The position numbers and the translations under genes are program-made. From assembly GCA_024679065.1 (NCBI GenBank), contig JAGIQG010000004.1:54870001-54934000 (forward strand): a stretch of DNA of 64,000 bases, written 5' to 3'. Under the pieces are notes generated by a model, which saw only the letters and a list, made by a program, of their open reading frames with translations, had not been told where the DNA came from and ran no database searches. This document shows positions 1 to 64,000 of this stretch, one piece after another; positions within the stretch are counted from its first letter, which is position 1; each line of letters starts with the position of its first letter. Origin of the DNA: Sphyrna mokarran (lineage: Eukaryota).

Positions 1-999
1 TTGATTTGAAACTTGGTACTGGCCTGTTTCTAATCATTTTATGTGGCAGTAATGAACTGAACATCAGATCAAATGTAAACTGAGCCATTTACAAAGCGAG
101 TGTTATGGTTTAAGCGTTCACTATAGAGACAATAAATAATTATCTGGATACTATTTCAATTAGCAGCGAAAGAAATTGAAGTAGCTCTCGTCCAAAGCCC
201 TGTTCATAAAATCAAAGCCAGATGTGTTTTCACCGGTATGGCTGAAAGCAAATGTAATAACGTTACATCAACTCAAACACAGTTGAAAAAAAAATGAGCA
301 GCACGACAACACTGCGTTTTGAAAATCACTGTCTCCTTGCCACCGCCTATAAAACTTTTAATTCTGCAACGGTGTTATTATCTAAAAAAAAATAAACGCG
401 GGCAAATAAATCGACCCACCCATGGTAGAAGAAAATTAATGAATTTATATTCTTATCCTGACCCCAGCTATGTTGACCTGCTCAATCGAAAAAACTGCTG
501 GCATCAATTGCTGTTTAGATGAGAACATCGAATTCCAAAGCCAATTCAGCAAATGCACAATTACATAAACCAAGTACTTTCTGGAAAGTAAAAGCAAGAA
601 CAGGAAGGTCAAAGTCACCATCAACTTTCTGAGTTGTTCGTAGTTACTCGCAATATATTTAAATATTTTATTATCTCTGCCGAGGTAAAAAAAAAATCCG
701 GTATAAAACTTTACAGTCAAGAAGATATAACAAGTTCCCAATGGAAAATGCAGGTGAATATTATAAATTGCCAAACAACAATTATAATTGCAGCGAATAA
801 AACTAGAGTGCAATCTTATAAAGTACATTAATTAACAGTTGAATTAAATACATTTTGTTTCGTAGGAAGGTTCGCATACAGGAACATACGGCACAGGAAC
901 AGACCATTCTATTCTTCGAGCCTGCCGCGCCATTTAATGAGATTATGGCTGATCATTCCTTTCAAGGTAATTTTTTCGCACAATCCCCATATTCTTAAA

Positions 1000-1137
1000 G
1001 ACACAGAGGCAAAATACTGCGGACGCTTGAATCTGGAACAAAAGCAGAAAATGCGGAGGTACCTCAGAACGTTTGGGAACATCTTTGGAGAGAAAATAGA
1101 GCTAAGATTTCGACTCTGCATAACCCTTCGTCAGGGC
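1000..1137 (-). mobile_element. Penelope-like-derived short repeat end with a hammerhead-like core
   Basis: Minus strand reads CTGACGA-agggttatgcagagtc-GAAA. The adjacent aaaacagaaaatgc... tract recurs at 33720-33940 and 55660-55810. Confidence 0.45.
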
Positions 1138-1959
1138 TCAAATATTCCTTAATAACTTCGCTGTTTAGGAATCTTTTGGTCTCTGTTTTAAGCAGACTCA
1201 GTGACGGCAGAGTCCTCCGGGGCAGAACATTCTAAAGATTTGTCACGCTCTGAGTGAAGAAATCACTCCTCATTTTAGCCCTAAAATGCCTATCCTGATT
1301 ATGAAGCAGCATATTCTACTCCTGTCAGCGGGCATCACCTTCACGAATACTACCCACCCTCACAAGCGAAAATCATCATTAATATTAGTAATTAAGTAAA
1401 GAACGGACTTGCATATGGGTAGGATCTATATTTACTTTTTACTTATTTCATCTTGTACGCAATAGTTTTGAAATTAGACCAAAATAATAAACATGCAGCC
1501 AAAGATTCCAGCAATTTCTACACATTTTCATACAGAAGTGTAATGAGCAAATGATGAGTAGTGAACTTCCGTTGTGGGTTTTGCATATCAACTGGACATG
1601 CCCGACACATTAAAGTGAGTTGCCTCCGACGCAGAATATCTGGAACAATTACACTAATATTGTACTCACGAAACAATTTTTTTATAATCTTGCACGTCCC
1701 GAACAGATGCCGGACCAGGGAATTTTCACTATAACTTAATTGCCGTGTTAACGTAAGACTACTTGTGACACTAAAAAGTGAACTAAAAAATTTCTTAATA
1801 TATAAATGCCACTTAATTTACATATAGTTCAGGAAAACTTAATCATTTCTCATGTTTGCTATATACTGCTCTCTAATTGGTAAAGATTCATTATTGTTTA
1901 TAACTGGGTAGATTGATACACAGAAATAGCTTAGAATGGTATAGTTGATCTTTGCTTTT

Positions 1960-3010
1960 TAAGAGCAACACAGCACGGGAAACAGGCCCTTCGGCCCAAC
2001 GAGCCCGCGCCGCCGTCATAACTATATAGTAGCAATTCCATTATCTTATTATAGATTTAGGTTATTCCTAATATGGAAGACTCTCACTATAGGGACAATT
2101 TGTTTCCCAATCAGCCTAAGAGCGAATTTTTGGGTTGTGGGAGGAAACCGGAGTGCCCGGAGAAAACCCACGCAACCACGGGGAGAACGCGCAAACTCCC
2201 GCAGACACCGGCCCAATTCCAAGTGTCTGCACAGCCACATCGATAGTCTCTGAGCTGTCATGGTGCCCTTCAGATGGTCCACATAAAGCACTCATTTACG
2301 ACATGAGGTACCAGGCAACCCATGAATCAACATCCAAGAGCTGTACCCGCACCACCTGCCGAATGCATGCTCAATGTTGGTCAAGTATGGACCGAATTAC
2401 CTGTGGAAAAAGAGCCGTAGTTAAACAGTCCTACTATATCCCTCTATCTGCATACCGCTCATGTGGCTGTCCAAGAGATCCTTAAACAGCCCCAGCGTGC
2501 CTGCTCCCACCACCTTACTCGGCAGTGCATTCCACACCCCCACTACCCTTTGTGTGAAAAACTGCCCTCTAATATTCGTCTTATACATAGCCCCCCTCAC
2601 CCTATGGCCATGACCCCTCGTCCTATCCATTTCTAAAGGTGGAAAAAGTTTACCTCCATTTACTCTATCTATACCCCTTATAATCTTATACACCTCTATG
2701 AGATCCCCTCTAAGCCGACGTCTTTCAAGGGAAAACAACCCCAGTCTATCTAATCGTTCCTCATAAGACAGTCCTTCCATACCAGGCAGCATCCTGGTAA
2801 ACCTCCTCTGCACTCTCTCCAAGGACTCCACATCCTTCCGATAGTACGGCGACCAGAACTGGACGCAGTATTCCAAGTGAGGCCCAACCAACGTTCTATA
2901 CAACTGCAACATCAAACTCCTACTCTTGTATTCTATACCCTTTTCTATGAAAGCTAACATACTATACGCCTTCTTTACCAGCTTCTCCACCTGTGAGGAC
3001 ACCTTCAGAG
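1960..3010 (-). mobile_element. 5'-truncated CR1 LINE (ORF2 C-terminus) with a SINE-containing 3' UTR
   Basis: ORF 2421..3002 has CR1 C-terminal motifs (HLEYCVQFWSP, LERRRLRGDLIEVYK, FFTQRVVGVWNALP). It is followed by a spacer, a V-SINE-like body and a gggccgaagggcctgtttcc tail. The insertion is absent from the paralogous flank near 29940. Confidence 0.9.
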
Positions 3011-4139
3011 ACTTCTATGCCTTCCTCAACTCTATTCCACGATTGAGCATCTAAATTAAAATCCTACCTACTTCATAACAGCTCATGTCCCATTTGCGTC
3101 GTTTCCTTTGTGAGACCCATAACATCGGACCTTAGTGAAAAGCACCAGTTTGAAATACCTGATGCCAATCTTATTGCGATCTTAATGTTGACTGATTGTT
3201 GAAAAATAAAACAAGTGTTTCAGTATTTGACTCAAGCTATGTTTTGTAAAAGTACTGGCACAGTCTACTGATCCGAAAGGCCATTTACCACTTAAACGTT
3301 GAAACTGGTAAATTCGATGTTGAGAAACGTTTCACGACTTGCATTATGTTTCGTGCTCTGAATGAATGTTCTACAGTTTTCCAATTTGCGAATATATCTG
3401 CAAACTAAACAAAAGAAAGGAGAAGTGCTTTTTGTCTATCAACCTGTCTATCAAAATGACAGGTTACAAAATAATTCAGTGGTAGAAATGAATAGGTAAA
3501 GATAAAGATGGGCGGTCTAAAAATATTTTACTCAAAGCCAACTAGCGAAATGTTCTACTGCTTTTATGGGACCTATGTTTCTGATATTTTAATTTGAATG
3601 TTGCAAAAGTAAGAAGAGAACTCGCGCAATAACATTTAACCCCCATTCATTCCACTGTGGCGATGCGACAATGTTTCATAATATGACTAAATCTGTTGTG
3701 CCGGGAGATATATGCGTTTACAATTCTTTCGCTTTAGAGTTCTGGTCAGGAAGCCTCAGTTCTCTTCGTGCCATTGTTAATATTAAGTCGTCCGGTAAAA
3801 CTCGATGCCAAGCAGCCATATACTATAACTGGTTGTGAAGAAATACGCCGTAAATCCAATGATATCAGTCACTAGAAACAATAAGCCAATTGCAGTATTC
3901 TGTTCTACTGCGAGAATGGACTTTCGCAAGAGAAGAGTACTCGCAGTCTTGCCACTGAAGTTGTACCACTAACAGAACACTAATCTGTTGTTACCTGATC
4001 AAAGAATTGCAAAAACTGTGGTTGTGTAATGTTTGTGCAACTGACCTCAATCCAACGAATTTTGCTGGAAATATGAGGTGGAGGATTTGAAGTCAGATTT
4101 TAAAATACAACTAGCAACATGATTTGGAAAAGTACTGTT

Positions 4140-5962
4140 CAAAAATGTATCTATCCTTGACTAAAAACCTTTAATGAGGTAGTCTCAACTGCTTCACTGG
4201 ACTGTGAATTCCACAGATCACAACCCTTTGTGTGAACAGGATCCTCCTCAACTCAGTCCTAAATCTGCTTCTCCTTATTTTGGGGCTACGTCGCCCAGTT
4301 CTACTTTCACCCGCCAGTGGAAGCAACTTCCCTGCTTCTGTCTTATCTGTTCCTTTCACAATCTTATATGTTTCTATAAGACCTCCCTTCATTACTCTGA
4401 ATTGCAATGAGTATAGCCCAGACTACTCAATTTTTCCTCATAAGTCAACTCTTTCAACTCCAAAATCAACCTAGTGAATCTCTGCACCCCTTCAGTGCCA
4501 GTATATCCTTTCTCAAGCAAGGAGACCAAAACTGTACACAGTACTCTAGGTATGGCCTCACCAGCAACTGATGCAGCCAAAGCATAACCTCACTGTTTTT
4601 AAACTCGATCCCGCTAACAATGAAGGACAAAATTCAGTTTGCCTTCTTACTTATGTGCTGCACCTGCAAACCCACTCTTGAGATTCCAGCACAAGAACGC
4701 TGAGAATATTGCATTTTTATGATTAAGTAATAGTCCATTTTGCTTTTATTCCTACTAAAATGGCTAATCTCGCATTTACCAATCTTGTACTCCATCTATC
4801 AAATCCTTCTCCACTCACTTAGATTACCTATATCCCTTTGCAAACTTTCAGCGTCCTCTGCATACTTTGCTCTTCCACCTATCTTAGTGTCATCAGCGAA
4901 TTTTGACACGCCATACTTAGTCCCAAGTCCAAATCACCTATATAAATCGCAAACAATTGTGGTCCCAACATTGATGTCTGAGGCAGACCATTAGTCAACA
5001 ACCAGAAAAATAACCATTTATTCCCACCCTTTGCTTTCGTATTGTTAACTAATCCTCTATCCATGTTAATACATTACCCGTAACATTGTGCACATTTATC
5101 TTATGTAACAGTCTTTGGTGCGGCACCTTGCCAAATGCCTTCTTGAAATCCAGATACATCGCATCCACAGGTTCCCCATTGTCCACTGCACACATAATGT
5201 TCTCAACGAATTCCACCAAATTAGTCAATCATTACCTGCCCTTTATGAACCCTTGCTACGTCTTACCAATGCGTCAATTTATATCCAGATATCTTGTTAT
5301 TTCTTCCTTGATGATAGATTCAAACATTTTCTCTTTTACGGAAGTATAGGCCTATAGTTACCTGCTTTTTACCTACTCCATTTTTAAACACTGGTGTCAC
5401 ATTTGCAGTTTTCGAATCTGCAAGTACCACTCCAAAGCCCAGTGAATTTTGCCACTAGTGCATTTGCTATTGCTCCCGCCATTCCTATTAGCACCCTGGG
5501 ATGCATTCCATCAGGACCAGTAAATTTGTCTACTTTTAGCCCCCAACACTACCTCTTTCATGATTATGATAGTTTCTCAGTTCTCACTTGCTAATGCCTT
5601 CCTGTCATCAATTTTTGGCAAGTTATTTGCATCTCCCGTATGAAGACTGACAGAAAATACTTGTTCAATGTCTCAGCCATTTCTTGTTAGTACATCCCCC
5701 TTCTCGTCCTCTAAAAGACCAATGTTTACTTTAGCCATTCTTTTTCTTTTTATATATTTGTAGAAATTTTTGCTATCTGTTTTTTTGTATTCTGAGCTAC
5801 TTTACTCTCATAAACCATCATACTTTTCTTTATAGCTTTTTTCGTGGTTTTCTGCTGATCTTTAAACATTTTCCAATCCTCTGGGTTCCCACTAATCTTT
5901 GCCACTTTGTATGCATTTTTTTTCAATTTGATATCCTTCTTTATTCCCTTAGATATCCATGG
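4140..5962 (-). mobile_element. Degenerate CR1 LINE ORF2 fragment
   Basis: Frameshifted CR1 RT and C-terminal peptides (LIETYKIVKG, GPQLFAIYI, SPWISKGIK). Confidence 0.85.
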
Positions 5963-6881
5963 AGACATGGATATCGGAGGACAGATGTTTGAAGGAACAG
6001 CACAAGATTAGAGATATCTGACGTTTGGAGTGGAAATATCCTACACCTTAACCCTGTTCCCCGATTAACAAAGGTTAGTCTAGCTCAAATGTTGCTCGAA
6101 GCACGACTCATAATATCATGATTCAGGTCGATTAAATCGACACAGAGCAGGAACCTACCATAGGCTGAATATCTGGTCCTTCCTTCGTTAAAGCATCATT
6201 TTTCTTTGCAATCATCTGAATGAGTATCGTTTTCCTCTGCTTCTCCTCGCAGCTCCAGCTATCACCGAACATTTTCGTGAATATTCTTGGCTGCTGGTCT
6301 GAAGACGTGGATTTGGGCCAAAATTTCAGCTCTGGCTAAATGAAGCTAAAATTTGCCTCAGCAATTCTGATGAGCAGGATGATTAACGCAATTTGTTGTT
6401 CCTGAGATTTTTGCGAGAATTCTGGTTGCGCGGGGCTGGTAAAGATTTTGATGGGACTTTACTCAGAGCGCCCAAAGCGGTTTATTCGCTCACTAACACA
6501 GCCTATCCTCTTGCACGAAGACAAACTCTTAGATGAGATGCTACAGAATTGCCCATTCCTGCGGTCTGAATCGGCATTTCGAGGATTGGGAAAATGATCA
6601 ATGATAGGTGTTGACGAAGAAGATTATTAGAACATAGCGATACAGGAGCAGTGAAAAAGCATTGCTTTTCGTACGGAAACTTCGAACGCTTAGGAGGGGA
6701 CGTCCAACTTCCCGGATTCTCACCATTACCGACCACAATATACAACTTTAGCCATGTGATATCTTCTGTCACGGTCACACAATCCGTTTCTTTGTACATG
6801 AAATCGATTTCTTTGCCAAATCATTCAAGGCATCGTTGTTATTTGCTGCGAGTGGCAAACTTTTATTCTTCAATTTACAGC

Positions 6882-6936
6882 ATGTCGCTGAGAACTGCAG
6901 TTCAGTGTATGGTTCCTCTGTGGATGGTCTGGACAG
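6882..6936 (+). CDS. VJ-C1-TM Ig-superfamily receptor gene 1, leader exon (MSLRTAVQCMVPLWMVWT/G)
   Basis: ATG plus 18 codons plus 1 nt, then donor CAG|GTAT (phase 1). Same length as, and homologous to, 33013-33067. Confidence 0.8.
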
Positions 6937-7136
6937 GTATTGTTGTATGTTATATGTTGCCATTCAGAATACATTAATTTCTATTTCGGTACATTCGCAA
7001 AGGCTCTAAGTTATAAATTATAGATACGTTACAGCTCCAATTCGATTGTTGGTGATTCTTAACTGTTCTTGTACATTACTTATATTAGTTTATGTTTTTG
7101 TTTTTGACTCATTCAGTTTATCGCCTTTTTTTATAG

Positions 7137-7442
7137 GTGTGAAAATAACGTGTAGTAAAGTGGATCAGTTTCCTAAACATTTGACGGTTGCCAGGGGTGA
7201 AAATGTTTCCATGTTCTGCACATTTCCTATGCTTGAAAGTGATCCTGAAGTTTCTTGGTGGAAACGGGGCGAGGAATCTATTCTGGAATCAGACAACAGA
7301 AAGAAAATATATCTAAAGAAAGGCAGTAGTTCATTTGAAGTTCTGAATGCGAGTGTTGCAGACTCCGGAATGTACCATTGTTCAGTAAAACATCAACATA
7401 ATAAGATTGGGGATGGAAGTGGCTCCCAGCTCACCGTGTATA
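7137..7442 (+). CDS. Gene 1 V-type domain exon with germline-joined J-like segment
   Basis: Acceptor ttttatag|GT, donor A|GTAAGT, phase 1/1, 306 nt. Motifs VxRGENVSMFC, W, ADSGMYHC, GSGSQLTV. Confidence 0.92.
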
Positions 7443-8756
7443 GTAAGTTTCATTGTACCGGGGGAAAGGGCGCTTTTCAGCTGTATGTGTGATTTATATA
7501 ATTTGAACTTCTATCACTAGATGAAAATCTGGGTAGGTTTTTTGCTGCTGAAATTTCTTTTCTATTGACTCCAGTTTCAACGGTCATGGAATGCCTGTTT
7601 CCCGATTCGCACCACTGCCCAAGATCAATTTCACCTCTCCCTCACTATTCTCGTGACATTCCAAAGTGATTTTATACAACCAGTGCTGTTGGTTCAGTTA
7701 TAATTGTTACTGAAAAATGATACTGAATAAAAGATTGTGTCAGCTCTGAGATTGAGATTATACAATTGGATAAATTGCTTAATTTTCTTGTCATTGAAAT
7801 ATCAGTATCTAAGTACAAAAATGGAACAATTTTAACACGGCCTCTGTCAAATCTTTTGTAAACTATTAATTCATGTCATAGGTCGCACAATTTACCATTG
7901 TTAAAAGCTCGATAATGCTAATCCCTTCTCATTGCTTTCAAAATTTCACGCACCAGCTAACTTTTGAACTTGCTGTTTTATATTGCCAAACTATACTTTT
8001 TAAACTGAATTTTCCAAATTTAATTTGAGAAAGATTCGTAAACATGCGGAGGAAGAGGTTGGTGTTAAGTCAGTCTCATCGAGCTGATGTCTATCCATCA
8101 AAATGTAATTGAATATCAAAGTAACCTAGAGAGATAGAAAGGCCTAATCCTGTTCCTATCTTGGTACTCAACGCTGCATGTTTGTGTCAGTTGATAACCA
8201 TGTTTGAGATGCCAAACGTTCACTGAATATTCCTACAATGAATATCAGAGGGTACGCAGTGATCTTAACCTCAATGTGTCTTTTCAACCAAAGTCCTGGG
8301 ATTATACAGGACAGTGAAGATATCAATTGCCTGTTTTGAGACCCTTTGGCGTCAGCCAGTTGGATTTCTCAAAACCAATCATTCCAAACAGGCTACCACT
8401 GAACCTTCCTGTGTATTTCGGGTGTTTAATATATTTGAATCGGGATTTCTTTTTAAATTCCTCAAACCTGACACGGAAGTTACAACAAGAAAGCAGAGAA
8501 CAATACCCTCATACGCTTGCACAGATAATCTATACCATTACCTATTGCAGTTAAAAAAGAATCTATGGTTTTAAAAGATCCAGGCATTTTGAATCACTAG
8601 AAGTAAACGTTAGCATTATCTTGAAGTTAAAAATTAATGTTTAATATTAGGGTAAATAACGAAAAATTTTCGTAATGAAGCCGGATAAGTTGTGATAGTC
8701 GATCTAGCTGACACAATCAGTTTGAACTTTATATTCATGTGTGGGTTTTATTCAAT

Positions 8757-9015
8757 TACTGGCTGGGCCAGTATTTACTGCCCATCCCGACTCCAGAGGG
8801 AATTTGAGATCAATCGTAGACCAGGTAAGAATGGCAAATTTCTTTCCTGAAAGGAAAGCATGGAACCAGATGGGTCGTTACGCCAATCGGCATTGGTTTC
8901 ATGGTATTTCCAGATATTTATTGAACTCAAATTTCACATCGAACTGTGGGCTTTGAAACCAGGTCCCCAGATCTGGCTCTGGGTCTCTCCAATAATAACA
9001 GCACTGTGCCACCGC
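8757..9015 (-). mobile_element. Degenerate tRNA-derived SINE
   Basis: Reverse strand begins ggcggtggcacagtg, with an A/B-box-like head and a gggcagtaaatactggcccagcc tail. Related to 60235-60572. Confidence 0.55.
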
Positions 9016-9588
9016 CGTTCTGTAAACAACTGTAGTGCAGATTTTAATCCATACATTTATAAGCAACATTTATAATGTCTTTACTGACATGAGAGATATT
9101 TCGGTCATTCATGCTTTTCATAGTCATACGATAATATGCGTGGTAATAAATGAAATAATCGAACATTAACTAATATTGAAGTAATTATGCACAACAATAT
9201 ACGGCAAGTAGATTGTGCGAAAGAAAGAAGGCTTCACTGTTCCATTCTGACTGCGTTCCTCAGTCATCTGCATGCACTTGGAGATGAATTGCATTTGAGC
9301 CATCGCTGCTAAACCCAATACTTTGCCAAGACCTGATGTTTCCTTTCAATGTCGCATGCCTCCATTTCAGCCAACAAAACCGGGAAATTCAGCCCAACTG
9401 TTTACGATACATCCGCATACTCTGCAGTGCGTCGCTAAATTATTTCTAAAATGAATACAAACGCGATGTTTTAGAAATCACAGAGCGAATAACTATTTCC
9501 ACTGTAAGAATGTAACATAACTGATGCGGCATACAAATGCCAATGTGTTCCTTTACATTAATAATTACCTTTTATTTCCTTGTTAAAG

Positions 9589-9885
9589 TTCCCCCAACCC
9601 CCTTGAAGCTCTTTCAGGTTGAAGGGATTTCAGCGACCTCTCTGATGTTCGAATGTAAAACGGCTGCCTTTTACCCAGAGGATTTAAAAATCTCCTGGCG
9701 CAGAGATGGTGTGGAAATTCTCGCCGGAATAGAAACTGTGAGAAACAAGACAGTGGATGGTCTTTTTGAGGTCACCAGTTCTTTGGAAGAAGCACAACCT
9801 GTCCCGAGCCGAATAGTTTATACATGTCTGGCATCTCATATCTCCCTTAAGGTGCCCGCCAGTGTCAGCTATATCGCCATTCAAG
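9589..9885 (+). CDS. Gene 1 C1-set Ig domain exon
   Basis: Acceptor tttccttgttaaag|TT, donor G|GTAAG, phase 1/1, 297 nt. C1 signatures CKTAAFYPEDLKISW, DGLFEVTSSL, YTCLASHISL. Confidence 0.93.
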
Positions 9886-11155
9886 GTAAGATTGGGCACT
9901 TGCAGCAGCGAGCGAGGCGTCCGAACTGTAGCTATTTATTAAACATTTAGCAGGCCAGCTGTTCAAACACCAAGTTGCAGGGTGAGTGTGGACATTCTTT
10001 AATCTCAATGCCACATCAATGGAAATGAATTAAAATATCTAAGGTGGTTTGTAACTGTAGGAGAGGGAATATTTCCCTGAAAACATGCGAAACGGGAGGG
10101 ATATATGAAAGTGCTCAAAACTGAAAGCTTTTCTTTAATCAAATTCTTGCCAAATGAAATGAACATACACATGAAATGGATTAGATTTAGCAGTATCACT
10201 TTGATCGGACAACTCCTGTTTGGATCTTTAGCCAACGATATCGTTCAAGGACCTTTCCTCCATGATCCAGATCTTTTTGACCATTATGAAACTATTTCTC
10301 TTTGATCCAAACACTTAACTTTGGGGGGAAATGTTCTGCCTGGATTTGCATCATTCGTTGAATTCCTTTCCTTAGTTTTTCTCTCAAAATGCAAAGGCAT
10401 AAAAATCTCCTCTGGTTGCAATTTCGGTTGTGCACCTTTACTCCAATAAACAATACCCAATTACAGTTATTAGCATTGTGGGTGCAAACTTTAAAAATGC
10501 AAGTACAGAGTGTTTGGCGCTTGATCCGTGTTCTGATGAAAGTGCATCTGCCATGAAGGAAACGAGCCAAGCTACCAAACTAAATATCAGAATCCGAAAG
10601 CATAACTTTCGTCCTGATGAAGTTAGCCGTGCGGGAAGATCCTAACCTGATCTTCAGCGAGTTAAATTTTGATCGCTGAGGGCGGTGTTGTGTGATCAAG
10701 TTGTACTATCCCACATTATTATAGGTCCAGAGGGGCATTTATTTTTTTCCCTACAAAGCCAAAAATATTTTTAAGCCATTTGTTTGGGGTTTCTTTATTA
10801 TTTTGTCAATACATCTAGTGGGAAGAGCAAGCACACATATTATATCCTAAAATGGACATCAGTGTCCTATTTGAAGAGAAGCCAATTGCCGACAAAATGG
10901 CGCTGGCACCAAGCAACAGGCTGTTTTGGAAGATGGAGTGCATTATGTTAAAGTGTTCACATGGTGCTCAATTTGAGGGACGTTTTTTGATAGTATTTTC
11001 TGTATGGTTGACTTTGGAAATTTAATATCGGTCACAAAGTTTAGAGTAGCAATTTTATGGATCTCTTTGATGTCTAGAAGCCAGTACTGTTTGGTTTCAT
11101 ACAATAATTCATATGTACAGGAAATTTATATGTATATTTTAATCTTGCATTGTAG

Positions 11156-11259
11156 ATAACAGTTTCCAGAACGTGATGATTTCACGACATGTTCTGAGTT
11201 TATTGATAATTCTTGGATTGCTGGGTATAATTGTGGACTATGTAGCATATTTCAATTGA
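11156..11259 (+). CDS. Gene 1 transmembrane exon (DNSFQNVMISRHVLSLLIILGLLGIIVDYVAYFN*)
   Basis: Acceptor ttgcattgtag|AT in phase 1, hydrophobic stretch, TGA at 11257-11259, donor AG|GTAAG at 11262. Colinear with 38193-38298. Confidence 0.85.
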
Positions 11260-12357
11260 AGGTAAGGGGACACCGTTTTAATTGAGCAAACCACGTTCAA
11301 AATATATATGCACAGTTGACACTGGTGGGCTGGAAATGGGAAATGTGCTTTTGTCCGTCGCTTCTCCGGTAATTTAAGGCTCACAAGCAGTGATATTAAA
11401 TTTTCCTAGCAAGTAACTCACAAGATAGAAGGCCACCACTTTTACCTCGGCAATGCTCATACTTAGTGCTGCTAAAAGTCGCAGCGATGAAATGTTGAAT
11501 CTTTTTCCCTTCCAAACCCTGCCGCCTGATCTGCCGAGTTTTTGCCACGTTTTCTGTTTTATATAATATTATATTAGTTTTCGTATTAAATTCAGTTTCA
11601 CGCATGATATGCCAAGTGATAAACACCGAACGTCAGTTTTGAGCGTTGGTTTAGTTTCATCTCCTTTCGTGAAAAAATTTTGGTTTCAACTTTTCACTTG
11701 AGATACTTGAACACAAATCTCCAGCTAGCATTGCAGCGCAGGACTGCTGGAGGTTTGGTCTGTTTTCAACGACTAAAAACGAGACCCTCTGCTCTTTATG
11801 GTGACCGTAAAAGCCTAATTGGTCATTTCGTAACTGAGCATCGTGACCTGGTCAGAAATTCGTTTTCAATCTACTTCGCTAAAATCGATTCATTTTTCAT
11901 TTATTTCAAAAATCTATGTGATTAAGAACGTCCCTTGTTATTTTATTAAGTGCACGTTGCACATCCAGCTAGTGTGAAAGACTGCATATCAATATTGATC
12001 CGTTCTTCTGTTTTGCAAGATTTTCATGTATGATTAGAAAATTCATCATGCAAACGACACTTTCTGGGCACTGTTTTCCATTTTGCGTTAAACTCTGCTA
12101 AAATTATGAGGTTAGGAATCTGGCAGAAGTACTTAATTTCGGAAATATTCTTCTCATGATGAAATTTTCACTACGTTTATATGTATCATTTTATCTATTT
12201 TGCTTCCCTTCTCAAGGCACTGTGTCTAGCTGCGACGCCCACAATCTTCTCGCGCCACCAGATCATTTGGTATTACCATTAAAGCATCACGTTGTTGAAC
12301 TCAGAGTCCTCATTTTTAGATTAGCAGTTTAAATCGAGGCCCTGGAATAAGTATCTG

Positions 12358-12607
12358 GTAAGAAGTATCACAACACCAGGTTAAATAACAGTGAGTTTAT
12401 TTGGTAGGAAACGCCACTAGCTTTCTGGGCGCTGCTCCTTCGTCAGGTGACTCTCCTACTCACTCGACTCGCCCACTCACCTGACGAAGGCGCAGCGCTC
12501 CGAAAGCTAGAGGCGTTTCCTACCAAATAAACCTGTTGGACTTTAACGTGGTATTGTGAGACTTCTGACTGCGTTTACCACAGCCAAAACACATCATCTC
12601 CACATCA
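12358..12607. mobile_element. Penelope-like element terminal inverted repeat (hairpin) with minimal hammerhead ribozyme core
   Basis: Arms of about 93 bp (12358-12450 and 12477-12569) are reverse complements. Contains CTGACGA-aggcgcagcgctcc-GAAA. The same terminal sequence follows the GIY-YIG fragment at 59160-59255. Confidence 0.8.
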
Positions 12608-13059
12608 TAAGTACCTGGAGCAAAATGTAATGCTAATTTTCCCTAGCTATCCGTGAATACAAAGAGAGCTTCATCTTTTCAACTGTTGCAGAACAGTGCA
12701 TATAGTACATGACATGGAGGAAATCGTATCTACCATCTTCTGATGAGCATATCTGGGTGCGACACGTATTCATTCAGTGCTAAATGGAATTTTTTTTGTA
12801 TGCGCAAGAAATCACAGGATACCAAGAGACGGTTTGAAATTTTCAATTCAAATATATAACAAAAGCCTTTTTAAAAAAAAAAAATTGAATGTCGTTTTAA
12901 ATTGAATGAGTGGAAATCCTTCAATTCCGGATAGGTAATGATGAGGCAACATTTGCCTTTTATATAAATGGATGTAACATATGATTACTCACACGCACAG
13001 TAATCAAGTTTTCATCAAATGAAACTGAAAAAGCAAATTCACCTTTAGCAAGCTAATAT

Positions 13060-14760
13060 CTTGTAACCCTATTTTCCAGCTTTTGGTCCATAGATTTATA
13101 TGCTATGGCATTTCGAATGATCATCTAAATAATTCTTAAATGTTGTGCGGGTTGCCGCCTCTACCACCTTTCAGACAGTGAATTTCAGATTCCCGTTATC
13201 CTCTGGGTGAGATAACTTCCTCTCACATCTTCTGTAAACCTCCTACCCCTTAACTTCAGTCTGTGCCCTCTCATTATTGACCCCACTCCTAAAAGGAAAT
13301 GTTCTTTCCGAGACACCATGCTTATGCCACTCATAATTTAATTCATCTCAATCAGGTCCCTCACTCCCATAGCCTTCGATAATCCACGGAAACCAACACC
13401 AGCCTATTCAGTCTCTCTTCCCAGCTGAAATGCACCAGCCTCAGCTGAATCTCGACTGCACCTTCACCAGTGCAATCAATTCTTCCCTGTCGTATGGTGA
13501 CCAAAACTGCATATACTATCCTAGCTATTGCCTAACAAGCGTTCATAAAGCTCCATCATAAATAACCTGCTCTAATATTAAACGCTTCTGGTGATAAAGA
13601 CAAATATCCCATACGTTTTCTTAACGGCTTATCTATTGGTCCTGCTGTCATCAGAGATCTATGAAGATGCGCTCCAAATCCCTCTGATTCTTTGTATTCC
13701 CTAGAATCTGATCGTTGGTTATACATTCCTTTACCTTTTAGTGCTCCAAAATATATTACTTCACTCCTTTTGAGGTTGAATTTCATTTGCCATTGTTTGC
13801 CCATAGAACCAACCCGCCAATGTTATCCTGTTGTAAGTCTTTGCTCCTTGCAGTTTACCACATCACCAATTTTTGTGTCCTCTGCGAACCTACTTATCAT
13901 ACCACCTATATCCACGTCCAGAATATTATTGTATACTACAAACAACAAATGACCCAGTAACAATCCTGTGGAAGATGACTGAATACCAGCTTCCAGTCAC
14001 AAAAACAATCTACAAACATCATTCTCTCCCTCCTGCCGCTTAAACCAATTTAGCATCCATTTTGTTAAATTGTCCTGGATCCCCCCATGGCAATCCCATC
14101 TTTATCAATCTCCCATTTGAGACCTTGTCAAAATGTTTACTGACGTCTATATAAAATACATCAAATGCACTACCCTCACCGACACACCAAATCACCTCCT
14201 CGATAAAGGTCAATCACATTTGTCAGGGACAATGTGCTGATTACCCTTGATTAATTCTTGTATCCCCAAATGCAGATTAATTATGTCCCACAGAACTTTT
14301 TGCAATAGTTTCCTATTACAGACGTTAGTCTCACTGGCTTGTAATTTCCTTTTTTCTTTTCCTACTTTTTTTTTGAATTACGGTACCATATCAGCTATCA
14401 TCCAGTCTTCTGGCACCTCAAGTATTGGACTTTAAACTGGTGTTTTGAGACATCTTACTGGGATTACGCCGTCATCACCACATCATGACTCTGCTGTGGT
14501 TGGAGAAAATTTGAAAATTATCGTCAGAATTCTGCAATTTATTCCCTTGCCTATCACAGCAGCGTCGGATGCATCTCATCTGGGCCTGGAAATTTATCAA
14601 CATAGGGCCTGTTAAAATGTCCTCTCTCTTAATGATTATCAATATAAGACCCGTTAAAACCTCCTCTTTCTTAACGTTTGTCAACATAACGCCCGTTAAA
14701 ACCTCCTGGCTCTTAACGTTTATCAACGTAGGCCCATTAAAACTTTTCTTTAACGCGAAG
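13060..14760 (-). mobile_element. Degenerate CR1 LINE ORF2 fragment
   Basis: KQWQMKFNLKRSEVIYFG and other CR1 RT remnants. Confidence 0.8.
14593..14755. repeat. 42-bp tandem repeat, about 4 copies
   Basis: Units start at 14593, 14635, 14677 and 14719 (tttatcaac...cccgttaaaacctcctc...cttaacg). Confidence 0.9.
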
Positions 14761-14894
14761 TTCTAACGTTGGAAATGGTGGCATATTCATTTAAATTAAA
14801 TTTGCCTATGTCTTGGTTGTGAATATAAAATTGAAACTATAATTAAAAGATAGTGCATCATTTAGAAAACAAATTTCAATTTTCTTTTTGTTAG

Positions 14895-15117
14895 GTTAAG
14901 ATCGATTGATAATCTCTGCCTCTGTTTATGCCTGCACGGAAGCAATACGTTAGACGTTGTTAAAGAAGAACAGATACAGGCAGAGGGAGAAACACTCAAA
15001 GCAAGGAACAAGGCAAAGGAGCCACAATCAAGACGGATCAGGGGCACTTCCAGCATTCGCTCACAACCATTTTCAGTTGTGTTTAGATACACTTTTTTCT
15101 ACAGCATTAGAATATAA
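14895..15117 (+). other. Candidate downstream (3' UTR or vestigial cytoplasmic) exon of gene 1; 3' end uncertain
   Basis: Strong acceptor ttttctttttgttag|G, conserved at the homologous position of gene 2 (ccag|G, 39748). The downstream sequence is alignable between the paralogues. Confidence 0.5.
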
Positions 15118-16946
15118 AAATACAGTTGTTATTGGATAAAAAGAGTTACTGCATTCCTTGTAAGTGCGGTGACAAGAATGGAGAGTTGTCTGTGGATCAA
15201 TTCTCATGTTGAAATTTTAGCAGGGCTGGCACCTACATTTTTGTATGAGTCTCCTCAATTGAAAATATTTTAAACTTCAATATAACTCTTGATTTTTATA
15301 CGTATCACATTATTTTAAGGAAGTAAACATTTCATATTTCTTTTCATCGTCGATTTTAGAAATGACTGAGTGAGCCTTCCCTGTTCATAGAATTTAAACC
15401 TGAGTTGTATCCTTCAACACCAATCCATGCTGGTCTGTAAATATTCGATGAACAAAATTAAAAAAAAACGAAGTAACGATGCATTGTCCACTTTCTTCAC
15501 TTCCAGAGAAAATCCTAAACCAGAACCTTGTTTCTCTCTCCTGGGCATCAGTCGACTGTAAAACATCTCTATTATTTCAGCTGAGAACAAGGAGATCTTC
15601 CAATCAGCTAGTTCTCAACACTCGGCACTTAAATTCGAGTATACCTTCGAGAAATATCCCAACATTATTTTGTGTTTAGTTTCTAAAACAGTATCTGTTT
15701 ACCAAGTTAAAACTAATAACTTTTACATTAATTGTTGGTATCGTAAAATGCTATAGGATGACTGCGTAGGCCTTATAGCGCCACGTCATTGGAAACTCGC
15801 TCCTTTCCTTTTACAATTGTAGTCTATAGTCGTGAAAACTTTCACATTATAAAATGAATGTATTCAGTTCCTACATTTGTACAAACAAATGTCTGAATTT
15901 GAATTGAGAATTCTTAGATATCCTTTAAGGTTAAATATTAAATAGTTCAATTAATCGTAAAAGCATGTAATCGTTGAGAATATAAGACACAAGCCAATGA
16001 GTGAGAGATAATTTAATATAAATATGACTCAAGCAGGGAGGGATCTCATTAGCTCGAAAGAGATACCATCTAGTCAAACGAGTTGGTTCCCGCACTCAAA
16101 CTGGATTAGTTTGAGATGGCCCCTGTCGTTAATGCGAAGTGTGTCCGAAATAAAATAACTGCAATTCGCACCAGGAAAGCGAATAATACACGCAATGGTC
16201 GTTTTTCCTCAACTTGATTATCCTTCTAATGTGGAATCTTGCAAATATTTCACCTTTACATGATACTTGCAGATGGAAGTCATTGCCCAACGAACAAGAT
16301 TGGACGATCCAATAAATGAACACATCTGGTTGACCAGTGTATTTTAAGATAGACAGACAGCTATCCTGATATGGTGTGGGTTATATGTGACACTTTTCCC
16401 ACAGCAATGTCCTCATTCTCAACTGCTTTCCGAAATGCCTAGCAAGCTACTTAGTTGTATCAAAAAGTTACAGCGAAGATGAAAAATATTAAAAACGGTG
16501 AGCGCTGCAGAGTAGGATTTGCGAAGTCTTGCTGACCAATATCGATGTATTATGTACAAAATTTGCAGAACCGAGAAAGCCTGACTTAATCAAACTCACT
16601 GAAACTCATCTTACAAGCAATATCCGGGCGTATGCACTGTCCCACCAGCAGGACAGACTCACCAGACGTGGTATCTTTGCAGTTTACAGTTAACAGATAT
16701 GAACATAGACTCCTCAGCATTGGCACTCTTGAAGTTCAATGATACCTGATCAATTGTAGCTAAGTAAAACTTCTTCCTGATTATAGCATGCTGACACGTC
16801 TCAGGTGAAGAACCAGAGTTCTTTACTGTTGAACAATACTTGAAAGGACAGTAAAAATAAAGGAAACCAAATGTATTCTGCATAGAAGATTTCAATGTGC
16901 TTCACCGAGAATGTCTCTGTAAATGCCCAATTTTTGGATATTAGTT

Positions 16947-17255
16947 TTCATAGATTCTTGCAGTGCAGAAGAAGGCCATTGAGTCTGCACTGACCAAAAT
17001 CTCCCCCAGGCTCTATCCCCATAACCCCTTGCATTCACACTAGCCAGCCCCCCTGACACTAAGGGGCAGTTTAGCATGGCAATCCACCTAATTTGCATAT
17101 CTTTGGGCTGTGTGAGAAAGTGGGCAAACCAGAGGGAAACCTACGCAGACATGGGGAGCATTTACAAACTCCACATACACTGTGTCCCAAGTCAGTAACC
17201 AAACCCGGGTCCCAATTTCTATGAGGCAACAGTGCTAACAACTACACCACCATGC
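16947..17255 (-). mobile_element. tRNA-derived V-domain SINE (HE1-like)
   Basis: Reverse strand has a ggtggtgtagttgttagcactgttgcctca...gggacccgggttt head, a V-domain body and a CR1-like tail. Confidence 0.8.
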
Positions 17256-18311
17256 TTCGTAAGTCCCCACCCCTTGGCAGGTGAAGCCGTCGGGAATATT
17301 CATATTTGGGGCCCAATTGTATAATTTAAGCTATAATGTTATTTTGACCCTGAGCCATGTGAAATGCTCATAGTGCTATCCCTGCCTAGGACTCTGCTGA
17401 AACAGGAGTCCAGGACCTGCAAAGAGCCGAGGTGAGTAAAAATATTTCATAATTTGAATGCTGTCTTGTAGGCCTGGAGGATTTGATTTTCTCCTCAGGT
17501 CCTCATAAGAATTCCCAGGGCGCCTGCTCACCAGGATTTCCTTTCCCTTCATGTGATTGCCAACCGCTCAGATCTCTGCCATCATTAACCAAATTTCCGT
17601 ATGTCGTTCTGTGACCTCGTAATTCTCCACTTCCCAATATTGGTTGTTTCTGTAAATTGTATGCATGGGTTCTTCATCATTCACCTTCTAATGGTCTTAC
17701 TCAATGTTTGTTTTTTTCCTTTTAAGTCCATGACCAAACCCAAGTGCATACTGTTTCACTTAAATTGAAATTTAAACATCCCAGAATGATTGAAGTTAAA
17801 TTGGTGCAATGAGAGTATAAAAGATTCAGTTGTTACAGTTGTAGTCTTCTCTGTCAATGAATGTGAGGAGAGCCCAGCCTCAGAAGCTTATAACATAATG
17901 TTCCGTGTCTGTGCCATTGCTGTACACTGGGTGCCTGAGTACCGTATTGTTATTATAAACTATGCTTGAAGCTGGCTCACTATCCATCGCACATCTCACT
18001 TTATAAGTGCAAAGTGTAAGTGTTTTTGGTATTGGCAGATTGCGCAATGTTGTGTTTAAGATGCTGACTGAAGTGCCAATGTAAACAGATTCTCTATTGT
18101 ATTCAGATTGATGATTGGAGCATTTGAAGATCACTTCAAATGCTAAATACCCATTGTTGGGAGATGAAGTCCTCATATTGGCCCAGACGTGCACCCCAGC
18201 CGTCCAGGCCTAGTTGTGCTTGCGTTTGGTGGATTTGGCCCTTAACGAGATCTGCTCGCACATTCACTGTGGCCCACAAATTGGAAGAAATTTGCCCCAT
18301 GAATCAGACAG

Positions 18312-18500
18312 GGCTCGATGGCACAGTGGTTCTGCATCTCAGCGCCAGAGATCTGGGTTCAATTTTAAGGATGCATATCTCTCTGATTGGACTTTGCCAC
18401 GTTACCCCCATGTCTGCCAGGGTTTCCTCTTGGTGCTCCAGTTTCTTCTCATACTCCAAAAATGTGCAGGTTTCGTGATTGCCATGCTAAATTGCCTCAT
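18312..18500 (+). mobile_element. Degenerate V-domain SINE
   Basis: atggcacagtgg...ctgggttcaat head and ggtttcctcttggtgctccagtttc body. Confidence 0.65.
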
Positions 18501-18757
18501 AAACAGTTGAGTTCCCGTCATTGATCCCTATGACAGAACACTCTTCACCCTGAAAAGGAGCCCTTCATCCTATACTCTTCATTCTGTTATCCAGCCAATA
18601 TTCCATCCATGCAAATATGTTTTCCTCTAATAACATGTGCAATTATCTTCCCCAATTATCTTTAATATGGAATGTTATGGTGATGTTGTTTAAGACATTG
18701 ATGGATGATGAGTTGGCTCTTTGTGCCTTCTCTTTGTGCTACTCTTGCAAAGAGCAA

Positions 18758-19077
18758 AGCAAAGAGCAACACAGCACGGGAAACAGGCCCTTCGGCCCAA
18801 CGAGCCCGCGCCCCCGTCATAACTTTATAGTGACAATTCCATTTTCCTATTCTAATTTTAGGTTATTCCTAATATGGAAGAATCTCAATATAGGGACAAT
18901 TTGTTTCCCAATCAGCCTAAGAGCGAATTTTTGGGATGTGGGAGGAAACCGGAGCGCCCAGAGAAAACCCACGCAACCACGGGGAGAACGCGCAAACTCC
19001 CGCAGACACCGGCCCAATTCCAAGTGTCTGCACAGCTACAGCGATAGTCACTGAGCTGTCATGGTGCCCTTCAGATG
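18758..19077 (-). mobile_element. 3' end of the CR1/SINE chimera (same subfamily as 1960-3010)
   Basis: Near-identical to 1960-2276. Confidence 0.85.
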
Positions 19078-19287
19078 ATTTTTTTTACAGTGACATCTTA
19101 GGCACAGAAATGTTTAAATCAATATAAAGACAGTTTTCTGGCAGTTTACAGTTGCAATCATTTTCAATTTTGAGTTGCGAGGAGAGCCAATAGGTACAGG
19201 GTTTATAAACTTTAACCTCTGGTATGCTCTGTGAATAAAGAAACTTTAATAAATAAATGAAGAAAGAAATAAAATAAAGAAACTAAA

Positions 19288-19893
19288 TGAGGCCTAATTT
19301 AGAATATTATGCGCAGTTTTGGTCACCTAATTACAGGAAGGATATTAATAAGGTTAAAAGACTACAGAGAAGGTTTACAAGGATGTTGCTGGGACTTAAG
19401 AAACTGAGTTACAGAGAAAGGTTGAATCGGACTTTATTCCCTGGAGCATAGAAGAATGGGGAGAAATTTGATAGAGATATATAAAATTGTGATGGGTATA
19501 GATAGAGTGAATGCAAGCATGCTTTTTCCACTGTGGCTAGGGGAGAAAAAAAACTAGAGGACATGTATTAAGGGTGAAGTGAGGAAAGTTTAAAGGGAAT
19601 ATGGGGGTGGGGATGATTCTTCACACAGGGAATGGTGTTATGCTCATGTGAAATGCTCATAGTGCTATCCCTGCCTGGGGACTCTGCTGAAACAGGAGTC
19701 CAGGAATGAGCTGCCAGATGAAGTGGTGAATGCGGGCTCATTTTTAAGAACAACTTGGCCAGTTACAATGATGAGGCGGGTGTGGAGGGATATGGTCCAG
19801 GTGCAGGTCAGTGGGACTAAGCAGAAAAATGGTTCAGCACAGCCAAGAAGGGACAAAAGGGCCTGTTTCTGTGCTGTAGTGTTATAAGGTTCC
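19288..19893 (+). mobile_element. CR1 LINE 3' fragment
   Basis: aggcctaatttagaatattatgcgcagttttggtcacc (RPNLEYxxQFWSP) through the CR1 tail gggcctgtttctgtgctgtag. Confidence 0.85.
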
Positions 19894-19894
19894 A

Positions 19895-20940
19895 TGGCAC
19901 TTAATCAAATGTCTTCTTGGAGTTTAAGCACAGTATAGCAGCAAGTTGTCCTTCATCCACAGAACGGGTTACTTCGTCAAACGTCTCCAAAAGTTGATTG
20001 AACAATATTTCCCTTTCATGAAACCATGTCGACACTGTCTAAAAACATTGAGCTTATACACATGTCCTGATGTAACTCCTTTAATATTAACTTCTGATAT
20101 TTCGTTATGACATTGTCTGATCGGTAATTTCTCACTTTTTGTCTGTTTCCCTTTTTAAGTGATGGAGTTATATTTGCTACCTTTAAATCTAATGTCATCT
20201 CCCCCAAAATTAGGGAGTTTTCGAAAATTAAATCCAATGCATCAACTTTCTCGCTATACATTAAACACCGGACTGAACTCCCATTAGGGTCTCTATTCAT
20301 GTCAGCCCGCAGCTCCAACGTGTTTGCTCGGTATGAATTATCTAGTGGCTGTAAATATTTTCAATTCCTCCCTTCCTTGCGTTTCGTAGTTTAAACTGAT
20401 GTTTGTATGTTACTTCCATTCTCCATCGTGAGGATTATTCAATTCATCTTCCATCTATTTATTTTCCATTATCAATTCGGGAGGCTCAATTTTTATGGTA
20501 ACACTTTTCACTTTGTTAGCACTTCATGTATTTCAAGATTTTCGAAGGCTCATTCCGTTTGTGTGTATGTATTGGCTAATTTGCGTGAGGTTCCTGCTTC
20601 TTAACTTTTTAGTCATCCTTTACTGTTTCTGATGTTTCTACGAACCTTCTGATCTGTCACCTGTCTTTGCACAATTATATGCTTTCATTTAAAGTTTGAC
20701 ACTATCTTTAAACTTTCTACTTAATCGTGGATGGTGGGCTGGTCCCTTGGATTTTTCACACTCATGGAAATATACCTGTTTTGTGCAATCTGAAATATCC
20801 CTTAAATAATTGCCACTGCATTTCTGATGAGCTGTCACTCGACCTAATTTGTCAATCCGCTTTAGCCAGCTCAGCTTCCATGACCTCACAGCTATCCTTA
20901 GGTTAAAAGATCCTTTTTCCTTCAAACTGAATGCAAAATT
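19895..20940 (-). mobile_element. Old CR1 LINE fragment
   Basis: LIFENSL...VANITPSLKKGNRQKVRNYR motif. Confidence 0.7.
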
Positions 20941-20944
20941 CGCT

Positions 20945-21290
20945 CATTGAATCCACACAGTGCAGAACGAGGCTATTCTTCCCACTGACTCTACACCGAC
21001 GTTCTGACAGGCCCTTACCCCGCCTTGTCCACACAACGCTGCATGATTTACCATGGCAAAATCCAGCTAACCCACATATCTTGAGACACTAAGGGGTAAC
21101 GTAGCATGGCCAATGCACCTAAGCTGCAAAACTTTGGACTGTGCGACGAAACCAGAGTACCCGCAGGAAATCCCACTGACACAAAGAGAATGTGCTAACA
21201 TCACACAGGCAGTCAAGCAAGGCTAGAATTGAATCCAGACTCTTGGCGTTGTGAAGCAGCAGTCCTAACCACTGTGCCACCATGCTGTCC
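20945..21290 (-). mobile_element. V-domain SINE (HE1-like)
   Basis: Reverse strand has a gcatggtggcacagtggttagg head and a V-domain body. Confidence 0.8.
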
Positions 21291-24200
21291 ATGTCATATT
21301 CATTGTTGCTGCTTTCACAATGAGAACATTGATTGCTCCAATCTCGTTGCATAATACCAGGACTAACATAGCCTTGTCTCTGGTTGGCTGCAAAACATAT
21401 TATTCTAAGCAACTTTCCAAAAGACATTCAATAAATATCTCAACCAGGCTACCTCTGTCCTTCTGACTTTTCTCATCCATATATAAACTAAAATCTTCCA
21501 CGATTACCATTGTACCTCTATGAGAAGCTCCAATTATTTTTCCCTTTATGCTTTACCCTACCATGTGATTACTGTTAGAACGCCTATACACAACTCTCAC
21601 AAGTGACTTCTTATATTTACCATTTCTCAACGCCACCCAAATCGTTTCAACTTCCCGGTTTTCTGAATTTAGGGCATCTATTCTATTGTATTCATACAAT
21701 CTTTAACTAATAGAACTACTCCTTTACATTTGTCAGGGTTGTTATCGTCTGTAAATATCTTTTGCCTTTCATTAGTAAATTCTCAAAACATGTCCTGTTG
21801 CGGTCATGCCCCTGTAGATCCTCCAAATACGGTGGTAAAAATGGTGATCCAATAACAGCATCATCTCCCAAGGTATATATTGAACGTCGAGACAGTAATC
21901 ACTCCAAACCTGTTCCTCCAGACTGGTCATAACCGCTCTTCTGGGAATTCGACCTCTGCAGAAATTTCCCAGGATAGACCCCCAGGAGGAGAGCAGGTGC
22001 ATTTTTTGGGTGTTCCGAAAGATTCGCAAATGGGTCAAATATGCCGACTGACTCATGTGTGAACCAAGCTTAAGAATAACAAAAATTCAGAACGTTCTTT
22101 GGTAATGAACCAAAAACATCGGGCGCATTAATCGCCACGTGCACATTACATTTGAGGCTGCGCAAAAAGACCTCCAGACAAATTATCTAATCAATCCCTC
22201 AGAATCACCCTCTTCACATGTGTCAGAGTGCGCAGATTAAACATTGGGCTTATCAACCATCTCGGAACCTATCGACCTGCAATAGGAACAAGCCACCCTT
22301 GATCCCGAAGGATTATCTAAGGGAAATAGAAAAAGAACCTTGCAGGAGCAGCTTCAATGTGACCTGCATTTCCATCATTCATCAGAGCTCGACCAAGCAT
22401 TCCAAATGTTCTACCTATAGAATCTCTACATTGCAGAAGGAGGCTATTCGTCCCAGTGAGTCTGCACCATCTCTTAGAAACAACATCATACTCAGGCCTC
22501 CCCGCTGCCTATCCCAGAAATTCAGCGATTCTGATCTTGGATACCAGGGGCAAAATTGTTGTAACCACTTTAAATTTCGGTAATCTAATTTAAATCTCCC
22601 ACATTGTAACAGGGTGTCAATAAATAATTCATTCAGACATGATTTTTGAAGCATGTGTGCGTCGTCTGGATTGGAAATAACTGGTCTGATTGCCTCGTAT
22701 TCTCTTTCGTACAGTTTGAATACTTAGTTGTTTTTAAGAACCAAACAGTAATAAACCCGAAGAAACAAATTTTCTGTCGGTGTTTACTGATAATAAAATT
22801 TTCCAACAAGGGTCAAATTTGCAACACTAATTGTTCTGCCGTGACACTTTTTAAAAAGAGAATAAGTTGTTCAGCGATCGCTTCTATTTAATTATATTTT
22901 ATATTCGATTTATTTTTCTAACAATCACAGACAGAATAATGTTATTCGGCCTGAAGTGTCTATGCGTGTTTAATCAATCTTCGCACTCCAATTTTATCCC
23001 AGTCATCCGTCAAATTAGCCTTCTGAAGTGCATGTTCCATTGCTTTTAGAAATTCCGTCTGAAATCCAATTCCAATACTCTTTTAGGTAACGCATTCTAA
23101 AACTTACATTTTTATTTGAAACCAATTCTCTTAATTTCCTTTCAGATCACTTTTCCAACTACTTTGGCATATTTCTGTGACTTCTGGTTACTGATGCAAC
23201 CGTTTTAAACTGCAGTTGTTTAATTCGGGTCTAGATTGTTTTGATATGGTGGCGGATTACAACATATTTCAGGCAGTCCGCGTGTTCGAATTCTCACGTA
23301 TGCTATTGAAATGTAGCGGTGCAGAGAAGATTTTAACCGTTTGGTTTATGCAGCTCCAAAATTTTTTTGTAACAGCGGGGCAAGTGCGCGACTCTCCCTT
23401 GCAAATAACAAGTTGTGGTCTATTACTTCACTTCTCCATAGCAACAGTACATTTTTAAATATAGCTCATTGCAACATCGTGCGGTACCGCAACATATATA
23501 TCAAGAGTCACAATCACAATCAACCACCTGCATTTCTTAGCATCCATACTTAAATTCTTCTATCCTGAAGACAGAGTATCGAAGCCTTTCTTATTTTTTT
23601 CGAAATTATGCAAAATATAAAGTTAATCGCAAACACGATTTTGCTCTCCCTCTACGACAAAGACGCATGACTTCCATGCGTTTCTCCATAGATTATAACA
23701 CTCTTCCGCTTATCATATCGGACCCAGAAATGTTTTTGTTGGCCAGTAAGGTAGAATTAACACACAACTGAATTTCCTTCAATTCTAAGTGGTTTGTCTG
23801 GAATGCATCTGCTTAAAGTTGTTCTTTTTACAGTGCCATACCCTATATTTCACTCCGCTCTGCTGTAGCAGACGGGATGCTCACGGGCCTGAGTAGCGAT
23901 GTATTGAATCGTTCGATTTTGCCGCCGAATCCACACGTGAATGCGTTCAGGTTACAGGAAAGACTGCACCATTTTCAACTGTCATTGGAGCAGCTGTCCT
24001 CAAGACAGTCAGAATTGAATGAAGTGTTTTTGGTGGTCACTGACTGATTGGACGTTGATTGAACAAATGCCTTTTACTGATTAGGGTCACTGAATGGTGC
24101 ATGTGGCGGCCACATGCGGGCGATGTGTGGCACGTTCCATACAGTGTATTAAGTACAATTAACATCTCCGCCTGGTGGGGTTACACATAATCGTTGACCC

Positions 24201-24929
24201 TCTTGAGCATAACATTGGTCCTTCATTTTACCGAGAATTGTAGCCTGCGAGAGATTCGCATCTTCCCAATAAATTCATGAAGGATGCGCACCCATTGTAA
24301 GAAATTGTGATCTTCTCAGACACTGTAACTGGAATTCCCAAACCCAAGTGGTCTAGCTCGAATTGAGATAGTGTGAATAAACTAACGATGTCCTCTATGT
24401 ATAGCTTCTGAGGAGATGCGGTTCTCCCATTCCTTTAGAACATAAGGACATACAAAATAACAGCAGGAATGAGCAATTCAGCCCCTGAAGCCTGTTGCGC
24501 AATTCAGCACAATCATGGCTGATGTCATCTTGGCCTCATTTCCAGTTTCCAGAATTAAAAGCTCACATTTCTCCTTAATTTTGTTTAGCGTTGCGTCATC
24601 CATTGCAATCTGCGCGACGCTTTGAGTGAAGTAATTCTTCCGCATTCTTGTTTTAAATCTGCCACAACTTAACCTACAACTATGCCTTACCTTCCAGAAT
24701 GCGCAATATTTTAGCACTATCCTTTGCACTATCTTTAAAATTCACCTCAGCCAAAACCATCTTCTTGAAATTATTCTGGTCGAAAGTATAACCCCCTCCC
24801 CATCACGCCATGTTCAGCAACCCCTCCATCTATTCCGTCCGTCAACAGCCTCTCCCACACCCACTCCCAGCGCCGCCATCGTTCAGCAGCATTTGTGTTG
24901 CTGGCGCTGTTACTCGATTGCAACGAATC

Positions 24930-25880
24930 ATAAACTTAGGGAATGCTAATGGTTATGGTGCATTTGGATTTAAAAGAAACAATTTGTGAAGCTCTATTTG
25001 TTAAACTATTAAAACTGGAGATCATGGATGGTTATATTATAAAAGCATCGCCTGAAGATTTATCAATGGACAGTAAAAAGATGGTATGAATATATTGGTT
25101 ATTTTGGGTTGGTAGGCCATAAGGAACACTGTACCACCAGGATCAGCACATGATCTGAACCATTTATAAAGCATGTTAGCGACACATAGGATGGGACTGA
25201 ATGTAAAAGATCCAAGTTTACAGGCGATACAGAGTTACATGACAAAGCAAATTGTGAAGAGGATGCTAAATTGCTCTAAAGGAATATAAACTGAAATGCG
25301 TGATAAATAAGAATGGCAGGTAGAATATAAAGTGAGGGAAAGCAAAGCTATCCAATTCGGAATTAAGAATATGAAAAGCAGAAAATGTTATTAATAGCGA
25401 GACAATAATAAATGTATATATTCAAAGAGACTTGGATATCCTTGATCATGACTCTCAGAAACTTAAGATGCAAGTCCATAATTGCACGAAACAATGCCAG
25501 CTCTTTTGAAAATGGATTGAAGTACAACAATAATAGTTTCTTACTACTATAATTGCCCTTTTGACACAAATCTACCATTCCTGAAAGACTGCAATTTCGA
25601 TCTTCTTATCGATGCTTAGATTAGATGGGCTGGAATCGAGTTCATGAACTGATTCCTGTGATCAGGGTATTGTCCTATGAGAGAGAAAATAATAGACTAG
25701 GCCTACATTCTACCTAAATGAGAAGAGTAAGTAGCTTGCATATTGAAATTTACACATTATTAAGGAGATCCACAGAGTGAACAAATTTCAAACTACTTGA
25801 AAGATGCTTCTCAGTACTGCGGAATACAAAACTAAGAGTTACAGACTCAGGATAAATGGCCAGTCATTTAGGACTGAGTT
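24930..25880 (+). mobile_element. Highly degenerate CR1 RT fragment
   Basis: Remnants of DFxKxF, VPPGS, SKFTGDTEL, WQVEY and the CR1 3' region. Confidence 0.65.
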
Positions 25881-27199
25881 GACAAGAAGTATCATTATTC
25901 TAAGATTGCCTTAATTTATGCCTCAAAAATAGGGGAACCATTTTCTATACAAGCGCAGTATCAGTCTAAATGTGTGCTGTTATTCTAAATTAACAAGTTT
26001 GCTTGCCAAAGGCTAAACATACTGTGCAGTCTTAATAAAGAGCAAGTTCTTGAATTCACTTTTATATGTCAACTATTCACGCTGGGCAAACTTGCTTTTG
26101 GCGAGTCAGTGAATGATGAATGTATAGAATCAGGCTATTTCAGTAAACGAATTTCCCAAATCCTTTGATCTCAGAAGCTGTGAATAATTGGTTGTTTTTC
26201 TTTTGTTAAACACCAAGAAATATTTTCTGAACCATCTACGTAAGAAGAAATGTCTTACCCCATGAGTTGTCAGGACAATATGCCTGGGATTAAGGGAATT
26301 TATTCCCTTAGAGTATTGTGAATCTTTGGAACATTCTACCTCCGAGAGCAGTGGAGGCTAAGTCATTGAATTGCTGAATTGGACAAAATTCGAACTATCG
26401 GGGAGACAATGGTCGTGGAACAATGTTAGGAACGTGGAACTGAGGTCAAGGTCCATGTTCTTTATTGCATGAAGCAGCAACAGAATTGCATTAAGTTACA
26501 ATGTATAACCTGATGTGTTGGCATATTCCCCACTTTAACAATGCGATCAAGCCACAGAAGCAATCCTGATTCAATGAAGAGTAAAATAAGGCATCCCTGT
26601 TGGGATTAACTTAATGGAACATTGTGCCATACAAACATTAGACTTGGCTGCAGGGGAAAACCATACTGCTCTTCTAGCCTTCTCCATCATTCAAAGCAAT
26701 CAAACTGGTCTGGTGGGAGCCTCAACAGCACGTTCCTATTTGCCCCAACTAAATCTTGACTTGGTCTTGAATAATTCCAGTAATGAAGTCTCTACTGACC
26801 TTTGGGAAGATAATTTCACGAATTAACGTCACTCTGGCAGAAATTTTCTCTTAAAGTGGAGACCTCTCACAATTCTCGTGTGCAATACCACTGACAATAG
26901 CCTCTTGGTGTCTAACAAGTCAAACACCTCTAGGGTCTTATGAATTTCTATAAGACAAACTTTCATCTTTTAATCGCTACTGGGCAGAAGCCGAATTCGT
27001 TTAACCTGTATTCATAGGATAAGTGCTTCATCACAGGAATAAATCTCTAATGTTTCGGATGATGAATGGGGTGCTCGTTAAACTTATTAGATTCAAATGA
27101 ATGGAGTTCTGATTTTTGAGCGTAGTTAAACCTGAACTCGTCCAGGAACGTACTGTCTGCACCATTACATATTTGGCATGTGCTTTTTAGATGGCAGAC

Positions 27200-28120
27200 A
27201 GGATATCTTGCAGCCAGTGTGTGAGAAACACACTTCAAATTTCATAGTTTCTGGCTTGTTTTTTGAGTGTCAACATTTATTTAGTTGTTACCGTTAGGTC
27301 TCAATGCTGAGCCCCAGAATGTTGACGATTTGAGATTCAGCGACGGTAATGCCACTAAGTGCCAAGAGCACATCGTTAAGCTGACTTTTGTTGGACTTGG
27401 TCTTGCTTGATACTCATGTGGTTCGATGTGAAATGTCACTCATCAGCCGAAGAATGTACGCTGTCGAGGTCATTTCGCAAATGGGTACGGATTGCTTCAT
27501 TATCTGAGGAGATGTAAATGGACGTAAATACTTTGCAATCATCAGCGAATATCCCATTGCTACAAATGGATACATACAGAGAGGTGTGAGAAGCAGCTCG
27601 CGCACAGACGCAATTGGGAGTTGTTACCAGACAGCGACGCCCACATCCCTTGAAAGAATGAAAAAAAATGGCGCAAGCAGAATAATTAATGAAGCTACGG
27701 AAATGGTTTTGCCTTGAACTCTGCTTCGCGGAGTTCATGCAGGGAGGCTGGGGGTGATGACTGAGCAGCAATCATTCCTCTCTTTCCTCCATCCAGTTGT
27801 GAGCGACCCCTCTTATTCCTATTGGCCTCAAATTTACCTTGATGTCACACTCGGTCAAGTGCCGTCAGAAGAGCTGTCAAAGTTAGTTACTCTCAAGTGT
27901 CCTCTGAAATTCAGTTTTTTAGTCCAAGTTTGGACAAAGACTGCAATGAGGGCGAGAGCCGAGTGTTCCTCACTGTCTCTAAACTGATCACCATTGAGCA
28001 GAGTATTGCTGAGTAACTGTGGTTTGATTGCACTGCCGATGACAGATTCCGATAAACTGTTGTTTATTAATTATTACAATGATGGAGCGCAATTGGCTGG
28101 ATCGCAATGCACCTGCTGAA
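27200..28120 (-). mobile_element. Degenerate non-LTR LINE RT fragment (CR1-clade, second family)
   Basis: GIFADDCKVFTSI...DLDSVHSSADE RT motif in ORF 27436..27771. Confidence 0.7.
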
Positions 28121-30557
28121 TTCTTATAGGGAGAAGCCGACGGGAAATTCTGCGATGAATCTTTAACGATTCACAGCCCAATGTTGCACTTAACAATTTC
28201 AAGGCTTCTCGACGAGAATCTGCAAATAAACAATTGGTTTGTTGTGAAATAGCATCTTTGTAATTTGGAATGCCTTAGTCCAAAATTTCTTTCTTTCTTA
28301 TTTTAGCACTTTCTCGAAGCAATTCAAGCAGACAAATGCATCCGGTTAAATAGGAAAGATGCACATTGCAGGCAATGCCAAAATTGCTCGCACAGAGTTT
28401 CAGCAGGGCGGATTTCAACGAAGCATGTTTAAGAATGGGGTTGATTAACCCTTCATATTGGCCTGTTTCTAATACTTTTATGTGGTAATAATGAACTGAA
28501 CATCAAATACGTTATAACCCTGGCCACATAGAAAGTGAGAGCTATGGTTAAACAACTACTTCAGAGACACTGAATAATTCCCTGGATGCTAATCAATGGT
28601 TAGTGAAAGCAATTGAAGCAACTCTAGTTACAAAGCCCCGTTTTTTTAAAATCAAAACTTCATTGAGCCTTGCCTAAGTGGTTGCATCACAGTAAAACAC
28701 AATTGAACAAAATGGATAACACAATAACAGTGAATACTCAAAATTGCTGTGAGGTCAAATATGTCTCCTTCGCACCGCCGATATTACTTTAAATTCTGCT
28801 GCCATTTATTGTCTGGAAAGATGATTAGGAGTTTTAAGAAATTCGACACATGGCAGAAGCAAATTACGGAATTTGCATTAATTTTATGGTTCTTTAATAG
28901 GTAGCATACTTGAGTTACTCCCGTGAGGGAAAATAATGAATTTCAACCATGTTGACCCCCACAATTGTGACTACCGTCACAAAAGCAGCATTTTGAGCTC
29001 AAAGACGTCCAAGACCAGATGTGCAGCTTTATGATAATATGAAAGAAGCATCTTGAGAAAGCAGGGTGAGCACGGAAAATATCAAATTCAGAATCAAATA
29101 TCAGACAACGAAAAGCAACACATTTAAATATGCTACTGTCTTTAAAAGATTGAAATTATTTCGACATAAAACTTTACTGTCTGACACACCCTCATCAAAT
29201 ACCCACAGAAAAATGTATTTCGCCAAAAACAATTATAATTGCAATAAATGTTGCCATTCTGTAATCATTTAATATCATTAGACATCTGAATTAATTCCTT
29301 CTGTCCATAGGGACTTGGAAAGATAGGGACGTAGGAAATAAGAGCATGAATAGGCCATATGGTCCTTCAATGCTGTCTTGCATACAATTACATGTTTGTT
29401 CATCAGCTACTTTAACGTCTTTTTCCAGCAATAACCCCACATCACTAAAAAGCCTTAACAAGTAGAAATCCATCGATGCCTGTTTTGAACATTTTCAATG
29501 ACTGTGCATCAATTGCTCTCTTGGAGAAAAAAAACTCTTAAGATTTATCATCCTCTGTGTGAAGAAATTCTTGCTCATCTCATTCTACAATGACTCCGTA
29601 TTCTGAGTCTACTTTATTTTATTGTTAACATTGTTAGTGATAGTGCTTAAATTTTAAAAAATGTGCATTTGCATTGAAACCATATTTTATTTCATTGAGC
29701 ATACAACATATTGGAGAACGACGAGAGCAGCCTGCCACGCAGCGAATCTGGAACAATTAAACAAATATTGTATGCACTTTATTACTATCACCTTGCATAT
29801 TAGTTTCCATGCAATTTTATTCTTTCAGTTAAGCTTCACCCTCCCTCAAGTTGTTTAGGTACTGCTCTGGTTAAACCGTTAAAAATACTAATTATTGGCT
29901 AAATCCAGTGGATTGATACAGGTAAACATTTGTTCAGTTGATTTTTATTACTCTTTCTCAACACTCTTTACTCCAAGGCTGAGCGTCCACGTTAAGCTCA
30001 TCTCTATTTCGTGACAGCTCATACGCCATCTTGTATCATTTGCATTGTGGCACCTCGGTTTCGGACCTTCATTGCAGATGCCTCAGTGGAATGCACCGAC
30101 TTAAACTATTTCATATCAAACGTGTGCAGTCTTAAAATGGAATAACTGTTGAAAAATGAAGGAAGAATTTTAATATTTAGCCCAACATACGGAAAACTTT
30201 GCACAAATTCTGACACAATCAACTAATTAAAATGCCATATGCCACTTACATATTGAATGCACTCAATGATGAGAAGTATCCCAGGTCTTCGCTGTATTTT
30301 GATGCAAAGGATGAATTCCAAATCGCTTTACAATTTGCAAATACATCTGCAAAGTGAACAAAAACTGGACATTAAAAAATAAACTCTTCGTAAAATTGCA
30401 AATTACAACGAAATATTTCAACAATGTAAATTTATAGAGCAATGAGCGGGCTAGAAATTCATTACTGAAAACCAAACAGCATAATATTTACTACTTTTGT
30501 TAGACGAGGGATTTCTGTTATTTTGATTTGAATGTTGCAACATCAGGAAGAGAACTT

Positions 30558-31840
30558 GATTTTTGATTTGATTTGAATTATTATTGTCACATGTATTAGT
30601 ATACAGCATGAAGTATTATTACTTACCCTTATATAGACAAAACAAAGAATAAACAAAAGAAATACTTAGATGGGCACATGAACAGAATGGGAATGGAGGG
30701 GTATAGAAAACTGATTTAAAATAGGGATCATGAGCCTTGGGAGTCCCTGGGAAGTGTGTAAATAGATGATAATATTGATGTACTTGTTTTTATCCTACAG
30801 GTGCTTTGGTCCACCTTGTTGTCTAACAAGGGGCATACACGCGATGGGTCGTGAGAGGGCTGCTCTTGGACATTTTTCGAGAGTATCCTACTGCTTCACA
30901 TCGTTAGTGTATGCTTGACCTGGACCATCTGATGAGCAACACGACAGCGCAGTGACTATCGCTGTGCTGTGCAGATACATGGATTTGGGCCTGTGTCTGT
31001 GGGAGTTTGCGCATTCTCCCCTTGCTTGCGTGGGTTTTCTCCGGGAGCTCCGGTTTCCTCCCACATCCCAAAGATGTGCTCTTAGGCTAATTGGCAAAAC
31101 AAATTCTCCCTAAATTGTCTCAAATTTGGTTTTTAATCCATAGATCTATAAACATGGACAGGGATCGCGTGTAGAAGTGGGAACATCGAGGTGGCGGCGC
31201 CGCCGTGTTGAATATCGTTGGGCCGAAGGGCCTGTTTCCCATGCTGTTTTGTTCTTTGGTCTTTGTTCTTTATATCGTATATATCGATGGCAAGTGCAGA
31301 ATATATTGTTACAGGCAGAGCTACAGTTTAAAAAGTATCATCTCAATGTGAGGTAAATCCATTCAAAGTCTGATGGCAGCAGGGAAGAAACTGCTTTTGA
31401 ATCGGTTGTTATCCGATTTCAGACTTTTGTATCTTTTCCAGATGGAAGATAGTGGAAGACAGTCCAGTCTGTCCGGGGTGTGTGGGGTCCTTGATTATGC
31501 CGGCTGCTTTTCCGAGGCAGCGGGAAGCGTTGACAGAACAAAGTCAGAGGGCAAGAATCCTGCAGCGAGTAACTCGCCTACTGACAATCCAAAGCGTGTT
31601 CGTCATCATAAGGTACAAGCCAGGAGTGTGACGCAATAATCACTACTTGCCTAATGTGTGCATCATGTCAATGGATAGGAGGCTTGTTTGCGCCATGGAC
31701 TGGGCTTCACTCACATCCTTTGTAGTTTGTTGTAGTTTTTGGACAGGGCAGGAGCCATACCAAGCCGAGATACAACCAAAAAGAACGCTATGTATGGTGC
31801 ATCTGCAGAAGTTGGTGAGAGTTGTAGCGAATATGCCAAC
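30558..31840 (-). mobile_element. Rex-Babar-type LINE 3' fragment, interrupted by a CR1/SINE chimera
   Basis: TLTNFCRCTIHSVLFGCISAWYGSC peptide; the tail tgtgacaataa...(aaatc)n lies at 30558-30610; possible aacttg target-site duplication. Confidence 0.75.
30658..31270 (+). mobile_element. 3' end of the CR1/SINE chimera (same subfamily as 41523-44640)
   Basis: Reverse complement of 41523-42125, including the end of CR1 ORF2 (aaatacttagatgggcacatg). Confidence 0.85.
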
Positions 31841-33012
31841 TTGTACGGTTGCATTCATCTCATTGAGTCTGTTTCAGTAATAGCGCAATGTTTTCCAGTG
31901 TGATTAAAACGACTGCGCTGGGGTAATTAAATATTAAATCATGTTTACCGTCCTTTTTGCTTACATTTCTTGTCAGGAAGATTCGGCTGCTTTTAATATT
32001 AAGTAATTGTAACATTCACTGCCAAAATATGCCATGTATCATAAACCATGACCTAGCCATGGGTAAATTTGCCGTACGTCAAGTGATATTAGTCACAAAA
32101 AAGTGATACCCTACTTTGAAAAGAGGAGGAAGCATCTTCGTAAGAGAAAACGTACGCCTCTCCGATTGTGCAATAGATAAGGCGCGAACCTATTGTTTTC
32201 CACAAAGAGTAGCTGTAAATGCAGGTGGCTATCTTTTTTTTTACCGCCAGATTCACAGTAATCTCATTGCATTGTTACTATAAGCCCAGTTGTGAAACAA
32301 ATAATAATTTTTAAAAACTCCATCCAACGAATGCTGCACGGCATCGCAAGAGGCAAATCTAATAAACTGAAGTCAATTTAAAACTTAAAACGCCATTGAC
32401 AAGAAACACCATTTACTAACAAATTACTTTGTGATGTGATAAATGTGAAAACTGGCGTAAACCCACCCATGATGCATAGAATTGCAGTAAAAATCCACTA
32501 TTGTCGACGCACTGGAATGAGGAATGGGGAGATGATCAGGATTGTTAATCAGAATTGTTATTCCAGTGATGTCTCTACACAGTGAGATTTCGATCACACC
32601 CGACCCTAAGTACTCAGGATTAAAGGTTTGCACATGTTGTACTCCAACAGGAAGTAAAATGTCTTTGATGAAGTGCGGCAGGGCCGCTTGCGGCCTGCAT
32701 CGTTATTTTCCGGATTGAATGAAGCGTCGATATACTTGAGTTGACAAAGAAAATTATTGGAACAGGTTTCCAGAAAGTGACTGAAAAACATTATTCTTCA
32801 AGAGACAGATTTTCGGCTGGTATTACGGTCAGCTTCTACTTCGCAGATAGGCGCAGAGAAATGTAAACGCACTCAATACGCTGTTTAGTCATGTCATCTC
32901 GCGTGTCATGGTCACATGTTTCATATATTTAACCATAAAATCTATTTGTCATGCAAACTATTGTGGATATCATTCTCATTGGCGGCGAATAGACAAGTAA
33001 CGCATTTGCAAC

Positions 33013-33067
33013 ATGTCGATACAAATTACGGTTCACTATATGACTCTTCTGGGCATGTTTTGGCCAG
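33013..33067 (+). CDS. VJ-C1-TM Ig-superfamily receptor gene 2, leader exon (MSIQITVHYMTLLGMFWP/A)
   Basis: ATG plus 18 codons plus 1 nt, then donor CAG|GTAT. Homologous to 6882-6936. Confidence 0.8.
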
Positions 33068-33250
33068 GTATATTTAGTGATTAGATGCTGCCGGTTTCGG
33101 AACAACAAAATTTAAAATACTCTACAGCTGTTACCCACTGTAAAATTGGGTACTGTACTTCTCTAATTCGAGTGCTTGTTTTTATAATTTACTTCTCTCA
33201 GTTATTTTTCTTTATCTGTTACATCACCGCCTTTGTTCCTTTCCTGACAG

Positions 33251-33556
33251 CCACCGGAGTAACTTGGAACAAAGTAGTTCAGTTCCCTAAATACTTGAAG
33301 GTGAGCAGAGGCGAGAATGCTTCCATGTTCTGCAAATTTCCCATATCTCAAGATGTGCCCGATGTTCGTTGGTGGAGGCGTGGAGAGAAATCCTTTCTCG
33401 AACCGGACAGCAGAAAGCGATTTGATGCGAATAAGGGAAGTAGTTCGCTTGAATTCCTGAATGTGACTTTCGCAGATTCCGGAGTGTATTACTGTAAAGT
33501 AAAATATCCAGAAAAATCTAACGAAACTGGAACTGGTACCCAGCTTACTGTGTACG
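33251..33556 (+). CDS. Gene 2 V-type domain exon with germline-joined J-like segment
   Basis: Acceptor ttcctgacag|CC, donor G|GTAGGT, 306 nt. Motifs VSRGENASMFC, W, ADSGVYYC, GTGTQLTV. Confidence 0.92.
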
Positions 33557-33719
33557 GTAGGTGTAATTGTAAAAGGGAGGATTTTAGTTCAGCGTCATTT
33601 ATGCAATTTGATCTTTTTTTAACATTGGAAGAAAAGGAATTGCGGGAATTCCTTTTACAGAAAAGTGGATTGTCCTCCATTGACTTCGATGCATAGTGGA
33701 TGTATTAGTTCGAATAAAA

Positions 33720-33940
33720 ACAAATGATTGCACATGCTGGAAGCTGAAGCAAAAACAGAAAATGCTGGAGAATCTCAGCAGGTCTGATACCCTGCGTAGA
33801 TAGAGAACAGAACCAAAGTTTTAAATCTGGATGGCCTGTTCTGACGAACAGTCATCAAGTCTCGAAACTTTAGCTCTGTCCTCGCTCCACAGACGAATTC
33901 AAAGCTATTAAGATTTTCCAAGAATTTCTGTTTTTGTTAT
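33720..33940. mobile_element. Palindromic Penelope-derived repeat with hammerhead-like core (gene 2 intron 2)
   Basis: Imperfect inverted arms (aaaaacagaaaatgctggagaatctc...gattttccaagaatttctgttttt) around CTGACGA-acagtcatcaagtctc-GAAAC. Confidence 0.55.
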
Positions 33941-36641
33941 TTTAAATTCGAAATTATGTAATGGAAAAACGCGAAATAAAAAGACAACATTTTGGAAAAG
34001 GTCAGCAGACCAAGGAGCCTATATGGGGAGTTAAAAACGCTTTCATTGTCCATTATGAAAATCGATCTGAAAGTTTAGCTCAGTTTCTCTACACAGATGT
34101 TCCCTTAACTGCTGAACATTCTCTGTACTTTCAGTTTGTATTGGAGATTTCCCGCCTATGCAGTATTTTGTGTTGATGGTTGAATTGGATTTGTGTCTGG
34201 TTTCTTCGTGTCCCACAATTTAACAATTGAACCAGCTTAAACACCTCACGGGTCAAATCTTTTTCAAATTTTTAAGATCGGTTTATTAATCTGAAGAAGG
34301 AAGGAATATTCGCTGTGCGCTCAGTAACACCCGCGGTTGGAACTGCGAGGAGTAACAAATCAAAATGAGCCCAAAATGGAGGTGATGACAAAGAGAAAGA
34401 CGTTTTCGGTGAAAGTCAGTCCATTCATCCACTCATTCATTTTGTTGTAGATTGCCGTTCCCAAATCTTCTCTGTACCGAGTTTGTTGAGCTAAATTAGG
34501 AGGTGAAAATCAATTGGGATTCTTACTCCTCACTCTCCCGTTTTAAGTTGAACAATTTGGTAATATTTATAAGGGACTAGGCTATAGCAAAATTCTACCC
34601 AAAGGTTAGAAGCGTTGCGTTATTTTGCCAGTTACCTTAAATCGGTCTTCTGGTTATCGACTCTTGTCCCACTGAGAATACTTTCTCCTTATTGACTTCA
34701 TCAAAACTGATCAGAACTTCCAAAGTCGCTATCCAGCCTCCTCTAAACATTATTACGTTTAAATAGAACAACCTTAGCTTATTCAGTCTCTGCATATAAT
34801 TCAAGTCCTTTCACCCCCCTAGTAAAAATCCAACATTCTCAATGCTTTCATAATAAACTCCGGTACCCAAATACAACGACGAATTTTCCTCAAACCAAAC
34901 CCTTTTTTTCCCACTAATTGCTCGAAATTGCCGATGTAACACTTTCTATACCCCTGTGCCCGAAATTTGTGACGGACAGGGTTTTGTTTTTCGTGTCAAT
35001 CCTATGTCCGCAGTTCATACTTAGTACATGTGTCCATTTATATGTTTCACATTCAGACTTTTTCATGAACCGGATTCTACAACCCAGTGAAAGGAAGGAT
35101 TTTGCCTTCAATGCTGGATTCCACTCCGGATTCTAGACTATGGAGGACAGTAAAGATGCCCGATGCTTTTGTTTGAACCTCTTGGGTACGCCACCGGAAT
35201 TTCCAATTATATTGTTATAACTGATAAAGCGGAGGCTGGATATCACCGAACATTCATATAAACATATGAGATCACTTTTAGTAATTCATGATTCCCATGT
35301 ACACGTTCCATGCCCGTTTATGGACGAAAAGGGAATAGTTTACGTTAGAGTGTCATTGCTTTTTCTTAATTGGTCGGCGCAACATCGAAGGCCGAAGGAC
35401 CTGTTCTGCGCTGTAATGTTCTATGTTCTATGCCCAGACGAAAGTTGGGGTAGGAGATCTAGAGAACATTGGTTTCTTTCTCCCCAGCAGGTAAAAACAA
35501 GCCCATAGGAAGAGAATTGAAGAATTCTGAGTCTTTGCTGGAATAACAGCCAACATAATAGTTAATGTTAATAATATCTGTAAATTATTAATTTTCCACT
35601 ACTACAATGTCGCAAAAGTAGACTCATGAGTAAAATACATCAAGTAGGTTGATTATAATAAATAAATCTATGTAAACGTAATAACAAACTTTACAGTGTG
35701 GATGGAATAGGCAGACTAATGGAGGGTTTCGCATCAGAAGGTGATAAATTTGGACTGCTCGAAGGAAACTCTTCTCGAGGCAAAATGCGTTCAACTGACC
35801 GAATAACGCTACGCAAACGCCAGGAATTAACGACTCACAAAGCAAAATACTGCGGATGCTGGAAATCTGAAATGAAAACTTAGTGAGACTATTGTGTTTA
35901 CTCAGCATTTTTTGTTTTCATCCCTGGAATTAACCTTTAGGTTGTTTGTCCTACTCAGTTTCAGTCATCCGTATGGGTATGATGATCTGTGTAGATATAT
36001 ATAATTCTCAAAATTAAATCTTTCCTGGTTTACAAATCACTCTAACCTTTATTCCAGCCTCGAGAAATATCCTTTAATGAAGATGCAAGATTTGAAACCT
36101 TCAGCATAGACAGTACCTTGTCTGGAGTCGATTTAGATATCTGAGATTTTTTGATTACACGCACATTTTGATTTTACACATTAACCTAAAAATTAAACCA
36201 ACTAAATATTCGAAGTGGGCCATTTTTCAAATCATTACACTTTATTACGTCAATGATTCTTTAAAGAAACAAAAACCGTAGTAGAACCCAATGTTTGTGC
36301 AGACTGGTTGGTGCTCCCTTTCTGATATATTCAGGCCGAAATCTCACTCGAGGTCACTGCTGTCGCACAGAATTCCGCGCCAGCGTCTGCTGCTTTATTT
36401 ACGAACTGTGACACTTTCTTCGCTGTTGTTATTAATTCTGGGAGATTGGTCACCTTTGTGTATCGCTTGCTAAACATCCGGCATTTTTGCTGAACATCAG
36501 ATAGCATTCTATGCAATACATGCACGTCAGAAATTTCAAAAGTACGATAACTATTATCACAGTAAGAGTCTAAGAGCGCATGGAGGTTAGCCACTGAGAA
36601 TATTCTCCTCTTAATTCAGTTCTTTTTCACCCTGTTAAAAG

Positions 36642-36938
36642 TTCCTCCAACACCACTGAAAATTGTTCGGATTGAAGAGAATTCAGCGACTTCTCTAAGA
36701 TTCGAGTGCAAAACGGCTGCATTTTACCCGGAGGATTTAAAAATCTCCTGGCGCAGAGATGGTATGGAAATTCTGGCCGGAATTGAAACTGTGAGAAACG
36801 AGACAGTGGATGGTCTTTTTGAGGTCTCCAGTTCTTTGGAAGAAGCACAGCCTCTCCAGAACAGAGTCGTTTATAAATGTCTGGCATCTCATATCTCCCT
36901 GAAGGTGCCCGCCAGTGTCAGCTACCCGGTCAATCGAG
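36642..36938 (+). CDS. Gene 2 C1-set Ig domain exon
   Basis: Acceptor ctgttaaaag|TT, donor G|GTAAG, 297 nt. VPPTPLK...CKTAAFYPEDLKISW...YKCLASHISL; 79/99 aa identical to gene 1 by hand count. Confidence 0.93.
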
Positions 36939-38192
36939 GTAAGATACGAAACATTTACTGCAGCAACTGGGGGGAAGTGCTCCAAACTGTAGTTATTTAT
37001 TAGATATGGAGGTGCAACTGTTAAATATTGGAAATACGAGTTGAGTGTGGACTTAATTGCGATGTCACATCAATGAAAATGATTAAAATAATTGAGATAG
37101 TCGTTGAAGAAGGAAGAATTTGTCCCTGAAAAGGTCTGAAACGGGAAGTTGATGTGCGAAGTGTTCGGAAGTGAAAGTTTATTTCTCACCAAATTCTTGC
37201 CAAATGAATTGAACTTACAAATGAAATGGTTTTAGTATGGTCATTTTTAATTCGGACAGACCCTGTGCGCAACTTTAGCCAACATCGTTTCAGGGCATTT
37301 CCTCTATAATCAAGATACTTTTGACCATTACTAACCTGTTTCTCTTTTATCCAAACATTAAACTTCGGAAACATCTTCTTTCATCTGGTTTTACTTCATT
37401 CCCTGAATTCGCTTGTTCTTTAATTTTTTGAAAATAGTGAAGCACGAAGAATTATTTCTAATGCAGCCCTGGAGACAATTTCAGTTTTGGCCCTTTACTC
37501 CAATGAACTATTGTTCATTAGACTGTGGGTAAGAGAATAACAGTGCAAATATAGAGCAATTGGTACATTGTGCCTGTATTAGTGACAGCGTGTCTGCCAT
37601 GCAAGGAGCCGACCCGACCTACCAAGATGAATATCAGAATACCTAAACTATGCGTCGTCATGATTAAGTTAGCTGATCACAGACTGATCACCAGAGAGCT
37701 ACATTTTCATCGATCAGGACAGTGTTGGGTGTCCAACTTGTAGTGTCCCAAGTTATTATTATAGAGCTATACTTCCGTGGTTTTTCTACCGAGCCAAATA
37801 TGTGTTGGATTTTTTTTTTGCATTGTTTATTGGCATTGCTGATAAGCTACCGGAGAGAACAAAGCAAACACATTCTGACTGAAAATATACATCATTGTCC
37901 TTTGAGATTTGAAGAAAAGCCAATAGCCAGAAGAATGGCTCTGGCACTGAGCAACAAGCTCTCTCCGAAAGTGGAATGTGCTATGCTCACACGTTCACTA
38001 GATTCTCAGTGTGGGGATTGTATTTTAAGGTTATTATCGTACGTTAATTCACGCTGGCAATATAATATTGGGTCCCAAGTTTACAGTAGCAATTTATGGA
38101 TCCTTTCATTTATCGAAGCCAGTGATACTTGCTTCCATTCGACAATGCTGATATAAACAATTATGTGTATATATTTTAATATTTCATTCTAG

Positions 38193-38296
38193 AGTACAGT
38201 TTCCGCAATGTGATGATTTCACGGCATGTTCTCGGTTTTCTGATAATCCTTGGACTGCTGGGCATTATTGTGAACCATGTGACACGTTTCAATTGA
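38193..38296 (+). CDS. Gene 2 transmembrane exon (EYSFRNVMISRHVLGFLIILGLLGIIVNHVTRFN*)
   Basis: Acceptor tttcattctag|AG, TGA at 38294-38296, donor AG|GTAAG at 38299. The exon is 106 nt, as in gene 1. Confidence 0.85.
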
Positions 38297-39300
38297 AGGT
38301 AAGAGAACGGCTTAATTCCGTAAATCACGTAGAAAGTTGATTTCTACGAAGATAACATTGGTGGATTCGAAATGGCCAAGTCAAGTAATAAATTCCGAAC
38401 GTCAATTTTGAGTTTTGGCTTAGTTTTAGCTGCTTTTATCAAAAAAGAGTTTGGTTTCAACCTCTCACTTTAGAAAAATGAGCACAAAGTATTTCAGAGC
38501 AGCACTACCGGAAGTTTGGTCTTCGTTCAATCGTTTAAATAGTGTACCGCCTGCTCTGTCCGGTCACCGCAATGACTTCATGAAACATTTCCATAACTGG
38601 GTATCGTAATGCTCGCTGATCTCCAGATCAGTATTTGGCTTTTAATCTTCTTCACTGAAACCGACGTCCTGAATAAATATCTGGAGAAGAATATAATGTT
38701 GATTTCCGTCCAGTTCTCTCTGAAAACACAGGCCGTGTAATCTATTCCAGAGGATATCCAAACATACATCTCCTAATGTATTTATCTCCGTGAGATGCCC
38801 AAGCGTTGCATACGTCCTTATTAAGAGTCAAGAGGTAATTATTTAAGTTTGCTGGAAACCCGAAATGAAAACTTATGCAAGCTATGGCTGGAATCCAAAG
38901 CCTTTTGGTTAACATTAAGGCGTCGCATCAAGCCCATGATTGAGTACAATGTCTTATCTTGTCAGTTTGGACTTTCGTTGCCTCTCTTGTAGGGACCATA
39001 ACTGGAAACAATTGAAATTTGAATCTAGTTTTTGGAGCATGAAAAGGAAGAATTCTGGTTTTCAGGGTCCACTCTGCGCATTGGATTTCTAACTTTATGG
39101 AGAAAAAAAATAAAAAAATAAATCGGTGCATACCAGTGAGTGCAGACAGTTTGAATATGTCAACTCAGATTTATATCTGTATTTGTTATAGAGCTGTATT
39201 TGTGTTTAGATATTATTCTATATCCAATGAGTGAAAGTCCATCTTGGGTAATCAGGACTTTCCATTTATCTTTTCTATAAAAGAGATGTAACACATAATT

Positions 39301-39351
39301 ACACACAACACACACACACACGCACGCACGCACACACACGCACACACACAC
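39301..39351. repeat. (CA)n/(CACG)n microsatellite
   Basis: Direct inspection. Confidence 0.95.
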
Positions 39352-39747
39352 AAGAATCAAACAGAATTGACAAATGAAAATGAAAACATAAACGCAAGTT
39401 GAGGACGCTGATGGCTTTGCAATATTGGAAATAGTGACATATTTTTCTGAAGTAAGCTTGCCCTGGCCCTGACTGTATTTATGGCATGGATATTTTAATA
39501 ATTGTCATTGAATTACAACGAAAGGATATTTTTGGAGACAGTTCCTTTAAGTTTCATATTGATCCAGTTGAATGCGCACCTGTGAGTCTAGAAATATAAA
39601 TGCCGTGCTGAATATCCTTGCGGATCTTTGGATATTGAGGCTGACAGGATTAAATGGGATCTGTGTGTGGATATAAAATAGAAAAGGCTAACTAAAATAA
39701 AGTGCATTGTTTCGAAAACACTTTTCAATTTTGTTTTTAATAACCAG

Positions 39748-39995
39748 GTAAAGATCAACTGATAATTTCCACCTCTGTTCATAATTGCACAAGAGCAGTA
39801 TCTTGCCCTTTGGAAATGAAGAACACGTGTTCAGATACAAGTGGGCGAAGAAATACACGAAATAAGAAAGAAGATGAAGAAGCCACAATCAAGACGAATG
39901 GGGGGCGAGTGCACTATCTTTCTGTAAAATTAGAAAATGAAAATACAATTGTAGTTGGCCCTGTGCATAAAATCAGTTTAGTGCATTTCCTGTAA
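39748..39995 (+). other. Candidate downstream (3' UTR or vestigial cytoplasmic) exon of gene 2; 3' end uncertain
   Basis: Acceptor ttttgtttttaataaccag|G is homologous to 14895. Confidence 0.45.
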
Positions 39996-41522
39996 TGCAA
40001 CAACAGCAATGGCCTTGTTTGAAGGCTCATGTTGTATTGTTCGGAGGGATGGGGAGAAAGAGGAAGAGCGGCGCTGGCACATATCTTAATATATAAATCT
40101 CGTTAATAGAAATAATTGTTTTCAATAAATTTAACTTTAATAAAAATTCGCATTAGAATATTTTTGGCAAGTGTAACTTTCATATGTCTTTTTATGGAAG
40201 ACATTGGAAATGTTTGCGAGAAACCGTTCTGTTCATGTAATTTAAATCTGAGACATATTCCGGAACCACCAACAACAGCCCATGTTGGTTGTATTTTTGT
40301 CTCTGTCAATAGACAATAGGTGAAAACTATAGCATTTCAAGAAGGCAGCACAGTACCATCTTCTCAGGTCATTAGGGATAGGCAAATGTTCGCCTAAACA
40401 GCGACTCCAAGCCCATGGAGGAATTTTAAAAAAAGGAATGGTTGCTTTAAAAAAAAATGAAGTCACTTTCATCCCAGATGACATAGTCTGCTTTCCTTTT
40501 TGAGGCGGGGGGGGGGGGTTAAGAATGTTGGGGGGGGGGGGGAGGAGCTAACTGGTTGTGATTTAATCTGAGAAACGTCGCGTTTCATGCAAAGGGCAGG
40601 ATTCAGGAGCCGGACCTTCATAAAAATCTCAGCAGGTATGAGAGCTGAACCTATGCATTTGGTATCAGCAAGTAGCCACACTGCGACGTGAACTAACCAT
40701 CTCCAAGCAGCAGCCTTGTTCACCTGGGCATTCAACTGCAATACATCTCGCTCTTATTTCAACTATGAACAAGGCGATCATCCGTTCAGCTGGTCCCAAT
40801 CAGACAGATCTTAAAGTAAACAATCGAGACATATTTCAGCATAAATTTCTGTTGTTTTGACCTTCTACCTTTATTTAGTATATGGTTGCCAAGTTATGAA
40901 CTTCACTTCAAATTTGGTCATTTTTAATGTGGAATGCGGTCGGACGAACTGTGTACGTGATCACGGCACCACATCAATGCAAATCCGTCAATTTACTTTA
41001 TCGCAAACGCTTAGTCGGGCTAACTTTCACATAAAACTATCTATTTAGTTAGACACAACTGTTCAATCAAATACAAATTTTAAGCTGAGAAGTTTTCCAT
41101 ATTAATTACAATTGAATATGAAATATTTCAATTAATTTTAAAAGCGTATAATCGTTGACACATGAGTCTTGAATCAATCAGTGAGAGTTCGGTATGAATG
41201 TTTATCGCACCCAAGAGGAAATGATCTCACCGAATCGCTCTCAGTTACCACATAGTCAAACGCGTTGGGCCCGATTTTACCAATAGGAGCCCAAGGGCCC
41301 GGTCCGGGTGTAATATGGATCCGAGCCAGTAATCCCCTGTGCAGCACGTCATAGGCTTCTTATTGGCACCGATCTGATCTGCGCTGTGAGCGGGGCTCAG
41401 CGCTGCAAAACATTTTATCAGCAAAAGATTTGTCACCTGACTGATTAGCATAACATGTTAAGCATCGTTTAATATACTTCGGAGCTGAAAACTCGATTTT
41501 AGCGATCTAGCTGTATATGATT

Positions 41523-44500
41523 CAAAGAACAAAGAACATGAACAAAACAGCACGGGAAACAGGCCCTTCGGCCCAACGAGCCCGCGCCGCCACCCCGATG
41601 TTCCCACCTCTACCCGCGATCCCTGTCTATGTTTATAGATCTATGGATTAAAAACCAAATTTGAGACAATTTAGGCAGAATTTGTTTTGCCAATTAGCCT
41701 AAGAGCACATCTTTGGGATGTGGGAGGAAACCGGAGCACCCGGAGAAAACCCACGCAAGCACGGGGAGAATGCGCAAACTCCCACAGACACAGGCCAAAT
41801 CCATGTATCTGCACAGCACAGCGATAGTCACTGAGCTGTCGTGTTGCCCATCAAATGGTCCAGGTCAAGCGTACACTAACAACATGAAGCACTCGGATAC
41901 TCTCGAAAAAAATCCAAGACCAGCCCTCTCGCGACCCATCGCGTGTATGCCCCTTGTTAGACAACAAGGTGGACCAAAGCACCTGTAGGATAACAACAAG
42001 TAAATCAATATCTTCATCTATTTACATACTTCCCAGGGACTCCCAAGGCTCATGATCCCTATTTTAAATCAGTTTTCTATACCCCTCCATTCCCATTCTG
42101 TTCATGTGCCCATCTAAGTATTTCTTAAATAACTCCAGAGTGCTTGCCTCCACCACTTTATTTGGCAGTGCATTCCATACTCCCACCACCCTCTGTGGAA
42201 AAAACTCCCTCTAGCATCCAAATTATACCTTACCCCCCTCACCCTAAGCCCGTGACCCCTCGTGCTATTTGAGTCCATCCTAGGAAAAAGCTTAGGCCTG
42301 TTTACTCTATCTATCCCCTTCAAAATCTTGTACACCTCTATCAGATCTCCTCTAAGTCTACGTCTTTCTAAGGAAAACAGTCCCAATTTGTCTAATCTCT
42401 CCTCGTAACTCAGACCTTCCATACCAGGCAGCATCCTGGTAAACCTCCTCTGCATTCTCTCCAGAGTCTCCACGTCCTTCCGGTAGTAGGGCGACCAGAA
42501 CTGGACACAGTATTCCAAATGAGGTCTAACCAACGTTTTATACAACTGCAACATTAAAGGCCAGCTCTTGTACTCTATACCCCTTCCTATAAAGGCTAAC
42601 ATATTACATGTTTTCTTCACAACTTTCTCAACTTGCTCTGCCACCTTCAGAGACTTGTTCACCTGCACCCCCAGGTCCCTCTGCGTTTCTATACTCGTAA
42701 TACGTCTACCCTTTATCATATACCTCCCCACTACATTCTTTCCACCGAAATGCATCACCTCACATTTATCAGGATTGAATTCCATCTGCCATCTGTCTGC
42801 CCAAGCTAACAGCCTATCTATGTCCTGCTGCATCGCCTGACAATGCTCCTCACTATCCGCAAGTCCAGCCATCTTTGTATCGTCTGCAAACTTGCTGATC
42901 ACTCCACTTACTCCCACTTCCAAGTCATTTATATATATTACAAATAGAAGAGGTCCCAGTACCGAGCCCTGCGGCACACCACTAGTGACCGACCTCCAGC
43001 TAGAGAAACACCCTTCCACTATTACTCTCTGTCTCCTATTACCAAGCCAGTTACTTATCCATCTAGCTACCTGTCCTTGTATCCCATTAGCCTTGACCTT
43101 CTCGACTAACCTCCCATGAGGGACTTTGTCAAACGCCTTACTAAAATCCATATGGACGACATCAACGGCTCGCCCTTCGTCCACCGTTTTCGTCACCTCC
43201 TCAAAAAATTCTACCAGATTTGTAAGGCACGACCTCCCTTTAACAAATCCATGCCGCGTATCCCTAATCAGATCGCAACGCTCTAAGTGCCTATACATCC
43301 TATCTCTAAGAATCCCCTCCAACAGCTTCCCTACCACTGACGTCAAACTCACCGGCCTATAATTTCCAGGGTTATTCCTACTACCCTTTTTAAACAACAG
43401 TACAAAATTAGCTATTCTCCAGTCCTCTGGGACCTCAACTGTGTCCAAGGAAGAGACAAAGATTTGCGTCAGAGGCCCAGCAATTTCACCTCGCACCTCC
43501 CTAAGCAGCCTGGGATAAATGTCGTCAGGCCCCGGAAATTTATCAGTTTAAATGCTACCTAGAAGCTCTAACACTTCCTCCCTCAGTATGGATATTTCCC
43601 TCAACTGGTCCACAGCTCCCTCAGAGACAGGACCTGTCAACAAGCTCCTCTCCTTCGTGAATACCGACGCAAGGTATTCTTTCAGGATCTCCGCCATTCC
43701 CTCGGGCACAGTTCCCCTCCTCCGTCCCTAAGAGGTCCACTTTTTCCTCTAAGCACCCTTTTATTCCTAACATAGGAGCAAAAAGCCTTTGGATTTTCCT
43801 TAATCCTATCCACCAAAATCATTTCATGCCCCCTTTTTGCCCTTCTAACTCCCCGTTTGAGCTCCTCCTACTCTCTCTATATTCCTCCAACGCTGTCTCC
43901 GTTCCCAGCTGCTTTGACTTATCATACGCCTCTCTTTTCTTCTTAACCAAGTCCTCAATATCCCTAGTAATCCACGGCTCTCTAATCCTACCTTTCCCAT
44001 CTTTCCTCTTGGCTGGCACATACTTATCTTGCAACATTTTCAATATTCCCTTGAAAGAGTCCCATATGCCTAGCGTGGACTTACCCTCGAACAACCGTTC
44101 CCAATCAGTTTCCATAAGTTCCTTCCTAATCCGACCGTAGTTAGCCTTCCCCCAATTCAGCACCCTGCCCCTAGGGCAACAAGCATCCTTTTCCATCTGT
44201 ATCCTAAAGTAGACAGAATTGTGGTCACTGTTAGCCACTGTTCCCCTGCTACAACATCAACCACCTGCCCTGGCTCATTACTCAGAACTAAATCCAATAT
44301 AGCCCCTTCTCTAGTCGGGCTAGCCACGTACTGCTCCAACGATCCTTCCAGTACACATTTTATAAATTCCTGCCCGTCCAAACCCCCAGCTATAGATACT
44401 TTCCAATCCACCCTAGGGAGATTAAAATCTCCCACTATAACGACTCTGTTCTTTCTGCACCTATCCAAAATGTCTTTACATATGCCTTCTTCAACTACTC

Positions 44501-44640
44501 GCGGGCTGTTGGGTGGTCTACAGTACACCCCTAGCATAGTAATCGCCCCTTTTCTATTCCTCAACTCCACCCACAGCGACTCCACTCCTAACTCTGTATT
44601 ATCCTCTCTCTGCACCGCCGTGATGCTCTCCTTAACTAAG
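41523..44640 (-). mobile_element. Relatively young 5'-truncated CR1 LINE (partial APE endonuclease plus RT, frameshifted) with SINE-containing 3' UTR
   Basis: ORFs 44157..44708 (VGDFN, LDLVLSN), 43819..44238 (SDHNSV) and 42114..43496 (NYRPVSLTS, GVPQGSVLGPLLF, SKFADDTK). Confidence 0.95.
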
Positions 44641-44935
44641 CCACCATTTAACGTGTATAAACAACGATTCAAAACGGCACTCAATGTATCCATAATTCCC
44701 TGTTTCAAACTCAGGAGTCAGAAACAGAAAAGAATACTCCTCAATACTCAGGCATCGGAACGTGCCCGCAGAGTCGCGTGAAACAAAAGTGGGAAAAGGT
44801 TTGACTTTTTGTTGTTTTAGAATAATAATTACAGATAATTGTATGAAGTTTCACTTCATTTACATCCAAAATATCCATCAACTTGGAATGAATTTTCCAC
44901 AATTTCCATTACCCAGCTTTCCTATGAATACTGAC

Positions 44936-45099
44936 CGTGATCCACTCTTCTGCTTCCGTTCTGGAACATACTCATTGCCTCTAGGTTGAGAGCACATACA
45001 CCACTCATGAATGTTTTTTTTCATAGAATCCGTATACTTGTCCTTTTCAGCTGATAGCCGTCTTATTTCTGCTCTTGCTTCTTCCAGCTCCTCCTTGGA
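44936..45099 (-). pseudogene. POC5: POC5 fragment, downstream exon, with +1 frameshift in an A8 run
   Basis: Acceptor ttttag|, donor |gtcagt. Removing one A gives [48 protein letters not shown], matching the vertebrate POC5 motif [19 protein letters not shown] as I recall it. Confidence 0.85.
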
Positions 45100-46022
45100 C
45101 TAAAATTTCAAATAACAGTTGATCAGAGAACAAAAACATTTTCAACAATGCATAATGTTAGGTAAATATTTCCAATTATTTGGTCCAAATGTGCTATCAT
45201 TTTCCTGTTAAGATTGTCTTTTGTTTAAATATTCAAGGACCCCCAAATTGACTTAAAGCCCCATCTTTGTCCTTTTTTTTGAAACTGTGCATACAATTGC
45301 AATCCGAAAGCATAAAATCATCCAGCTTACAAACCAAACATAGGAAACAGTTTTAACCATTTCCATATTTTTCCTGACTCATTCCAACTTTGCTTTTACA
45401 ATGTTTTGCATCCAAAATTTTAGCGTGTTCTTTGCAGATTGCTCCTTGATTTCTCCCCTAACGCTCATGAAGAATGGAGATTATTTTATGTTCAGGAAAC
45501 AAACACATTTAATAAATCTGTATTTTCATTGGCATATTCATTGCAGCATAGCCAAGTGCAAAAGTAGGGATTTTACATATATTTGTACTTTATTTTCTCA
45601 AACACATTAACTTCACCTTTTCTAGTTTCAAGGCAAAGTTAGGGGAGGAAAGAACTCCATTGCTCCGGCATCATTTTTCATGAAAGAGTTCTGCAGAAAT
45701 CTTTCATTCTTGTGTGGTTGGCCACCGCTGCAAGTTTTAAGCTAGTTAACCTAGTATATACTATTGGCTCCAAAACAGAGTGGAGAGAGAAATTTTTGAG
45801 GACTTTCTGAAAATTCCTCTAAGTGTGGTAGAACAGCAGCAAGGAATGCTTTAAAAATATAGAATGACAAAGATTGGAGGTACAAGCAAGGCAGACCACA
45901 GATATTTATCCCTGCATTCTGCCGAGATGTCTTGTATTAGAGGCGTATGTGCATCATAGTTTTCAGCTGATCAATTACCTTTATACACAAGAAATCTTTT
46001 CAAATAATTCACTAGTACTTAC

Positions 46023-46202
46023 TGCATCAAGCTTTCTTTCATAGTCCCTCGATAACTGGACACAGACCTCTTCAGCACGAGCTTGGCTTGCTTTTTCTAA
46101 CCTCTCTCTCCATTCTGTTTGCATTTCTGATTTCCAAGCTGTACACACTTTCTTCATCAGGCAGAATCTATAATGTCTGTCAGCCAGGTTATTTGCAAAA
46201 GC
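46023..46202 (-). pseudogene. POC5: POC5 fragment, upstream exon (180 nt, phase 0/0)
   Basis: Acceptor cttttcaag|, donor |gtaagt. AFANNLADRHYRFCLMKKVCTAWKSEMQTEWRERLEKASQARAEEVCVQLSRDYERKLDA matches the POC5 motif ERACQARAEEVCxQxSxDYE as I recall it. Confidence 0.88.
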
Positions 46203-47730
46203 CTTGAAAAGATGAATCAGAGTTACAAATTGTGTTACAACTGGATAGTGAGACTACATAGCTTCAGTAAAATTCAAGTCACAAAATTGTACCAAGTATT
46301 CCCTATTCACCTGTAATTACTTGCACTGCATTATAACATTCAGAGTGCACTGAACATGGAACAATTTCAGATTAGTTACAGGGAGAGCATGGAAATACAT
46401 TCAAAATAACATTTACTTGCTGCAAAGTGAACTGTCACGCTTTCATGAATTATGTTAGTACTTAATTTGGACTTAATTCTTTCACTGCTGACCATCACAT
46501 AACTTGCATCATTTATATGAATTCTGTCCTGACATTAAAGCAGCCATTCCCTCTTTTGCTTAGTTTCCTTTTGTATATAACAATCCATGTCATGTACATG
46601 ATTATTTAACTGTATAAATGCTGCTAATCCCTTTAGATGCAACATTTCCTCAGGCACAGACTCACTTGCATTGTATAAACAGGTTTTTTTTAAAAAAAAA
46701 CAGAAAGTAATCAGCTTAAACTAAATCAGTTCATTTTAAATAAGGCATAATTAACCAGCAATTATATTACAAATCAATGCTGGAATATCATACCCAACCA
46801 GTCAGGGTCAATTAATTTTACAGCACAGATCAGCTAAAAGGTGAACAGGTACTTTCAAACTTGCTGTGGCTTTTGCCACCCTTGAGAAAAAAACTCCATT
46901 GTTTTAACAAAATGTAAGAGTTAAATTACAAAACAAAAACGGAAATATTGAAAATACACAACCTGCCTTTTCTGCAGATGCTGGCTGACTTAATATTTCA
47001 AATATTATTTATGAAAAAAAACGAAGCTGGCCAATGCGGTGACAGTACGCATGCCCGGTGAAAAATATTTATCTAAGATACTAAAGCACATACACTATGA
47101 GAAAGACAACCATAACAAAGATAATCAATAGTGGTTTTGGAAAACGCAAACATGGCAAAATTTATTCTTTCTTCCTGCTTTAATTCATCACGTACTCCTA
47201 AATTTCTCACTGGCTTCTTATTTCAAGATTTTGCCATCATGGTGATCTGTGTATTTTAAACCACAGACGTAAGTTTGACTGGGATTGGACTGGGTTCTGT
47301 TTAGCCAGTCGATCATCATTAGATGTAAGTAATACTACGTCGCATGTACAGATAGCGTTATCCAAACATACCGAGGTGTCTTAAATTTCAGAAAGTACAT
47401 TGATTGCTTTAAAACATATAGATAAAATGACATGTACAGAAAGCATACTTTTCAAACAATAGGAAAGTGCAGCATATCCAACTGTAAGGCGATGGCCTAC
47501 GCAGCTGAGATGCAGGCAGCCTTCTATGAGCAGGACTTGTTGTCCCCTCCTGCCGACTAAGCCAAAAACCAAAGCAGCATCTATATCAGTTTGTATAACA
47601 GAATTAGATACAGGCCGTTGTACATTCGCAATATCCTCTATTTCTGTCATTCTGGTGAAACGGGTTCTACGTTTTACAAAGAAAAGTTGTATTCAGTTTT
47701 ATTTCACAGATATGCAGGATTAACGATGCA

Positions 47731-48075
47731 TCATAGAATCACGCTAATAGAATCATAGAATTTCTCCAGTACTGAAGACCATTCGGCCCATTGAATCTGT
47801 ATAGACGCAGCATTTTCCCAAGGCCCACTATTCCACCCCACCCCCACCGCCCCCGCGCCCGCATCCTCTGCCCTATTCTCATTATGCCACGGATTTATCA
47901 CGCCTAATCCACACAATGCACACATCTTGAGACAATAAGGGGCAATATATACGGGCCAATCCATCTAATCCATACATCACTGGATTGTGGGAGGAAAGTG
48001 AAACCCCTGAAGAAACCCACAAAGACACGGGGGGAATGTACAAACTTCCCATAGTCCAGAATTGAACCCAGGTGA
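47731..48075 (-). mobile_element. V-domain SINE fragment
   Basis: Reverse strand has a ctgggttcaattc B-box, a V-domain body and a (ttctatga)n tail. Confidence 0.75.
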
Positions 48076-48099
48076 GCTAGCAGAAATATGACTTAGAAA

Positions 48100-49730
48100 G
48101 ATAGAACATAAAAGCAGGAATAGGCTTTTCAGCCCTTGCAGTCTTCTTCGCATTTTATTGTGATCATGGCTGATGATCAAACTCAATATCCTGATTCCAA
48201 CATTTCTCGATGTCCCTTGATCATTTTAGCCCCAAAAGCTATATCTATTTTATTCTTGATATTGTACAAAATATAGGCCTCAACGACTTTCTGTAGTAGT
48301 GAAATCTGCACGTTCACCACTCCCTGGATGAAGAAATTTCTCCTCAACTCAGTTTTAAATGTTTTCTCCCTATCCTCAAACTATGACCCTTATTTCTGGA
48401 CTAACCCACGATCGGGAACATTCTTTCTGAATGTACCCTGTCTAACTCAATTAGGGCCCTAAAATTTCTATAAGGTTCCTCCCACTCATCCAAACTCCAA
48501 TTTACACATTCATAACCGACTTAATCTCTCCTCACACTACACACCTGCCTGGTGAACCTTCGCTATACTCCGTCTATAGCAAGAGCATCACTCCTCAGAC
48601 AAGGACTCCGGAATGGCACATAATAGAACATAGAACACAGAACATTACAGCGCAGAACAGGCCCTTCGGCCTTCAATGTTGCGCCGACCATTATAAAAAA
48701 GCAATGACCCTCCAAACTAAACCATTCCCTTCTCTTCCATTAACCTATCAACTAACATCTTAAACGCCACCAAACTTGGCGCATCTACAACTGTCGCAGG
48801 CAGGGCATTCCACTCCCTAACCACCCTCTGGGTAAAGAACCTACCTCTGATATCCGTCCTATAACTATCATCCCTTAATTTAAAGCTGTGTCCCCTCGTG
48901 CTAGCTATCTCCATCCTAGGAAAAAGGCTATCACTGTCCACCCTATCTAAACCTCTAATCATCTTATATGCTTTGATAAGGTCTCCTCTTAGCCGCCTCC
49001 TCTCTAACGAAAACAACCTCAAATCCCTCAGCCTCTCTTCATAAGACCTGCCCTCCATACCAGGCAACATCCTGGTAATACTCCAGATGTGGCCTCACCA
49101 TGCCCTATGCAATTGCAGTCACAAATCTCTATTCACACACTCAAATCCTCTCGCCATGAAGACCAACAAGTCATTTGACTTCTTTACTGCCTTATGTCCC
49201 TGCATGAGAACACCAAGGTCTTATTAATTTCATACATTAAAGTAATGATCTGTCTGCCTATTATGCTATCAAAGTGAATAAACTCACATTTATCCACACT
49301 GCATCTGCCATGTATGTACCTATAAACTCAGCCTGTCCAAATCACGCTGAAGCATCTCTGCTTCACAGCTCAACCTCCCACTCAACTTTGCATCATCTAC
49401 AATTTTGGGGATAATACATGTAGTGTCCTCTTCCAAATCAATAATACACAACATGAACAGTTAGTGTTCTAGCAGAGATCGTTGTGGTGCTCTACTAATC
49501 ACTGTCTGCCAATCAAAAAAAGATCCATTAATGCCAACATTGTACTTCCCAACTGCTAATGAACTTTCGATCTATCTCAGGAAATTACCTGCAATCCCAT
49601 GCACTTTAAATTTACATAGTAATTTGGTATTTGAGATATTCTAAATAAATCACATCCATTGGTTCTGTTTGGTGAACCCTACGACTTACATTTTCGAAGA
49701 ATGTTAATTTCCCCTTTGTAAATCCATGCT
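48100..49730 (-). mobile_element. Old CR1 fragment containing a younger nested CR1 3' end (about 48624-49077)
   Basis: ORF 48717..49070 is an intact CR1 C-terminus with its own tail, embedded in decayed CR1 sequence. Confidence 0.85.
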
Positions 49731-50170
49731 AATTGACCTGTGCTAAGTGAGAGATAAATAAAGGACTGAAACATGGATTCCATTGAAAGATGGATGGGAG
49801 ATTATAGGGGAAAACAAGTTCAGGGACTTTGGACAGGCAAAGATGTTGGAAATGGGGTAGTGGTTTGTATGAATGAAGAACGGAAGGATTGATCATTTGA
49901 GAAGACAGATTATGTCAGCAGATTTGCAGAAGTGTGTAATCGTATAGAGAACTAGTAACTGTATCAGCTGCCACACATAGCAGGAAAGAGGGTTTGCGTT
50001 ATCATCAGTTTAGTGGGAATAGAGTAAAGAATGTAGGTGTCGGCTTCATGATGAGTTCGAAGATGACAAGTGGAGAAGCTGAAAGGAAAGTGGAGAATAA
50101 TGTGATTTTAGGGCTGGAGTGAAGAGTTTGGCAGGGTGCGCATTCCTTAGCGAATATTCTGGACCTTCCT

Positions 50171-50518
50171 GGGCGGCACGGTAGCACAGAAATTAGCACT
50201 GCTGTTTCACAACTTCAAGGTGCTGGGTTCGATTCCCGGTTCGGGTCACCGTGTGTGTGCAGTTTGCACGTTCTCTTCCTGTCTGCGTGGGTTTCCTCCG
50301 GGTACTCCGTTTTCCTCTCACAGTCCAAAGATGTGTGGGTTAGTTTGATTGGCCATGTCAAGAAATTGCCCCTTAGTGTTCAGGGATGTGTAGGTTCGAG
50401 GGATTAGTGGGTATAATGTGCAGGGATATAGGGGTAAGACCTGGATGGGACTGTGTGCAGTGCAAACTCGATGGGCCGAAGGCCCTCTTTCAGCACTGCA
50501 GATTCTATGATTCTATGA
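50171..50518 (+). mobile_element. Full-length tRNA-derived V-domain SINE (HE1-like)
   Basis: gggcggcacggtagcacag A-box, gggttcgattccc B-box, V domain tgcgtgggtttcctccgggtactccg, and a gggccgaaggcc...(ttctatga)n tail. Confidence 0.9.
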
Positions 50519-51002
50519 CATTTATAGAAATGAGGAAATGGATGTGACAGAGGCCGCTGAGCAGATGTTATCAAGTTTAGTAACCGAAAAGTCCATGCAA
50601 TCCTGGGACATGTTGCAGGAGATGCCGCACGAGAGGAGGTAAAGGTTTATGGCGACTGATTGTAATAGAATAAACAGGCCAGAGGTCAGTCAACATTGCT
50701 TTTTGTGTGATTCGCGAAAATGGAATAATTTTGATAGACTGTAACAGGACCCTGTGGTTCTTTATATGGCCCATAGTAATCAGCCGATCAATAAACAAAT
50801 CAGTTTAATCATATTGGTATAAATTAATTTGATAATTATTGCCCAGCCGCAATTAAAGGATATAAATATCCCACGTCCTTTCAAGTTAAGAAGTTTGATA
50901 GGGAAAGAGCTGCGCATGCGCCTAACTGTCTAATATTGATACAGTGCAGACTTTGACTGTATATCTAATCGAGACCTAGGCTTGCCACTTCAAAAAACGC
51001 AT

Positions 51003-52427
51003 GGGCCGGATTTTACCAATTGGAGTCTAAAGTCCGAATCCGAGCGTAATATAGACCCGAATCCGGAATCCTCTTAGCAGCGCGCCCATCGTTTATTGCC
51101 GGCTCCAGTCCTATTAGCGCTGTGGGCGACGCTCAGCTCTGCTGGAACGATGGGAACTCTGAACTGCGCAAGCACAGTTAGAAAAAATTGAGAAGTAGCG
51201 CCCGGATCGGAAAAGGCAAAAAAAAAGCAGAAAGCGGAGAGAGTGGCTCTTTCACACAGATCATCCCCTGGGGGGTGGGGGGCTGGGGTCGGTGGTGGTG
51301 GGAGGTAGAAATGGGGGATGCGGGGAGGAGGAGGAGGTGGGTCAGTGATGCGAATCATTGATGCGCCTTGCACTGGAAGTCGCTTCTGTGCTAATTTTAT
51401 TCTGCTAATCCCAAGAACGTGGAATCTTCTAACCCTGTGATGACTTCCACTATTAGGTAAAAGAGAGCATGGGACTTTTAGGGAGGTTCTGCCGTAAAGA
51501 AGGCCAGTACCTGGCTGTCTCAGGTCACTGATATAAACCTTTGATCAGACAAATGAATCTAGCAGGCATTTCTCATAGGAGATTCAATGTATATCAAAAA
51601 ATTCACACTAATCCTGGGCAGTCAAGACTATTTTCAAACAGAGTTAATAATTTGATTGCTGTCCTGACTAGCGCAATTCACTGAACCCGGAGCTCTAATC
51701 AGTCCGGAGTCTTGCAGTTAAATGTATTTCGAGGCAGAGCAGTTCGAGAGGGCTATGGCTGTCTGGTGATGGGAGAGGAGGCGCAATCGCTGGTAGGTGG
51801 GGGCGGATGGATCTCTGGTAAGGGGAGAGAGTAGCGGGGTCTGCTGCCACTCTGCGGGTGATCCCTCCTCCCCACTGGAGGAACGAATGCCCTGTCACCA
51901 GAGGATCCATCCGCTCCCCCCTCCCCCACCTCCTTCCCTATTAGCGAGTGATCGGGCCTCCCCCTCACCACCAGACAACAATCGGCCCTCCTTAACCGGG
52001 CCCAGAGATACATTTGGCCGTCTCCTCCTCCTCCCAGAAGATGCTCTGACGCACCTCCTCCTCTTCCTCCCCCCACACCACCCTCAGAGAATGATCTCTG
52101 TCAGAGACCTTTGCAGGCTCTATAACCGTTTATGAGTTCCCCTGCAAAATAAAAACCGGCTTCAGATTTTTTATTTTGCAGGTCACTTACAGCGCGATTC
52201 AGGAAAGGACCAGAAGACCGTAAAGTGGGATTTCGTGATAAATTTGGGTGCGCGGTTCATCAAATCGATTTAATTGCATGCTAATACAGATCCGCTCCCG
52301 AATTGGGTGTCGGTAAAGTAGCGGTCTGCTCGGATTCGGGTGCAAATCGCGTTAAAGCCTGATGCCTGAATTTGCCGCGATTTCACGCTCCAAAATGGGC
52401 GTGAAATTTCGGTTGAATCGCGGCCAT
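51003..52427. mobile_element. Putative non-autonomous DNA transposon with imperfect TIRs
   Basis: GC-rich block bounded by gggccggattttacc and ggttgaatcgcggcc. A partial copy of the left end lies at 41267-41410. Confidence 0.45.
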
Positions 52428-55400
52428 AGTGCGTGTGCGTGGAATCTAGAAAATGTTAATAAAGCAATTCAACACTTGAAACATAGTTCAGAATGTTTTA
52501 TGAATGGTAAGTATTAGAAATTAATAAATGAATTCACTACTTAAAACACAGTTCTGAGTATTGTTTTTAATTATTAAGTAAACACTGTTGATAATTTCTG
52601 CCTCTGCTGCACATAATTCCACGAATGCAATACCATAGTGTTTGACCAAGGAAAAAACACTTCCAATACAATTGGAAGCGCAGAGAGCAGAAAGATTCAA
52701 AAGCTAGGAGCAAGACGAAGGAGCCACAAATGAGGAAAATTGAGAGTTCGTGCAGCATTCGCTTAGAACTATTTCACCTTGAATCTTACAACATATTCGT
52801 CCTCTAACATTAGATCATATAATCTCAACTCCTGATTGAATTCTATATGGAAAATGAGCTTGATTCCATGTAAACGGCTATATTATGAAGAGGGAGAAGG
52901 CTATGGTTGCGTTTTCACATCTATTCTTTTTTACAGGCTGTCAGGTAACTTGATGGATGAATGGTGATAAATGACGTTAATTTTTAAATAAATCTATTTG
53001 GTAATTGTGCATACGATGCTTCTGAATGTGCAAGCATTTCTGTTGTGTTACGTTTTACTGACATTAAGAGAAGAGCCCCATAATTTTCCGTTCATAGAAT
53101 GATAAATGCGCGGTGCGTTAAAAGACTATTAAAAACAGTACACACAGCTTGCATTTCTGCTTCTATCCATAGACACGACATAAGTTCTGAAGTTATGCAA
53201 CATTATTAGTTTGCTTTCTTTTGTACCAAGTCATAAGCGTAGAATCGTCTTCCTGCTTCTGGCCGTTCAATTGCCCGGAAAATTAAACACAGGCCCTGTT
53301 CGGAATATGAAGAGCGAGATTTACTGGTAACATGAGATGTATTTTCGCAATAGTCAGCCCTTCGAACTGAATAAATTGTCAATAACTTTATTAATGAATG
53401 TATGTAGTCTCTTCTCTGCAAGTTGTTTGCATATTTTACGATGATTGCACTCCACAGAGAATTGTTTGTGGTATGTTTTGGAATGAACCAGGTGAGTGAT
53501 TAGGACATCATTTGAAAGCAGTATCTTTACTATACTTCACGGTAGTAAGTCTTTCGAGCAATACTCTTTTACTGTGGCAAATGTTTTCCAATGTGCAGTT
53601 GTGCAGTTTTTCAATATCAAACTTCAAATATTTAATATTATTTAATGCTGAATGATATGCTTCAATCAAACCTTAGAGGAGAAGCAAAAAGCTCTATCAT
53701 TTTTTAACCCGACCCATTATCTCAACTTCGATCAATATTTTGCCAGCATCCTCTTCCTTCATTAAGACCAAGATACAATACTTATCCAGAATTCTATCTG
53801 CTGCGTTAAACATATATCACATTCTTTGTTTCAATAGATGACTCCACACCCGCGGCCAGATTGCTATGGGCATACTGGGAGTAGTTCTTTGATTCCGTTT
53901 TATGTTAACTGCTATTCTATTCTCATGTATTTCTTATGTATTTTCGAGTCTTAATTCCCTTTTCTCGTCCTCTTTCAACTTATGGTATCTGCCCTGAGTA
54001 ATCCATCTGACATGCACCTTGCACCTGTTTTGTTTCAGCATAACATACACCTTCCAAACACCCAACAATCTGCTTAACATTGGGTTGTCTTTATCTATTG
54101 TTGAAATGTATCTATTCTGGACCCGAAATGTTTCCTCCTTAAAGATTCCCTCTTTGTTTCCTGAATGAACTTGCACTAAATTTTCATGTTGGAATATAGT
54201 ACAGGCTAAATATATTCTCTTTAATTAAAGCAGAGATAAATAAAACCACACATTTTTCACCCATGTTTTCATCTCCTTATGGACATTTCGGGTGGTATAC
54301 AGTCAATTTTTTACATGGCTTCAACACACAACCTGCGTATGCGTTGGGGAGGACATCCAAAAAACTATTTTACTCTCAGCGGAGGCCTACAACTTCAGTT
54401 CACTGATGAACCATCAAGAATGGAAACTGTAAGTTTTTAACTTATCTTTTTATCTCAAAGAAGTGTCAATCCATTTGACATGTTCCATCAGTGATTGAAA
54501 TTCAACAAAATCAGGAAATCCACATCGAAATGTTGATGATTGCATATTCTTGTCAGGTTAACTCATTATGAGGAGCCGTTGGAAATTTTCCAAGAGAAGA
54601 ATGCTGTGTAAAAGCAAAGCATTTATTTGTGAGGCAGTATCGCAGTAAAGTGCATTGCTTATCTGTTTTTTTTTCTATAAATGTAATGATGTTGAGGAAG
54701 CGTACAAGGCTATTCAACTTTTCAGTTCGTTTCTGACGTTAACTCCTGGGCCCAATTTACTTATTGTTGCGCCATATATCTCGAAATATTTATCCAAGAA
54801 TCATGTGTCTGTCTAAATCCTTGATGAATTTAATGAGTTTCTAAGTTACAAATATCCATTACAATTTGCGTGAAAATGAACATGTGCAATATACTCATGC
54901 TATAATACTTCTTATTAACTCTAAATATGTATTTGTTCGAGCGATTTTTATATTTACTACCTCAACTTATATTAGATTCATTTCGACGTTTAGTTTATAA
55001 ATATGATTAGCATTCCACAGTGCCATTTGCAAGGCGACAAAATATGGAGAGCTGTTTTTCAATATTTAAGTGTGTACAACGTTCTGGTAGTAATTCATCA
55101 GCCTGACTGTTTCTCCTCTTACAGATTTCTCCTGGGTTGCACTAGAGCTCGAGCATTTTGCTGTTTTCGTTTCAGATTTTCAGCATCATCTATGTTTCAT
55201 TTCTTATATCATGAGATGGAATGTTTTGAGAGATAACTGACTACAACCGATGATTCAGGCTTTTGCTACACATTGCATTGAGAATGAGCTGTGGTGAGAG
55301 CAAGGGTGAAGAAGAATATAATCATATATTGTGATGGGGTTGAATTAAACCAAGTGGAATGGAACGTATTTTCAGTGAAATTATTGCATGGCGGAGTTGT

Positions 55401-58099
55401 TAGGGATCAGCAGCAGTTTTATTTATGGCATAAATTATTTGTGGTTTTAGATGCTCCCCAAACGTTTTGTTAACGGGATTATGTCGACGTAAAGGCAAGG
55501 AACGATTTGCTCTTGTAGCAATCAACCTCAGCGTAAATTATATCTAAATACTATGTGCCAACTTCTATGTATAAAAGTTTTCACTTTGCAGACCCCTATA
55601 AGATATATTGCATTTCCCGATTTTGCTCTATATTTGCAGCAGGCTGATTTTTCTTTACACTTGTTCCAAATACAAATTACTGCGAATGCTGGAAATATAA
55701 CACGATTGTCCGACATCTGAAGAATAATCACGACCTGAAATGTTGTTTGAATTTCTCTTTACATAGATGCCACCAGATCCCCATAACACTTCCACGTTTT
55801 CCGTGCTTATTTAATATATTTGAAGTGAACAGACACTAGTGAAAGTTCTAGGTGTTATTTGAACTTAAATTCTAATCGTATTCATTTGAAACTTTAACCA
55901 CGTAGACAACACGAAGTAGTTTAGCGAATGAACCCAGGAAATCTTCAACGAACTGCGGATGAATTTCTTTCAAAGGCAAGTCGGGAATTGACAAGCGTAG
56001 TAGGGCTTTTGCACTTCAGTTCAGATTTTGGGCATACACTAAATATCTAGGCAGCATTTTACGGGACCGTTCCACCCATCGATGGGCGGTTCGAACACGT
56101 AAAATCGCACAAGGGGGCAGATTACTCGCCTGAAATGAGCGAGAGGCTGAATAATTTTTGTAAATATACTTAAATGCGAATTTACATTTTAGCGAGGCCG
56201 GTGCCACTCGTCCGTGCTCTCCTGCCTCTCTAGACTCATAGGAAAGGCTATCTCTGGCGGGGGAAACATCTGTACCCCATGAACTGGAAACAGTCGGATC
56301 GGCTTCACTGGTAGAATTAGAGACCATTGAGGCACCTTCCCCAAGCCAAGGGCAAGGGAGAGGGGTTAGCTGCCCTTTGGGCAGTGCCAGCCTGAATCAG
56401 GAACGCTCCCATTTTTGCACTAGCTGGACACTCAGAATCATTCTCATAAAATTCCTCCGGCTGTCTCTGCTCTCTCACTGTAATTTGTTTCCCTCTGCGC
56501 AGCGGCACAAGCTGTACATCTTGCTCAGTGAAAGCTTCTGCCATTTAACTTACTCCAAGTCGCAACCCACATGTTGTTCTGACTGGCCTAACTGCGGCAA
56601 AATTAATATTCAATTGGCTTAAGACGTGCGTAATTGGTGTGTGATTGATGAAGAAAATATGATCAGTTTCTAAGTGATTTCTTGAAAGTAATACAATTTT
56701 CCATTTTTCAGTGATTGGCCCTGTTATCAATTGATCTCAGACCCAAAAGTAGAACTCTAGCATGGACCTCTGACGTTTAATGGAGAGAGGGGTGATAAAA
56801 TAAATGGGGAGCGGAGAATTAAAAGGGATCAAATTCCGAAAAGTGTAACAACATTTTCTGTTGACACATTGTTTTCAGTGCACGTGGATGAATACCCAGT
56901 TTTCGTCTCCTTTCAGTGACAAGGTAGTAGCTACACATAATACTTTGTTATCTTCAATTTATTGGTGGATATTCAGATTATAGATAATAATGCATTTGAT
57001 TATCTGATCAGTCTGCGAACGGCTGAAAATAGTATTAACTTCCTTCTATTTGAACAATGACCGGGGTTTAGATAAAGTGAACATCTTGTTCTGTGTGATA
57101 CAGTAGTACATTGTGGGTATAATATACGCATTGCATTTCTCTCCGTGTAAACCATAATGTACTGCAGTTGATCACAGTATCAACAAGCACAGTTTTTCCT
57201 AAAGACTCTACTGGTTAAAAAAAAGCCTAAGGATCTGGAAAATATCTCGTCAGATAATTTTGCAAGGTGTATTTGTGTAAAAATGCATGCTCCAAAACTC
57301 TGTGATTGGTTTATGATGATTATTCTTCAGAAAAGTTGTAGCCGCTCCATGTTTACTTGATTGCAGACGAACGCTCTTATAAATCTTCACATACCCATTT
57401 GTCTATGTGTGCATGCTAATTATGTAAGTAGCTTTAGTTTGATACATCAGATCATGGTCGGGGCTACATTTTCTGCTTTTAGAAGCAGTTCTGCATCGCT
57501 TTATGTAGTCGAGAGGTCGGTTAATTAAGAGAATTTTGGGAAAATTATGTTAATTTCTTAATACACGAAGTGTCGATTGTGTTCACTAAGCATTGATCTG
57601 TGCCACGTAAACTCCTTGGGGTGGCAATCGGACGGTGATTTCCACTCTGGAGGGACTTACCTTTGTTGAAATTCCAAAACCACTGTCTCGCCCAACATTC
57701 GTCTCTTAGAACTAATGAGAGAGGTGCAACAGGCAAAGGAAGGCATGCTTCTTTCTGGGCACAAGCCAATCTTGTGATTTCGCGATCTGATTTTAATTTT
57801 CTGTCGTTCTCTTCCCGTCAGCGTCACAGTAATCCTGGCCTGATTTACATTCCTCCCAGTCTGCCTCACAATGATCATGACCTGTTCCACATTCCTCCTG
57901 ATCAATACAACACCGCGGCTAACCCGCTACACATCTGCAATCTGTCAACAGATTGAGCACACTTATTCTACAGCTTCTTGCCATGACCCAAATGAATGTC
58001 TATGCAATTGCGTGGTTCCATTCTTCTATCATTGATTCCTAAGCGGAGAATAACAATCGATGATTACTCTTCTATTCCAGTAGTTCTACTATTGTCTCC

Positions 58100-59440
58100 C
58101 AAAGAAGGTACTCTGGCTTTGTGCTTATTTTCACCTATATGCTTCCCCTCTGAGATCTCATCCTAATACAGTGTTAGCGTTTACATCTATCTTGATGACA
58201 CACAGCTGTACCTCACCACAGCCTCTCTAAATGCTTCCCCATCCCTAAATTTTCACAATGATTCTACAACCTCCATTATTGGACAACATAATCCTGCAAT
58301 TAAAGATTAGGAAGTCCAAACCGTTTGTATTTGGTCTGCCACGTTATCCGGCTCTGTGTCTTTCGCATCGGCAAGTGCCTAGGGTTGATTTGGAATGCCT
58401 AAGATTGTTCTTATATTTCACCGTGAAATACCTTTCCGATTAGAAATCTATGCCATCAATAAGACCATCAGTTTTAACTCGTAGCATTTGCTGACTCAAT
58501 TGCTGCTCCAGCTGATTTACTTCCAAATCTTCATCCGTGTGCTTTTTACCTCGGGATGTAACTCCACCAATACATTCATTAACGATCTCTTGCGACTCGG
58601 AAAACCTTGTTGTTTGATACGCTGCAAGAAAGGGTATGTGGATGCATGTTGCGTTGACGAGATCATGCAGATACTGGACACCACTCAACAATTACTGGGC
58701 AGGAGTGTTCACTTCACTTCACTTCGGGGAATACTTCAGCAGTCGAGGGCATTCAGCCTCTGATCTTCAGTTAAGCGTACTCGAAGGCGGCTTTCAAGTC
58801 ACGTGACAACGCAGTATCGCCGAGAAGAAACTGATAGCCAAATTTCGCATACATGAGCACGGTCTCAACGGGATCTGGATTCAGCCTCACTATTTGTAGA
58901 AGCCCCCCACCATCCCACCCACTAACCCCTCACCACACACTATCCCTCCCCCCTCCCCCCCCACCCCCTCCCGACGAGCAAAATCTTGTTAACTGTCCTG
59001 GCTTGAGGGAATTCACACCTCTCTAATTTCTACTTAACGCCCTCTCCGCCCGCATTGTCTCTACCTGTAAAAACTTGACTACCTGTTAAGACTCGCATTC
59101 AAACCATTATCTTGCAAATTGAGTCTGTCCTCTACACACCCTATTCCGGAGCACAATGCTTCATTTGCCTGTTGATGGAGCAGCGTTGCGAAAGCTCATG
59201 CTACGAAATGAGCCTGTATTGGACTTTAACCCGGTGTTGTGAGACTTTTTACTCTTTTAATTCCATGTAGGTGTTATTTGATACTTTTCGCTAAATAGAC
59301 TCAGAAACACTTATGTCATCCAATTCAGATTTCTGCAGCATCCGCAATTTGAAATAGTCATGTATTGGTGGCCTTAACTTCACTAGTGACGTTTCTAAAT
59401 TGCGGCATTCTCTCCCTAATCCAATCCGCTCCAAGCGAAG
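58100..59440 (+). mobile_element. Degenerate L2-type LINE fragment interrupted by a Penelope-like element
   Basis: HIYLDDTQLYLTT RT motif at 58183-58220 and L2-like C-terminal remnants. Confidence 0.6.
58585..59255 (+). mobile_element. Penelope-like element 3' fragment (GIY-YIG endonuclease plus terminal repeat)
   Basis: Decayed CDSENL..LIRCKKG...GEYFSSRGHSASDL...AEKKLIAKFRIHEHGLN peptide. The terminal sequence matches the 12477-12570 arm. Confidence 0.8.
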
Positions 59441-60234
59441 CTAACAAGAAAGTATCTAACTTTAAAGAGGCCACAGTCTTTTCTTGCACCAGCACTGATA
59501 TTCGAGAAACTATAGCAGTTGTTATACAAGGCTAGCTCGTTTTCAAAGTGTTGCAATCAACAGATAAATGTATTCTGTTGCATCAGAGATGAGCTAAAGA
59601 GGCATATTCTTTAATTAGATTTCCAAACCCACGCGCCCGTATCAATATTTAGCAACATGCGTCAGCGATAGCAAACAAACCCACTAGCACTTTAGCTTAT
59701 CGTTTCAATGTGTTGACCTTTCCATTGCTGTTCATGAGTCCCTACTTTGAATATTAAAAGTCTTGCTGATCCGAGGAAGATATCACAGACAGATTTCATT
59801 GTTCACAGCCAACTTTGCTATGGAGCTAGAACGTCAGTCTCCTGGGAATGTTCTGGAGTAAAACATTAATCTAGGCATTACTTTTGATCAATTTGAGGGT
59901 TTTCACTCTCAGTGAATATTGCTATTTCTTTGTAGATAAAAACTAATCTGCCTGAATGCAGAAAGCCAACATATGCTCCCACTTGCATTCGAAGATACTT
60001 TGTCAATAAGCCTCCATAGCCATTTATAATTGCTATGTACGTTCGAGTCACCATATTTCCTTCTTTTTTGTGTGTTTGTATACAATCTTTTCAAAACATC
60101 TTTAGAATAATCATTACTGTGTTTCTGAAAGGGAACGCAAACTTGTCAAAAGAGTCATTTATAGTCGTCCAGTTATGTAGTGGGAGATATATTTTGCCGT
60201 ATTATTGATTCCAAAGTCCCATTTTATGGAAAGA

Positions 60235-60572
60235 TCTGGCGGGAAGGTCAATGCCCAGTGGACTAGGAATGCAGGAATCCTGAGTAATGTTCTGAGGCCT
60301 CGGGTTCGATTCCCAGTATGGCCGAAAGGAACTTTGAATTCAATTGAAAAATCTGGAATTGAAAAATCGAATGATGATAAGGAAAGCACTGTAAAAAAAA
60401 CAGGTTCTCTCATGCTCTTCAGGGAAGAAATGTGCCATCATTTCCGTACCTGGCTTAAATGCGACTTCAGAGACACAGCAATGCATTTGACTTTTAACTT
60501 CTCTTTGAAATGACCTAGTAAGGCACTTAGAAGGGCAACAAGTGCTGGTCTGATCAGCAATGCCGACATCCT
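60235..60572 (+). mobile_element. tRNA-derived SINE with Deu-like domain
   Basis: gggttcgattccc B-box, gacttcagagacacagcaatg...ctttgaaatgacctag core, and gccgacatcc tail. Confidence 0.65.
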
Positions 60573-60589
60573 AACAGAAAAATCATATC

Positions 60590-61515
60590 CGCGATCAGTA
60601 ATGATAGGCAATAACATCTCCTTCATGATTATCCTCAACACCAGTGCCCCACAAGGCTGTGTCCTGAACTCCCTATTTTGCTCCTTATATACCAAGGACT
60701 GGTAAAATTCTCCTCCAATTCTCTTTTGCTAATGACATTAGCATGGTGGTCGGATCTTAAGCAATATGAAACAGAATACACAACCCACTGAATTGGAACA
60801 ACAACAATAATCCTTCCCTCAATGTTAGTCAAATGAAGGAAAGAATCATTGACTTCGGGAAGTTTAATGGAGAACGTGCCCCTCTGGACAGCAACAGGCA
60901 TGAAGTGGAAATCATTCAGAGTTTCAAGTTTTTCAGTGTCTAAATTGCCAACGACTCGCCACTAACTAAGAAACTATAACTAAGAAAGCCCATCAATACC
61001 TCTACTTTCTCAGGAGCCTAATGAAATTCGGCGTGTCCGCTTCAACTGTCACCAAATTTTACAAATACACCAGAGAAAGCAACATTTCTGGATATATCAC
61101 AGCTTGGTATGGCTCCTGCTCTGACCAAGACCTCAAGACACTATAATGGGTCGTGAACGAAACCCAGTCCATTCACGTAAACTAGCCTTCCATACATTGA
61201 GTCTGCCTATACTTCTCCCTGCACTGAAAAGTAGCCAGCATAATCAAGGACCCTATGCAGCTCGGATATAGTCTCGTCCACATTATTCCATTTGGAAAAA
61301 GATACAAAAGTATAAGGTCATCTTCCAAACGGCTCAGGATCAGCTTCTTCCCTACTGCCATCGGATCTTTGAATAGATCTATTTTATATTAAGTTGATCT
61401 TTCTCGACAGCCTAGATAGGACTGTAACACTACATTCTGAAGCGTTATGCTTTGTCTCTACAGGAACAACATGCAATACTTTTCATTGAATACTAATATA
61501 TGTGACAATAAAAGA
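60590..61515 (+). mobile_element. Rex-Babar-type LINE 3' fragment
   Basis: GAPQGCVL-type RT remnant, ITAWYGSCS, tgtgacaataaa tail. Related to 30558-31840. Confidence 0.75.
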
Positions 61516-64000
61516 TTAGTTTAAAAGCAGGGACATAAAATGGAAATCCCTTACCTGTGTCTTTACAAATGGGAATGTGCTACATCTGTTCAATGAAATT
61601 GGATGACAAGATGTTGTAATGGATTTCTGTTTTTGCAAAACTCTTCCTTGATCATTTCCAATTCCATATGTATGATATACAGTAGGAGGATAAGAATCAG
61701 ATTAGTAAGGAACATTCCTCGCCAAGTGGCCAGAATTTGTTTAAAGTTGGCTTTTATTGTTGATTTTGGGCAATGTGCTGAAGCTGTGATTTCTGACTCA
61801 TTGAGATCAGTGTTAGGGTATTTTAGCGTATAGAAAAATGCAATACGTGTGGGAGACTTAAACTTAACCTTCCTAAATCTTGTGCAATCATTAGTAAGAA
61901 AAGATAGACAATGTATGCAGGAAGACGCCTTCAGTCACGTAAAGAAATTAATTAAATAATTAAATGCCAATAGACGAAATAGTTACATTTTTCCGTTGTA
62001 ACTTTAGTACTGTTTGGAAAGGTACAGTGACATGTTTAAAACAGAACATCCGTTGCACGCGTCTGTTGCTACAATTATATATTAAAACACGCGACGTTAA
62101 GTAATGCTGCTATTGAATACTTGATACGTCCACAGTGTGTTGCAATGTTGCTACATTTAGAAACGGTATGTTCGCATTTCGAGAAGATCGAGTGAAATAC
62201 GCCCACTGCCAAGTTCCAATCGTCAATACGCCTTGTCAATATTTAGCAAAGTATAAATGTAACTCAAAAAGAAAGTTACAAACCCCCAGCAAATAGTTTA
62301 CACTCTATCAGCTTATCCAGATAAACCGCCAACACAGTAATCTTTTACATACCGCGCATACAGTTGTCTCTATTTGAGTTAGCTTAGCATTAAAATTAAT
62401 TATACTATTTTGTTTCCATATTGAGCCAACTATTGTTTGTCAGGTAAGAAAATTAAATGTTAGGTAAACAGGAGTATTATGACAGTTGAACAATTGCCTA
62501 TTTACTTACATTTTTCAGGATCCATCTCCTTCCGGTTAAATCTTTTATTGTCAGCCTAACTAAACGGATCAAATCCCAGTGGATTAAAAACAAACAATGA
62601 ACATGGTTTCTTCCATGGAAGTATTTGAAGAAACAAATAAGACAACAGAGAAGGACGCTGCAGAAGATGCCGACTTTATGGAAGAAGAAAATGACAGTCT
62701 AGCACTATAGGAGAATGACGCTTGGATGAAGAATACATGCTGTTTATTGCAAAATGGAATTCGATGCATATGCATAAAAGAGAACTTCGAGTGCTCTGGG
62801 GAAAGAATCTGGATGGGAATAATTGGGCAATGCTGTTCAATTGCCAGCACGGGTCAAACGGTCACCTTCTCAGATACAGGATTCCACAATTCGACACAGT
62901 GTCATGTGGAAATAGATGTTTGTAAAGCAAGAAACAACTCGAACCTACTTTCAGAAATTGATAGGGAAATCCAAGTATTCAGCTTCAACTGTTTTCTTCC
63001 AGGAGCATCAGCTGAACTGGACGTAATGCACTGGTTCAACGTAATGACGGGACGTATGAATCTACACACAGGTTTTTCTGTGTTACTGAACAAAGTGAAC
63101 ACTGATCATAAATTTGTAAAAGATCCTAGAAAATCGATTTTTTAAAATTTTATTTTACAGATAATTAAGTAACACGGGACACAATGTATCGTTATAGCCA
63201 AAGGAACATAATTGTCATTATTTTTAAAATATATTTATTTTTGACAAGAAAGTTATCTTTTCCAGAAAAAAAATTTCTTAGAATAACCGAGTAGCAAGAT
63301 AATGTATTGCATTATCTGATAGTCATGATGTCGTCCAGTAAAAACACTGTTGGTGCCGGCACAGCAGATGGACGCGATCAGGGTAGACCGTAGGCGTGAA
63401 TTCTGCGTCGAAATTCAATTGCTAATCGTTTTCCGCCTCCGTATAGCCAGTCTTTTTTGCCCCATTTTGCTTCGTTCTCCGCAGTTGGGCATATTCAGTG
63501 CACGTTTCTTTAGCTTTGCCTTTGTCTGAGCCGGTCAACGCTACACGTGAGTATATCAGGTCATTACCGACTTTCCTTTGTTGCGTCTGCAAGGTCAATG
63601 TTTAAAAATATTGTTTACTGGTTGCATCACAAGTCCCATAGTCCGTTGTTCAAAAAAAATTCATCAGAAGGGCACGCAGATCATCTTATAACAGCATAGG
63701 GGCAAAGTCAACAGAGACATATTTCCTGCTTTATCGCATGGGTATTGATGTTACACTGGTGTATTTTATTTCTCTGATCGGTTACTCGGCCCCACCTGAG
63801 AATACTCACCTTGTCACTTTTATGCTTTGGAGTTTTGCTCAAATCTAATGCAGCATAATGCACAAATCCAGACGCATTCTCCTGTTTGTGCAAAACGGAA
63901 AACTTTTGTTACGTGGCTTGTTCATTGTGTTCATCAGTTTACACTAATTTTGGTCAAACATTGAGCGGATTAACTTGGAATCCAATAGACGTGCACAAAA

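Follow-up and report, generated by a model that had tools for sequence, protein, structure and literature searches.

Arginine-anchored VJ-C1 genes of Sphyrna mokarran as putative activating paired receptors, with an exon-end stop that probably arose by recent frameshift

Results

The window, by which we mean the whole 64-kb stretch of Sphyrna mokarran DNA analysed here, holds two genes of the same build, gene 1 and gene 2, with the following exons.

6882..6936, + strand: gene 1 leader exon, with ATG, 55 nt, phase 1; matched by the N-termini of shark models P0007-P0010
7137..7442, + strand: gene 1 unsplit VJ-type exon with a GxG G-strand and without a nearby RSS (Pfam V-set 40.5 bits; RSS scans negative)
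9589..9885, + strand: gene 1 C1-set exon (Pfam C1-set 31.3 bits, above the cut-off)
11156..11261, + strand: gene 1 transmembrane (TM) exon; Arg at 11185-11187, Asp at +17 (11236-11238), stop at 11257-11259, AG/GT donor
14895..15100, + strand: gene 1 downstream exon, a predicted 3′ UTR; only the start is fixed and the end is approximate (score 144 vs 38 for the control)
33013..33067, + strand: gene 2 leader exon; matched by the N-terminus of catshark P0008
33251..33556, + strand: gene 2 unsplit VJ-type exon (Pfam V-set 52.6 bits)
36642..36938, + strand: gene 2 C1-set exon (Pfam C1-set 31.8 bits)
38193..38298, + strand: gene 2 TM exon; Arg at 38222-38224, Asn at +17, stop at 38294-38296, AG/GT donor
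39748..40144, + strand: gene 2 downstream exon, a predicted 3′ UTR; AATAAA at 40124 and 40139, end approximate

In each of the two genes, all four coding exons (leader, V, C1 and TM) are open and phase-compatible and have GT/AG ends, and the Pfam scores of the V-set and C1-set exons all exceed the cut-off. The gene 1 TM exon follows an acceptor AG at 11154-11155, starts in phase 1 and is 106 nt long; its Arg codon is CGA, and its TGA (11257-11259) is followed by AG and the donor GTAAGG. In gene 2 the Arg codon is CGG, and TGA (38294-38296) is followed by AG and the donor GTAAGA. The Arg is the tenth full codon of the TM exon in both genes and is followed by a hydrophobic helix and a tail of 6-7 residues, and the arrangement first described for this locus, SF[Q/R]NVMISRHVL, a hydrophobic helix, about seven tail residues and TGA-AG/GTAAG, was found again in both. 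In the TM core, 8 of 18.7 silent sites and 4 of 53.3 replacement sites differ between gene 1 and gene 2 (pN/pS 0.18), and over the six pairs of four paralogues pN/pS is 0.13-0.50, all of these being small numbers. Because the exons are open and phase-compatible and silent changes exceed replacement changes in the TM core, the TM exons represent more than chance. From their sequence, we read them as membrane exons belonging to intact genes of the leader-VJ-C1-TM type, and the TM core of the Arg-anchor paralogues, within the limits of these small numbers, as being under purifying selection.

The V region and its J-like strand form a single exon, and RSS scans detected no RSS within the 64-kb window or near the V exons. 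Neither TM exon contains Cys or Lys, and catshark models splice C1 directly to the TM exon, so that the gene 1/2 type has no hinge exon; the earlier failure to see a hinge-Cys exon or a second TM Lys is borne out. Since there is no free Cys near the membrane, a disulphide-linked dimer of the TCR type is unlikely. The downstream exons of gene 1 and gene 2 are homologous to a short tail exon that is coding in other sharks. Elsewhere in the window, two LINE fragments, presumably of CR1 type, carry reverse transcriptase and endonuclease frames (42117-44717 and 2424-3014, both on the minus strand).

The gene 1-type C1 exon occurs at no fewer than 69 places in this genome (at least; 150 of 190 candidates were scored), 36 of which lie on the contig of the window: 20 at 54.19-55.03 Mb, 15 at 62.40-63.25 Mb and 1 at 50.24 Mb. 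A TM exon, picked by eye among script candidates, could be placed for 34 of the 36 loci; the other two are interrupted by stops in V or C1. Of 19 homologues of the C1 exon, 18 are named, and these all come from cartilaginous fish. Eleven loci have a C1 exon at least 76% identical to that of gene 1. Four of these (gene 1, gene 2, L001 and L007) carry the Arg exon, as an anchor without a tail, and seven carry an uncharged TM exon that is spliced on in phase 1. Tyrosine-motif exons lie downstream in six of the seven uncharged paralogues, four having a last exon of the LTYATL type, while none was found downstream of L003; for the six Arg-anchor genes of the genome, searches over 4.8-19 kb downstream found a tyrosine-motif exon in none. 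The ectodomains of Arg-anchor and uncharged tyrosine-tailed paralogues are near-identical, and database models of the relatives show the same two kinds of C-terminal end. In a C1 tree of 97 columns, in which many forks are open and L034 was omitted as too short, gene 1 and L001 group with the uncharged L002/L003 (100/99), and gene 2 sits among L004-L009. As judged from these sequences, the sharing of C1 between Arg and uncharged tyrosine-tailed genes is the usual paired-receptor pattern. Two further family features lie in the window.

63422..63586, - strand: last exon of the convergent family gene L011, with an ITIM-like LIYSRV and an ITSM-like TEYAQL; an inhibitory-type neighbour
52503..53015, + strand: orphan downstream exon, a copy whose acceptor is damaged (score 147 vs 47 for the control)

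The last two tail exons of L011, which converges on gene 2, occupy 63422-63880 on the minus strand (about 54.93-54.94 Mb of the contig, C993). No V, C1 or TM exon was found ahead of the orphan exon, which is likely left over from a deleted gene, judging by sequence; its phase-1 peptide is nearer to the tails of other sharks than are those of gene 1 and gene 2.

The Arg anchor was found in 6 of 34 TM exons of this genome, including the distant paralogues L031 and L015 (protein z 5.7 and 4.5), and in ten database proteins (catshark, 2; Heptranchias, 4; horn shark; two bamboo sharks; white shark). The shark models with the anchor come from five orders and from several clades of ectodomain; it was not seen in the small sample of ray and chimaera models retrieved, and one of the four Heptranchias anchors has Gln instead of Arg. 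Its constant features are the outer Arg, an Asp or Glu (sometimes Asn) 17 residues later and then a His. The Arg is unchanged in 12 of 12 aligned anchors, rows that were picked for having the anchor, and is encoded by CGA, CGG or CGT. At +17, the four close paralogues have Asp in two and Asn in two; Asp or Glu is present in 10/10 anchors of relatives and 3/6 of this genome. Most anchors begin the exon with D/E-[N/Y/H]-S. An Asn at -5 from the Arg occurs in the four close paralogues and is absent in L015, L031 and Heptranchias. The outer Arg also occurs on the other exon type (L012, L014, L017, L023 and L027), and because L012 and L023 combine it with tyrosine-motif tails, it is not diagnostic on its own. 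On the uncharged exon type (L027:6232-6340, L014:5893-6007 and the L012 TM exon; L027 reads ISR vs ISG in its sister L019), gain of the Arg may possibly reflect separate switches to an activating form.

Searches with the anchor itself returned little. A PDB search with the TM exon gave 0 hits and one with the anchor profile 5, all of them one serpin peptide; a homologue search with the TM region matched only two catshark proteins among 29 candidates; and the Heptranchias anchor scored <0.8 in the ESM Atlas. A genome match of the L015 anchor on C938 was weak and was judged to be chance. The anchor profile (146 rows) scored turtle-type receptors at 15.7, 7.4 and 6.8 bits, other family exons at ≤9.9 bits and TCR exons at about 0; only the turtle-type receptor at 15.7 bits, in a set retrieved by summed repeat scores, stands clearly above background. 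These turtle proteins are multi-VJ-domain paired receptors (P0158, P0144, P0187, P0183 and P0072) with tyrosine-tailed and Arg...Glu+17 forms, and they carry misleading database names (titin-like, pIgR-like).

The origin of the stop could be traced through the exon ends. In 4/4 close paralogues the exon-end letters translate as SIE or SVE in phase 1 and, in phase 0, as QLK, a double reading found in 0 of the other 34 exons tested (38 in total); Heptranchias models read SIE-GKGR, with SIE followed by the tail exon, and catshark models read QLK or RLK. None of the 10 anchors of relatives has a stop at the exon-end place, the models reading on into the short tail exon, as far as these tails and junctions can be taken from automatic gene models in which codons are deduced from protein only (the phases of P0069 and P0080 are ambiguous). 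L031 reads PF-stop-AG vs PFK-D in its white-shark sister P0098, apparently through one extra T. The letters for stop plus AG lie out of frame in 7 of 27 phase-1 family exons (T-AAA-G or T-GAA-G); L010 and L011 are among the exons with such latent letters, and the Mustelus counterpart reads through. The uncharged L020 likewise ends in stop+AG. We conclude from these sequences that the stop before the donor in the close paralogues was likely made by a recent frameshift and not inherited together with TCR alpha. Small deletions past the helix would shift a phase-1 end reading Ile-Glu-Gly so that the same letters become stop-AG, and such a frameshift would leave a short tail exon, by then dispensable, as 3′ UTR. 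Because all six anchors of this genome end in phase 2, five of them with stop+AG, it is also possible that the stop at the exon end is an old state, later lost in other sharks. The AG after the stop was considered as a special feature and set aside, being merely the donor consensus. Nonsense-mediated decay follows a rule of 50-55 nt between stop and junction; because the stop lies 2 nt ahead of the last identified junction, escape from decay is predicted, as had been proposed.

The original prediction had pointed to a likeness with TCR alpha/delta, whose constant genes stop at the end of the TM exon and have a separate 3′ UTR exon. To compare with the shark's own genes, TCR exons were located by a degenerate motif (16 matches, against 10 in a reversed control), four of which, on C994, are TCR exons; the Pfam TCR alpha C model had no match in the genome. 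Two TM exons are alpha-like and end TGA-AG/GTGAG and two are delta-like and end TGA-G/GTAAG, labels that we assume in part; the general statement about TCR exon ends therefore applies to this genome, and a separate downstream exon is likewise present for gene 1 (14895) and gene 2 (39748). The alpha-like loci have a C exon and a Cys hinge exon upstream, the hinge lying 0.7 kb upstream in both. The similarity of the TM exon itself did not hold up: among the 34 exons compared with it by protein alignment, the four TCR exons rank 18, 22, 23 and 24. The FQN of the motif was rejected as a sign of TCR alpha homology, the mammalian FQN aligning to LLS in shark TCR alpha.

Discussion

We consider it probable that gene 1 and gene 2 are activating members of a paired-receptor family whose Arg docks an FcR-gamma-type adaptor, and that their stop comes from a recent frameshift and not from TCR alpha. 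The original prediction of activating receptors is favoured by the paired layout, by the conservation of the Arg amid silent codon change, by the lack of a tyrosine-motif exon in the stretches searched downstream of the six Arg-anchor genes (0/6) and by the presence in the genome of an FcR-gamma-like exon with a membrane Asp (E 4e-11). Binding of a ligand by the V domain would cluster the receptor; its Arg would pair with the membrane Asp residues of an FcR-gamma dimer, and the adaptor ITAMs would signal via Syk-type kinases, by analogy with FcalphaRI, GPVI, NKp46 and Xenopus XFL. An adaptor of this kind would render the short tail dispensable, and the tail could then be lost via frameshift. 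Activation of gene 1/2 through an FcR-gamma-type adaptor is, from the sequence features, likely. When the TM peptide was modelled in complex with two copies of the FcR-gamma-like peptide, the score was 0.15 against a mark of 0.34, without folded controls, and speaks neither for nor against docking. A spacing of 17 between the Arg and the acidic residue probably also holds in mammalian LRC receptors. The TM of LRC receptors that docks FcR-gamma has been described as combining an Arg within NxxR, a DYT start and an inner end that is acidic, and is reported from amphibians, birds and mammals (PMC6557307); Xenopus TM1 receptors with such anchors are reported to be tail-less and to associate with FcR-gamma (PMC2413239), and such TM exons have been counted in frogs (PMC4536121). 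By its sequence, the shark anchor fits this published type in part, with the Arg, a roughly similar start and, in many copies, the acidic inner end. The His at +1 and the Asn in place of Asp at +17 could weaken the anchor in some paralogues.

Descent from TCR alpha/delta, with the TM exon homologous and the genes non-rearranging relics of a TCR alpha precursor, would account for the identical end letters of the alpha-like exons of this genome (TGA-AG/GT), for the similar exon length (106 vs 109 nt), for the phase-1 start with Asp in gene 1 and for the phase-2 end of all six anchors. A VJ-C1 ectodomain model that best matches light chains and TCR chains also points that way; its Foldseek matches (catshark orthologue, pLDDT 78) are at TM about 0.33 and do not discriminate. 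The Arg of TCR alpha docks the same adaptor family. Against such descent, protein and DNA similarity to the four shark TCR exons is at shuffle level (z -0.5 to 0.1 and -0.4 to 0.8), the anchor profile scores them at -0.6 to 0.9 bits, and no PDB TCR entry was hit at E≤10, while a shark TCR exon retrieved TCR alpha/delta in 22 of 26 rows, at 1e-6. The Lys+5, Asn+10 and Thr+14 of the TCR helix are absent, the spacing from Asn to Arg is 5 vs 10, the gene 1/2 type has no Cys hinge exon, the C1 exons fall outside the TCR/Ig group in a tree with long branches, the TCR loci lie on another contig, and 10/10 models of relatives lack the stop. We regard this descent as highly improbable, and give as little credence to the broader idea that the genes preserve a pre-RAG template of TCR alpha, in which an Arg exon sharing its origin with the LRC anchor signalled before the hinge Cys and the CD3 Lys were added. 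The convergence that the original prediction had allowed for is favoured by the shuffle-level similarity, the lack of a PDB TCR match and the frameshift-like stop.

It is unlikely, though not to be dismissed, that the proteins are tail-less decoy or adhesion competitors of their ITIM paralogues, or that they use CD3-zeta (in lymphocytes), DAP10 or DAP12. L020 and the Mustelus models P0126 and P0173 lack a tail and have an uncharged helix core, which shows that the family does include tail-less proteins without the Arg anchor; the genome has a second zeta-family exon (L039); and P0121 has Gln in place of the Arg. Yet shark models from five orders and several clades of ectodomain retain both the Arg and a polar residue at +17, the TM core is under purifying selection, and the central Lys used by the partners of DAP12 is absent here. 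We think it very unlikely that frequent skipping of the TM exon, or decay of the genes, leaves a secreted V-C1 or nothing as the main product. Skipping would stay in frame, because the C1 donor and the acceptor of the downstream exon are both phase 1 (9885/14895 and 36938/39748), and would yield a secreted V-C1 protein; the horn shark model P0007 joins C1 directly to the downstream exon, and the cluster contains the broken copies L029, L032 and L034 and an orphan last exon. The coding exons of both genes are nonetheless open, with canonical sites, the TM exon is under purifying selection, and catshark and Heptranchias models include it. L020:5852-5961, with its uncharged core, stop+AG/GT and the same stop in Mustelus models, is a candidate decoy in its own right.

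Among known systems, LRC receptors (LILRA, FcalphaRI, GPVI, NKp46 and OSCAR), Xenopus XFL and SLAM TM1 resemble the Arg-anchor genes in their outer Arg, in a TM and tiny tail in one exon, and in pairing with uncharged tyrosine-tailed relatives. Compared through published features, LRC/XFL may also share an exon start of the acidic/Tyr-Ser kind and an acidic residue at the inner end. They differ in that the shark anchor has no Asn at -3 (NxxR is absent), in that the shark ectodomain is VJ-C1 and not C2-type, and in the intron after the shark anchor exon. SIRP alpha/beta share a V plus C1 ectodomain and the pairing of ITIM with charged-TM members; a PDB search with the family profile lists SIRP alpha in its fourth row (E 8e-26), and database labels of relatives are often SIRP-alpha-like. 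Unlike SIRP, which is V-C1-C1, each window gene has one C1 exon. Coupling of SIRP beta to DAP12 runs through Lys, and the shark TM has Arg and no Lys. The neighbours of SIRP are NSFL1C (SEP domain) and PDYN; SEP-domain matches were found on C668 and C1326 and none on C993, and an opioid-precursor search found no match anywhere in the genome. SIRP beta itself is reported to couple to DAP12 (PMC12975943). NKp30/NCR3, PRARP and UrIg/UrIg2 share the single-exon VJ domain, and the C1 exon finds its top single PDB match in UrIg2 (E 8e-14, a sum across three domains). NKp30 differs in having no C1 and in being MHC-linked, while the shark genes have C1. UrIg is reported to have at least three C1 domains (PMC12227049). 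All 53 of 53 MHC class I hits lie on C1548, and the VJ-C1 cluster is on neither that nor the TCR contig. TCR alpha/delta share the order VJ-C1-TM, the helix Arg and the stop followed by AG/GT and a further exon; the gene 1/2 type differs in its lack of RSS, Cys hinge and Arg-x4-Lys-x4-Asn-x3-Thr motif, of which it has the Arg only, in similarity no better than that of shuffled sequence and in a stop that appears to be derived. By the defining features of TCR, SIRP and NKp30, the family falls outside all three; by analogy, it would function as LRC/XFL activating receptors do, with the build of a SIRP that has a single C1. In PDB searches with the V and C1 profiles, multi-domain proteins made up most of the matches, and no family could be named from them.

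If the reading as FcR-gamma-coupled activating receptors is correct, sharks possess a large innate system of on/off receptors, built on an antigen-receptor-like VJ-C1 frame and coupled to FcR-gamma, and the Arg-anchor genes become concrete candidates for shark NK or myeloid activating receptors. The presence of the anchor in sharks suggests, with about an even chance, that the membrane exon for FcR-gamma docking, described in amphibians through to mammals, dates to the jawed-vertebrate ancestor. A gene ending like that of TCR alpha can, on this reading, result from a frameshift of one or two bases, and antigen-receptor ancestry should be claimed from exon layout only with care. In the main text of the literature searched no account of the family was found, although an earlier description is possible; PMC12227049, PMC10751288 and PMC11599192 describe, in the sections concerned, other VJ genes only and not this VJ-C1 family.

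Some further observations concern other genes. Database names of the relatives (SIRP-alpha-like, B7H6-like, tapasin-like, light-chain-like) are misleading for this VJ-C1 family. About 28 near-identical light-chain-type C exons lie at 81.0-81.9 Mb of C1548 in the same genome (G000), a few Mb from MHC class I genes. The constant loci of the TCR comparison, two alpha-like and two delta-like, lie at 3.07, 3.87, 4.38 and 5.36 Mb of C994 (L070-L073), and the alpha-like TM of L070 has a Cys two residues ahead of its Arg.
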